Positions 1 through 30,265 of a stretch of 30,265 nt of DNA are shown piece by piece. The stretch covers positions 1 through 30,265 of the forward strand of contig CAYRBX010000001.1 of the NCBI GenBank assembly GCA_964422695.1, written 5' to 3'. The stretch comes from an uncultured Dehalococcoidia bacterium (lineage in GTDB: Bacteria; Chloroflexota; Dehalococcoidia; SZUA-161; CAYRBX01). A model generated the notes under the pieces. The model had not been told where the DNA came from and did no database searches. It worked only from the letters and a program-made list of their open reading frames with translations. How positions within the stretch are numbered: the first letter of the stretch is position 1; the number at the start of each line of letters is the position of its first letter. The position numbers were made by a program, and so were the translations under genes.

Positions 1-1377
<1,377 letters not shown>

Positions 1378-1408
1378 CAGACCCGGCAGAGACCCATTCG
1401 ATATTCGG

Positions 1409-1483
<75 letters not shown>

Positions 1484-1495
1484 AAAAAGGAAATG

Positions 1496-1530
1496 AAGGG
1501 CAGGGGATTGCTCCCCTGCCCTTTTCTTTT
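1496..1530 (+). terminator. Intrinsic terminator of the rrl-tRNA transcript, possibly bidirectional
   Basis: Perfect 12-bp stem AAGGGCAGGGGA (1496-1507), loop TTGC, TCCCCTGCCCTT (1512-1523), then TTCTTTT; A-tract upstream. Confidence 0.9.
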
Positions 1531-1550
1531 GGCCTTCAGGGGAGCTCGAG

Positions 1551-2210
1551 ATGACGGAAGCTGTGGTTTTCGATCTCGACGGGACGCTCATCGATACGAT
1601 CGGCTTTTACGTGGAGCTCGCAAACGCCCTTCGCGCCCGCCTCTCCCTTCCTCCCCTCCCCGAGAGAGCGGTGAAGGACTGGCTCTGGAGGGGATGGGGG
1701 GATTTCAAGCTCCTCATACCCGAAATCAAAGCCGAGATCGACCCCCTTCGCCTCTACGCCGAGATCTTCGAGGAGAGCGCCTTCACACCCTCCCTCTTCC
1801 CCGGCCTCAAGGAGACCATCATCGCCCTCTGGGAGAGGGGGGTGAAGCTTGGAATTGTGACCGCCACCGATCATCCCAAATACGCGAAATGGAAGCTTCA
1901 GCCTCTGGAGAGGGAGGGCCTCCTCCCCCTCTTCAAAACCATAGTGAGCGAGGCCGATTTCCCCGCCCGCAAGCCCTCTCCCGATCCGATCTTGGAGTGC
2001 CTCAGGAGGCTCGGGGCGAAGCCCCAGAACGCGATCTCCGTAGGAGATTCCCCCCTCGATATAAGAGCGGGGAAGGCCGCCGGCACCATCACGGTGGGAG
2101 TGCTCACGGGCGTTTCCGATTATGAGCTTCTGGCCGCCGAAAGCCCCTCGGCCATCCTCCAGAGCGCCTCGGAGCTCCTCTCCCTCCCCTTCCTCAAATC
2201 CTCCCCTTAG
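1551..2210 (+). CDS. HAD-family hydrolase (phosphoglycolate phosphatase-like)
   Basis: Motif I FDLDGTLID, motif II IVT, motif III RKPSPD, motif IV VGDSPLD. Confidence 0.9.
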   Translation: MTEAVVFDLDGTLIDTIGFYVELANALRARLSLPPLPERAVKDWLWRGWGDFKLLIPEIKAEIDPLRLYAEIFEESAFTPSLFPGLKETIIALWERGVKLGIVTATDHPKYAKWKLQPLEREGLLPLFKTIVSEADFPARKPSPDPILECLRRLGAKPQNAISVGDSPLDIRAGKAAGTITVGVLTGVSDYELLAAESPSAILQSASELLSLPFLKSSP

Positions 2211-2249
2211 GGCATAATTGGGGTGGAGGAGAAAAAATAAGGAGGGGGG

Positions 2250-3638
2250 ATGAAATTCCGCAAGTTCTTGGAGGAGCTTGAGAGAAGAGGGGAGCTCAGA
2301 AGGGTGAAGAAGGAGGTGGATATAAAGTTCGAATCGACCGCCATCCTCAAGCGGGCTGAGAGGGAGAGAGGCCCCGCCATCTTCTTCGAGAAGCTCAGAG
2401 GGTATCCTCAGAGGAGCATGGTCGGCAATTTGTTCTCAACCGAGGAGAGGATAGCTCTGGCGATGGGAGCGAGGGAGGGGATCCCTCCGCGCAAGGCCGC
2501 GGCCGAGCGCCTCATGGAGCTTTACGCCGCCGCTCCCCAAGCCGTGAAGCCTCCGAAGCTCGTGGAGACGAGTCCCGCAAAGGAGGTGATCCTCAAAGAG
2601 GATTTCGACCTCATGAGGGAGATCCCCGTCCCCACGCATTGCGAGAAGGACGGAGGCCCTTACATAGCGGCGGGGGTGGTGATCGCGAAGCATCCGGATA
2701 CCGGGGAGAGGATCGTTCAGATAATAGAGATGCAGGTGAAGGGCAAAAGCAAGATCGCCATCTCCCCCGTCCTTCCCCTCATGCCTCAGGCTTTCGCCCG
2801 AGCCGAGGAGATGGGAAAGCCCCTTGAGATCGCCATCGCCATAGGAGTGGAGCCGGCATTGCTCCTCGCCGCCGCCACCGCTCCCGAGATCGCCGCTCTG
2901 GACAAATACGAGCTTGCAAGCCTCTTCTCGGGGGAGCCGCTGGAGATCGTTCGAGCCGAAACGGTGGATCTCGAAATCCCCGCCGATGCCGAATTCGTAA
3001 TAGAAGGGGAGGTGATCCCCGGAGCAAGAGAAAGTATGGGCCCTTACGGGGATTACCTCCGCACTTACTACTGGGTGGAGAGCAAGCCTGTAATAGAAGC
3101 GAAGGCCATAACCATGAGGAAGGAGCCCATATATCAGGACATCCTCGCCGACGGCTTGGAGACCGTGCTCCTTGTAGCGCTCCCCAATGAGGTGGAGCTT
3201 TTGAGGAAGCTCAAATCCCTCTTCCCCTTCGTTGAAGATGTTTACCTCACCCGCAGCAGCTCCTCTCATCACGCCATCATCAGCGTGAGGAAGATGAGAG
3301 ATGAGGATATAAGGCCTCTCATAAACTGGACTTTAGCGACCGCCACTCTCGTGAAACATCTCATTGTGGTTGATGCCGATGATGTCGATCCGACAAATCC
3401 TGATGAGGTCGAATGGGCTTTGGTGACGCGAGTGAGAGCAGATAAAGATGTGGTGATAATCCCCGGCTTCTACGGCTCTCCTCTCGATCCCTCAAGCGAG
3501 AAGGGATTTTGGACCAAAATGGGCATCGATGCCACACGTCCTCTCACCGTTCCGAGAGAGAGATTTGAGAAATCAGATGTCCCCTCAGAAGTGAAGAGGA
3601 AAGTGGAGGAGAGGTGGGAGGATTACTTTAAAGAATGA
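2250..3638 (+). CDS. UbiD-family (de)carboxylase-fold protein with substituted prFMN/Mn-binding and catalytic residues
   Basis: Recognisable UbiD segments GPAIFFEK, DGGPYIAAGVVIAK, AIAIGVEP, IPADAEFVIEG, GPYGD, IVVDADDVDP...VEWALVTR, KMGIDATRP; SD GGAGGGGGG upstream. Confidence 0.88.
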   Translation: MKFRKFLEELERRGELRRVKKEVDIKFESTAILKRAERERGPAIFFEKLRGYPQRSMVGNLFSTEERIALAMGAREGIPPRKAAAERLMELYAAAPQAVKPPKLVETSPAKEVILKEDFDLMREIPVPTHCEKDGGPYIAAGVVIAKHPDTGERIVQIIEMQVKGKSKIAISPVLPLMPQAFARAEEMGKPLEIAIAIGVEPALLLAAATAPEIAALDKYELASLFSGEPLEIVRAETVDLEIPADAEFVIEGEVIPGARESMGPYGDYLRTYYWVESKPVIEAKAITMRKEPIYQDILADGLETVLLVALPNEVELLRKLKSLFPFVEDVYLTRSSSSHHAIISVRKMRDEDIRPLINWTLATATLVKHLIVVDADDVDPTNPDEVEWALVTRVRADKDVVIIPGFYGSPLDPSSEKGFWTKMGIDATRPLTVPRERFEKSDVPSEVKRKVEERWEDYFKE

Positions 3639-4573
3639 AAACCGGGTTTCATAAGCCCGTTCTCCTGAAAGAAGTGCTTGAAGCTCTCTCCCCAAAACCG
3701 GGCGGGAAGTACATAGATTGCACGGTGGGAAGCGGGGGGCATGCGAAAGCCATTTTGGAGCGAATTGTTCCGGAAGGAAGGCTGCTGGGAATAGATATCG
3801 ATCCTGAAGCTATAGAGCTTTCGGTTCAAAATTTGAGGCAATTCGGAAGCAATGTGAATCTCGTAAATGCAGATTACGCATTTCTTGAAGAGATCGCCTC
3901 TCAGTATGGATTTGAAAAAGTCGACGGCATTCTCTTCGATTTGGGAATAGCTTCCTTTCAGATCGAAAACGGAAAGAGAGGTTTTAGCTTTAATATCGAA
4001 GGGCCTCTTGATATGCGCTACAATCCCTACCAGCAATCTCTCACCGCTGCAGAGGTCGTAAATACCTATCATCCCAAAGAGCTTGCTCGAATTTTGAGAG
4101 AATTCGGAGAGGAGCCGAGAGCTTGGAGAATCGCTCAGGAAATAGTAAAAGCTCGCAAAGCGCGCGATATCGAAACCACTTTGGAATTGGCGAGAATAGT
4201 GGAAAAAGTTTACGGAGGAAGAGAGGGTTTTCGCATTCACCCGGCCACCCGCACCTTCCTGGCCTTGAGGATTTTCGTCAATCGAGAGCTCGAGAAGCTC
4301 GAACTCGCCCTCAGGCAGGCGGTAAAGCTCCTCTCCCCCGGGGGAAGAATTGTCGTGATCACCTTCCATTCTCTGGAAGATCGCTTGGTGAAGAGATTCT
4401 TCGAAGAGGAAGCCAAAAATTGTATCTGTCCTCCTCGAATTCCTCAGTGCGTTTGCGGCCACAGAGCTTCCCTTAGGATCATCACCAAAAAGCCCATTCG
4501 CACTTCCGAAGAGGAGAAGGAGGAAAATCCCAGGAGCAGAAGCGCTAAGATGAGAGTCGCCGAGAAGATCTGA
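3635..4573 (+). CDS. rsmH: 16S rRNA m4C1402 methyltransferase RsmH (MraW)
   Basis: HKPVLL, DCTVGSGGHA, DLGIASFQ, RGFSF, PLDMRY, HPATRTFLALRIFVNREL, ITFHSLEDRLVK, NPRSRSAKMR; ATGA overlap with the upstream stop. Confidence 0.97.
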   Translation: MKTGFHKPVLLKEVLEALSPKPGGKYIDCTVGSGGHAKAILERIVPEGRLLGIDIDPEAIELSVQNLRQFGSNVNLVNADYAFLEEIASQYGFEKVDGILFDLGIASFQIENGKRGFSFNIEGPLDMRYNPYQQSLTAAEVVNTYHPKELARILREFGEEPRAWRIAQEIVKARKARDIETTLELARIVEKVYGGREGFRIHPATRTFLALRIFVNRELEKLELALRQAVKLLSPGGRIVVITFHSLEDRLVKRFFEEEAKNCICPPRIPQCVCGHRASLRIITKKPIRTSEEEKEENPRSRSAKMRVAEKI

Positions 4574-4584
4574 AAGGCCGAGAC

Positions 4585-4615
4585 TTGAAATATCTCACCC
4601 CCTTCATGTTATACT
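4585..4615 (+). promoter_or_regulatory. Putative sigma70-type promoter with extended -10 for ftsA-ftsZ-nrdJ
   Basis: TG-T-TATACT at 4607-4615; TTGAAA at 4585-4590 with a long 19-nt spacer; about 35 nt upstream of the ftsA ATG. Confidence 0.6.
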
Positions 4616-4650
4616 TTCACTAATCGAAAATACGGGGGCGAAGGGGAGAG

Positions 4651-5883
4651 ATGGAGAAGATCCTTACGGCCATAGATGTAGGGACGTATAAAGTCTGCTG
4701 TCTTATAGGCTCTCTTGAGGCGGAGGGATTGAAGATCATAGGACAGGGGGTTGTTCCGAGCCGGGGCCTTCATAAGGGATTGGTGGTCAATATCGATGAA
4801 GTTCGCGCTTCCGTTCGCGAAGCCGTCATCCGGGCCGAGCAGATGGCCGGATTGAGGGTGGAGTGGGCGTTTGTGGGGATCACCGGAGCTCATGTGAGCT
4901 CTCTCAACACGAAGGCCACGGTGGCCATTTCGCGAAGCGATAGGCTCGTAACCCCCGATGCTCTGAGGCGCGTTCTGCAAATCGCCCGGAGCGTTGTTCC
5001 CGTTCCCAGCGATAAGATGATCCTCCACGTCATCCCTCGCCGCTATGTGCTCGATGACGGGATAGCGGTGGCCAATCCGGTGGGGATGTACGCCGAGAAG
5101 CTGGATGCCGAAGTTCATCTGGTGATGGCGGCGGCGACTTCGGTGAGGAACCTCATAAGGGCGATTCAAGGTCTCGGAATTGAGATAAGAGATCTCATCT
5201 TGGAGCCTCTGGCGAGCGCGGAAGCGGTGCTCACCGAGGAGGAGAAGGAGAAGGGCGTCATCTTGGCCGATATAGGAGGGGGGACTACGGATATCGTCCT
5301 CTTCCGCGAGGGGAGCATCTGGCACTCCTCGGTCCTCCCGGTGGGGGGCTATCAGGTCACTCGAGATATCTTCATCTGCATGAACATACCTTTCGAGATC
5401 GCGGAGGAGATGAAGAAGAAGTACGGGGATGTGAGCCCCCGCTACGAGCCCTCCCCGCCGGAGGAAGGAGCTCTTGCGACCGATAAGACCCCCGCTCCGA
5501 GCAGGGAATTCTACGAGATCCTCAGAGCCAGAGTGGAGGAGATCCTTCACCTCATAGTAGCCGAAGTTTCGGCTTATGGCGATCGAAGGGAGATAGCGCC
5601 CGCCGGCCTCGTGCTCACCGGAGGGACCTCCAACCTCAGGGGCATCGATGAGCTGGGGCGGGAGATTCTGGGGATTCCGGTGAGAGTGGGGAGGCCGCAG
5701 AATCTGACCGGGCTCTGCGAGGGGCTTGCGGATCCGGCTTACGCCACGAGCGTGGGCCTCATCCTCTGGGGGGTGAAGCACTTGGGAGAGGAGAGGTGGA
5801 AGGGGAGGGAGCTCGGCCGGGACTTCAAAGGCGCTTTGCGCCGCTTCTTCAAAGCTCTCGGGCGCTTTTTCACCGGCGGATGA
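4651..5883 (+). CDS. ftsA: Cell division protein FtsA
   Basis: AIDVGTYKV, GLHKGLVVNI, LEPLASAEAVL, DIGGGTTD, VLTGGTS, PAYATSVGL, C-terminal amphipathic helix FKGALRRFFKALGRFF. Confidence 0.97.
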   Translation: MEKILTAIDVGTYKVCCLIGSLEAEGLKIIGQGVVPSRGLHKGLVVNIDEVRASVREAVIRAEQMAGLRVEWAFVGITGAHVSSLNTKATVAISRSDRLVTPDALRRVLQIARSVVPVPSDKMILHVIPRRYVLDDGIAVANPVGMYAEKLDAEVHLVMAAATSVRNLIRAIQGLGIEIRDLILEPLASAEAVLTEEEKEKGVILADIGGGTTDIVLFREGSIWHSSVLPVGGYQVTRDIFICMNIPFEIAEEMKKKYGDVSPRYEPSPPEEGALATDKTPAPSREFYEILRARVEEILHLIVAEVSAYGDRREIAPAGLVLTGGTSNLRGIDELGREILGIPVRVGRPQNLTGLCEGLADPAYATSVGLILWGVKHLGEERWKGRELGRDFKGALRRFFKALGRFFTGG

Positions 5884-5926
5884 GGGAGTTAAATTAAAGA
5901 GTAAGAAAATGCCTGAGGGAGGGGAG

Positions 5927-7003
5927 ATGAAGGCGGAAAACGAGGAATTCAGCATTTACCCGGCGAAGATCAAGGTCGTCGGAATAGGGGGCGGCGGCTG
6001 CAACGCCGTCGAGCGAATGTACGAGGAGGGAATCGAAGGAGTTGAGTTCATCGCAGCCAACAGCGATGTTCAGCATCTCGCCGGCCTCAAGGTTCCGAAC
6101 AAGATCCAGCTTGGGAAGAAGCTGACCAGAGGCCTCGGAGTGGGGGGAGATCCCGAGCTCGGGGAGAAGGCGGCCGAGGAGAGCCGCGAGGCCTTGGCCG
6201 AGGCGGTCAAGGGAAGCGATCTCGTGTTCCTCACCGCCGGGATGGGAGGGGGAACGGGAACGGGAGGCATTCCCATCTTGGCGGAGATCTGCAAGGAGGC
6301 CAAAGCCCTCACCGTCGCCGTGGTGACCCTTCCCTTCAGCTTTGAGGGAACTCACAGAGCTAAGGTGGCCGAAGAGGGCCTCATCAAACTTCAGGATAAG
6401 GTGGACACCCTCATCGTGATCCCGAACGACAGGCTTCTGGAGCTGGCGGATCAGCGCCTCCTCTTCCGCGATGCCTTCCGCATGGCGGACGAAGCTCTTT
6501 ACGCCGGGGTGAAGGGCATTTCGGAGCTCGTGACGGTTCAGGGGGTTATAAATCTGGATCTCGCGGATCTCCGCGCGGTTCTCTCCAATGCGGGCCCCGC
6601 CTGGATGGCCATAGGGCGGGCGACCGGTCACAATCGGGCTGTGGAGGCGGCGAAGAACGCCCTCTCAAGCCCTCTTCTGGGAACTCCCATCAAAGATGCC
6701 AAGCGCATACTCTACTCCATCATGGGAGGTCCGGATCTCACCCTTCATGAGGTGAAGGAAGTCGGAGATTTCATCCGCTCGGTGGCCGCTCCCGACGCCA
6801 TGATCATCTTCGGGGTGGTTCAGAACGAGGAAATAAGCGATGAGATAAGGATCATCCTCGTGGCCACCGGCTTCCCCGCTCCTTCTCCCAAGAGGAGGGA
6901 GAGGAAGCCCTCCCTCGCCGAGGAGAGAGAGGAGCTCGCCAGCTTGAAGGAAGGGGAGAAGCTGGATATCCCCACCTTCTTGCGACGCGCGGCCCTTCGC
7001 TGA
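5927..7003 (+). CDS. ftsZ: Cell division protein FtsZ
   Basis: IKVVGIGGGGCNAV, TRGLGVGGDP, GMGGGTGTGG tubulin signature, PFSFEG, NLDLAD, C-terminal LDIPTFLRR. ATG 5927 chosen for its SD GGAGGGGAG; the ORF track starts at 5909. Confidence 0.98.
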   Translation: MKAENEEFSIYPAKIKVVGIGGGGCNAVERMYEEGIEGVEFIAANSDVQHLAGLKVPNKIQLGKKLTRGLGVGGDPELGEKAAEESREALAEAVKGSDLVFLTAGMGGGTGTGGIPILAEICKEAKALTVAVVTLPFSFEGTHRAKVAEEGLIKLQDKVDTLIVIPNDRLLELADQRLLFRDAFRMADEALYAGVKGISELVTVQGVINLDLADLRAVLSNAGPAWMAIGRATGHNRAVEAAKNALSSPLLGTPIKDAKRILYSIMGGPDLTLHEVKEVGDFIRSVAAPDAMIIFGVVQNEEISDEIRIILVATGFPAPSPKRRERKPSLAEEREELASLKEGEKLDIPTFLRRAALR

Positions 7004-7026
7004 AGCCTGAAGCGGCGGGATAGGAG

Positions 7027-9582
7027 ATGAACTTCAAGAAGGAGGAGCAGAAGCTCTACTCCCGCATAGTGAGGGCCATCTTCGAGACGGCGGAGACCAT
7101 GGGGATCGCCGAGAGGGAGGCTCTGGAGCAGCTCTCCAGGCAGGTGATAGAGCGCCTCCGCCGCCGCCCCCTTCCCGGGCTGGAGGAATTCGTTCCGGAA
7201 GCCAAGATCTTCCGTTTCTCCGATGCGGAGATCGAGCACATCGCGAAGGAGGTGATCTCGGAGGAGCTGAAGAGGAAAAAGCCCTCCCGGCGCATAACCC
7301 TCGTCTCCCCCGAGATCCCGTCCGAGGAGGAGATAAAGCTCACCCCCACCGCCAAAGCGGTTTTGGAGAGGAGGTATTTGAAGAAAGACGAGAAGGGGAG
7401 GGTGATCGAAACCCCCAAGGAATTGTTCCAGAGGGTGGCGCGTCATATCGCTTCGGCCGAGAGGATTTACGATCCCGACGCCGATGTCGAGAAGTGGGAG
7501 AGGGAGTTCTTCCGCCTCATGGCCAACTTGGAGTTCCTTCCCAACTCCCCCACCTTGATGAACGCCGGAAGGGAGCTCGGGCAGCTCTCCGCCTGCTTCG
7601 TCATCCCCATCGAGGATTCGATGGATTCCATCTTCGATGCCGTCAAATACACGGCTCTCATTCACAAGAGCGGCGGGGGAACCGGCTTCTCCTTCTCGAG
7701 GCTCCGGCCGGAATCCGATAGGGTGGGCTCCACCGGGGGGGTCGCGAGCGGCCCCGTATCCTTCATGAGGGTTTTCGACACGGCGACCGATGTGATCAAA
7801 CAGGGGGGGATGAGGCGGGGCGCCAATATGGCCATCCTCCGGGTGGATCACCCCGATATCCTGAAGTTCATAACGGCGAAGGAGGATCCCAGAGCTTTCA
7901 CGAATTTCAACCTCTCGGTGGCCGTTCCCGATGAGTTCATGGAGAAGGTCGAGAGAGGGGAGGATTACGATCTCATAAATCCTCGAACAGGGGAGGCGGT
8001 GGGGAGGCTAAATGCGAAAGAGGTCTTCGATAAGATCGTCGAAATGGCTTGGAAGACGGGAGATCCCGGCCTCGTTTTCATAGATCGAATAAACCGGGAT
8101 AATCCCACCCCTCACCTCGGACAAATAGAATCCACAAATCCCTGCGGGGAGCAGCCCCTGCTTCCCTTCGAATCATGCAATCTGGGCTCGATAAACCTCT
8201 CCAAGATGCTCAAAGAGGAAAACGGAAGATTTGTGATCGATTGGGAGAAATTGAGAAAGACGGTGTGGGTGGCCGTCAGATTTCTCGATAATGTGATCGA
8301 TGTCAACAAATATCCTCTCCCTCAAATCGAGGAAATGACCAAGAAGACGAGGAAAATAGGTCTCGGAGTTATGGGCTTCGCCGATATGCTCATCAAAATG
8401 GGAGTTCCTTATGATTCCGAGGAAGCTCTTCGGATCGCAGAGGAGGTAATGGAATTCATCGACACCGAAGCGCTAAAGGCCTCAGAATCTCTGGCAGAAG
8501 AGAGGGGAGTATTTCCGGCTTTCAAGGGGAGCATTTACGATCGGCCGGGCGGTCCCAAGGTGAGAAATGCCACAAGAACCACAATCGCCCCCACAGGAAC
8601 GCTGAGCATTATCGCAGGATGCTCTTCCGGAATAGAGCCTTTATTCGCCATAGCTTTCGTTCGTCACATCCTCGAGGGGGAGCATTTCATAGAGGTGAAT
8701 CCCCTGTTCGAGGAGATCGCCAAGAAAGAGGGATTCTGGAGCGAGGAGCTCATGAAGAAAGTCGCCGAAAAGGGGAGCATTCAGGATATGGAGGAAATCC
8801 CACCTCATATAAGAAGGCTTTTCGTCACGGCTCATGATATAGCTCCCGAATGGCATGTTCGAATGCAGGCGGCCTTTCAGAAACACACCAACAACGCCGT
8901 ATCCAAAACCGTAAACCTCCCTCATCACGCCACGAAGGAGGATGTCGCCAGGGTATTCTTCCAAGCTTTCAGAGAGGGATGTAAGGGGATTACGGTCTTT
9001 CGAGATCGATGCAGGGAGGATCAGGTTCTGAGCGTGGGGCTCAAGGGGAAGGAGGAGAGGGCCGCTCCGGCGGAGGAGAAGCTCGTTCCCCGTCCCAGAC
9101 CTCGGACGACTCGAGGGGTGACGGAGAGGGTGACGACGGGATGCGGCAACCTCTACGTCACCGTCAATTTCGACGACAAGGGGCCGTGCGAGGTCTTCTC
9201 CAGTTTGGGGAAGGCGGGAGGGTGCGCCTCGGCTCAGCTTGAGGCCATGTGCCGCCTTATCTCCCTGGCCCTGCGGGCCGGAGTGGATGCGAAGGCCATA
9301 GTGAAGCACCTGAGGGGCATTCGCTGTCCTTCCATCGCTTGGGATGAAGGCCAGGCCGTTCTCTCCTGCGCCGATGCCATAGGAATGGTGCTTCAGAAAT
9401 ACACCCAATCTCAAACCCTCCCCCTCTCGGAAAAGCCCTCGCGAAATCAAAATCAGGAAGCGGAGATCGAAGAGGCCTTTCAGGGGAATCTCGCCGGACA
9501 ATGCCCCGATTGCGGGAGCATTCTCGTCTATCAGGAGGGTTGCTTCATCTGCCATAGCTGCGGCTACACCAAGTGCGGATGA
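7027..9582 (+). CDS. nrdJ: Class II (adenosylcobalamin-dependent) ribonucleotide reductase with TSCPD/Zn-ribbon C-terminus
   Basis: FLPNSPTLMNAG, LSACFV, GGGTGFSFS, RRGANM, STNPCGEQPL, CNLGSINL, TIAPTGT, VSKTVN, C-terminal CPDCG..QEGCFICHSCGYTKCG. No intein seen. Confidence 0.96.
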   Translation: MNFKKEEQKLYSRIVRAIFETAETMGIAEREALEQLSRQVIERLRRRPLPGLEEFVPEAKIFRFSDAEIEHIAKEVISEELKRKKPSRRITLVSPEIPSEEEIKLTPTAKAVLERRYLKKDEKGRVIETPKELFQRVARHIASAERIYDPDADVEKWEREFFRLMANLEFLPNSPTLMNAGRELGQLSACFVIPIEDSMDSIFDAVKYTALIHKSGGGTGFSFSRLRPESDRVGSTGGVASGPVSFMRVFDTATDVIKQGGMRRGANMAILRVDHPDILKFITAKEDPRAFTNFNLSVAVPDEFMEKVERGEDYDLINPRTGEAVGRLNAKEVFDKIVEMAWKTGDPGLVFIDRINRDNPTPHLGQIESTNPCGEQPLLPFESCNLGSINLSKMLKEENGRFVIDWEKLRKTVWVAVRFLDNVIDVNKYPLPQIEEMTKKTRKIGLGVMGFADMLIKMGVPYDSEEALRIAEEVMEFIDTEALKASESLAEERGVFPAFKGSIYDRPGGPKVRNATRTTIAPTGTLSIIAGCSSGIEPLFAIAFVRHILEGEHFIEVNPLFEEIAKKEGFWSEELMKKVAEKGSIQDMEEIPPHIRRLFVTAHDIAPEWHVRMQAAFQKHTNNAVSKTVNLPHHATKEDVARVFFQAFREGCKGITVFRDRCREDQVLSVGLKGKEERAAPAEEKLVPRPRPRTTRGVTERVTTGCGNLYVTVNFDDKGPCEVFSSLGKAGGCASAQLEAMCRLISLALRAGVDAKAIVKHLRGIRCPSIAWDEGQAVLSCADAIGMVLQKYTQSQTLPLSEKPSRNQNQEAEIEEAFQGNLAGQCPDCGSILVYQEGCFICHSCGYTKCG

Positions 9583-10235
9583 GCTCTGAGAGAGGAGCTC
9601 TGTGGGATCTCGACGGGGTGATAGTCGACAGCGGCCCCTTCCATTTCCGAGCTTGGCGGAGGATCGCCGGGCTTCTGGGAAGAGATCTCGCCCCCGAGGA
9701 ATTCAGAGCTTCCTTCGGCCTTCGCAATGAGGACATCCTGCGCCGCTTCTTCGGGATCTCGGATCCCGAGAGAGCTTCGGAGCTCGCCCGGAGGAAAGAG
9801 GAATTCTTCCGGGAGGAGATAAGGGGAAAGATCCAGCCTCAGCCGGGAGCGATGGAGCTCCTTCGCCTCTTCGAAGATCTCGGTTTCGCTCAAGCTCTCG
9901 TCTCATCCACTCCTCGGGAGAACATAGATCTCATCCTCTCCGCTCTTGAGATCCGGGATTTCTTCTCGGCGATCATAAGCGGGGAGGATGTGAGGAGAGG
10001 AAAGCCGGATCCCGAGGGCTATCTTCTGGCCGCACGAAAGCTTGGAATCGCTCCGGAGAACTGCGTGGTTATAGAAGATGCCGTGGCCGGGGTGCAGGCC
10101 GCAAGAGCCGCGGGAATGAAATGCATCGCCGTCGCAACCACCTACCCTCCTGAAGCTTTAAAAGATGCGGATCTCGTCGTTCAAACTCTGAAGGAAGTGA
10201 ATTCCAAGATCTTAGAAGATCTCTTCGGGAGGTAG
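9579..10235 (+). CDS. HAD-family phosphatase (beta-phosphoglucomutase/CbbY-like)
   Basis: WDLDGVIVDS, VSST, GKPDPEGY, VIEDAVAGVQAA; ATG 9579 overlaps the nrdJ stop (ATGA). Confidence 0.92.
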   Translation: MSSERGALWDLDGVIVDSGPFHFRAWRRIAGLLGRDLAPEEFRASFGLRNEDILRRFFGISDPERASELARRKEEFFREEIRGKIQPQPGAMELLRLFEDLGFAQALVSSTPRENIDLILSALEIRDFFSAIISGEDVRRGKPDPEGYLLAARKLGIAPENCVVIEDAVAGVQAARAAGMKCIAVATTYPPEALKDADLVVQTLKEVNSKILEDLFGR

Positions 10236-10240
10236 AGATC

Positions 10241-10678
10241 GTGATTTTGAAAGCCTTTCCCATCGCTCCGGCTTCTTGGCATGCGCTTCTCCCCCTTCTT
10301 CTTCCCCTTTTTATTGTTGCGGGGGTGCTTGCTCCGATGATTTATTCGGTGAAGAATGCGAGAGCCGAAATAACTCCGGAAGGATTGCGAATAAGCGGCA
10401 CGATTTACCGAAAATACATACCAAAAGAGGAGATAAAGGAGGATGAAATCAAAATCTTGAACCTCAATATCGAAAAGGAATATCGCCCCAAAGCCCGAAC
10501 AAACGGCATCAGCCTTCCCGGGTGCAAGCAGGGCTGGTTCAAGCTCGAAAACGGAGAAAAAGCCCTTCTTTTCGTAACGGATTATTCGAAAGTGATTTAC
10601 ATCCCCACAAAGAAGAACTTCTCCCTTCTTTTATCCGTGGAAAATCCCGAAGAATTCATAGCTCTTCTCAAAACCTGA
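10241..10678 (+). CDS. Membrane-anchored bacterial PH-domain protein (bPH-like)
   Basis: N-terminal hydrophobic helix, then RTNGISLPGCKQGWFKLENGEKALLFVTD..VIYIPT..SLLLSVENPEEF typical of bPH proteins; GTG start with GGAGG. Confidence 0.7.
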   Translation: MILKAFPIAPASWHALLPLLLPLFIVAGVLAPMIYSVKNARAEITPEGLRISGTIYRKYIPKEEIKEDEIKILNLNIEKEYRPKARTNGISLPGCKQGWFKLENGEKALLFVTDYSKVIYIPTKKNFSLLLSVENPEEFIALLKT

Positions 10679-10682
10679 GATT

Positions 10683-11162
10683 ATGAGAGGAGCTTTCGAT
10701 AAATACCTTCTCGCAAATCCCGGAAGAAGAGGGGCTTTCGAATGGATTTGCCTTCTCGCTTTGAGCATTTGCTCTTACATTTTCAAATTCGCTCTCTTTC
10801 CCTCCTCCCGAGCGCTTCTCGCTCTCGGCGCGATATTGCTTGTTCTGGGCTTTGTGATTCACGGCCTTTCTCATGCCGTGCACCGAGAAGCGCATCGCCG
10901 ATCTCGGGAGATATCCGGAATTGTTACAAGAGGCATTTATTCCAAAATAAGGCATCCGGGATATCTCGGCTTGATTCTCATGTACATCGGAATACCTCTG
11001 ATCTTCAAAAGCTGGGCTTCTCTTCTTGTAGCCGGTTTCTTCTCCGCTCTTTATGTTCTCACCGCTTTCAGAGAAGAGGAGATATTGCTCGAGAGGTTCG
11101 GTGAGGATTACGAAAGCTACATGCGGCGAGTGCGCTGGCGCTTCCTCCCCTATATCTTCTGA
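10683..11162 (+). CDS. Isoprenylcysteine carboxyl methyltransferase / PEMT-family membrane methyltransferase
   Basis: Transmembrane helices plus VTRGIYSKIRHPGYLG and REEEILLERFGEDYESYMRRV.RFLP. Confidence 0.88.
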   Translation: MRGAFDKYLLANPGRRGAFEWICLLALSICSYIFKFALFPSSRALLALGAILLVLGFVIHGLSHAVHREAHRRSREISGIVTRGIYSKIRHPGYLGLILMYIGIPLIFKSWASLLVAGFFSALYVLTAFREEEILLERFGEDYESYMRRVRWRFLPYIF

Positions 11163-11836
11163 CCGAATAGCTCCCTGTAGGGCCTTTTGGAGAAGTCCAC
11201 GAGGAAAGAGGGAAGCTCTGAGGGCTTCTTCCTCCTCTCGGGAATGCGGATCAAGCGGGTTGGGGTGATGATGATATCCACGGGCACATCGTGCTCCCCG
11301 AAGGGAAGCTCTTCGAACACCTGTTGGTCGTCAACGAGCGCCGCAATGGGAGTTTCCTCTCTCACGCATCCTATACTCCTCAGGATCAAGAACTCCTGAT
11401 CGAAAAATCCCGTTCCCTTCCCTATCCTCTCCCCCCTGAGGCTTACGGCCACGGCTCCCGTGATCATGAGATCGATTTCGCCTATATCCTCGAAGGAAGT
11501 TCGAAGCTTCCTTCCTATCCTCCTTATCCCCCTGATCGAAACCCCCTCCTTCCAGAGCCTCTCCGGCACCTCTTCGGGATTTATTCCATAAAAGCCGTCC
11601 CTCAAGCCGGGAGTCGCCACTATTAGGATCTTCCCGTCTTTTAAGATCTGAAGCCTCGCCTCGAGCTGCGCTCCATCCGGGGGCGAGAAGACCCTCCTCG
11701 CCCTCCGGTATTCGGGAAGGGCGGCGAGGAGCAGGGCGGCTTTATCCTGCCCCCGGAAGGGGGGAATCTTTCCCCGGCATCCGAACTTCCTCCATACCTC
11801 CTCCCTTATCCTGCTCTTCTCCTCCGATATCCTCAT
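11150..11836 (-). CDS. 5-formyl-THF cyclo-ligase-like protein, COG0212/MTHFSD type
   Basis: KSRIREEVW, VFSPPDGAQ, DGKILIVATPGLRDGF, DLMITGAVAVS..GERIGKGTGFFDQE, HDVPVDIIITP. Start set at ATG 11836; the ORF-track extension overlaps the divergent gene. Confidence 0.85.
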   Translation of the reverse strand: MRISEEKSRIREEVWRKFGCRGKIPPFRGQDKAALLLAALPEYRRARRVFSPPDGAQLEARLQILKDGKILIVATPGLRDGFYGINPEEVPERLWKEGVSIRGIRRIGRKLRTSFEDIGEIDLMITGAVAVSLRGERIGKGTGFFDQEFLILRSIGCVREETPIAALVDDQQVFEELPFGEHDVPVDIIITPTRLIRIPERRKKPSELPSFLVDFSKRPYRELFGQKI

Positions 11837-11852
11837 GGGCTCCGCAGGATTA

Positions 11853-11881
11853 TTGCTTTGGGATTTCGCCGAGGATAAAAT
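11853..11881 (+). promoter_or_regulatory. Putative sigma70-type promoter for the FmdB-like gene
   Basis: TTGCTT (11853-11858), 17-nt spacer, TAAAAT (11876-11881). Confidence 0.6.
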
Positions 11882-11918
11882 ACCCTTGAACCCCTTGACG
11901 GGGAAAGGAGGTGGGGAT

Positions 11919-12158
11919 ATGCCCATTTACGTCTACCAGTGCGAGAACGGTCATGTCTTCGAAGTATATCAGAAGTTCTCGGATCCCCCTCTTGAGACCT
12001 GTCCCGAGTGCTCGGCCAAGGCGAGGAGGGTCTTCCTCCCGCCGAACAAATCAAGCGCCTGCTACGAGGACTACAAGGAATTCAAAGACGTCCTCGAGCC
12101 CCTTCCCCCCAAGAAGCGGGAGAGGGTGATAGAGATCTTCAGGAAGTATATCGCTTGA
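11919..12158 (+). CDS. FmdB-family zinc-ribbon protein
   Basis: MPIYVYQCENGHVFE...PLETCPECSAKARRVF; SD AGGAGG upstream of ATG 11919. Confidence 0.88.
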   Translation: MPIYVYQCENGHVFEVYQKFSDPPLETCPECSAKARRVFLPPNKSSACYEDYKEFKDVLEPLPPKKRERVIEIFRKYIA

Positions 12159-12230
12159 AGGAAGAGGGGGAATGTTTTAACCGAAGAGGAGGCGCTCGAG
12201 AAATACGAGCGCGATGGATCCCTTCCTTTC

Positions 12231-13373
12231 TCAAAAAGCTCCGAAGGTGAGCTTCTCTTTTATCCTCCATATCTTCTCCAAGAGCATCGCGCCGGCGAAG
12301 AAGGGAGAAGCATTTCTTCCCTCAAGGATAAGGCGAATGGAGAGCCGAAGGAGGGAAATGAGCAGCGATCTTTGAGGCTCTTTCACTTTTATCGCTTCTT
12401 TCCATCTCTCGCACCATTTGCAGAGGAAGCAATCGAAAGCGCATTTTCCCCTCTTGAAGAATTCGAGAAATCCCGCAAGCTTTCGAGCATCTAAGCTTAA
12501 AGCCGCGGCGAGGCCGTCAAAACTCCCCCAAGAGGGAGGAGAGCTCAAGATCTCCGCGAAATTGGGAGGGGATCTTCGCTCGGAATAAGCTCTGAGCGCT
12601 TTGAGAATTCTCGAAGTTGAAAATTCCCTTCCCGAGATCTTGAAATTCTCTATTCCGATTTTCTCGTATTCATGAAGATCTTCGGGGCGAATCCAAGGAG
12701 AGCGCAAAAGCCAGATAGGATCTTTGAGCTTTTCGAGAGCGCAGCGAAGATGAGAGAAGCCGCCCAGAAGGCGATGAGCATCTCTGACCGAATGAGAGGA
12801 GGAGGCGTAATCGGAGAGCCGAAATGGGCATGAGGGAAGGCAGGCATCGTTCACTATAACTTCAAGCTCGCATCTCGCCGCGCGAGCGAGCTTCTTCAAG
12901 GTCTGAAAATCGCGATTTCGCATAAAATCTATCGTCACGATATCGGCTCCGAGCTCCTCCCAGAATCTCAAAGCATTCGGCGTGTTCACGCAAGCTACGG
13001 TTGAGATCTTCACTTTGAGGGGGAAGCGCTTTTTTGCGATCTCACACAGCAGAGGATGAGAGACGATCACGTAATCCGCTTTGATTTCGGAAAGCCATTT
13101 GAGATGATCGAAGATCCCCTCCAATCCTTCCTCCGTATACTCTCGATTTCCGAGGCAAGGCCCTCCCATGGCGTAAGCGAATTCGAAGCCGGCTTTATGA
13201 GCTCTCTCCACAAATTCCGCCGCCTTCTCCTTTTCTATCTCCGGGATGATGCCCGAAGGTCTTCCCCCGCCCACGGGATCTCGGCGAAGGCTTCCGAAGA
13301 ACCCCCTCACCGGCCTTCCGAGAGAGGCCTCTATGAGCTCCTCCTTCCAATTGGCGGGAACCCAGAGCATCAC
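12231..13373 (-). CDS. U32-family Fe-S protein (UbiU/TrhP/RlhA superfamily), subfamily unassigned
   Basis: VGGGR, EFVERAHKAG.EF.Y..GGPCLGN, ADYVIVS.P, VKISTVA.VNT, EVIVNDACLPSCPFR, LRC, WIRPEDL, FKISGR; extra C-terminal CAFDCFLCKWC. Confidence 0.88.
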   Translation of the reverse strand: MMLWVPANWKEELIEASLGRPVRGFFGSLRRDPVGGGRPSGIIPEIEKEKAAEFVERAHKAGFEFAYAMGGPCLGNREYTEEGLEGIFDHLKWLSEIKADYVIVSHPLLCEIAKKRFPLKVKISTVACVNTPNALRFWEELGADIVTIDFMRNRDFQTLKKLARAARCELEVIVNDACLPSCPFRLSDYASSSHSVRDAHRLLGGFSHLRCALEKLKDPIWLLRSPWIRPEDLHEYEKIGIENFKISGREFSTSRILKALRAYSERRSPPNFAEILSSPPSWGSFDGLAAALSLDARKLAGFLEFFKRGKCAFDCFLCKWCERWKEAIKVKEPQRSLLISLLRLSIRLILEGRNASPFFAGAMLLEKIWRIKEKLTFGAF

Positions 13374-14122
13374 AATTGAAGGGGGATGGAGCGCTTCTTG
13401 AGATTCTCAAGGACGAAAGGATAAGGTTCGAGGTATTCGACTTCGATCTCCTCGGGGGAGATGCCCTCGGACTTGAGCTTCCTTGCGAGCATCTCAATTC
13501 CCGAAGCTCCGAAGGTCTCGAGCATCACGGCGGGCCAGGCGTTCACCCCGGCGGCGAGGAGCGCTTTCAAAGCTCTTATCGGAAATTCGAAGAACCTCCC
13601 GCAAGCCCCCGAGATCTTCTCGAAGCTCCGCTCATCCCATCCCTTTACGGAAATTCGAACGAAAAGCCTTCTGAATCGGGAGAGCTCATCGGCGAAATCC
13701 GGATGAGCCCCCAGAATAAAGCCGTTCGTCTCGAGAATGAAATCAAGAAACGGGTTTTCGGCGGAGATCACCTCGATGACCTTCAGGATATGCTCGAAGG
13801 ACTTCCTCCCCAAAATGGGCTCAGCTCCGCTCAATCTCACCTTGTTGAATCCCCGCTTCCCGCAGATGGCGAGAAGCCTTCTCGCAACCTCCTCCGGAGG
13901 GCAGAATTCGCCTCCGCACTCATCGGGCCTGAGGTTCCTCTCGTAATTCCAGCAGTAAGCGCACAGGAAGCAGCAGCCCACCATATCGGCGGTGGCGATC
14001 CCCCCGTAATACCTCGCCCCCCGGAACCTGTAATACTTCCTCCTCCCCCCTTTCATGACGATCTCCTCAACCTCCTCTGCGCGTTTGAGAGGATCGAAGG
14101 GGAATTCAAGCTCGCTCCTCAC
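13370..14122 (-). CDS. Radical SAM protein, archaeal-type (COG5014-like)
   Basis: RKYYRFRGARYYGGIATADMVGCCFLCAYCWN (CxxxCxxC), VRLSGAEP, FILETNG, VRISVKG. Confidence 0.88.
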   Translation of the reverse strand: MRSELEFPFDPLKRAEEVEEIVMKGGRRKYYRFRGARYYGGIATADMVGCCFLCAYCWNYERNLRPDECGGEFCPPEEVARRLLAICGKRGFNKVRLSGAEPILGRKSFEHILKVIEVISAENPFLDFILETNGFILGAHPDFADELSRFRRLFVRISVKGWDERSFEKISGACGRFFEFPIRALKALLAAGVNAWPAVMLETFGASGIEMLARKLKSEGISPEEIEVEYLEPYPFVLENLKKRSIPLQL

Positions 14123-14978
14123 AGATCTCCCTCAGCCCGCACTCCCCGCATCTCCTCCTCCGACAGTATAGCTTCTCCAAGATATAAGAGGCCGTTTGCA
14201 TCCAGCCGGCGAGCCGCCCGAACGCCTTTCTTGCGAGAAACGAAAGGCATTCCTCCCTCCCGGGGCAATGCGAACAGGGGAAGGATCTACAGAGCTTCGG
14301 ATCCCACGGCTTCTCCCAGGAGAGCATTCCGAGCTTCCTCATCGCCCTCTGAAAGTGAACGTCGGAGGGAGCGAAGAAAGTGGCATCCTTTCGGGAGAAG
14401 AGCAGATACGAAGTCGCGATCTTCGGACCTATACGAGGCCCCTGCAGGAGCTTCAAGCGAAGCTCCTCAGGGGTCAGGGAATCCTCCACGGGCTTGATCT
14501 CCCGAAGGTAGAAGGAGAGCTGCTCGGGGAGGTTTTTGAGCTGAAAGCTCCTTCCGGGAAGCTCCCGAAGATCCCCCTCCGAGATCCTCTTCACCCATCT
14601 CACCGTATTGGCGTGAAAATCGGTGTTCGCGGACAAAGCGACCGAGATGAAGATGAGCTCTCGATCGTAAGGATTCACCGCAAGCCCGAGATCTCCGAAT
14701 CTCTCAACAAGAAGGAGGGCTTTCTCCCTCACCTCCTCGGAGAGCTCCTCCAGATGCTCGAAGGGATCAAACCAAGCTCCCGAGAGGATAAAAGCCACAT
14801 TCGGATCCGGGCAATTCTCCACTTCAAGCGCGTCCTGACCTCTGCTCCTCATTCTGAGCTCCCGAAATGCGCCTCTTCTCTTCACCCACCATTCTCCCTC
14901 TTTCTCGAAGAGCGGAAGGGAGAAGGAGGAGAAGAGCGAAAGCTCGAGATCGAAATTCCTCCTTATCTCCAAAAGCAT
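14106..14978 (-). CDS. HhH-GPD superfamily (DNA glycosylase-like) protein with two Cys4 motifs
   Basis: HhH LLQGPRIGPKIATSYLLF with Lys; FFAPSDVHFQR with Asp; CRSFPCSHCPGREEC and YCRRRRCGECGLREIC. Confidence 0.75.
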   Translation of the reverse strand: MLLEIRRNFDLELSLFSSFSLPLFEKEGEWWVKRRGAFRELRMRSRGQDALEVENCPDPNVAFILSGAWFDPFEHLEELSEEVREKALLLVERFGDLGLAVNPYDRELIFISVALSANTDFHANTVRWVKRISEGDLRELPGRSFQLKNLPEQLSFYLREIKPVEDSLTPEELRLKLLQGPRIGPKIATSYLLFSRKDATFFAPSDVHFQRAMRKLGMLSWEKPWDPKLCRSFPCSHCPGREECLSFLARKAFGRLAGWMQTASYILEKLYCRRRRCGECGLREICEERA

Positions 14979-15008
14979 TTCTTAATAAAATATCGCGGGA
15001 GGGAGGAG

Positions 15009-15401
15009 ATGAAGGTCGTAAGGAGAGAAGAGGTTTCGGCTTTCACGACGAAAGACGGATCTGAAATAAGAGAGCTTCTCGCCCCGAGGAATTCGGAGCT
15101 CAGAAATCTGAGCCTCGCCGAGGCGAGAGTTGAGCCGGGAGGAGAGACCGCGGAGCATTTTCACAAATCCTCGGATGAGATTTATTACATCCTCGAAGGA
15201 GAGGGGATCATGAGGATTGAAGGAGAAGAGCGGAAAGTGAGGCCGGGAGATGCGATCGCCATTCCCGCGGGAAGAAAGCATAAGATCAAAAACGATGGAG
15301 ATCGAGATCTCATCTTCCTCTGTTTCTGCGCTCCTTCTTACACTCACGAAGATACGATTATCACCGCTCCTCAGGGAAGGAGTTCGCAGCGAAGCTCGTA
15401 A
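15009..15401 (+). CDS. Cupin-domain protein
   Basis: TTKDGSEIRELL, SLAEARV, HFHKSSDEIYYILEGEG, IPAGRKHKIKN; SD GGAGGAG before ATG 15009. This is the real gene inside ORF-track 14196..15401. Confidence 0.9.
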   Translation: MKVVRREEVSAFTTKDGSEIRELLAPRNSELRNLSLAEARVEPGGETAEHFHKSSDEIYYILEGEGIMRIEGEERKVRPGDAIAIPAGRKHKIKNDGDRDLIFLCFCAPSYTHEDTIITAPQGRSSQRSS

Positions 15402-16471
15402 AGAAGTTGCGCCACCCCCTCCGGATCCCTTCTCAAAAAGAAGCGAGAGCATTCGAATTGTATTGCGACATCGAGGAATCCCTGCTCCACCTTCTCATGA
15501 AGCTTGAGGAGCTCTGAGGTTTTCCTTCCGGAGAAATGAAAGTTCATGGTGATCACCCTGATATCTCTGCTCTTCTCCAGTTCAAAGAGGGCTTTTCTTA
15601 TCTCCTCCCGCGTGTAATTCTCCACTTCAATTCCGTATAATCCCAATCCTTTTACGAGCGCTTGAATATCAAATCTCTCCCTGCTTGTGGGAGGTAAGGA
15701 GGAGGGATCGAGATCTTCTCTTTCCGGAGCAATCCACTCGAGAAATCTCAGAGCTCTTTTCGCGAAATCCCTTTTGTATTCCTCCGCTAAGGATTTAAAT
15801 CTCCGCCGGAATTTCATCTCCGCTCTCCTTACGATATCGAAGAAATCCTCAAGCGGCAGAAGGCCGAAATCTCCTATATCGACGACGGCTCCCAGAAGTC
15901 CGGTGCTGTGAATCGAAATCATAATCCTCTTGTGAGGTTTGAATTCATCTTTCCAAGCGCAGAGAGCCGCCAGTCCTCCCGTCCAAGAATCCATTTCCGC
16001 TTGAGGGAAGGGGATGTATTCATCGGGCTCTCGACGAACCTTCCCGCAATGAGGAGCGACGTAAATGGTTTTCGGCTCCTCTCCGAAGATGAAAGAGTAA
16101 AAGCGCTCGTAAATCCCCCTCTTGAGCTCATATTCCTGAGGATCTCTTGCCGGAAAAGCGTAAGTTCCTGTCCATCGACGATCGAGAAGAGCTTCGGGAA
16201 GGGCCTCATGATATTCCTGAGCTTCCTTGAGGGAGGGGAGAGCTCGATGGAAATCTATGCCGTATTTCCCCTCTTCGGGCTTATCATCTTGAGGCAATCT
16301 CGAAGCTGTGGAGAGGATGAGCCTTACTCCCTTTTTGCTCTCGAAGACCTCAAAACAGGGGTTTTGCTCCAAGATGCGGAATCTCTCCAGAAGCGCCGAT
16401 CTGGGGCCGAGATAAGCTCCATCCTCATCCTCCCGAACCAATTCCGGAATCTTCCCCCTTTTCGGGCTCAT
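15371..16471 (-). CDS. Hypothetical protein, probable N-formylglutamate amidohydrolase-like (Zn-exopeptidase fold)
   Basis: IYVAPHCG ... EMDSWTGGLA ... MISIHS ... VAIQFECSR match the order of the PHxG / D / HS / QxE motifs of FGase-like hydrolases; SD AGGAG overlaps the echF stop. Confidence 0.55.
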   Translation of the reverse strand: MSPKRGKIPELVREDEDGAYLGPRSALLERFRILEQNPCFEVFESKKGVRLILSTASRLPQDDKPEEGKYGIDFHRALPSLKEAQEYHEALPEALLDRRWTGTYAFPARDPQEYELKRGIYERFYSFIFGEEPKTIYVAPHCGKVRREPDEYIPFPQAEMDSWTGGLAALCAWKDEFKPHKRIMISIHSTGLLGAVVDIGDFGLLPLEDFFDIVRRAEMKFRRRFKSLAEEYKRDFAKRALRFLEWIAPEREDLDPSSLPPTSRERFDIQALVKGLGLYGIEVENYTREEIRKALFELEKSRDIRVITMNFHFSGRKTSELLKLHEKVEQGFLDVAIQFECSRFFLRRDPEGVAQLLYELRCELLP

Positions 16472-16480
16472 GAGAGGGGA

Positions 16481-16822
16481 TCAGCTCCTTCGAGGAGGAA
16501 CGTGCGTTTCGACTTTCTTCTCGTAATCGGGGGGATGGTAATGAGTATCCATGGTGATGGCTCCCGGAAGGCAGAATTCCACGCAAGTTCGGCAGTAAAT
16601 GCACTTGAAGGGATCGTAAGTGAGGCGCTTCCTCTCCGTATCGACTTCAATAGCTCCGGAAGGGCAAACCCGAGCGCAATCTCCGCAGAAATCGCAGCGC
16701 TCCGAATGGAAGATGAGCTTCCCCCGGGTCGCCGGAAACGGCTCTCTCTTCACGAACGGATAGCGTCTCGTAACAGGTCCTCTTAAGAGATTTCTGAATA
16801 AGGTCGGCAGCATCCAAGGCAT
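16481..16822 (-). CDS. echF: EchF/NuoI-like 2x[4Fe-4S] subunit
   Basis: GPVTRRYP, RGKL, CDFCGDCARVCP, CIYCRTCVEFC; ATG 16822 with SD AGGAGG. Confidence 0.88.
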   Translation of the reverse strand: MPWMLPTLFRNLLRGPVTRRYPFVKREPFPATRGKLIFHSERCDFCGDCARVCPSGAIEVDTERKRLTYDPFKCIYCRTCVEFCLPGAITMDTHYHPPDYEKKVETHVPPRRS

Positions 16823-16836
16823 CTTCTTCCTCCTCC

Positions 16837-17928
16837 TTACCTTTCTGTGCAGGCGATGCACGGATCGATGGAGAGGGTTATGACGGGAACGTCGGCGAGC
16901 TCGCATCCCGGAAGCATTACAAGCAGGGGCGGGATATTGGCGAAAGTGGGGGTTCTCACCTTCAATCTCTCAAGGTAGGGAGTTCCGTTCCCCTTGGCGT
17001 ACTCGAAGAGCTCTCCTCGAGGCTGCTCCACTCGCATGATGGCCTCTCCTTCCGGACATCCCTCCACCCGAACCATTATCTCCCTATCGTCCATCTTATC
17101 GATTCTGTCCAGAGCGGGGATTACGAGATCGAAGATGGATTGGTAGATCTCCCTTATTCGCACCAGAGTGCGGGCGTAGCTGTCGCAACCGTATTCCACC
17201 ACAGGCTCGAAGCCGAGCTCCCCGTAAGCCGCATAACCGGTCATTCGTGTATCCCAAGCCCACCCGCTTCCTCTGAGCGTGGGCCCCACCGCCCCCATCC
17301 TCCACGCATCCTCTTTGGGGAGAATCCCCTTCTCCACGGTTCTCGCCTTGATCGTGTAATCCCGGAGGAACAGATCCCTTATGGGATCCATGAGCTTCCT
17401 GAAGTCCTGCTCGAGCATTCGGCGCACGGCCTTGGACATCTCCCTGTCGATATCCCTTCTCACCCCTCCTATAACGCATGTGGATTGAATCACCCTCTGG
17501 CCGGAGGTCATCTCGAGGACATCCAAGATGATCTCCCTGATCCGCCAGATCTGCATGAAGGCGCTCTCGAAGCCGAGGGCGTCGGCGAGAAGCCCGAGCC
17601 ACAGGAGATGGCTGTGGGTTCTTGAAAGCTCGCTCCAGATAACGCGAAGGTATTTGGCGCGAGGAGGAACCTCAACACCCATCATCGTCTCTATGAGCTG
17701 GCAGTAGCAGAGAGCGTGAATGAAGCTGCAAATCCCGCATATGCGCTCGCAGAGGAAGACGTTCTGACGGAATCTATTCCTCTCAGCTCCCTTCTCGATT
17801 CCCCGATGAATGTATCCTATGATGGGAGTTACATTCACGACTTTCTCATCCTCGCACTCCAATTTCAGCTGGATGGGCTCGGGAAAGACCGGATGCTGCG
17901 GCCCGAAAGGCACTATAGTCCTTGCCAT
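16837..17928 (-). CDS. echE: Group 4 [NiFe]-hydrogenase large subunit, Ech type
   Basis: PFGPQHP, GYIHRGIEK, L1 ERICGICS, EQPRGE, RTPT, L2 DPCIACTER-stop; all four Ni-ligating Cys present and no cleavable C-terminal extension. ATG 17928 with SD GGAGGAG. Confidence 0.93.
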   Translation of the reverse strand: MARTIVPFGPQHPVFPEPIQLKLECEDEKVVNVTPIIGYIHRGIEKGAERNRFRQNVFLCERICGICSFIHALCYCQLIETMMGVEVPPRAKYLRVIWSELSRTHSHLLWLGLLADALGFESAFMQIWRIREIILDVLEMTSGQRVIQSTCVIGGVRRDIDREMSKAVRRMLEQDFRKLMDPIRDLFLRDYTIKARTVEKGILPKEDAWRMGAVGPTLRGSGWAWDTRMTGYAAYGELGFEPVVEYGCDSYARTLVRIREIYQSIFDLVIPALDRIDKMDDREIMVRVEGCPEGEAIMRVEQPRGELFEYAKGNGTPYLERLKVRTPTFANIPPLLVMLPGCELADVPVITLSIDPCIACTER

Positions 17929-17930
17929 CT

Positions 17931-19313
17931 TCACTCCTCCAGATCACATCTCCAGCATCTCCTCCCCTCATTCAGAGCTTCCTCCTCCGTGAGGCCTCGC
18001 TCCAGCTCCTCGGGGCCGAGCAGGCGAGGTCTCGGACGCTCAAGCTCTTTGAGCTTCTCCCTCTCGATGAAGGTGTAACGCCCTCTGGGCTCCGGGATCT
18101 CAAGCTCCTCCTCCAAGGTTCCCGTTCCGCCCAAGTACTTATCCACGGAGAGGGCGGCCTTGCGTCCCGACCCTATCGCGTGAACCACCGAAGTGGGGCC
18201 CGTGATGACATCTCCGGCGGCGAAAACGCCCTCCCTCGAGGTCGCCAGGGTTTCGGGATCGACCTCGATGGTCTCAAGCCCATCTCTTCGCGCCGCTGCG
18301 ACGCCGAGCTCCCTCAAAGCGCTCGGCCTTCCGGTGAGGGAGGAGACGACCGTGCCGTGAACAACTCCGGCGTGAGCGCCCAAAGCCAAGATTATAGCAT
18401 CGAAGCCTTGGGCGAAGAGCTTATCCAGAGAATCGACTTTGACGCCGGTGAGGATCTCCACTCCGAGCATTTTGATCTTGTTGATCTCATCGTCGAGAAC
18501 ATGCCTCGGAAGGCGCTTTTGGGATATGCCGTATCGCATTATCCCTCCGGGCTCGGGAAGGGCTTCGAAAATCGTCACCTTGTGCCCCAATTTGGCCAGG
18601 AAGAAAGCCGCGGTGAGCCCTGCGGGCCCGGATCCCACCACGGCCACCTTCTTGCCGGTGGGAGGCCGGATCGCCTTATCCGTCCACCTCCCCCGCTCAT
18701 ATGCGAAGCGCTTCAGGAGCTTTATCGCGATGGGCTGAGTGTGCCTTCCCTGGCGGCAGGCGTCCTCGCAGGGAGCGAAGCAAACCCAGCCGCAAACCCC
18801 CGGAAGCGGATTTGCGAGCCTTATGACTCCCAGAGCTTCCGAGTATCTCCCCTCGCCCACAAGCCGCACGTACCGCGGCACATCCACCCCCGCGGGGCAG
18901 GCTTTCGCGCATGGAGGGAGGAGGCGCATCGCCGGCTTCCTCTCGGGAACGGGCATGAGGATGGGGCGCTGAGGGCTCTCCTTGGCGAGCAGCAGGCCTC
19001 CTTTGTAATCGAGCACCCGACCTTCTATCCTGATTCCGGCGAATTCCATCATCTCGTTCTCGATGAGGGCGGCCGCAAGGTAAATGGGGGAGATGCTCGG
19101 AAGCTCCTCATCCTTTCCCACTTGAACGCGGATGTTCGTAACTCCTATCTCCTTATCGAATTCCTGCTCGAAATGGTAGATGACCTCGAATTTATCCCCC
19201 AGATCCACGCACGAAGCCGTGATGAAACGGTAATTCTCCTTGAAGAGCTTCCACACTTCAAGATGCAGCGTCTCTCTGGTCGCTCGGATTTCGGCTTTGA
19301 CCTGCCCTTTCAT
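17931..19313 (-). CDS. Fusion protein: EchD/NuoC-like domain, GltD/NfnB-type [4Fe-4S] domain and FAD-binding domain, lacking the NAD(P)H-binding domain
   Basis: N-terminal YRFITASCVDLGDKFEVIYHF...LPSISPIYLAAALIENEMMEFAGI (EchD/NuoC); PCAKACPAGVDVP..NPLPGVCGWVCFAPCEDAC; VAVVGSGPAGL; GVFAAGD; C-terminal EGRRCWRCD. ATG 19313 with SD GGAGG. Confidence 0.85.
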   Translation of the reverse strand: MKGQVKAEIRATRETLHLEVWKLFKENYRFITASCVDLGDKFEVIYHFEQEFDKEIGVTNIRVQVGKDEELPSISPIYLAAALIENEMMEFAGIRIEGRVLDYKGGLLLAKESPQRPILMPVPERKPAMRLLPPCAKACPAGVDVPRYVRLVGEGRYSEALGVIRLANPLPGVCGWVCFAPCEDACRQGRHTQPIAIKLLKRFAYERGRWTDKAIRPPTGKKVAVVGSGPAGLTAAFFLAKLGHKVTIFEALPEPGGIMRYGISQKRLPRHVLDDEINKIKMLGVEILTGVKVDSLDKLFAQGFDAIILALGAHAGVVHGTVVSSLTGRPSALRELGVAAARRDGLETIEVDPETLATSREGVFAAGDVITGPTSVVHAIGSGRKAALSVDKYLGGTGTLEEELEIPEPRGRYTFIEREKLKELERPRPRLLGPEELERGLTEEEALNEGRRCWRCDLEE

Positions 19314-19347
19314 CTCGCTCCTTCCTCCGCGCGGCATTCTCGGGATC

Positions 19348-19932
19348 TCAGAAGATCAGAGCTCTGGAGAGGGCGAATTTGGATTCGACGAGGCCCGTGG
19401 GGCAGAGCTCGAAACACTCCTTGCATTCGGCGCACACCTTCGCCGCTATCTCCGGAATGAACATGACATCCCTCTCCGTCCCCCGCCCCACGAATCCTAT
19501 CGCGTGAGCTCCCTTCACCTCGGCGCAATAGCGAACGCAGAGCCCGCAGAGAATGCAGAAAACGCCCTCCTTTTCGAACCTCACCCTCTCGACGCCGTAC
19601 TCGCGAGCAAGCGCGAGGAGCTTCTCCGAGCCCGGAGCGCGAGCCAGCATGAGCTCCAAGAGGATCTTCCGAATCCTCCTTATCTTCTCGGTGTTGGTGA
19701 GAACCTCAAGGCCGTCCTCAACGGGATAAACGCAGGCGACCACCGTTTGAGATCTCCCTCCCCGAACGATCTCCACCGAGCAGATGCGGCAGGCTCCGTA
19801 AGGCTCCAGCTTCTCGTGGTAGCAGAGGGTCGGAATCTCAATGCCGGCTTGCTTTGCGGCCTGAAGCAAAGTCATTCCCTTTTTGGCTTTCACCTCCCTG
19901 CCGTCTATCTTGAGCGTTACTTCCTCGCTCAT
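19348..19932 (-). CDS. Short NuoG/HydA-N-like Fe-S subunit ([2Fe-2S] + 2x[4Fe-4S])
   Basis: IPTLCYHEKLEPYGACRICSVE..VVAC; CILCGLCVRYC; CAECKECFELCPTG. No catalytic domain follows. Confidence 0.9.
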   Translation of the reverse strand: MSEEVTLKIDGREVKAKKGMTLLQAAKQAGIEIPTLCYHEKLEPYGACRICSVEIVRGGRSQTVVACVYPVEDGLEVLTNTEKIRRIRKILLELMLARAPGSEKLLALAREYGVERVRFEKEGVFCILCGLCVRYCAEVKGAHAIGFVGRGTERDVMFIPEIAAKVCAECKECFELCPTGLVESKFALSRALIF

Positions 19933-21857
19933 GCCTCTGCCCTCTCCCTTCGTATGATCCTCTCCTCCTCAGGAGGCGGAGGAGGAACCGGCTCTCCGGA
20001 GAGCTTTTTGACCGCGGCGAATCTCGGAGGACATACCTCCATACAAGTTCCGCACTTTATGCATTTCTCCTGAATGATGACGTGTACCTTGTTCTTCCCC
20101 CCGTCTATCGCTCCCGCCGGGCAGGCGCGCAGGCAGATCATGCAGGCCTGACATCTCTCCGGATCTATCCAGTAATTTACAAGAGCTTTGCATACTCCGG
20201 CGGGACATCTTCGATCTCTTATATGAGCTTCGTATTCGTCCCTGAAGTACCTCAATGTGGAGAGGATGGGATTGGCCGCGGTCCTTCCCAGAGCGCAGAG
20301 AGAGGCTTCGGAGAGAACCTCGCCGATCTCCTCAAGGAGCAGGATATCCTCCTCCGAGCCCTCTCCGGATCTTATCCTCTCCAGAATGCGAAGGGATTGC
20401 CTTATCCCCTCGCGACAGGGAACGCATTTCCCGCAGGATTCGCTCGCCAGGAAGTTGAGGAAGTACCAGGCGACATCCACCATGCACGTATCCTCATCCA
20501 TCACGATCATCCCTCCGGAGCCCATCATGGAGCCGAGCTTCGTGAGCTCATCGAAATCCACCGGCGTGTCCAAGTACTGCTCGGGAATCACCCCGCCGGA
20601 GGGGCCTCCGGTCTGAACGGCTTTGAATTTCTTCCCGTCTTTGATCCCCCCTCCGATCTTGTAGATGATATCCCTCAGGGTGATCCCCATGGGGACTTCG
20701 ATGAGGCCCGTGTTGTTCACCTTCCCCACGAGGGAGAAGATCTTGGTTCCGGGGCTCCCTTTGGTTCCGATGGAAGTGAACCAATCCGCCCCCCTGTTGA
20801 TGATCAAAGGAACGTTCGCCCACGTCTCCACATTATTGAGATTGGAGGGCTTCCCCCAAATCCCGCTTATGGAAGTTCGAATGTACTTGGGGCGGGGCTC
20901 CCCCACCTTCCCCTCTATCGCCGTCATGAGAGCGCTCGACTCCCCGGAGACGAAAGCGCCCGCCCCCCGATGCACCGTGACCTTGAAGCTGAATCCGGAT
21001 CCCAAGATGTTCTCGCCCAGAAGGCCGTATTCTTCGGCCTGTCGGATCGCCGTGAGCACGTTCTCCACGGCCAGAGGGTACTCCTGGCGGACGTAAATGA
21101 AGCCCTCATGAGCTCCTATGGCGTAAGCTCCGATGATAAGCCCTTCGAGCACCGAATGAGGATTTCCCTCCATCAAAGCTCTGTCCATGAAGGCCCCGGG
21201 GTCTCCCTCATCGCAATTGACGATCACATATTTGGGGGTTCCCGGAGCGTTGCGAGTCGTCTCCCACTTCCTTCCCGCGGGGAATCCGGCGCCGCCCCTC
21301 CCGCGCAGGTTGGCTTTCTTCACCTCCTCCAAGACCTGCTCCGGGGTCATATCGAATAGAGCTTTCGCCAGAGCCGAATACCCTCCCAGAGCTATGTAGT
21401 CCTCGATGTTCTTGGGATCGATCTTGGAGTTGTTGGCCAGAAGCAATCGCTGCTGGTGCTTGTAGAAGGGGATTTCGGACTCGTAAGCTATCCTCTCTCC
21501 TGTTTCCGGATCCTGATAGAGGAGGCGCTCCGCGATCTCCCCTCTTACAAGCGTTTTCTCCACGATCTCCGGAACATCTTCGGGCCGGACTTGCACGTAA
21601 TGAATTCCCTGAGGGTAGATGATGACGATCGTCCCCTTCTCGCAGAATCCCGGGCAGCCGGTCTCCTTTATATCCACCTTCCCCTCAAGGCCGCGCTTGG
21701 CGATCTCCTCCCGGAAGGCCTTGATCACATCTCTCGCTCCGAGCGCAAGACACCCCGTTCCGGCGCAAATCGCCGCGCAGGGCCTGTTGGGATCCCTCCG
21801 GCTTTGTATCTCCCTCCTGTAGTTCTCCAGATCCTCCCTCGAACTCAATCTCGGCAT
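19929..21857 (-). CDS. nuoF: NuoF/HydB-like FMN and NAD(P)H-binding subunit, long form
   Basis: N-terminal CAGTGC..GCPGFC; LRGRGGAGFP; NCDEGDPGAFMDR; GAGAFVSGESSAL; NNVET; GGPSGG; ESCGKCVPCREG..LCALG; DTC..HIRDRRCPAGVC; C-terminal CQACMICLRACP and CIKCGTCMEVCP. Confidence 0.95.
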   Translation of the reverse strand: MPRLSSREDLENYRREIQSRRDPNRPCAAICAGTGCLALGARDVIKAFREEIAKRGLEGKVDIKETGCPGFCEKGTIVIIYPQGIHYVQVRPEDVPEIVEKTLVRGEIAERLLYQDPETGERIAYESEIPFYKHQQRLLLANNSKIDPKNIEDYIALGGYSALAKALFDMTPEQVLEEVKKANLRGRGGAGFPAGRKWETTRNAPGTPKYVIVNCDEGDPGAFMDRALMEGNPHSVLEGLIIGAYAIGAHEGFIYVRQEYPLAVENVLTAIRQAEEYGLLGENILGSGFSFKVTVHRGAGAFVSGESSALMTAIEGKVGEPRPKYIRTSISGIWGKPSNLNNVETWANVPLIINRGADWFTSIGTKGSPGTKIFSLVGKVNNTGLIEVPMGITLRDIIYKIGGGIKDGKKFKAVQTGGPSGGVIPEQYLDTPVDFDELTKLGSMMGSGGMIVMDEDTCMVDVAWYFLNFLASESCGKCVPCREGIRQSLRILERIRSGEGSEEDILLLEEIGEVLSEASLCALGRTAANPILSTLRYFRDEYEAHIRDRRCPAGVCKALVNYWIDPERCQACMICLRACPAGAIDGGKNKVHVIIQEKCIKCGTCMEVCPPRFAAVKKLSGEPVPPPPPEEERIIRRERAEA

Positions 21858-21861
21858 CCCC

Positions 21862-22326
21862 CTACTCCTCCTCGTAACGTTTCAAGATCTCCTCCACTTT
21901 GGATACGGTCATCCCTCCATAATACGTCCCGTCGACGACCATAACGGGCCCCAGAGCGCAGCAGCCGAGGCAGTTTACGGTTTCGAGAGAGAAGCGCAGA
22001 TCGGAGCGCGTCTCCCCGGCTTTTATCCCGAGCACCTGCTCGACCCTCTCCAAGATCCTCGGAGATCCCCTCACATGACAGGCCGTTCCCATGCATACGG
22101 TGACGTGATGCTTCCCTTTGGGAACCAAGCTGAAGGCCTTGTAGAAGGTGGCGATGTGGTAAATTCGGGAGAGGGGGACTTTGAGCCTCTCGCTTATCCT
22201 CTTCAGGGCCTCCCGGGGAAGCCAGTTGAACTCCCTCTGAACCTCAAGGAGGATCTGGATGAGAGCGCTGGGATCGGCCTTGTAAGCGTCGATAATCCGA
22301 TCTACCTGCTCCAGCTCCGCGGTCAT
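21862..22326 (-). CDS. nuoE: NuoE/HydC-like [2Fe-2S] subunit
   Basis: LIQILLEVQ, ATFY, VCMGTACHVRG, VNCLGCCALGP. Confidence 0.95.
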   Translation of the reverse strand: MTAELEQVDRIIDAYKADPSALIQILLEVQREFNWLPREALKRISERLKVPLSRIYHIATFYKAFSLVPKGKHHVTVCMGTACHVRGSPRILERVEQVLGIKAGETRSDLRFSLETVNCLGCCALGPVMVVDGTYYGGMTVSKVEEILKRYEEE

Positions 22327-22369
22327 CGCCGCTCGACCTCCCTCCGAAGAGTTGAAAAAGCCCTCATAA

Positions 22370-22399
22370 AGTATTTCCGCAAGCGAGCGCCGCAGTCAA
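22370..22399 (-). promoter_or_regulatory. Putative promoter of the nuoE...echF operon
   Basis: Minus strand TTGACT (22399-22394), 18-nt spacer, AATACT (22375-22370). Confidence 0.45.
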
Positions 22400-22401
22400 T
22401 T

Positions 22402-22430
22402 TTGAAATTTCCCCTCCGGAGATCTACAAT
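22402..22430 (+). promoter_or_regulatory. Sigma70-type promoter of rsfS, predicted leaderless transcript
   Basis: TTGAAA (22402-22407), 17-nt spacer, TACAAT (22425-22430); ATG at 22437. Confidence 0.72.
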
Positions 22431-22436
22431 GAACTG

Positions 22437-22793
22437 ATGTCGAGGGATAAGAGGGCTTTGGAGATCGCCCGCCGCGCCGCGAACGCGGCTCAGGAGAAGC
22501 AGGCTTCGGATATCTTCCTCCTCGATCTCTCGGGAACTTGCCCCTTTGCGGATTTCTTCCTCATCTGCACCGGAGATAACAAGCGCCATATGGAGGCCAT
22601 AAGGGAGGAGATAGAGCGAGCTCTTCTGGAGGAGGGCGTCCGCCTCCTGAGAGACGAGGGGGAGGGGGATTCGGGCTGGATCCTCATGGATTTCGGAGAT
22701 CTCATCGTTCATATCTTCTCCCCCGAGCAGCGCTCCTTCTATCGGCTGGAGGAGCTGTGGAGCAATGCCTCCCCCGTTCTGAGGATCTTATGA
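22437..22793 (+). CDS. rsfS: Ribosome silencing factor RsfS (Iojap/YbeB)
   Basis: [52 protein letters not shown]. Confidence 0.96.
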
Positions 22794-23252
22794 CTCCTCG
22801 ATCCACCCCTCTATATCCCGCCTGTAGGAGAAGAGCTCGTTCGGGGAGAAGAAGAGCTCGATCTCCCTGGAGGCCGCCTCCGGAGAATCCGAAGCGTGAA
22901 TGAGATTCCTGCCTATGGAGAGCCCGAAATCCCCTCTTATCGTCCCGGGAAGGGCTTTCGCGGGATCGGTGGCGCCCACGAGATTCCTCACCACCTCCAC
23001 GGCCTGAGGGCCCTCGAAGACGGCCGCCACCAGAGGGCCTGAGGTGATGTAATTCACAAGCTTCTCGAAGAAATCCTTCCCGCGATGGATCTCATAATGA
23101 CGTTCGGCAAGCCTCCTATCCATCCACACCATCTTCAATCCCACGATCTTGAGGCCCTTCCTCTCCAAGCGCGCCAAGATCTCCCCCACCAAGCCCCTCT
23201 GAACGCCGTCGGGCTTTATGAGCACCAAGGTGCGCTCCCGAAGCCCCGCCAT
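22788..23252 (-). CDS. ndk: Nucleoside diphosphate kinase
   Basis: [41 protein letters not shown] (catalytic His). Confidence 0.97.
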
Positions 23253-23256
23253 CCCC

Positions 23257-24429
23257 CTATATACTCCTCAGGAACTTGTACATCCTCTCAAGAGCTTCTT
23301 CTATCTCGGCGAGGGAGGCCGCATAGCAAACCCTCACATGCCCCTCCCCGCACTCCCCGAAGGCGGAGCCCGGAACCACCACCACTTTGGCTTCGAGCAA
23401 AAGCCTTTCGGCGAACTCCATGGCCGTGAAGGGAGTTCTCCTTATCGAGGGGAAGGCGTAAAAAGCTCCCTTCGGCTCAAAGCAGTCGAGTCCTATCTCA
23501 TTGAGCCCGCTCACGAGGAGCTTCCTCCTGCGATCGAATTCCTCCTTCATTCGAGCCGCTTCCTCCTCTCCTTCCCTCAGAGCCGCGATCGCCGCTTTCT
23601 GAGCTATGGTCGGAGCGCACAACATGGTGTACTGATGAATTCTCATCATGGCCTCGATGATCTCGGCGGGAGCGGCCGCGTATCCTATCCTCCATCCTGT
23701 CATCGCGTAGGATTTCGAGAACCCTCCGAGGAGCACCGTGCGCTCCCTCATTCCCGGAAGGGAGGAGAAGCATATGTGTTCCGCATCGTAGGTGAGCTTC
23801 TCGTAGATCTCATCGGAGATGACCAAAAGCCCCTCCCTCTCCACGAGCTCGGCTATGGGGAGGAGATCTTCAAGCGATAAGGTGGTTCCCGTCGGATTGT
23901 GCGGGTAGTTGAGGATGAGGATTTTGGTGCGCGGGGAGATGCGCCGCTCGATCTCCGAAGCCTTCAATTTGAACTCATCTTCCGGAAAGGTGGGAACGCG
24001 AACCGGAACTCCTCCGGCGAATATGGTGCAGGGAACATAAGCCACATACGAGGGATCCGGAATGAGAACCTCATCCCCCGGATCCACCAAAGCTCGGAGA
24101 GCGAGATCCAATCCCTCGCTCACTCCGGCGGTGATGAGGATCTCGGCGCGCGGATCGTATGCGACTCCGAAGCGCCTCTCCAAGTACCTCGCCACCTCCT
24201 CTCGGAGCTCCAGGAGCCCGTAGTTCGAGGTGTAGCTCGTGAATCCCTTCTCCAGCGCTCTGATTCCGGCTTCGGCGATAACCCAAGGGGTGGGGAAATC
24301 CGGCTCCCCCACCCCCAGGGAGATGATCCCTTCCATCGATGCGATGAGATCGAAGAAGCGCCTTATTCCGGAGGGGGGCACGAGGCGCACCCTCTCGGCG
24401 ATGATCTCCCTTACGGCCTTCCTCCTCAT
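23257..24429 (-). CDS. PLP-dependent aminotransferase class I/II (B. subtilis YugH/AlaT-like)
   Basis: [55 protein letters not shown]. Confidence 0.93.
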
Positions 24430-24440
24430 CTCGGCCTCGA

Positions 24441-24920
24441 TCAGAGGGAGAGGGGAAGGCGATGCTCTCCTTCCCTCCCCTCCAGGATCTCCCCGCTCTC
24501 CTTGTACTTCTTGAGGAGGAAATGAGTTGTGGTGCTGCGCACATTCTCCAGAGGGGCGAGCTTTTGAGATACGAAGGAGGCGATGTCCTGAATGCTCCTG
24601 CCCACCGCGATGATGGCGAGATCATAAGTTCCCGAGACGAGGTAAACCGAATGCGTCTCCGGATACCTCGAGATCCTCTCGGCTATGGCGTCAAAGCCCT
24701 TCTCCCTCTCCGGCTGCACCTTCACCTCGATGAGAGCCCAGACTTTCTTCTCTTCCACCTTATCCCAATCTATGAGAGCTTTGTAGCCCAGGATTATCCG
24801 GCTCTCCTCGGCTCTCCTTATGAAATCCCTTATCTCCTCCACCGGCCTTCCCGTCATCGCCGCGAGCTGCTCCGGAGAGAGGCGGGCGTCTCTTTCGAGA
24901 AGCTTCAAGATCTCCTTCAT
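24441..24920 (-). CDS. Lrp/AsnC-family regulator (YugG/AlaR-like)
   Basis: MKEILKLLERDAR HTH, IILGYKALIDW, YLVSGTYDL, TTTHFLLKKYK; ATG 24920 overlaps the upstream stop; paired with the aminotransferase as in yugG-yugH. Confidence 0.92.
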   Translation of the reverse strand: MKEILKLLERDARLSPEQLAAMTGRPVEEIRDFIRRAEESRIILGYKALIDWDKVEEKKVWALIEVKVQPEREKGFDAIAERISRYPETHSVYLVSGTYDLAIIAVGRSIQDIASFVSQKLAPLENVRSTTTHFLLKKYKESGEILEGREGEHRLPLSL

Positions 24921-26224
24921 GCTCTGTTCCCCTCCTTCTCGTAAGCTCTTATGAGGCGCTGAGCTCGGGAGAAGGTCTGGGGGATCGTCCCCTCGGGAAC
25001 AAGCTCCACAGAGCACTCCACCGAAAGCCTGTGTTTGAGCTCCCTCTCCACATCCCACTGCAATTTGTGCACATCTATGACCTCGGGCGAGTGCTCAATC
25101 CTCAACCGAAGCCGCTCCAGCTCCCCCTTCTGCTCGATGATAACGCGATACTCGCTCCCCAAGCCCGGAATTCCCGAGATCACCTCCTCGATATCGATGG
25201 GGAGGATCCGGCGTCCGCCCACCTTCAGGATATGAGCTACCTTTCCTCGAATCGGCCCGATTCTGGGGTGCGCGCAGCCGCACGAACAGATCTTCTTCGG
25301 ATCGAGGAGCTTCGCCATATCGCCGGTGCGGAATCTTATGAGGGGGAAGGCCTCCCGAGCAAGAGTGGTGAGGACGAGCTCCCCCTCCTCTCCGGGGCGG
25401 AGGACCTCCTGCGTTTCGGGATCTATCACCTCCGGGATGTAATAATCCCCCCAGATGTGCATCCCCTCCCTTCTCGTGCACTCCCCGGCCACGGGACTTC
25501 GGAAGGGGATCTCGGCGGGGCCGTAGATCATGTAGAGGCGAAGCCCCGTCTCCTCCTCTATTCGCGCGCGAAGCGAGCAGGATAAGGGCTCCCCCAGAGC
25601 TATGGCGATGTTGAGGGAGGTGTCCCGGCGGAGATCTATGCCCAGGGCTTTCGCCCTGTTGATGAAGCGAAGGAGCTGAGCCGAGGAGGCGAGGATGGCG
25701 GTGGGCTTCATCTGCTTGGCCACCTGAAGCTGGAAATCGGGCGTCTCCCGCTCCCTGTCGACGCTCAGGATCACGCAAGCTCCTATCCTCCTCAAAGCCA
25801 AGGATAAGAGGCCCCACGGGGCCAGCACCTGCACCCTATCTCCCTCCCTCAATCCTATGAGGGAGGCGAAGCGGGAGAGGAGCACGAGATCCCCCTCAAG
25901 ATCCCTCTCGGTCGCCGGGAAGAATTGAATGTGACCCCCAAGGAGGACGCTCTCCACCTCCGCGATCTCCTCAGGCCTCACCCCCACCCTCCTCTCGAAG
26001 GGAGCGGAGAGGATCTCCTCCAAGGAGAGGAGGGGGAGCTTGCGGAGGTCGGAAAGCCTGAGGAGGCCCTCCGGCCTTATCCCGGCTCTTTCGAATTTAT
26101 CTCGATAGAAGGGGATATTCTCGTATGCATATAAGAGGAGCTTGGAGAGCCTCTCCTCCTGAAGCCTCGAGATCTCCGAAGGACGCAGCGCTGCCGCGTC
26201 CGTCTTATGCTGTGTCTCCTCCAT
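24917..26224 (-). CDS. Phenylacetate-CoA ligase (PaaK)-like protein with degenerate ATP-binding motifs
   Basis: LQEERL..LL.YAYENIPFYRDKF, LGEP, YGPAE, HIWGDYYIPEVIDPET, GELVLTTL.REAFPLIRFRTGD, CSCG; canonical SSGTTG loop absent. Confidence 0.85.
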   Translation of the reverse strand: MEETQHKTDAAALRPSEISRLQEERLSKLLLYAYENIPFYRDKFERAGIRPEGLLRLSDLRKLPLLSLEEILSAPFERRVGVRPEEIAEVESVLLGGHIQFFPATERDLEGDLVLLSRFASLIGLREGDRVQVLAPWGLLSLALRRIGACVILSVDRERETPDFQLQVAKQMKPTAILASSAQLLRFINRAKALGIDLRRDTSLNIAIALGEPLSCSLRARIEEETGLRLYMIYGPAEIPFRSPVAGECTRREGMHIWGDYYIPEVIDPETQEVLRPGEEGELVLTTLAREAFPLIRFRTGDMAKLLDPKKICSCGCAHPRIGPIRGKVAHILKVGGRRILPIDIEEVISGIPGLGSEYRVIIEQKGELERLRLRIEHSPEVIDVHKLQWDVERELKHRLSVECSVELVPEGTIPQTFSRAQRLIRAYEKEGNRA

Positions 26225-26459
26225 CCCCCGGAGCTCCTCTCAAAAGCCAGATATCCTCTTTCTCCCTATATCTCAGCTCAAACCTCTCCCCCGCGGCGGT
26301 GAGAACGCGAAAGCACCTCTCCCCCGGCTCGATCCACTCGCTCTCGACTTCCCTCACCTCGTGCCTCTTTCCCTCGCGGAGGAAGTAGAGAGGGCGCCTC
26401 GCGTAAATGTAGGAGGAGTAGCATCCGACTTTCACATGCTCCCAATCTCCTTCCGGCAT
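26205..26459 (-). CDS. Small hypothetical protein (DUF6504-like)
   Basis: VGCYSSY..ARRPLYF...V.EVESEW.EPG.RCFRV.TAAGERFELRY...DIWLL pattern; overlaps the next gene in operon fashion. Confidence 0.6.
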   Translation of the reverse strand: MPEGDWEHVKVGCYSSYIYARRPLYFLREGKRHEVREVESEWIEPGERCFRVLTAAGERFELRYREKEDIWLLRGAPGDGGDTA

Positions 26460-26514
26460 CCCCTTCGCCGCGCTCCCCGTCTTTCTTGTATTTTGAAACC
26501 CGGCGGCGGAAATC

Positions 26515-27969
26515 TCAAACCGGAGGCCTCCTCTTATGCCAATCTGTGACCTGCTCGAAGGCGAATCCTATTCGAAGGAGGAGCTCCTCTCCGAAGGGCT
26601 TCCCCATTATCTGAAGCCCGACGGGCAGGTTGCCCGCAAATCCGGCGGGAACGGAGAGGCCGGGAATTCCGGCGATGTTCACCGGTATGGTGCAGATATC
26701 GCTCATGTACATGGTCAGCGGATCGGCGATCCTCTCCCCGAGGCGGAAGGGGGGAGTGGGGGAGACGGGGGCGATGAGAGCATCAAACCTCTCGAAAGCC
26801 CTGTCGAACTCCCTTTTGATCAAAGTCCTCACCTTGAGGGCTTTGAGGTAGTAGGCATCGTAGTAGCCGGCCGAGAGGGCGTAAGTCCCCAGCATTATGC
26901 GCCGCTTCACCTCCGCTCCGAAGCCGTACTGCCGGGTTTTCTCCATCACCTCCCAGGAATTCCGCACATCCCGGAAGGAGAGGCCGTACTTCACGCCGTC
27001 GTACCTTGCGAGATTCGCCGAAGCCTCCGAGGGGGCGATGATGTAGTAAACCGCAAGAGCATATTCGAGAAGGGGGATGGAGATCTCCTCGATCTCCGCT
27101 CCAAGCTCCCGAAGCCTTTCGGCCGCCTCGCTCACCACGCGCCTCACGCCCTCCTCCACCCCCTCCCCCATGTACTCGCGGATGAGGCCCAATCGCAATC
27201 CCCTGAGGTCCGGAACGAGAGCTCGGGTGTAATCGGGAACGGGGTAGGGGGCGGAGGTGGAATCTCTGGGATCATGTCCCGCTATGACCTGAAGCACGAG
27301 AGCGCAATCCTCGACGTCTTTCGTCATGGGGCCTATCTGATCCAAAGAGCTTGCGAAGGCGACGAGCCCGAAGCGGCTCACAAGCCCATATGTGGGCTTT
27401 AGGCCGACGATATTGCAGAAGGAGGCGGGCTGCCTTATGCTCCCCCCCGTATCGGAGCCCAGAGCGTAAATCGCCTCCCCGCAGGCGACGGCCGCCGCCG
27501 ATCCCCCGCTCGATCCCCCCGGCACCCTCTCGAGATCCCAGGGATTTCGGGTGGGGAAGAAGGCGGAATTCTCGGTGGAGGATCCCATGGCGAACTCATC
27601 CATATTGGTCTTCCCCACCATCACGAGCCCCGCTTGCTTGAGCTTCTCGATCACCGTGGCATCGAACGGGGGAACGAAGTTCTCCAAGATCTTGGAGGAG
27701 CAGGTCGTCCTTATCCCCTTCGTGCAGATGTTGTCCTTTATGGCGGCCGGAATTCCGCAGAGAGGAGAGCTCTCCCCCTTCTCGATCCTCCGCTGCATCT
27801 CCCTCGCCTCCTCCAGAGCGAGCTCTCCGGTGACGGTGACGAAGGCCTTCACCTTCTCCTCGACCTCCTCGATGCGACGGAGGACCGCTTCGGTGATCTC
27901 CACCGCGGTTATCTCCTTGCGGCGGAGCATGCGGGAGAGCTCGTGAATGGGAAGATCGTAAAGCTTCAT
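26515..27969 (-). CDS. gatA: Asp/Glu-tRNA amidotransferase subunit A
   Basis: [55 protein letters not shown]; ATG 27969 with SD GGAGG. Confidence 0.98.
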
Positions 27970-27986
27970 CTCGCCTCCTCGCGTGC

Positions 27987-28277
27987 TCATCCCTCAAGTA
28001 TGGGGGGGACTTTTATGAACCCCTCCTCCACTTCGGGGGCGTTGCTCAGAACCTCTTCGGGGGGAAGGGATGGGGCGATCTCATCCTCCCTCATCACATT
28101 GGAGAGGGGGATCACGTGAGAGGTGGGGGGCACGCCCTCCGTGTTCACCTCCTGAAGCCGGGAGAAGTAGGCGAGAATGCTCGAGAGCTCCTTCCGGAAT
28201 CTCTCCACCTCCTCCTCCGAAAGGCCTATTCTCGCAAGAAGCGCGATGTGCTCGACCTCCTCTCTGCTCAGCTTCAT
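27987..28277 (-). CDS. gatC: Asp/Glu-tRNA amidotransferase subunit C
   Basis: [36 protein letters not shown]. Confidence 0.96.
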
Positions 28278-28301
28278 GCCCGACCTCCGGCTCGCCCAAG
28301 A

Positions 28302-28329
28302 AGTATAATGTAAGGAAAAGCCGGGTCAA
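28302..28329 (-). promoter_or_regulatory. Putative promoter of the gatCA...ndk operon; its -10 overlaps a plus-strand TATAAT
   Basis: Minus strand TTGACC (28329-28324), 16-nt spacer, TATACT (28307-28302); plus-strand TATAAT at 28304-28309 lies about 30 nt upstream of the amidohydrolase ATG. Confidence 0.6.
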
Positions 28330-28338
28330 GGGAGGAGG

Positions 28339-29187
28339 ATGGCGGAGTACAGAGCCGTTGATTGCCTCTTTCCTCTGCTCTTGAGGAGCTGGGTTGAGAG
28401 CTGGACTTCCAGCTCGAGCTCCCCGGGAGAGCTCAAATGCCAGGTGGAGGCTGCGTTCGCCGGGCCTTACGACACTCCGGAAGAGCTCCTCGCGGCCATG
28501 GATGAGGCGGGAATCGAAGCGGTGTTCGCCACCGATATCCTCGCTTGGTCTTACAGGAGGCAGACGAGGTTCGCCGCCGATATGACCGATCTCATCGCCG
28601 AGCTCTCCCGCAAGTACCCAAACAGAATTTATGGGCTTGCGGATTACAACCCCTTCCGAATAGGGGAGAGCTTGAGGAAGCTCGAGATCGATGTGAGGGA
28701 GAGGGGCTTTAAGGGAGTTTACGTGCATATTTACGGCTTCGATATCCCCTTGGATGACAGGAGGATGTATCCTCTCTACGCGAAATGCGAGGAGCTCGGC
28801 ATACCCGTGGCCATGCAGGTGGGGCATGTGCTCGAAGCCATGCCCAGCGAGCACGGAAGGCCTATTTACCTTGATCGCATCGCCGCCGATTTCCCCGATC
28901 TCATTCTGATCGGAACTCACACCGGATACCCTTGGGTGGATGAGCTCATCTCCTGCGCCATAAAATGGCCGAATGTTTACATCTGCATAAGCGCCTGGCT
29001 TCCCCGTTACTTCCACCCCTCTCTCGTCAACTTCATGAAGACGAGGCTCGGAGCCGAGAAGATCATCTTCGGCTCCAACGGCCTGCCCTGGAAGCGGTAT
29101 CTTGAGCAGCTCGACGAGATGGGATTGAGCGAGGAGGCCAAGAGGAAGATCCTCCGCGAGAACGCCAAGAAGATCTTCAAGATCTGA
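28339..29187 (+). CDS. Amidohydrolase_2-family TIM-barrel protein with non-canonical metal motifs
   Basis: LLAAMDEAGIE, YPNRIYGLA..NP, GFKGV, YPLYAKCEELGIPV, DRIAADFPDL, HTGYPW, NVYI, KIIFGSN, ILRENA. Confidence 0.85.
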   Translation: MAEYRAVDCLFPLLLRSWVESWTSSSSSPGELKCQVEAAFAGPYDTPEELLAAMDEAGIEAVFATDILAWSYRRQTRFAADMTDLIAELSRKYPNRIYGLADYNPFRIGESLRKLEIDVRERGFKGVYVHIYGFDIPLDDRRMYPLYAKCEELGIPVAMQVGHVLEAMPSEHGRPIYLDRIAADFPDLILIGTHTGYPWVDELISCAIKWPNVYICISAWLPRYFHPSLVNFMKTRLGAEKIIFGSNGLPWKRYLEQLDEMGLSEEAKRKILRENAKKIFKI

Positions 29188-29189
29188 GC

Positions 29190-30107
29190 TTGAAGCGGTA
29201 TATACTGAGGCGCCTGCTTCACTTCCTCCTCGTCCTCTTCTCCATCGCCGCTTTGACCTTCCTCCTCATGCATCTTGTTCCGGGAGGGCCTTGGGATCGC
29301 GAGAAGCCCCTTCCTCCCGATGTGAGGGAAGTGCTTGAGAGGAAATACGGCCTCGATCGGCCTCTCCTTGTCCAATTCGGCGATTTCCTGAGCAGTATTG
29401 CGCGAGGCGATCTCGGCTTCTCCTACGTATTCGAAGGGAGAAGCGTGGGGGAGATCCTGAGGGAGGGGCTTCCGGCGACCTTGACCTTAGGGGTGGGGGC
29501 TTTCATCTTAAGCCTCATCCTCGGCTTCCTCTTGGGGATCGCGGGGGCGCTGTTCCGAGGCCCTCCCGACCTCCTCTCCCTCCTCCTCTCCGCATTCCTC
29601 GCCTCAACGCCGAATTTGATTTTGGGAATCCTCCTGATCCTCGTCTTCGGGGTCTGGCTTGAAGCGCTTCCGATCTGCGGGTGGGGCACCCCTTACCATT
29701 CCATCCTTCCCATACTCGCTCTCGCCGCCTTTCCCGCGGGGCTTACGGCTCGCGTCGTGAGAGCGAGCCTCCTTGAAGCCATGAGCGAGAATTTTGTTCT
29801 TGCGGCCTTCGCTCGGGGAGTAAGCCCCGGAGAGGTCTTCCTGCATCACATACTGAGGCATGCTCTCGTTCCGGTTCTCACCGTCTTGGGGCCCGAATTC
29901 GCCTTCCTCATCTGCGGATCGTTCGTAATCGAAACCCTCTTCTCCATTCCGGGAGCGGGCAGGCTCTTCGTGGAGGGGGTGCTCCTGAGGGATTACGGCC
30001 TCATCATGGGGATGACGCTCTTTTACGCGATGGTCTTCTCCGCTTTGAACTTCATCGCCGATCTCTTATGCGCGGCTTTTGATCCGAGGATAAGGTATGA
30101 GAGCTGA
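29190..30107 (+). CDS. Peptide/nickel ABC transporter permease (OppB/DppB-like)
   Basis: RYILRRLL, YGLDRPL, GDLGFS, ARVVRASLLE, EAA-like FVLAAFARG, RHALVP, IETLFSIPGAG, RDY, FDPRIR; TTG start. Confidence 0.93.
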   Translation: MKRYILRRLLHFLLVLFSIAALTFLLMHLVPGGPWDREKPLPPDVREVLERKYGLDRPLLVQFGDFLSSIARGDLGFSYVFEGRSVGEILREGLPATLTLGVGAFILSLILGFLLGIAGALFRGPPDLLSLLLSAFLASTPNLILGILLILVFGVWLEALPICGWGTPYHSILPILALAAFPAGLTARVVRASLLEAMSENFVLAAFARGVSPGEVFLHHILRHALVPVLTVLGPEFAFLICGSFVIETLFSIPGAGRLFVEGVLLRDYGLIMGMTLFYAMVFSALNFIADLLCAAFDPRIRYES

Positions 30108-30265
30108 CCTTCGGAGGCGGAGCCGGAAGGCTTTGGCCGGCGGGGCGATGGCGGGCGTTCTCGTGCTTGCGGCCCTCCTCGCCCCTCTGCTCGCTCCTTA
30201 CGATCCTCTGGCTCAGGATCTCAAAGCCTCCCTCTCCCCTCCCTCCCCCGCTCATCCTCTGGGAA
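30097..30265 (+). CDS. Peptide/nickel ABC transporter permease (OppC/DppC-like), 5' fragment running off the window
   Basis: Not in the ORF track. ATG 30097 reads MRADLRRRSRKALAGGAMAGVLVLAALLAPLLAPYDPLAQDLKASLSPPSPAHPLG, the typical OppC/DppC N-terminus. Confidence 0.85.
   Translation, partial: MRADLRRRSRKALAGGAMAGVLVLAALLAPLLAPYDPLAQDLKASLSPPSPAHPLG

Follow-up and report, generated by a model that had tools for sequence, protein, structure and literature searches.

What can a UbiD-family protein do once most of the residues that define UbiD catalysis have been replaced? The question is raised by a gene on contig CAYRBX010000001.1, of which a stretch of 30,265 nt (hereafter the window) was analyzed. 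A sequence-only reading of this stretch, based on E. coli UbiD motifs, had proposed that the encoded protein is either a non-catalytic subunit or a UbiD fold with new chemistry or a new ligand, with the upstream HAD gene as a possible partner.

Organization of the Locus

The features of the locus are collected in Table 1. The full-length frame and the strong Shine-Dalgarno sequence that had been described for the gene were both confirmed. The gene precedes ftsA-ftsZ and occupies the usual place of mraZ. Neither ubiX, whose absence the earlier reading had noted, nor a second ubiD was found in the window when the other ORFs were scanned against Pfam and a UbiX probe was run in tblastn. The only sequencing runs containing the locus were DNA metagenomes from vent and sediment, and no RNA-seq runs containing it were found.

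Table 1. Features of the UbiD-family locus and of the replaced motifs (window coordinates, nt).
Feature	Position	Strand	Remarks
Terminator-like hairpin (strong)	1495..1524	+	Downstream of tRNA-fMet
HAD-IA phosphatase gene	1551..2210	+	Pfam HAD_2; 39 nt upstream of the UbiD-family gene
Shine-Dalgarno AGGAGG	2240..2245	+	4 nt before the ATG of the UbiD-family gene; read from the sequence
UbiD-family gene	2250..3638	+	462 aa, ATG start; from the ORF listing; belongs to a rare clade ("Arg-less, Lys-type")
RIVQIIEMQ	2709..2735	+	Ile155 for the Mn-ligand Asn, Glu160 for the catalytic Arg; seen on alignment with HmfF and with E. coli UbiD
SPVLPLMP	2763..2786	+	Mn-ligand His gone (Leu177); Pro176 common to Lys-type UbiDs
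DKY	2901..2909	+	Lys219 for the Mn-ligand Glu; common to all Lys-type UbiDs
MGPYGD	3036..3053	+	Met263 for the first catalytic Glu; Asp268 (acid/base position) retained
rsmH	3635..4573	+	ATG overlaps the stop codon of the UbiD-family gene (ATGA)

Between the hairpin and position 4700, a span that holds the HAD, UbiD-family and rsmH genes, no further plus-strand terminator-like site was found, and in the hydrothermal-vent Chloroflexota the UbiD-family gene would be co-transcribed with the other two. Because the start codon of rsmH overlaps its stop codon, translational coupling of the UbiD-family gene and rsmH would be implied. The same overlap was seen in two further loci (L005 and L006), and the synteny with rsmH was kept in a sibling whose protein is 94% identical. 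Such an arrangement could point to a role unrelated to flavins, in which the UbiD fold was recruited for cell division or ribosome biogenesis. However, the synteny with rsmH was limited to one lineage, and no other member of the clade lay near rsmH or fts genes; we regard this role as highly improbable.

Family Membership and Predicted Fold

The protein showed the three-domain architecture of the UbiD family, with Pfam bit scores of 73.9 for UbiD_N (PF20695), 174.5 for UbiD (PF01977) and 102.5 for UbiD_C (PF20696). Among the NCBIfam models, TIGR00148 alone passed its cut-off (336.3 bits against 244.85), which places the protein in the UbiD family; no specific NCBIfam family was found for the Arg-less clade or the Lys-type proteins described below. 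The AlphaFold2 model was of high confidence (pLDDT 95.1, pTM 0.91). When it was searched with Foldseek, the top match was HmfF of Pelotomaculum thermopropionicum (PDB 6H6V/6H6X; TM 0.88-0.92), and E. coli UbiD matched with a TM of 0.81-0.89. HmfF, a 2,5-furandicarboxylate decarboxylase, was also the best sequence match (E 9e-97, 40% identity) and has the same full-length three-domain architecture. Judged by the model, the protein is a full-length UbiD-family member with a confidently predicted HmfF-like fold. The JGI pipelines label its relatives "2,5-furandicarboxylate decarboxylase 1".

Replacement of the Metal Ligands and of the Catalytic Network

In the structures of Fdc1 and UbiD, the ligands of the Mn2+ that binds the prFMN phosphate are Asn, His and Glu. 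Binding of this phosphate via the metal has been described (PMC7976604, PMC8988006), and catalysis by UbiD enzymes needs the R-Xn-E-X4-(E/D) network, in which Glu to Asp is the sole tolerated change (PMC5818171).

The window protein was aligned in three ways: to E. coli UbiD with phmmer, pairwise to HmfF, and with 120 homologues in MAFFT. When it was aligned directly by phmmer with E. coli UbiD (PDB 2idb), every one of the four motif replacements listed in the sequence-only reading was reproduced: QNLGIYRQQ paired with RIVQIIEMQ, the His of WLSHRGG stood opposite a gap, SEY was paired with DKY, and EGPYGD with MGPYGD. The HmfF (6h6v, E 9e-97) and MAFFT alignments agreed with these replacements. 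Residues 150-165 of the window protein lack Asn and residues 165-185 lack His, and thus the replacements do not depend on small shifts of the alignment.

All three Mn2+ ligand positions were therefore found to be replaced (Ile155, Leu177 with the His absent, and Lys219), together with two of the three positions of the catalytic network (Glu160 and Met263), so that Asp268 alone was retained. Neither the Asn/His/Glu ligand set nor the R-Xn-E-X4-(E/D) network is present. Although E. coli UbiD and Aspergillus niger Fdc1 share family and fold with the window protein, five of their six signature residues are replaced in it, with two charge reversals, and HmfF has the canonical Asn/His/Glu and Arg/Glu/Glu residues wherever the window protein is replaced. 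Among about 110 homologues outside the clade, the same columns held Asn in 85, Arg in 109 of 110, His in 72, Glu in 82 (Lys in 25), the first catalytic acid as Glu in 90 or Asp in 16, and the second as Glu or Asp in 101. Because the network required for that chemistry is replaced here, a canonical prFMN/Mn decarboxylase can be excluded.

The solid family membership and the name "2,5-furandicarboxylate decarboxylase 1" on relatives would suit an ordinary prFMN-dependent decarboxylase whose replacements are an alignment artefact, or else a decaying pseudogene. Against the artefact stand the three concordant alignments and the segments lacking Asn, His or Arg; against a pseudogene stand the intact frame, the pLDDT of 95 and the low dN/dS reported below. 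The chance of either is close to negligible.

Conservation, Selection and Phylogenetic Position

The window protein belongs to a rare clade, here called Arg-less: about 11 clusters represent it in 5.8 billion proteins, and 185,579 species genomes yielded a single member. Its members are about 50% identical and come from Bacteria and Archaea. Glu160, Lys219, Met263 and Asp268 were invariant across these members, as were Ser172, Pro173, Val174 and Pro176, and Cys131, Gln157, Lys279 and His340 were likewise invariant within the narrow clade. Lys279 is the sole clade-specific basic residue near the loop. One clade member was found in the scan of genome contigs and four clade loci in that of metagenome contigs, two of the latter being duplicates of known loci; the 60-odd other loci from the scans were discarded as canonical archaeal-type UbiDs, with only the THCEKDGGPY motif in common with the clade. 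The plasmid collection contained no clade member (best identity, 37.5%), and literature searches did not turn up any account of UbiDs of the Arg-less or the Lys-type kind.

Selection, for which the sequence-only reading had suggested a dN/dS analysis among homologues, was estimated against the 94%-identical sibling, and a dN/dS of 0.080 was obtained (20 non-synonymous and 64 synonymous changes; 0.048 for rsmH), indicating purifying selection. Because the model has a pLDDT of 95.1, the dN/dS is 0.080 and the residues are invariant in bacterial and archaeal members of about 50% identity, the replacements are fixed and under purifying selection and do not represent decay. On the strength of the pLDDT, the dN/dS and the phmmer alignment to E. 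coli UbiD, we rejected a pseudogene as well as a misalignment.

In a tree rooted on PpcA and PpcB, the Arg-less clade (support 99/97) was the sister branch of a large clade of Lys-type UbiDs and was not nested in it; the joint support was 99/95. The Lys-type UbiDs show the same ligand replacements but retain the Arg and Glu-x4-Glu: Arg was kept in 115 of 117 Lys-type matches, and the acid-x4-Glu pair was present in the sampled signatures and segments. At the position of the ligand Glu, Lys was present in 100% of the clade and in 100% of the Lys-type group, and Glu in 100% of the canonical group. The window protein has the Lys-type features Lys219, Pro176 and the lost Asn, but not the Arg with Glu/Asp-x4-Glu.

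The Lys-type clade takes in the PpcX-like third UbiD that adjoins UbiX in anaerobic phenol operons, for which one paper has speculated on a role as 4-hydroxybenzoate decarboxylase (PMC5946492). An example surfaced in the plasmid collection search, in the pps-ppc cluster of Azoarcus sp. KH32C, where the third UbiD (WP_041657882.1) is Lys-type and is followed by UbiX, a DUF120 riboflavin kinase and a NUDIX gene. It has the Mn2+ ligand replacement, the invariant Lys in place of the ligand Glu and the Pro before the lost His in common with the window protein, with which it shares the superclade, and its UbiX and flavin-supply neighbours are matched by those of the window protein's clade relatives. 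In contrast, it has the Arg and Glu-x4-Glu where the window protein has Glu160 and Met263, the identity is 36%, and the adjacent UbiX has no counterpart in the window.

The invariance of Glu160, Asp268, Lys219, Cys131, Gln157, Lys279 and His340 in the clade, their absence from canonical UbiDs and the strong purifying selection would also fit an active enzyme, prFMN-dependent or not, with a rebuilt site for a new substrate (perhaps a flavin or an intermediate of the riboflavin pathway). However, in the wider Arg-less lineages, whose placement depends on long branches, the Arg position was variable (E/M/Q/Q/L), the first Glu position always hydrophobic (M/M/I/I/M), the acid position D/N/S/C/D and the Lys position K/K/K/R/K. 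Such a pattern would be expected of a binding protein and not of a new catalytic triad. Moreover, Fdc1 variants at the Arg and Glu positions, with the exception of Glu to Asp, were essentially inactive (PMC5818171).

The Upstream HAD Gene and Phenylphosphate Carboxylase

The pairing of a HAD gene with the UbiD-family gene recurred in L005, L006 and L011, which represent two lineages, one of them that of the window. In L011, a HAD gene whose product is 46% identical immediately precedes the gene of a clade member with 54% identity, and both flanks differ from those in the window. The earlier proposal that the HAD protein is a partner of the UbiD-family protein thus gains some support from the recurrence of the gene pair. 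The best NCBIfam matches of the window HAD were PGP- and PpaX-like, all below cut-off.

The recurrence of the pair with different flanks also recalls phenylphosphate carboxylase, in which UbiD-like subunits are joined with a phosphatase subunit (PMC7500099), and to which the locus had been compared; a similar complex would act on a phosphorylated substrate. This comparison was not supported. PpcA and PpcB of the Azoarcus sp. KH32C cluster both keep the Asn, Arg and Glu-x4-Glu of the catalytic motif, and the window protein scored far under the cut-offs of the PpcA model (TIGR02723; 129.2 bits against 564.6) and the PpcB model (TIGR02724; 112.7 bits against 468.95). The window HAD (219 aa, against 169 aa) showed no similarity to PpcD (E 0.086, 18 bits), and neither a second UbiD nor a gamma subunit nor pps genes were found in the window by Pfam scans and tblastn. 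A complex of this type is improbable. Within the pps-ppc cluster, the relevant relative of the window protein is the third UbiD beside UbiX.

Gene Neighborhoods of the Clade

Neighborhoods of clade members were compared in a small sample of about nine independent lineages, in which UbiX was found in two, RibBA in four and a Lys-type UbiD in two to three; a riboflavin kinase, a type-2 IPP isomerase and a PNPOx-like gene were further neighbors. The gene order was clade UbiD, UbiX and RibBA in L026; clade UbiD, isochorismatase and RibBA in L007; and CTP-dependent riboflavin kinase, clade UbiD, Lys-type UbiD, one further gene and RibBA in L010/L012/P0006. In L015/L025 the array consisted of a PpcA-like UbiD, RibBA, type-2 IPP isomerase (374 bits; cut-off, 281), clade UbiD, Lys-type UbiD, UbiX (with a gap of 5 nt) and a PNPOx-like gene. 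L015 comes from a Syntrophobacteraceae MAG. No prFMN or flavin genes were present in the visible DNA of the window, L011, L001 and L003. Nothing could be learned from the genes that flank a Lys-type UbiD of a Chloroflexi MAG.

RibBA and the riboflavin kinase among the neighbors could be taken in favor of the rebuilt-site enzyme with a flavin-related substrate, but no substrate-related genes recurred in the clade neighborhoods, and we consider that enzyme unlikely. The genomic associations favor a non-catalytic or helper role. Of the two possibilities left by the sequence-only reading, the non-catalytic one is thus favored, and new chemistry is less likely than the helper role.

Proposed Function and Implications

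The loss of the metal ligands together with that of the catalytic Arg and Glu leads us to read the window protein as an accessory to the UbiX/prFMN system that does not itself decarboxylate, a reading whose chances we put at about even. We infer a helper role from the replacements, the fold and the purifying selection, taken with the neighborhoods and the position in the tree. The protein is a UbiD paralogue, predicted to be well folded and selectively maintained, that has given up UbiD-type (de)carboxylation. In the Lys-type branch as a whole, the Mn2+ site (Asn/His/Glu) by which the phosphate of prFMN is anchored is replaced, with the invariant Lys219 at the former ligand Glu. From its position in the alignment, Lys219 may bind the cofactor by contacting its phosphate directly, so that (pr)FMN could be bound without metal. 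Within this branch, the clade of the window protein has further lost the catalytic Arg (to Glu160) and the first Glu (to Met263). It might serve as a cofactor carrier, a chaperone, a maturation factor or a non-catalytic partner of a Lys-type UbiD.

Dedicated prFMN helpers exist in other folds: LpdD is a prFMNH2-binding chaperone (PMC10865409), and PhdC is a prFMN maturase (PMC13040415). The proposed likeness lies in a non-decarboxylating cofactor handler encoded beside UbiX and UbiD genes, whereas their folds are unrelated to that of the window protein, with zero homology, and the analogy would be one of function.

A broader and more speculative proposal, which we think doubtful, is that the whole Lys-type branch (the PpcX-like proteins and the Arg-less clade) consists of metal-independent prFMN handlers and not of decarboxylases. 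These would load or mature the UbiX product for true UbiDs without oxygen, with the Arg-less clade as pure carrier. In the vent Chloroflexota the handler would be constitutive, with the phosphatase making a cofactor precursor (DMAP or a riboflavin intermediate).

UbiD enzymes are under development for reversible CO2 fixation and aromatic degradation, and many of them resist heterologous activation. In the clade studied here, a conserved UbiD fold with a remodelled predicted cofactor pocket and apparently lost catalysis is encoded beside genes for UbiX, RibBA, riboflavin kinase and type-2 IPP isomerase, and annotation pipelines misname such proteins as decarboxylases (e.g., "2,5-furandicarboxylate decarboxylase"). 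The Arg-less clade and its PpcX-like sister are concrete, testable candidates for prFMN helpers; if the proposal is true, this branch of prFMN handlers would be a missing component of prFMN activation in strict anaerobes.

The UbiD-Family Gene and Its Locus

The query UbiD-family gene is located 39 nt downstream of a HAD-IA phosphatase gene, and rsmH is followed on the same strand by ftsA, ftsZ, nrdJ and a second HAD gene. No plus-strand terminator-like site was found from the upstream hairpin to position 4700, where the scan (spanning HAD, UbiD and rsmH) ended. Two unrelated HAD phosphatases bracket the UbiD-rsmH-ftsA-ftsZ-nrdJ block, an arrangement also found in the 94%-identical sibling contig (L005).

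Features of the locus
Feature	Position (nt)	Strand	Basis or remark
Strong terminator-like hairpin	1495-1524	+	Divides HAD-UbiD-rsmH array from upstream 23S rRNA and tRNA-fMet
HAD-IA phosphatase gene	1551-2210	+	Upstream of query UbiD gene
AGGAGG ahead of query ATG	2240-2245	+	Sequence read
Query UbiD-family gene	2250-3638	+	ORF listing; 462 aa, ATG start
ATGA overlap, query UbiD stop and rsmH start	3635-3638	+	
ftsZ	5909-7003	+	
Second HAD gene	9573-10235	+	Beta-phosphoglucomutase family; overlaps nrdJ end

The window DNA was present in hydrothermal-vent metagenomes, and its FtsZ shared only 55-57% identity with the closest named relatives (Chloroflexota/Dehalococcoidia); the organism is therefore a deep-branching, sparsely sampled, uncultured vent Chloroflexota. 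In a set of 5.8 billion proteins, one sibling was 95% identical to this FtsZ and every other relative was at most 58% identical.

Replacement of the Ligand and Catalytic Residues

All three UbiD Pfam domains were found in the query, which scored 336 bits against the NCBIfam UbiD-family model (cut-off 245) and fell below the cut-off of every specific equivalog compared (UbiD, MqnL-type, VdcC, PpcA and PpcB). When the query was aligned directly to E. coli UbiD (2idb), all the motif pairs given in the sequence-only reading were reproduced exactly: QNLGIYRQQ was placed opposite RIVQIIEMQ, the His of WLSHRGG opposite a gap, SEY opposite DKY, and EGPYGD opposite MGPYGD. The same replacements were observed in the alignments with HmfF, a canonical UbiD (6h6v, E 9e-97), and with 120 homologues. 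Asn is absent from residues 150-165 and His from residues 165-185, so shifting the alignment would not alter this outcome. At the metal-ligand positions, Asn is replaced by Ile155, His by Leu177 (absent) and Glu by Lys219; in the catalytic network, Arg is replaced by Glu160 and Glu by Met263, and Asp268 is kept. The query still has the UbiD fold with its hinge, and also the family motifs of the C-terminus. The replacement of the UbiD ligand and catalytic residues was thus fully confirmed.

Constraint on the Altered Site and Rarity of the Clade

The AlphaFold2 model of the query was very confident (pLDDT 95.1, pTM 0.91) and superposed on HmfF with a TM of 0.88-0.92. Relative to L005, the query gene showed 64 synonymous and 20 non-synonymous differences, with a dN/dS of 0.080 (rsmH, 0.048; HAD gene, 0.143). 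A sharp step was seen in the homology search: one 96% sibling, about 10 proteins at 49-57% identity, and the rest at 42% or less. The ligand and catalytic substitutions are invariant across the clade proteins of about 50% identity; therefore, the query protein is functional and its altered site is under constraint. The clade signature comprises THCEKDGGPY, R-x-x-Q-x-x-E-x-Q, ISPVxP, DK[YF], MGPxGDY-x2-TYYW and HH.

THCEKDGGPY also occurs in dozens of soil/peat archaeal-type UbiDs (L027-L075, L017-L023), several titled Nitrososphaerota or Promethearchaeota. In other respects those UbiDs are canonical (NASYHR, RH, SE, EGPFPD); the Cys of THCEKDGGPY is therefore not confined to the Arg-less clade. 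In the clade member of JGI contig L011, a single in-frame TAG (1957-1959) falls exactly at the Tyr of MGP-Y-GDY, in a reading frame that is otherwise undisturbed and clade-like; the TAG may reflect a sequencing error, a nonsense mutation of recent date or stop-codon recoding.

The clade is rare, as three concordant searches showed. Its profile retrieved one full-length representative plus fragments from 1.84 billion cluster representatives; a scan of 185,579 species (one genome each) gave a single member (L015, Syntrophobacteraceae MAG), and a scan of JGI metagenomes gave four loci, two of them duplicates of known loci. The hosts are Bacteria and at least one archaeal contig (V-ATPase, HypA/HypD genes).

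Phylogeny of the Arg-less and Lys-type Proteins

One tree was built with 119 sequences and a careful one with 65 sequences, rooted on PpcA and PpcB. In both, the query clade was monophyletic (support 99/97) and sister to the large Lys-type clade (joint support 99/95), whose proteins have lost the metal ligands (Asn to Gly/Thr/Ser, His to Pro, Glu to Lys) and retained the Arg and Glu/Asp-x4-Glu. This signature was found in 115 of the 117 best matches of one Lys-type protein. The subfamily is large (L097, NC_020548.1 138615-141574; P0011-P0014; P0267-P0383), with no solved structure and no specific NCBIfam model. In a Chloroflexi MAG (L095:11373-11951, L096:3390-3905), a 192-aa ORF lacking a Pfam match lies 14 nt after a Lys-type UbiD and may be an unrecognised partner.

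On plasmid pAZKH of Azoarcus sp. KH32C, the gene order is ppsABC, ppcB, ppcD, ppcA, ppcG, UbiD, UbiX, DUF120 (riboflavin kinase), NUDIX, and the third UbiD of this anaerobic phenol (pps-ppc) cluster, tested directly, carries the Lys-type signature. The proposed analogy of the query and its HAD neighbour with phenylphosphate carboxylase did not hold: KH32C PpcA and PpcB, which retain Asn, Arg and Glu-x4-Glu, are both catalytically intact, unlike the query; the query lies far under both model cut-offs; and the window HAD is unrelated to PpcD.

Four more Arg-less lineages grouped with the query clade on long branches: P0121, P0123 and P0150 (support 97/91, careful tree) and P0128 (SH-aLRT 97, quick tree). 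Taken together, these lineages and the query clade have E/M/Q/Q/L in place of the Arg, M/M/I/I/M in place of the first Glu, D/N/S/C/D at the acid position and K/K/K/R/K at the Lys position. The catalytic apparatus was therefore lost with no conserved substitute, and the putative phosphate-contacting Lys persisted. The main rival explanation, in which the active site has been rebuilt for new chemistry, stays alive because Glu160, Asp268, Cys131, Gln157, Lys279 and His340 are invariant within the narrow clade; we consider it unlikely.

Gene Neighbourhoods of Clade Members

In about nine independent clade lineages, the recurrent neighbours are enzymes making FMN, DMAPP and prFMN, together with a Lys-type UbiD; substrate-specific catabolic genes were not recurrent among them.

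Genes at the clade loci
Locus	Genes
Window, L005, L006	HAD, clade UbiD, rsmH
L011	HAD (46% identical), then clade UbiD (54% identical); flanks unrelated both sides
L001/L002	HypA, clade UbiD, AsnC-like, HypD; archaeal
L003	Uninformative
L004	Clade UbiD, then N-terminal remnant of second UbiD
L007	Clade UbiD, isochorismatase, RibBA, HAD fragment
L010/L012/P0006	CTP-dependent riboflavin kinase, clade UbiD, Lys-type UbiD, MetA-like gene, RibBA
L015/L025	PpcA-like UbiD, RibBA, type-2 IPP isomerase, clade UbiD, Lys-type UbiD, UbiX, PNPOx-like
L026	Clade UbiD, UbiX, RibBA

In L015/L025, the type-2 IPP isomerase scored 374 bits (cut-off 281) and UbiX, 5 nt after the Lys-type UbiD, 259 bits (cut-off 188). 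The L015 module is compact (5294-14404, PLSV01000152.1) and resembles a self-contained cassette for supplying and maturing prFMN, joined to a carboxylase. At L004:1840-2200, 3' of the clade member, a Lys-type UbiD is represented by no more than its first ~65 residues, which continue into broken AMP-binding ORFs; either decay of a partner gene or an artefact of assembly would account for this.

Proposed Role

In canonical UbiDs, Mn2+ and K+ hold the prFMN phosphate (PMC7976604, PMC8988006). Catalysis requires the Arg-Glu-Glu/Asp network, in which only Glu-to-Asp changes are tolerated, and the network Arg also affects oxidative maturation (PMC5818171). Judged from its residues, the query may bind (pr)FMN without catalysing decarboxylation, with Lys219 presumably standing in for the metal at the cofactor phosphate. 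The HAD partner might, speculatively, supply a precursor (DMAP or a dephosphorylated riboflavin intermediate). The role of the query would be analogous to that of the prFMN helper proteins LpdD (PMC10865409) and PhdC (PMC13040415), which differ in fold. We put at about even the chance that the query is a helper in the UbiX/prFMN system, where it would carry the cofactor, chaperone it or promote its maturation, or else be the non-catalytic partner of a Lys-type UbiD.

Follow-up and report, generated by a model that had tools for sequence, protein, structure and literature searches.

Six minus-strand genes of a Dehalococcoidia contig as probable cytoplasmic subunits of an Ech-type, Bfu-linked [NiFe]-hydrogenase

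What enzyme, if it is a single one, is encoded where the genes for an Ech hydrogenase large subunit and for a HydBC-like electron-bifurcating module lie next to each other? The window analysed here, 30,265 nucleotides of DNA, is an entire 30-kb MAG contig, and its positions 16481-22326 are filled by six intact, co-oriented minus-strand ORFs (ORF calling and Pfam) in the order nuoE-nuoF-nuoG'-echD~gltD' fusion-echE-echF, all six as originally predicted. Each is uninterrupted, and neighbours either overlap or are at most 34 nt apart. The spacing first proposed, gaps of no more than 14 nt except for 34 nt before the fusion gene, holds with starts at 16822 for echF and 19313 for the fusion. The former, set by homology (tblastn with EchF of loci L094 and L001), gives a protein of 113 aa beginning MPWMLP, shorter than the ORF caller's 16481-16906, and accounts for the 14-nt gap; the latter, an ATG preceded by GGAGGAAGGAG, is most likely the true start of a 460-aa protein and yields the 34-nt gap. 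At the remaining junctions the genes are 4 nt apart, overlap by 4 nt, and either overlap by 4 nt or leave 2 nt between them. A Shine-Dalgarno-like GGAGGGAGG lies about 10 nt upstream of the nuoE ATG, and in the 110 nt that separate the divergently oriented rsfS (plus strand) and nuoE a consensus scan picks out a promoter-like TTGACT-18 nt-AATACT (22370..22399, minus strand); promoter-like sites in the region do not exceed chance in number, so it is position that speaks for this candidate. Relative to 99%-identical sibling strains, the six ORFs have about 14 synonymous changes against 6 non-synonymous ones, the latter conservative. The best explanation, and one that we hold to be somewhat probable, is that the six genes are one operon whose products are cytoplasmic subunits, those of the peripheral arm, in a Bfu-linked [NiFe]-hydrogenase of Ech type that belongs to the 'Mbh-Bfu' family predicted in Dehalococcoides. 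A seventh ORF (15371-16471, minus strand, 366 aa), 9 nt 3' of echF, is possibly co-transcribed. Neither Pfam nor NCBIfam matches it, a search of 1.84 billion representatives gave just 48 relatives, and none of the other Ech loci fetched has a counterpart; it is not a conserved component of the hydrogenase system.

Is the bifurcation module real? The NuoE/HydC/BfuC-like protein (21862..22326, minus strand, 154 aa; PF01257, 2Fe-2S_thioredx, E 4.8e-54) has, by Cys motif scan, one [2Fe-2S] site, C78-x4-C83 ... C119-x2-C122, and is 59% identical to its D. mccartyi counterpart. For the NuoF/HydB/BfuB-like protein (19929..21857, minus strand, 642 aa), assigned from Pfam, motifs and best PDB matches, a long HydB architecture had been claimed, and every motif then quoted could be located at a definite position, with Pfam in agreement (a weak N-terminal 2Fe-2S_thioredx, then Complex1_51K, SLBB, NADH_4Fe-4S and two Fer4). 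Its parts are an N-terminal [2Fe-2S] (C31-x4-C36 and C68-x3-C72), an FMN/NAD(H) domain (GRGGAGF at 186, GAFM at 221, GGPSG at 417), SLBB, an N3-type [4Fe-4S] and a C458/H545/C551/C556 site (DTC at 456, CGKCVPC at 475, H545-x5-C551-x4-C556), and a C-terminal 2x[4Fe-4S] (CxxCxxCxxxCP at 569 and 599). It is 67-70% identical to NuoF of the nine-gene clusters L001 and L094, its best solved relative is the bifurcating NiFe-HydB of Acetomicrobium mobile (7T2R_B, E 6e-252), and other close ones are HydB of T. kivui, A. woodii and T. maritima; to judge from all this it is a bona fide HydB/BfuB. Could NuoEFG' nevertheless act as no more than an N-module, an NADH dehydrogenase that passes electrons into or out of the Ech chain without BfuB having to couple this to ferredoxin? 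The gene set does parallel complex I, with NuoEFG for the N-module and homologues of NuoC, NuoD and NuoI for the Q-module, relatives also have NuoB, NuoH and NuoL homologues, and in ordinary Ech it is EchF that is already the conventional ferredoxin entry site. However, non-bifurcating NuoF has neither the N-terminal [2Fe-2S] nor the C/H/C/C site nor the C-terminal 2x[4Fe-4S], and the scores, about 675-840 bits against bifurcating HydB and about 350-376 against complex I Nqo1/NuoF, likewise make such a non-bifurcating enzyme unlikely.

The short NuoG/HydA-N-terminal/BfuA-like protein (19348..19932, minus strand, 194 aa; Fer2_4, PF13510, plus a Fer4 dicluster) has one [2Fe-2S] (C37, C48, C51, C67) and two CxxCxxCxxxC [4Fe-4S] motifs; by Pfam and Cys pattern, a His-ligated cluster and a catalytic domain are both lacking. 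It matches the 'Type 2' BfuA of BfuB clade 45, and a BfuA lacking a catalytic domain requires a partner to supply the third substrate (PMC9304861).

The next gene product is the EchD~GltD/NfnB-like fusion (17931..19337, minus strand, as called; Complex1_30kDa, Fer4_20, Pyr_redox_2). An N-terminal EchD/NuoC domain is followed by a GltD/NfnB-like 2x[4Fe-4S] part and then an FAD Rossmann domain (GSGPAG, GVFAAGD), and the protein ends in RCWRCDLEE; an RCWRCDLE motif is also C-terminal in the NuoG~GltD fusion of locus L150. Alignment with the 592-aa class of such fusions shows that about 132 aa have been cleanly deleted, namely the Rossmann domain that binds NAD(P)H. The best fold matches of the AF2 model (pLDDT 79) are NfnA/StnA of Nfn-ABC/StnABC, and NfnB. 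By sequence the flavin module thus keeps its FAD site but has no domain for NAD(P)H, and the sole pyridine-nucleotide site in the six-gene set is in NuoF. Truncated (class II) fusions, 43 of 123, are monophyletic and directly follow a NuoG-like gene in 19/19 loci, a position never taken by the full-length form; they were found only beside NuoEFG-like genes, and monophyly and adjacency together imply that the NAD(P)H domain was lost in concert with the gain of BfuABC. Apart from sibling strains at 98-99% identity, the closest relatives of the fusion are about 55-60% identical, and its EchD domain is slightly more divergent than typical (4/36 conserved columns changed).

That perfect correlation between NAD(P)H-less fusion and NuoEFG' bears on whether two unrelated enzymes, an independent NADH:ferredoxin module of BfuABC type and pieces of a standard Ech, merely share an operon. 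In all organisms the link between the subunit sets rests on genes, which leaves room for that view. But the third-substrate requirement of BfuA opposes it, and so does gene order: the nine-gene cluster reads echABC-nuoEFG'-echD~gltD'-echEF in D. mccartyi and echABC-nuoEFG'-echDEF in L001, and locus L100 has the identical nine genes interleaved as echABC-nuoG'-echDEF-nuoEF, which argues for one complex. We regard a chance partnership as very improbable.

Is the hydrogenase itself present? EchE (16837..17934, minus strand, 365 aa; Complex1_49kDa and NiFeSe_Hases), a group 4 [NiFe]-hydrogenase large subunit, has RICGICSFIH, ends in DPCIACTER with no C-terminal extension, and is about 70% identical to EchE of Desulfotomaculum, Desulforudis, Ammonifex and D. 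mccartyi. MbhL and HycE are its best solved relatives, NuoD also matches and no group 3 subunit is best; it is a genuine Ech large subunit. EchF (16481..16822, minus strand, NuoI-like 2x[4Fe-4S]; Fer4 dicluster, two CxxCxxCxxxC motifs) is 53% identical to that of L094 and 50% to that of L001 (tblastn), and is slightly more divergent than typical (4/43 conserved columns changed). What is absent is the rest: Pfam and tblastn found no gene or remnant of EchC/NuoB (PF01058), EchB or EchA anywhere on the 30-kb contig, and the rsfS/nuoE junction lacking echABC recurs in two further independent assemblies (three in all). On its own, then, the six-gene locus is unable to form an Ech core; of the bifurcating complex with an Ech core and two flavin sites that the original prediction placed here, the FAD module stands and the core at this locus does not, since EchA, EchB and EchC are missing.

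Where, then, are echABC? As the window is a whole MAG contig, they could sit on others. EchE keeps all NiFe ligands and 120/122 near-invariant columns, which is in the normal range and indicates a subunit still built like those that bind EchC and EchB; with strain-level changes at about 7 synonymous to 3 non-synonymous, neither measure reveals relaxed constraint, and most likely echABC are encoded elsewhere in the same MAG. However, relatives counsel caution. In related Dehalococcoidia echC and echF have repeatedly been lost or frameshifted and echE truncated once: L092/L093 have an EchA(1-79)/EchC(120-140) deletion scar and a frameshifted echF, echC is frameshifted in L098/L010 (echF too), L105 and L111, and echE is cut off at residue 109 in L145. 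In every one of these independently degraded loci nuoE, nuoF, nuoG' and the fusion are intact, with dN/dS of 0.05-0.20, so an echABC-less state can also mean decay or altered function. The window could accordingly hold a repurposed remnant, with a dead hydrogenase whose echE and echF are not yet mutated, and with only BfuABC and the FeS-flavin fusion selected, for some other NADH/ferredoxin-linked reaction. With echE and echF both intact, the constraint on EchE just described, and no deletion scar or pseudogene found at the window locus, we rate this a minority possibility. Less probable still, and indeed improbable, is a soluble six-subunit H2:NAD+/ferredoxin enzyme that dispenses with EchC and membrane arm and uses the FeS clusters of the fused module as proximal-cluster substitute. 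A promoter-like site and Shine-Dalgarno sequences of its own make the operon self-contained, echABC are absent from three assemblies, and the fusion would set two [4Fe-4S] clusters on EchD, whose position in complex I-type enzymes (6CFW, 4HEA) adjoins the large subunit. Yet to our knowledge a small subunit supplies the proximal cluster in every known [NiFe]-hydrogenase, EchE is 70-76% identical to EchC-partnered EchE with no interface drift, and the same truncated fusion accompanies EchC in D. mccartyi, L094, L100 and L142.

For the favoured Ech-type, Bfu-linked hydrogenase, the cofactors evident from sequence are the NiFe site in EchE, two [4Fe-4S] in EchF, two [4Fe-4S] plus FAD in the fusion, one [2Fe-2S] and two [4Fe-4S] in BfuA, one [2Fe-2S] in BfuC, and FMN, five metal sites and an NAD(H) site in BfuB; EchC, with the proximal [4Fe-4S], would also be needed, as would EchA and EchB in the membrane. 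Electrons from H2 at the NiFe site would pass via EchC and EchF to the fused module with its FeS clusters (and FAD), thence to BfuA and to the FMN/FeS centre of BfuB, where they would be split reversibly between NAD+ and ferredoxin, and ion translocation via EchAB would shift the equilibrium. If EchAB pump ions, formation of, for example, ferredoxin and NADH at very low H2 may be possible. Bifurcation, a role for FAD and ion pumping are what we infer for the Ech-Bfu family.

How does this compare with known systems? The BfuBC core is shared with NiFe-HydABCSL of A. mobile (7T2R, 7T30), which is soluble and, as had been maintained, has no Ech-type large subunit: its hydrogenase module is not complex-I/Ech-type, whereas the EchE here matches MbhL, HycE and NuoD, and its BfuA is Type 3, with an A3 cluster that is absent here. 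HydB and HydC of [FeFe] HydABC (T. maritima 7P5H, A. woodii 7Q4V, T. kivui 8A6T) are homologous to NuoF and NuoE, with all metal-site motifs in common, but HydA holds the H-cluster, while here BfuA is only 194 aa long and the reaction with H2 is attributed to a NiFe subunit in its own right. Canonical Ech (echABCDEF, group 4e) has EchE 70-76% identical to that of the window, and its EchF and EchD, like those of P. furiosus MBH (6CFW), are homologous; its EchD is free, of about 115-125 aa and without NuoEFG, and in the loci examined echABC always adjoins echDEF, unlike here. The GltD-like domain of NfnA and StnA in NfnABC/StnABC (9BOV, 9N5U, 8OH5) is closest to that of the fusion in sequence and predicted fold, and NfnB of NfnAB (4YLF, 5JCA) is a related fold; both bind NADP(H) on the second Rossmann domain that is deleted here, and in NfnABC/StnABC the module is fused to BfuA rather than EchD. 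Class I Ech of Dehalococcoidia-like MAGs, of which the searched literature has no description and which is known here from sequence, comprises echABC, echD with a complete GltD module (592 or 723 aa) and echEF. Its fusion is the sister group, with the same C-terminal motif, but it keeps the NAD(P)H domain, lacks NuoEFG and always has echABC in cis. Closest is 'Mbh-Bfu' of D. mccartyi, whose genes 4-9 are collinear with the six here and 48-70% identical, which bears out the earlier remark that Dehalococcoides ech clusters contain nuoEFG-like genes. Short BfuA, the EchD fusion with extra flavin site and no NAD(P)H domain, and phylum are common to both (the nearest named GatA relatives of the window are Chloroflexi/Dehalococcoidia MAGs), though the lineages are distant, and 'Mbh-Bfu' begins with echA, echB and echC where here nuoE is preceded by divergent rsfS. 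That cluster, co-expressed in D. mccartyi 195, was predicted, uncharacterised, as a Type 2 Bfu enzyme of BfuB clade 45, extra flavin site included (Schut et al. 2022, PMC9304861), and was still termed hypothetical in 2025 (PMC12318220). The combination of Ech and bifurcation module, second flavin site and all, had therefore been foreseen and the novelty first claimed for it falls away: the window holds a new, divergent member of a published family.

The six genes at 16481-22326 on the minus strand (nuoE, nuoF, a short nuoG, the echD~gltD' fusion, echE and echF) are indeed co-oriented, intact open reading frames with exactly the Pfam content that the original prediction had given for them. Every motif it quoted is present in the encoded proteins, and the intergenic distances also agree once two starts are corrected, that of echF to 16822 and that of the fusion most likely to 19313, where a strong Shine-Dalgarno sequence stands ahead of the start codon. 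The start of the operon lies in a 110-nt divergent region that it shares with rsfS and that holds a promoter-like site and a Shine-Dalgarno sequence; in a promoter and terminator scan, sites in the region overall were no more frequent than chance. None of the six proteins has an NCBIfam model of its own, and NuoE alone clears a cut-off, barely. Immediately upstream of nuoE, and antisense to rsfS (22437-22793, plus strand), there is a 129-aa ORF (22323-22712, minus) that belongs to no family and is almost certainly not a gene. At the other end a 366-aa ORF (15371-16471, minus) begins 9 nt past echF. It has five scattered cysteines and falls in no family of Pfam or NCBIfam; out of 1.84 billion representative proteins only 48 are related to it. 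The ORF is conserved in sibling strains and missing from all other Ech loci fetched.

The window is a complete contig of an NCBI MAG, 30,265 nt long, and it otherwise carries housekeeping genes (mraW, ftsA, ftsZ, class II ribonucleotide reductase, ndk, rsfS and gatCA), and an origin in Chloroflexota is supported by GatA, whose nearest named relatives, at 70-74% identity, are Chloroflexi/Dehalococcoidia MAGs. The contig opens inside a 23S rRNA gene (1-1483, plus strand; the 3' part, model positions 1568-2925), the follower of which, after 30 nt, is not 5S rRNA but tRNA-Met (CAT). At 12231-14978 (minus) three overlapping genes look like a small operon, their products being a 290-aa protein with no Pfam family and a weak ogg-like NCBIfam match, a 250-aa radical SAM protein and a 380-aa peptidase U32 family protein; a cupin gene on the plus strand (about 15009-15401) converges on the trio.

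What type of NuoF is involved? The 642-aa protein has the complete BfuB domain set, PF01512, PF10531 (SLBB), PF10589 and two PF00037, with an extra N-terminal [2Fe-2S] domain and, at the C-terminus, a ferredoxin-type 2x[4Fe-4S] domain (CxxCxxCxxxCP at 569 and 599). Six metal sites define the BfuBC core (Schut et al., PMC9304861). All five of those in BfuB are present, including C31/C36/C68/C72, C475/C478/C481/C521 and, beside the FMN, C458/H545/C551/C556, and the sixth is in NuoE (BfuC) as a [2Fe-2S] site at C78/C83/C119 with C122 or C123. The best relative of known structure is the B subunit of the bifurcating NiFe-HydABCSL of A. mobile (7T2R_B, 841 bits, E 6e-252), followed by the HydABC B subunits of T. 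kivui, A. woodii and T. maritima (8A6T_B 773, 7Q4V_B 735 and 7P5H_B 675 bits), whereas Nqo1 of complex I (2FUG_1), with 376 bits, is far below the bifurcating HydB scores. On sequence, the window NuoF is a HydB/BfuB, closer to experimentally bifurcating HydB than to complex I NuoF. That the encoded complex might be a non-bifurcating, complex-I-like, NADH-linked Ech was considered, and the BfuB-specific domains count against it. The short NuoG (BfuA, 194 aa) has cysteines 37/48/51/67 for the [2Fe-2S] cluster A1, and 126/129/132/136 and 167/170/173/177 for two [4Fe-4S] clusters, presumably A2 and A4; it has no H-x3-C-x2-C motif, no His-ligated A3, no A5 and no catalytic domain. Going by this motif content, which is that of Type 2 Bfu / BfuB clade 45, it is a ‘Type 2’ BfuA. 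The window BfuB shares 67-70% identity with its counterparts in the D. mccartyi ech locus and in the related metagenome locus L094, versus about 56% with the products of neighbouring NuoF genes of the Nfn-Bfu type, the 67-70% being a proxy for clade 45 membership and not a placement in the published BfuB tree.

The fusion is a NuoC/EchD domain followed by a GltD-type FeS/flavin module. Almost all positions of its FAD site (GSGPAG at 235, FE258A and GVFAAGD376) are invariant in two alignments of fusion homologues, and by both sequence and predicted fold (AF2 pLDDT 79; Foldseek) the flavin part is nearest to the GltD-like domain of NfnA/StnA, from the Bfu-type transhydrogenases 9BOV, 9N5U and 8OH5, and then to NfnB. 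The homologues fall into three length classes, and alignment reveals that the class of about 460 aa, to which the window, D. mccartyi and many MAGs belong and which we call class II, has a clean gap of about 132 residues. The missing stretch, with GxRVxVIGGGNAAIDAAR, corresponds to the second Rossmann domain of GltD/NfnB, the one that binds NAD(P)H, and it is gone in all class II fusions; the FeS domain is retained, as are the FAD motifs and an RCWRCDLE motif at the C-terminus. The original prediction, which allowed for two flavin sites, had passed over the fact that this module has lost its NAD(P)H domain.

A motif-targeted scan of metagenome contigs, sorted by tblastn, gave 56 loci. The full-length (class I) fusions, of 592 aa or, with an N-terminal receiver domain, 723 aa, are always behind echABC and never adjacent to nuoEFG (about 34 loci); class II fusions have the nuoG' gene immediately before them in 19 of 19 loci. 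The 43 class II fusions, that of the window among them, form a single clade when 123 fusions are placed in a neighbour-joining tree. Since class II is monophyletic and always follows nuoG', BfuABC was recruited when the NAD(P)H domain was lost, in a single joint event. From this it would appear that the pyridine-nucleotide role passed to the Bfu module, which docks at the GltD-like FeS/FAD module. It may be a new point that the Bfu-linked class is marked by exactly this deletion.

Class I itself (loci L006, L104, L106-L139, L147, L152 and L153, and the first cluster of L098, 6682-13204) has the order echABC, the echD fusion, echE and echF, with no NuoEFG. Its 592-aa fusion carries a GltD/NfnB-like module that is complete (2x[4Fe-4S], FAD and NAD(P)H domain), and the class looks like an NADPH-linked energy-converting hydrogenase. 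No description of an Ech with a complete GltD on its EchD was met in the literature searched, and the abundance of the class may also be new. In the 723-aa fusions (P0126, P0129, P0133 and others) the receiver domain N-terminal to EchD is of the response-regulator type (PF00072), which is unusual in a structural hydrogenase subunit; such fusions are at L106, L107, L114, L117, L118 and L123. Separate NuoE-NuoF-NuoG~GltD clusters of the Nfn-Bfu/StnABC type occur in the same genomes as related Ech loci (L010 18648-21389, L126 17769-20092, L127 14534-17311 and L150 5549-10225). The GltD part of the L150 NuoG~GltD ends in RCWRCDLE, as do the Ech fusions, and this shared ending points to a common origin of the GltD modules.

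Turning to the hydrogenase side, EchE (365 aa) has CGICSFIH at 66-73 and DPCIACTER at 357-365, directly before the stop codon and so with no C-terminal extension; the two fit the large-subunit motifs of Vignais and Billoud, C[GS][ILV]C[AGNS]xxH for L1 and [DE][PL]CxxCxx[HR] for L2. The proteins nearest to it carry the annotation Ech subunit E, it is 70-76% identical to EchE of canonical Bacillota echABCDEF clusters and 70% to that of D. mccartyi, and among solved structures it comes closest to MbhL (6CFW) and HycE (7Z0S), not to a group 3 subunit. EchE is a normal Ech large subunit and, from the 70-76% identity, probably belongs to group 4e. Of the 122 columns that are at least 97% conserved across 123 EchE proteins it keeps 120, a count within the usual range, and this conservation counts against the considered alternative of a soluble enzyme that dispenses with EchC. 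EchF, a NuoI-like 2x[4Fe-4S] ferredoxin, and the EchD domain have a divergence slightly above typical, though the test is a weak one as a single clade dominates the reference set. Compared with sibling strains that are 99.3% identical, there are about 14 synonymous and 6 conservative non-synonymous changes.

An Ech core had been thought to be encoded at the locus, and this does not hold: EchC, EchA and EchB are absent from the contig, which had been overlooked. None of the 29 window ORFs scanned against Pfam is an EchC/NuoB (PF01058), EchB/NuoH (PF00146) or EchA/NuoL (PF00361); four EchC queries gave a best tblastn E of only 0.26 in the window, and the EchA, EchB and EchC sequences of three clusters, used as tblastn queries, matched nothing there, not even a pseudogene. 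To our knowledge the proximal [4Fe-4S] cluster of every Ech/Mbh-type enzyme sits in EchC, and hence the window locus alone is unable to encode an Ech core. Substitution of another protein for EchC was rejected, there being no PF01058 and no tblastn trace, and the downstream 366-aa ORF being familyless with its five Cys. Misassembly at the rsfS-nuoE junction was ruled out, as the ndk-rsfS (opposite strand)-nuoE junction recurs in two independent assemblies (L096, L097). The window shows no deletion scar, and both echE and echF are whole. Most simply, echABC would be on another contig of the fragmented MAG.

What has become of echABC in relatives? Full nine-gene clusters are at L094/95, L142, L143 and L148/149, and at L100 the nine genes are permuted to echABC-nuoG'-echD'EF-nuoEF. 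That two unrelated enzymes merely share an operon was considered; the interleaved, permuted gene orders and the perfect correlation of class II with nuoG' are strongly against it. In several related Dehalococcoidia populations the cluster is degraded. In L092/93 a scar joins EchA residues 1-79 to EchC 120-140 and echF is frameshifted (L092 6667-7000 and 12479-12819), and in L145 echE is cut at residue 109 (10233-10559). At L098/L010, L105 and L111 the class I cluster echABC-D(592)-E-F is intact and lies directly upstream; it is followed by about 4 kb of regulators, a frameshifted echC (L098 17426-17835, L010 12481-12805, L105 6877-7288, L111 11597-11955) and then nuoEFG' with echD(462). The contigs of L105 and L111 stop within echD(462); L098/L010 continue with echE and a frameshifted echF. 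In all the degraded loci nuoE, nuoF, nuoG' and the fusion are intact, with dN/dS of 0.05-0.20 in the two lineages tested (L092, L010); also considered was that the window locus is a remnant in which BfuABC and the fusion alone are functional. Repeated loss of echC and echF in relatives may be a further new point, and the window is evidence that the arm genes are separable from echABC.

Could the separation be functional? The pairing at L098/L010, L105 and L111 of an intact echABC-echD(592)-echEF with an adjacent nuoEFG'-echD(462)-echE whose own echC and echF are frameshifted, and the purifying selection that persists on arm genes in relatives of this type, are the grounds for a reading that we regard as improbable. 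According to it the six genes specify a free-standing peripheral arm, made apart and docking on an EchABC base encoded elsewhere, perhaps one shared with a second Ech that has a complete NADPH-binding GltD, so that by swapping arms the cell would link H2 to NADPH in one case and to NAD+ plus ferredoxin in the other. In a more extreme version the arm would be a soluble hydrogenase with no canonical small subunit. With the fragmented-MAG reading, the six proteins and an EchC/EchB/EchA set encoded in trans would form a single complex. Electrons taken from H2 at the NiFe site would run via EchC, EchF and the FeS clusters of the EchD fusion, whose FAD may also take part, and on through BfuA to the FMN/FeS centre of BfuB, there to be split, reversibly, to NAD+ and ferredoxin, with ion translocation by EchAB biasing the reaction.

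If the family works as predicted, flavin/FeS electron bifurcation and ion translocation would be united in one hydrogenase, a possible answer to how Dehalococcoidia gain reduced ferredoxin and NADH from trace H2. The window alone opens no new question. As a distant member it helps to define conserved residues and offers another source from which to express the enzyme. That the fusion has lost precisely its NAD(P)H domain whenever BfuABC is present serves as a clear evolutionary marker and points to the site at which Bfu plugs into Ech.

How does all this relate to what was already described? The D. mccartyi ech locus has the order echA-echB-echC-nuoE-nuoF(640 aa)-nuoG'(197)-echD~gltD'(461)-echE-echF. 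As the nine-gene Mbh-Bfu cluster it was described by Schut et al. in 2022 (PMC9304861), with one subunit having an additional flavin site of unknown function, and the complex probably produces reduced ferredoxin and NADH from H2 (PMC9304861); it was still listed as hypothetical in 2025 (PMC12318220). Structure searches with the window proteins found no solved Mbh-Bfu, and the literature searched holds no purified member of the subgroup. The original prediction of a bifurcating complex on an Ech core accordingly matches a published architecture, and so rediscovers an untested hypothesis instead of being novel; publication of that architecture dates from 2022, and the gene cluster had been known before then. 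A group 4 NiFe large subunit, a NuoI-like 2x[4Fe-4S] subunit and a flavin-bearing EchD are clustered with BfuABC in the window, and its six proteins are collinear with, and 48-70% identical to, the products of D. mccartyi genes 4-9. Unlike the Mbh-Bfu/Ech-Bfu nine-gene complex, which has EchC and the membrane subunits in the cluster, the window is without these: it is a new, distant member of a known, uncharacterised family, in an arrangement that lacks echABC in cis.

Follow-up and report, generated by a model that had tools for sequence, protein, structure and literature searches.

The gene directly upstream of echE in the window (the whole 30,265-nt stretch of contig CAYRBX010000001.1, from an uncultured Dehalococcoidia bacterium) encodes an EchD-type subunit of a Bfu-linked, Ech-type (group 4) [NiFe]-hydrogenase. 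The C-terminal two-thirds of the protein are an NfnL/GltD-type module of the NfnABC/StnABC branch, with two predicted [4Fe-4S] clusters (one of them Cys3Lys), one putative FAD site and a permuted C-terminal CxxC. The system was named Mbh-Bfu by Schut et al., 2022 (PMC9304861) and is called 'Ech' in Dehalococcoides genome annotation; the window is a variant of this known but uncharacterised system, and its classification is unchanged. The explanation favoured here, which is considered probable as a whole, is that the fusion is the Mbh-Bfu EchD with an NfnL-type relic wiring BfuA to EchF and the [NiFe] site, that BfuBC replaces the NADPH site, and that EchC is most likely provided in trans. The interpretation given in the original prediction was partly supported.

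Structure of the fused gene

The fusion gene was found as an intact ORF spanning 17931..19337 on the minus strand. Its true start was taken from the sequence to be ATG 19313, on the basis of a Shine-Dalgarno sequence (GGAGGAAGGAG) 6–10 nt upstream and of P0001, a protein 98% identical and likewise 460 aa long. An independent contig (L086) was 100% identical over residues 1–128, the part compared. The stop codon (TGA 17933..17931) is followed by the echE start (ATG 17928), and the echE Shine-Dalgarno GGAGGAG lies within the final codons of the fusion gene; the coordinates and the coupling of a single intact ORF to echE had been predicted exactly.

Proteins were scanned against Pfam, and all three families proposed beforehand were matched in the fusion: Complex1_30kDa (42.1 bits, cut-off 22.5), Fer4_20 (E 3.2e-20) and Pyr_redox_2 (two stretches, E 3.5e-16). 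The domains are ordered EchD/NuoC, 2x[4Fe-4S], FAD Rossmann and C-terminal CxxC, and the motifs PCAKACP, CFAPCEDAC, GSGPAG, FAAGD and C-terminal RRCWRC were each present as quoted. The EchD/NuoC domain occupies the predicted residues 1–105, was modelled by AF2 with pLDDT 88–96 over residues 11–100, and carries invariant YHFE, PSIS and ENE motifs that are common to stand-alone EchD; its gene adjoins that of the NuoD-like large subunit.

By sequence and fold, the closest matches of the module were NfnA (9bov_A), StnC (8oh5_C) and NfnA (9n5u_A). C139, C178, C182 and K201 are predicted to ligate the FAD-proximal cluster, because the alignment maps onto them the ligands of the A7 cluster of Csac NfnA (9bov_A; Cys108/147/151/Lys170; PMC11829005). 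The second cluster would be held by C135 and C186 together with C453 and C456 from the C-terminus. All eight cluster ligands (seven Cys and one Lys), the FAD motifs and the C-terminal RCWRCDL were invariant in 57 sequences, and the GxGxxG ... GD pattern of a GltD/NfnL-family FAD Rossmann domain is present in the putative FAD domain. The C-terminal tail aligned to residues 9–43, the N-terminus, of T. maritima NfnB and also to the CxxC that follows the FAD domain in 9bov_A and 8oh5_C. The original prediction had placed this CxxC correctly; as a peculiarity or novelty it was rejected, since the circular permutation is common to the NfnL-like domain of StnC and NfnA.

Short and long forms of the module

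The missing NAD(P)H domain was confirmed by alignment. Relative to 592-aa homologues a block of ~132 residues with GGGNAAID is absent at G320/T321, residues 254–413 of T. maritima NfnB (4ylf_B) are replaced by 17 residues, and no second, NAD(P)H-binding Rossmann domain of the GltD/NfnL family was found in the fusion by these alignments. Junction residues 311–330 were modelled with low confidence (pLDDT 52–56), and the AF2 model cannot reveal what covers the flavin. What had been proposed, an FAD and two-cluster module lacking a pyridine-nucleotide domain and attached to EchD, the partner of a group-4 [NiFe] large subunit, is borne out at sequence level.

The fusion was compared with 55 metagenomic loci, of which 24 encode the short form and 31 a long form that retains the NADPH domain. 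Long-form proteins, from uncultured Dehalococcoidia, are 592 aa, or 723 aa with a receiver domain, and are 52–59% identical to the window fusion. They have in common with it the EchD domain, the clusters, the FAD motifs (GSGPAG, FEA and GG.MR.GI of the first part of the FAD domain being invariant in both forms) and RCWRCDLE; they differ in retaining the NAD(P)H domain with GGGNAAID. The long form was always within echABC-[D~NfnL]-EF, with echC directly upstream (31/31 where the contig reaches) and, unlike the window, never with Bfu genes. A gene for a BfuA/HoxU-like protein was directly upstream of the fusion in 24/24 short-form loci versus 0/31 long-form loci; BfuBC genes of short-form loci were in the same operon, upstream of BfuA or downstream of echF, and bfuC was in the operon of every short-form locus with enough context. 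A scan of genome contigs with full-length alignment returned mostly ordinary GltD-like genes, through the generic GSGPAGL pattern.

Short forms were monophyletic in a neighbour-joining tree (no bootstrap, midpoint rooting), and the clade takes in cultured Dehalococcoides. The search for a homologue with the same fusion and deletion, suggested at the outset, returned the D. mccartyi subunit AAW39860.1/Q3Z857 (461 aa versus 460 aa; 50% identity over the full length), in which domain order and deletion junction are identical to those of the window fusion. The short-form clade is both old and conserved. A recent deletion, pseudogene or artefact, the case raised originally against the reading, was rejected on the grounds of this clade, cultured members included, and of the low pN/pS given below.

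Operon and neighbouring genes

Features of the window are collected in Table 1.

Table 1. Features of the operon and of the fused gene (window coordinates)
Feature	Position	Strand	Basis and remarks
Sigma-70-like promoter match TTGACT-18-AATACT	22370..22399	(-)	~40 nt upstream of bfuC; consensus match only
bfuC, nuoE-like [2Fe-2S] subunit, operon's first gene	21862..22326	(-)	Pfam 2Fe-2S_thioredx E 4.8e-54; NCBIfam HoxE/NuoE
bfuB, nuoF-like FMN subunit	19929..21857	(-)	Pfam Complex1_51K, NADH_4Fe-4S, Fer4, 2Fe-2S_thioredx
bfuA, hoxU-like subunit	19348..19932	(-)	Pfam Fer2_4 E 1e-20 and Fer4_7
EchD~deltaNfnL fusion gene	17931..19313	(-)	460 aa; resembles an orthologue of D. mccartyi 'EchD' (Mbh-BfuG)
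EchD/NuoC (Complex1_30kDa) domain, residues 1–105	18999..19313	(-)	Pfam E 1.5e-10
Fer4_20 domain, residues 132–215	18669..18920	(-)	Pfam; alignment with NfnA (9bov_A)
FAD Rossmann domain, first part, residues 216–320	18354..18668	(-)	Pfam Pyr_redox_2 and NAD_binding_8
Deletion scar G320/T321	18351..18356	(-)	Alignment to long-form relatives; NfnB alignment
FAD domain, second part, residues 321–400, with FAAGD motif	18114..18353	(-)	Alignments
C-terminal tail with circularly permuted helix and CxxC	17934..18113	(-)	C453, C456 at 17946..17957
echE, group-4 [NiFe] large subunit, 363 aa	16837..17928	(-)	Pfam Complex1_49kDa E 1e-54 and NiFeSe_Hases
echF, nuoI-like 2x[4Fe-4S] subunit, 113 aa from MPWML	16481..16822	(-)	Pfam Fer4 families; NCBIfam NuoI
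366-aa protein without family match	15371..16471	(-)	10 nt downstream of echF

BfuB begins with a thioredoxin-like [2Fe-2S] domain and ends with a 2x[4Fe-4S] domain, as in the bifurcating type, and its best solved relative was HydB of the bifurcating NiFe-HydABCSL (7t2r_B; E 6e-252, residues 28–616). BfuA carries one [2Fe-2S] and two CxxCxxCxxxC(P) motifs (cysteine pattern from the translation) and was best matched in the PDB by a NuoG-like protein (9mqx_A; E 1e-39). EchE has the [NiFe] motifs RICGICSFIH and DPCIACTER and was best matched by the P. furiosus MBH subunit 6cfw_L (E 4e-78); its two CxxC motifs were kept in 51/52 aligned large subunits, the exception (L138) being a gap at the C-terminal motif region. 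The position of echF 3' of echE was conserved in most loci. The 366-aa protein matched nothing in Pfam, NCBIfam or the PDB, was found in the same place in a related locus (L170; 94% amino acid identity) and was absent from all other loci; it is possibly a lineage-specific member of the operon. Upstream of bfuC the next genes are rsfS-like (+) and ndk (-), not echABC, and the promoter-like site is one of three found in a scan for which 2.6 were expected by chance. The window organism belongs to a deep Chloroflexota lineage, and its FtsZ is only 55–57% identical to those of named Dehalococcoidia.

These data bear on whether the operon is a decaying remnant or an assembly artefact without function. 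The echABC genes are missing from the window, and a breakpoint inside bfuB of L170 indicates that rearrangements or chimeric assemblies occur in the lineage. Against this, the six operon ORFs are intact and translationally coupled with all [NiFe], Fe-S and FAD ligands kept; pN/pS between the window and L170, a crude estimate, was 0.06–0.09 for bfuA, the fusion, echE and echF, and by this measure the genes of both are under purifying selection; the L086 contig reproduces the N-terminal part of the fusion; and the same architecture is present in cultured D. mccartyi, where the operon was reported as expressed (PMC9304861). A functionless remnant or artefact is strongly disfavoured and judged highly improbable.

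Comparison with known systems

The operon shares with Mbh-Bfu a bifurcating-type BfuB (FMN) with BfuC and a small BfuA, a gene for a predicted flavin-binding subunit between bfuA and echE, a group-4 large subunit with both CxxC [NiFe] motifs, and an EchF-type 2x[4Fe-4S] subunit. EchC, EchA and EchB, which also belong to the Mbh-Bfu operon, were not found in the 30-kb window. In D. mccartyi, as in the window, bfuC-bfuB-bfuA lie upstream of the fused gene and echE-echF downstream (loci L147, L156); there echA-echB-echC follow directly upstream in one nine-gene operon, where the window has rsfS/ndk and the promoter-like site instead. The subunit supposed in the original prediction to be undescribed is EchD of the D. 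mccartyi Ech operon. Schut et al., 2022 noted in Mbh-Bfu a subunit with an additional flavin-binding site (Mbh-BfuG) and left its function open; for the system, reduction of NAD+ and ferredoxin by H2, accompanied by ion translocation, is only predicted (PMC9304861). A dedicated description of a NuoC/GltD- or EchD-NfnB-type fusion was not found in the literature searched, in which the Bfu classification paper (PMC9304861) alone mentions the subunit.

NfnABC (9bov, 9n5u) and StnABC (8oh5) resemble the window system in the Cys3Lys ligation of the FAD-proximal cluster, in a permuted CxxC at the same position after the FAD domain, and in the partnering of the NfnL-like domain with BfuA, BfuB and BfuC. 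Unlike the fusion, NfnA and StnC still have the NADPH Rossmann domain and are able to oxidise NADPH; their module is fused to BfuA and an Fdh-like domain, whereas that of the window is fused to EchD with BfuA encoded by a separate neighbouring gene, and the third substrate would be H2/H+. Another soluble enzyme of the Bfu type, NiFe-HydABCSL of Acetomicrobium mobile (7t2r; PMC8880783), is the [NiFe]-hydrogenase whose HydB is, among solved proteins, closest to the window BfuB, but its catalytic module is a group-3 large and small pair with no EchD, NfnL module or FAD. Classical group-4 Ech/MBH enzymes (P. furiosus MBH, 6cfw) have homologues of EchD, EchE and EchF and the same [NiFe] motifs; in them EchD is unfused (116–150 aa), ferredoxin is the sole partner, and small and membrane subunits are always present. 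In the Mbx-like clusters of Thermotoga (PMC4758237) a GltD-family flavoprotein is likewise attached to a group-4/complex-I-like module, but there it stands apart as a protein that is complete and binds NAD(P)H. Clusters similar to these also adjoin the long-form loci L098, L109 and L113–L115.

Small and membrane subunits

Oxidored_q6, the family of the small subunit EchC, was not found in the whole 30 kb by Pfam on all ORFs or by a NuoB-motif regex in six frames, nor were the membrane subunits EchA (NuoL-like) and EchB (NuoH-like) found anywhere in the 30 kb. L170, a 97%-identical relative, likewise has no echC nearby. In relatives echA-echB-echC belong to the same operon and the small subunit is normally present: intact echC was in the operon at 10/15 informative short-form loci, echB was upstream wherever the contig reaches, and EchA and EchB were both encoded in the operon of L099, L121, L147, L156, L166, L168 and L169. 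Absence of the small subunit, as originally predicted, holds for the 30-kb window but not as a property of the enzyme.

Among short-form loci, an intact echC is missing from the neighbourhood only in the window lineage and at four loci where the gene has decayed. In these four (L001, L112, L100, L165) a frameshifted, decaying echC lies directly behind a complete long-form operon, which itself has an intact echC, and the Bfu, short-form and echE genes have pN/pS of 0.06–0.19. A programmed frameshift was rejected as the source of the fragmented echC because the loci carry additional, differing lesions (L001 has PGC->PGY and a further frameshift, L100 carries an internal deletion, and L165 is heavily decayed). 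These relatives appear to obtain the small subunit in trans from the long-form operon. For the window lineage, supply of EchC, possibly with EchAB, from another locus is the most likely arrangement and is made here as an assumption; it is plausible because the decayed echC of the relatives sits behind a complete long-form operon while their other genes are conserved.

The same observations can be read as a soluble group-4 [NiFe]-hydrogenase that has no small subunit in the window lineage and is in the making in the echC-pseudogene lineage. The EchD-held [4Fe-4S] of the truncated NfnL module would then be the proximal cluster in place of that of EchC, and the six genes would form a complete cytoplasmic Bfu-type enzyme. 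The lack of Oxidored_q6 from 30 kb, the promoter-like site of bfuC's own, the lack of an adjoining echC in L170, the four echC pseudogenes in operons otherwise under purifying selection and the intact catalytic ligands are all in its favour. However, intact echC in most informative short-form operons means that the enzyme of the family uses EchC; each pseudogene locus has intact echC next to it in the long-form operon; the long form has both the module and EchC, so that EchC's place is not taken there; and no [NiFe]-hydrogenase lacking a small subunit is known. An enzyme without EchC is considered quite unlikely. If it were true, no earlier case of a natural [NiFe]-hydrogenase lacking the small subunit would be known, and the enzyme would be an example of a complex-I-type Q-module rebuilt round a foreign Fe-S domain.

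Proposed origin and role of the FAD

The older form of the family would have had the module complete with its NADPH domain, in a plain operon of the order echABC-[D~NfnL]-EF, and electrons in the long form probably pass from NADPH to FAD, the two clusters, EchF, EchC and the [NiFe] site. In one descendant clade the NADPH Rossmann domain would have been excised exactly and in the operon the BfuABC genes would have entered it, the BfuA gene being invariably the next one upstream of the truncated fusion. BfuBC (FMN) would now supply the NAD(H)/ferredoxin site, and the truncated module may serve as adaptor and wire from the BfuA clusters to EchF and onward to the [NiFe] site. The basis for FAD binding, for the cofactor order and for BfuA docking is homology and gene order only. 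That the FAD is merely a relic is counted against by the invariance of its binding site across a clade ~50% identical, which would not be expected then; with its site still under selection, the flavin could be an in-line relay on the face formerly covered by the NADPH domain, or a dead-end electron store.

A working catalytic site at the exposed FAD was weighed as well, either as a second bifurcating flavin, the extra bifurcation site of the original prediction, or as a site for a carrier other than a pyridine nucleotide (ferredoxin/flavodoxin or a small redox molecule). Invariance of the FAD motifs across the short clade despite loss of the hydride donor site is consistent with this, as are the subunit function left open by Schut et al., 2022 (PMC9304861) and the bifurcating nature of the homologous FAD in NfnSL (PMC11829005). 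Among solved structures the nearest relatives are NfnABC/Stn; there the homologous FAD is at the end of the chain and non-bifurcating, and in NfnABC electrons are bifurcated by the FMN of BfuB together with clusters B1 and C1 (PMC11829005). The fusion differs from an NfnSL-type bifurcating site in lacking the NADPH domain as hydride source; a cluster-fed flavin without a two-electron hydride partner would have no obvious route to bifurcation, and no candidate partner gene conserved beside the operon was found in the compared loci. A bifurcating role is thus not upheld, and catalysis at the FAD in either form is judged unlikely.

Significance

The fused flavin subunit of the Dehalococcoides 'Ech'/Mbh-Bfu was flagged in the literature as unexplained (PMC9304861). 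On the comparison made here, it would derive from an NfnL-type NADPH module that lost its nucleotide domain by excision as BfuABC entered the operon, and would have a testable role as adaptor and wire between BfuA and EchF. Uncultured Dehalococcoidia appear to carry, in the long form and its receiver-domain versions, a probable NADPH-linked Ech. The window adds an echABC-free variant still under purifying selection, and with it the question whether its catalytic arm can run on a small subunit provided in trans or do without one.

Domain content and cluster ligands of the fusion protein

The 460-aa fusion (short form) was scanned against Pfam, which returned Complex1_30kDa (residues 28–107 of the 468-aa ORF), Fer4_20 and Pyr_redox_2 in two stretches, all three well over their curated cut-offs. 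Among NCBIfam models, NuoC_fam also matched, and GltD/NfnB-type models matched only in part, far under full-length cut-offs. Every motif quoted in the original prediction was present. C135, C139, C178, C182, C186, K201, C453 and C456 were invariant in a 57-sequence alignment, as were the GSGPAG and GG.MR.GI motifs and the G of AAGD. An AF2 model (mean pLDDT 83) was confident for the NuoC domain, the cluster domain and both FAD-domain halves, and poor only in the linker (residues 105–130), the junction (311–330) and parts of the tail.

In the PDB, the fusion sequence and the fold of its model were both closest to the NfnL-like domains of Bfu-family transhydrogenases, namely C. saccharolyticus Nfn-ABC (9bov_A), Sporomusa StnABC (8oh5_C) and T. 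sibiricus NfnABC (9n5u_A); classical NfnB, GltD and DPD ranked next. The C-terminal '...EEALNEGRRCWRCD' of the fusion aligned both to the CxxC after the FAD domain in 9bov_A and 8oh5_C and to N-terminal residues 9–43 of T. maritima NfnB, so the half-motif reflects a circular permutation common to this branch; its placement relative to GltD, where it is N-terminal, had been predicted correctly, but is no peculiarity of this protein. Ligands of the FAD-proximal cluster A7 in the Nfn-ABC structure are Cys108, Cys147, Cys151 and Lys170 (PMC11829005). These map by ungapped alignment onto C139, C178, C182 and K201 of the fusion, all four invariant, and the second cluster would then be bound by C135, C186, C453 and C456. 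The FAD of Nfn-ABC is terminal in the electron chain and non-bifurcating, bifurcation being assigned to the BfuB FMN and clusters B1 and C1 (PMC11829005).

Excision of the NAD(P)H domain

Thousands of relatives were found among 5.8 billion proteins searched. Each of the best 120 carried the NuoC, Fer4_20 and Pyr_redox_2 fusion, in one of three length classes: ~460–474 aa (query-like, 48–59% identity), ~592 aa (long form) and ~723 aa (receiver-long, with a response-regulator receiver domain at the N-terminus). The first class shares both fusion and deletion with the query and was found in ech/Bfu operons. In alignment A1, short proteins equalled long ones minus a single ~132-residue block holding the GGGNAAID Rossmann motif and an Arg-rich YRR(T/S) stretch, with the break point between G320 and T321 and the adjoining FAD-domain strands retained. 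Against T. maritima NfnB (4ylf_B), 17 residues stand for residues 254–413. Both comparisons bear out the predicted lack of an NAD(P)H-binding domain. The loss is a clean excision; decay was rejected as its cause. In a neighbour-joining tree of shared columns (midpoint-rooted, without bootstrap), short forms were monophyletic and sister to the receiver-long clade.

Operon structure

Six tightly packed minus-strand genes form one operon in the window (see table). The fusion ORF is open from 19337; the ATG at 19313 was taken as its true start because a ribosome-binding site (GGAGGAAGGAG) lies ahead of it and the length then matches that of P0001, a 98%-identical protein of 460 aa. As predicted, the fusion is one intact ORF coupled to echE: its stop codon lies 3 nt ahead of the echE ATG, and its last codons are the echE ribosome-binding site. 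The codons for the C-terminal D-L-E-E, nearly invariant in the family except that the final residue varies, double as this GGAGGAG site, and the same bases are therefore under two constraints.

BfuB is of the bifurcating type, with an additional N-terminal [2Fe-2S] domain and a C-terminal 2x[4Fe-4S] domain (Pfam); its closest solved relative over the full length was HydB of bifurcating NiFe-HydABCSL (7t2r_B, E 6e-252). In the hoxU-like protein (194 aa), two ferredoxin-type motifs accompany a single [2Fe-2S] motif. EchE belongs to the group-4 large subunits, carries both CxxC motifs and matched a P. furiosus MBH subunit best.

On the 5' side of nuoE there is a promoter-like site, followed by an rsfS-like gene and ndk. 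A 366-aa protein encoded 10 nt 3' of echF was without match in Pfam, NCBIfam and PDB; it keeps its position in the relative locus L170 (94% aa identity), is missing from all other Ech/Bfu loci, and may be a lineage-specific operon member. The contig is bacterial and bears part of a 23S rRNA gene and a tRNA-Met, with no 5S rRNA gene detected in the window. The window FtsZ was nearest to Chloroflexota/Dehalococcoidia proteins, at only 55–57% identity.

Coordinates of features in the window and in related loci
Feature	Locus	Coordinates	Strand	Basis or remark
nuoE-like gene (bfuC)	window	22326..21862	(-)	ORF reading
nuoF-like gene (bfuB)	window	21857..19929	(-)	ORF reading
hoxU-like gene (bfuA)	window	19932..19348	(-)	ORF reading
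fusion gene	window	19313..17931	(-)	ORF reading
echE	window	17928..16837	(-)	ORF reading
echF	window	16822..16481	(-)	ORF reading
echE ribosome-binding site	window	17934-17945		coordinates of the D-L-E-E codons, which form the site
366-aa protein	window	15371-16471	(-)	
back-to-back promoter-like consensus matches	window	22370-22430		between nuoE (-) and rsfS-like gene (+); about chance rate
23S rRNA gene, 3' part	window	1-1483		tRNA-Met follows after 29 nt
diverged region at bfuB start	L170	1-1300		against window 21100-21857
echC pseudogene	L001	6670-7003		directly upstream of nuoE
echC pseudogene	L112	6489-6999		directly upstream of nuoE
echC pseudogene	L100	11495-11900		directly upstream of nuoE
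echC pseudogene	L165	6724-6981		directly upstream of nuoE
723-aa fusion	L005	10001-12172		
GAF/PAS histidine kinase and response regulator	L001	3450-6585		between long- and short-form operons
nuoE/nuoF pair and NfnA-like gene	L001	18648-21389		third such pair on contig

Related loci

Metagenomes were scanned with EchD-specific patterns (80 loci; ten more came from exact-protein look-ups), and loci were annotated by phmmer with the window proteins and EchA, EchB and EchC of metagenomic locus L003 as queries. Stand-alone EchD occurred in ordinary echABCDEF clusters (23 loci). Long and receiver-long fusions occupied 31 loci in the order echA-echB-echC-fusion-echE-echF, never with Bfu genes. Directly upstream of the short form, bfuA was found in 24/24 loci with a visible upstream gene; bfuC/bfuB preceded bfuA in, for example, L099, L111, L121, L147 and L156, and came after echF in L166 and L168. 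Most relatives carry echABC: ten short-form operons include an intact echC (for example the nine-gene operons of L121 and L147), and echB and echA too wherever the contig reaches.

L147 and L156 are Dehalococcoides mccartyi, whose short form (461 aa; AAW39860.1/Q3Z857) is annotated as 'hydrogenase subunit, putative', 'FAD-dependent oxidoreductase' and 'Energy converting NiFe hydrogenase cytoplasmic subunit EchD'; the window fusion shows 50% identity to this protein over its entire length, and the junctions agree. Schut et al. (2022; PMC9304861) gave the name 'Mbh-Bfu' to precisely the nine-gene cluster of D. mccartyi, in which six energy-converting hydrogenase genes surround bfuABC, and they report co-expression of its genes in strain 195. 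Contrary to the original prediction, in which such a subunit was not known from any described hydrogenase, the fusion is already known from a cultured organism and noted in the literature (PMC9304861). The window operon is a variant of the uncharacterised Mbh-Bfu system, lacking echABC, whereas the D. mccartyi operon (L147) includes them. Our literature search found no paper explaining the flavin site of the Mbh-Bfu subunit.

Several further arrangements were recorded. The 723-aa fusion (L005, L088, L089, L091, L093–L095, L097) has a receiver domain whose acidic pair, phospho-acceptor Asp (LLDMRLPG), Thr and Lys all appear intact; this hydrogenase subunit might, unusually, be under phosphorylation control. 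In L098, L109 and L113–L115 the long-form ech operon is immediately preceded by another group-4/Mbx-like cluster (NuoB, large subunit, NuoI, NuoH), which includes a separate, complete GltD-like gene (450–490 aa); GltD-type flavoproteins have thus joined such modules repeatedly. In L001, a 718-aa NfnA-like protein (BfuA N-terminus, Fer4_20, Pyr_redox_2) comes after the third nuoE/nuoF pair, which has hypA and hypB just upstream, and the kinase and regulator between its two hydrogenase operons suggest that these arms are differently regulated.

Absence of echABC and retained selection

The small subunit had been predicted to be absent. Within the entire 30-kb window this stands, no Oxidored_q6, NADHdh or Proton_antipo_M gene being found; across the family it does not, given the ten short-form loci with intact echC. 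In four loci (L001, L112, L100, L165) a complete long-form operon is followed by a short-form operon with only a broken echC ahead of nuoE. A frameshift at ...LAAVVP|IYDVE... is common to L112, L100 and L001, and each of the four has further lesions (second frameshift and PGC to PGY in L001, internal deletion in L100, heavy decay in L165). Loss of function of the window operon, which lacks echABC outright, is unlikely. Crude pN/pS between window and L170 was 0.09 (bfuA), 0.08 (fusion), 0.06 (echE) and 0.07 (echF). Between L001 and L165 it was 0.06–0.19 (nuoE, nuoF, hoxU, fusion, echE), similar to locus pairs with intact echC (0.05–0.13), and these ratios indicate that Bfu, short-form and echE genes beside echC pseudogenes stay under purifying selection. 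The N-terminal CxxC was kept in all aligned large subunits, and the C-terminal CxxC in all but L138 (alignment gap there); retention of both motifs in the window and the pseudogene loci means that the catalytic arm is maintained without intact echC nearby.

The window has one close relative only, L170 (~97% nt identity, window ~21100 down to ~16100), and in L170, too, no echC adjoins the Bfu, fusion or ech genes. Its identity falls to 60–75% within the first ~750 nt of bfuB, which a porB-like gene precedes in place of nuoE; either recombination with a Por-Bfu paralogue or chimeric assembly would account for this. A real hydrogenase working without a small subunit would fit the maintained catalytic arm and the echC-free surroundings in both loci, but with intact echC in ten short-form operons we give it only a small chance. 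Most likely, EchC is supplied to the window enzyme in trans.

Proposed origin and electron path

The observation made in the original prediction is confirmed, and its interpretation partly supported. We propose that the module derives from a long-form Ech that lost its NADPH domain by excision when Bfu joined it, an origin not spelled out in the literature as far as could be found. The long form would be an NADPH-linked Ech, with electrons passing from NADPH to FAD, the two clusters, EchF, EchC and [NiFe], in a reaction coupled to EchAB. BfuBC of the short clade would have taken over the nucleotide and ferredoxin chemistry, and the truncated module may have become an adaptor from the BfuA clusters to EchF, its flavin lying in line on the face once covered by the NADPH domain or serving as a side store.

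Follow-up and report, generated by a model that had tools for sequence, protein, structure and literature searches.

A BfuB subunit of a Dehalococcoidia Ech-Bfu hydrogenase complex with a nucleotide pocket that may favour NADP(H)

The Ech-Bfu locus

The window, i.e. the whole stretch of 30,265 nucleotides analysed here, stems from an uncultured Dehalococcoidia bacterium (GCA_964422695.1), and the hydrogenase genes within it are limited to bfuCBA, a fusion gene and echEF (Table 1). The product of bfuB is the FMN- and nicotinamide-nucleotide-binding subunit of a complex in which a BfuABC electron-bifurcating module is coupled to an Ech-type membrane [NiFe]-hydrogenase, an arrangement of the Dehalococcoidia 'Mbh-Bfu' type. 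Pfam assigns the domains PF01512 (Nuo51 FMN), PF10531 (SLBB) and PF10589 (NuoF [4Fe-4S]) to the protein, as well as an additional N-terminal thioredoxin-like [2Fe-2S] domain of the PF01257 type (a weak match, residues 28-101) and a C-terminal 2x[4Fe-4S] ferredoxin domain, recognized by two Fer4 motifs at residues 563-610. This is the domain composition of BfuB/HydB-type proteins, and the accompanying genes bfuC (NuoE-like) and bfuA (N-terminal NuoG-like) adjoin bfuB; the C-B-A trio is kept in nearly all of 80 related loci. The top PDB relatives are B subunits of electron-bifurcating Bfu/HydABC enzymes, with full-length matches to Acetomicrobium mobile NiFe-HydB (7t2r_B, E 6e-252), Thermoanaerobacter kivui HydB (8a6t_B, E 2.8e-231) and A. 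mobile WorB (9mqx_B). Further solved relatives are A. woodii HydB, NfnB and StnB.

The large subunit belongs to the group 4 [NiFe]-hydrogenases and carries both nickel-binding Cys motifs. The genes echA-echB-echC of the same genome lie on a separate contig (C50; L088:3382-6626, plus strand), where they are followed by a metallo-beta-lactamase-fold gene and not by bfuC. All nine subunits of an Mbh/Ech-Bfu complex, including the extra flavin-binding subunit, are present when the window and contig C50 are taken together, although their genes do not form one cluster here. In three complete Dehalococcoides genomes of 1.36-1.52 Mb, among them D. mccartyi 195, echABC-bfuCBA-fusion-echEF constitute a single operon. 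An 'Mbh-Bfu' with an unexplained extra flavin subunit was predicted in D. mccartyi 195 by Schut et al. 2022, who assumed NAD(H) for all Bfu enzymes (PMC9304861).

The GltD-like part of the fusion protein is missing the NAD(P)H Rossmann domain, only ~45 residues being left between FDAIILALGA and GVFAAGD. BfuB is therefore the sole nicotinamide site of the complex. An Nfn-like arrangement, with the GltD-like fusion as the NADPH site and an NAD-specific BfuB, was rejected since the Rossmann domain is deleted. Longer versions of the fusion (~600 aa) occur in other Dehalococcoidia (G135, G054, G061), within ech operons that contain no bfu genes.

A 366-aa ORF (15371-16471, minus strand) begins 10 nt behind echF. 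Pfam recognizes no domain in it, and no equivalent gene follows the Dehalococcoides operons. The ORF is succeeded on the same strand by the ORFs 14982-15452 and 14106-14978, likewise without Pfam matches, and by a radical-SAM gene (13370-14122). Between ndk and the bfu genes, a 129-aa ORF (22323-22712, minus strand) without Pfam match shares a 4-nt overlap with the start of bfuC. An 851-aa ribonucleotide reductase with a C-terminal TSCPD domain is encoded at 7027-9582 on the plus strand of the window.

Table 1. Hydrogenase genes of the window and pocket positions of BfuB
Feature	Coordinates	Strand	Basis and remarks
BfuC, NuoE/HydC-like [2Fe-2S], 154 aa	21862..22326	-	PF01257, E 4.8e-54
BfuB/HydB-type NuoF homologue, 642 aa	19929..21857	-	ORF translation, Pfam, PDB matches
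Short BfuA, N-terminal NuoG/HoxU-like, [2Fe-2S] + [4Fe-4S], 194 aa	19348..19932	-	PF13510, Fer4_7, Fer4_Nqo3
NuoC/EchD-like + GltD-like 2x[4Fe-4S] + FAD fusion, 468 aa	17931..19337	-	Pfam; Dehalococcoides orthologues
EchE-type group 4 [NiFe]-hydrogenase large subunit, 365 aa	16837..17934	-	Pfam; nickel-binding motifs RICGICS (N-terminal) and DPCIACTER (C-terminal)
EchF/NuoI-like 2x[4Fe-4S] subunit	16481..16906	-	Pfam; true start probably ~28 codons downstream of the longest-ORF start
Thr200 codon (K197+3 in GRKWET)	21258..21260	-	Glu in many His-type relatives, Gly/Thr in Arg types, Phe in canonical types
Glycine-rich nucleotide loop G298-AGAFVSGESSAL-310	20928..20966	-	S304 for canonical Cys, S307 for E. 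coli E183, S308 for Thr
Ser304 codon	20946-20948	-	Canonical YxCGEET Cys; Ser throughout the SGESS subclade
Ser307 codon	20937..20939	-	Equivalent to E. coli NuoF Glu183, R. capsulatus FdsB Glu259 (PMC10671435), T. kivui HydB Ser320
K324-YIRTS-329	20871..20888	-	In place of the canonical [KR]PP[FY]PA block; alignment
Arg327 codon	20877..20879	-	Equivalent to E. coli Phe203, T. kivui HydB Arg340 (PMC10021017); by spacing FdsB Leu279 (PMC10671435)
Ile330 codon	20868..20870	-	Glu/Asp in many His-type relatives incl. A. mobile WorB; never acidic in Arg-type relatives of the clade

The nucleotide pocket of BfuB

The ORF translation of BfuB contains the motif blocks GAGAFVSGESSAL and KYIRTS, and the stretch starting at H296 reads H296-RGAGAFVSGESSALMTAIEGKVGEPRPKYIRTSISG. 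BLASTP aligns this block to E. coli K-12 NuoF (NC_000913.3 b2284) free of gaps, pairing C180 with S304, E182 with E306, E183 with S307, T184 with S308, K200 with K324 and F203 with R327. BfuB accordingly has Ser in place of the second Glu of GEET and Arg where KPPFPA has its aromatic residue; with GESS and KYIRTS, it does not match the canonical NAD-specific NuoF site (GEET plus [KR]PP[FY]P). The pocket state at positions 200/307/327 is T/S/R, and there is no carboxylate at 200 or 330. Position 200 presumably corresponds to Phe78 of T. thermophilus Nqo1, which we take to flank the adenine together with Phe205. Ser304, in place of the canonical Cys, is a third exchange; the motif given by the first-pass annotation includes it, without comment. 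Ser at this position is found in 143 of 195 sequences, with at least five changes on the tree.

The first-pass annotation had described GAGAFVSGESS and KYIRTS, with the Ser codon at 20937-20939 in place of the second Glu, and translation and alignment bear out both residues and coordinates. It had also stated that E183 of E. coli NuoF is the residue replaced and that its loss raises NADPH use, which agrees with the alignment and with the behavior of FdsB E259 variants and E. coli complex I (PMC10671435). Wild-type formate dehydrogenase of R. capsulatus has no NADP+ activity. The exchange of FdsB E259, at the E183 position, for G, Q, R or K created NADP+ activity and increased the KM for NAD+ up to 62-fold, L279R as well as K276A also created NADP+ activity, and the same effect of carboxylate removal is cited for E. 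coli complex I (PMC10671435). These single changes added NADP+ activity without a clean switch of specificity (PMC10671435). The spacing of FdsB residues 259/276/279 equals that of BfuB 307/324/327: a distance of 20 residues separates L279 from E259, R327 from S307 and F203 from E183. The equivalence of R327 and L279 is based on this spacing.

Among the solved relatives of BfuB, T. kivui HydB alone depends on NADP+. Its motif in the PDB alignment is CGEST...RPPRTN, with S320 equivalent to S307 and Arg340 to R327, and its pocket state is G/S/R. Both hallmarks of this pocket recur in BfuB, namely a small non-acidic residue at the E183 position (S307) and an Arg at the F203 position (R327). Arg340 is a named NADP+ contact in the NADP+-dependent HydABC (PMC10021017). 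The earlier suggestion that the Arg might bind the 2'-phosphate has gained in weight from this equivalence and from the spacing match to FdsB L279R. Given the Glu at the 330-equivalent position of T. kivui HydB, absence of a carboxylate is not a universal requirement.

Other relatives use NAD(H). The cryo-EM map of A. mobile WorB contains bound NAD(H), and NAD+ reduction has been reported (PMC12318220, PMC9304861). NADH also serves as the reductant of G. metallireducens BamGHI, a member of the same clade (bioRxiv 10.64898/2026.04.10.717634). The exchange of Glu for Ser by itself therefore does not make the site NADP-specific. GEET together with [KR]PP[FY]PA, i.e. the canonical form, is found in four solved NAD-binding BfuBs (S. 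ovata StnB 8oh5, NfnB 9n5u, 9bov and A. mobile NiFe-HydB 7t2r). HytB of C. autoethanogenum is NADP-specific and belongs to the same BfuB clade.

Pocket states across the Bfu family

The motif is neither a product of chance nor a sequencing error: SGESS is present in 116 of the 119 closest database homologues (73-86% identical), and all 116 have a second block of the form K-[YH]-[IV]-[HR]-T. Residue 327 is His in ~80% and Arg in ~17% of these SGESS homologues. SGESS/KY[IV][HR]T characterizes a large clade, and the Glu-to-Ser exchange alone proves nothing about the choice of nucleotide. Among 76 species-level genomic loci, every GEET protein had RPP[FY]P as its second block, and K[YH]x[HR] always accompanied GES[ST]. 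In 150 diverse representatives, 86 combined E307 with F/Y at 327 and 28 combined S/A/G/T at 307 with H/R. The raw counts for the pairing of E307 with an aromatic residue at 327 across the family are striking, with 87 and 33 versus 13 and 3. When descent is allowed for, the association is not significant (p 0.22, only 8 independent pairs) and we accordingly do not claim it as independent of descent.

Covariation with Arg versus His at 327 was analyzed in 175 GES-type sequences (132 with His327, 43 with Arg327). The column most informative on this choice is position 200 (0.34 of 0.80 bits). Of the 132 sequences with His327, 114 have an acidic residue at 200 or 330; of the 43 with Arg327, 2 do. 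In 10 phylogenetically independent pairs on supported branches, the acid occurred opposite to Arg in ~6.5 and along with Arg in 0 (median p 0.03). On the tree of the 175 sequences His and Arg were exchanged at least 15 times, versus ~39 in shuffles, which could mean that position 327 is near-neutral. Positions 200, 307 and 327 vary together in three states, F/E/F-Y, E/S/H and G-T/S/R, and the pocket comes in three forms: carboxylate plus aromatic, carboxylate plus His, and Arg without carboxylate. Of these forms, it is the Arg form that would be expected to admit a 2'-phosphate and keep it bound.

All three states also occur in one functional context, the Pfam-verified BamBCDEFGHI clusters, as KWEF/GEET/RPPYPA, KWEE/GESS/KYIHTA and KWEG/GEST/KYIRSN. 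[quoted passage not shown] In genomes of the same order, BfuB homologues are highly multi-copy: a single genome can have as many as 8 strong matches, and some homologues lie within ORFs of 1000-1200 aa, suggestive of fusions.

The genome studied here has a second BfuB paralogue, encoded on contig C48 (L089:6164-7471, minus strand), which is cut by the contig end and adjoins genes for a methylmalonyl-CoA mutase and an acyl-CoA dehydrogenase. Its motif is CGEST...RPPHSV with Glu at the 200-equivalent position, i.e. state E/S/H with His and carboxylate. Since the BfuB of the window has state T/S/R, both pocket states are present in one cell.

Discussion

From the observed residues, alignment, operon and covariation of the pocket we infer a nucleotide preference: a preference of BfuB for NADP(H) is plausible and the single most likely state, ahead of NAD(H) use and of a lack of discrimination, and we estimate its probability at roughly 0.5. 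The adenosine pocket is remodeled in that the carboxylate that binds the ribose in E. coli (E183) is replaced by Ser307 and the adenine-stacking aromatic residue (F203) by Arg327, with Thr200 as the third pocket residue and with no compensating carboxylate at either 200 or 330. A pocket of this kind would admit the 2'-phosphate, which could be bound via Arg327 as it is by Arg340 in T. kivui HydB. In that case, H2 oxidation by the complex would be coupled to the reduction of NADP+ (rather than, or over, NAD+) together with ferredoxin. Given the parallels of T. kivui Arg340 and FdsB L279R, Arg327 is more telling than Ser307. The first-pass annotation had gone further and proposed an NADP(H)-specific module. 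This stands as a reasonable prediction for the Arg subtype, but it is no conclusion that the sequence allows, as GESS and KYI-x-T are clade-wide and WorB and BamGHI use NAD(H). Its expectation that NAD-specific enzymes would not share the GESS/YIRT motif held in part: GESS does occur in the NAD-using WorB, but there it is combined with His and Glu330 and not with Arg in the absence of a carboxylate.

The clade-wide signature is also the starting point for a different view, in which the NAD(H) site of BfuB is an ordinary one. GESS/KYI[HR]T would then simply be inherited, Ser, Thr and His/Arg would take over the ribose and adenine contacts, and Arg327 would merely stack on the adenine like His or Phe. 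This would fit the 116 of 119 homologues with the signature, the binding of NAD(H) by the GESS/KYIH protein WorB of A. mobile (PMC12318220) and the reduction of BamGHI by NADH (bioRxiv 10.64898/2026.04.10.717634). The repeated exchange of His and Arg, at least 15 times, would fit as well, as would the presence of all three pocket states among Bam-type clusters, of which the one studied enzyme nonetheless uses NADH. However, the carboxylate that His types keep is systematically absent from Arg types, and the same two substitutions confer NADP+ activity in experiment (PMC10671435) and are natural in the NADP+-dependent enzyme of T. kivui (PMC10021017). We regard an ordinary NAD(H) site as less likely than a preference for NADP(H).

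Loss of the Glu could alternatively have relaxed the specificity, so that NADH and NADPH are both used and the partner is set by the sizes of the pools. Variants changed at E183 in E. coli or at E259 in FdsB acquire the use of NADPH and retain some NADH activity (PMC10671435), and the pocket of BfuB still contains Lys324 and the conserved GAGF loop. On the other hand, equilibration of both pools at one site of a bifurcating enzyme would short-circuit the NADH/NADPH disequilibrium, and T. kivui HydABC exhibited only weak NAD+ activity in extracts (PMC8578170). We consider a non-discriminating site the least likely of the three readings, and a preference for NADP(H) remains the reading that we favor.

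In regard to the physiology of NADPH, neither PntB nor G6PD nor an NfnAB-like pair was found in the 89.5%-complete genome of 1.04 Mb, a circumstantial argument for an NADP(H)-linked BfuB. A DHODB_Fe-S protein on contig C41 was considered as NfnA but rejected: its gene follows carB and precedes dnaX, which identifies it as PyrK. A putative NfnAB has been reported in Dehalococcoides (PMC5736913), so that such a need for NADPH is not general in that genus.

As a tentative extension, the Ech-Bfu complexes of Dehalococcoidia, including that of the cultured organohalide respirer D. mccartyi, could be membrane-coupled, H2-driven NADP+/ferredoxin reductases and a main NADPH source of these small-genome bacteria. 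The code of positions 200/307/327 (plus 330) might then predict NAD versus NADP across the Bfu family, and some class II benzoyl-CoA reductases (KWEG..GEST..KYIRSN) might run on NADPH. As a by-product, our analysis yields a three-position pocket code that can be tested. Bfu-family enzymes are currently all annotated and modeled as NADH-linked. If an Arg-type pocket stands for NADP(H), H2-derived electrons should be sent straight to NADPH and reduced ferredoxin for biosynthesis in metabolic models of Dehalococcoides and related bacteria, and the nucleotide partners of thousands of uncharacterized bifurcating complexes could be assigned by a simple sequence rule. Such pockets would furthermore be natural templates for engineers who switch the cofactor use of hydrogenases and formate dehydrogenases. 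Should the prediction be wrong, the result would still be useful, as loss of the 'specificity' Glu would then be compatible with NAD(H) use.

Comparison with known systems

The canonical proteins E. coli NuoF, T. thermophilus Nqo1 and R. capsulatus FdsB differ from BfuB in having Glu183 and Phe203 (Leu279 in FdsB) and in being devoid of both the N-terminal [2Fe-2S] and the C-terminal ferredoxin domain. The FMN/NADH fold of E. coli NuoF is nevertheless 41% identical to that of BfuB over 404 residues (BLASTP). A. mobile WorB (PDB 9MQX), part of the bifurcating tungsten aldehyde oxidoreductase WorABCSL, resembles BfuB in the GESS plus KYI-x signature and in the short BfuA partner, but has His at 327 and Glu at 330 (motif CGESS...KYIHATE, state S/S/H). 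T. kivui HydB (8A6T) shares with BfuB the domain architecture, a Ser where NuoF has E183, an Arg (Arg340) where it has F203, a Gly or Thr at position 200 (Gly in HydB) and the Thr after the Arg. In contrast to BfuB, it belongs to another clade, reads RPPRTN instead of KYIRTS, has Cys in place of Ser304 and Glu at the 330-equivalent, and works with an [FeFe]-hydrogenase rather than with an Ech-type [NiFe]-hydrogenase.

The closest known system is the Mbh-Bfu of D. mccartyi 195, which consists of the same nine proteins (EchA, EchB, EchC, BfuC, BfuB, BfuA, the NuoC::FAD fusion, EchE and EchF); both complexes are known from their genes. Its BfuB (AAW39862.1, exact protein identity; annotated as 'HymB, putative') is 68% identical to the BfuB described here and has an identical pocket (T200, SGESS, KYIRT, I330). 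T200/S307/R327/I330 are found in the same Ech-Bfu operon of the three Dehalococcoides genomes, despite an identity of only 68%. The complex described here is a further instance of an Mbh/Ech-Bfu complex with a pocket of the T. kivui-like NADP type, both of which were already known.
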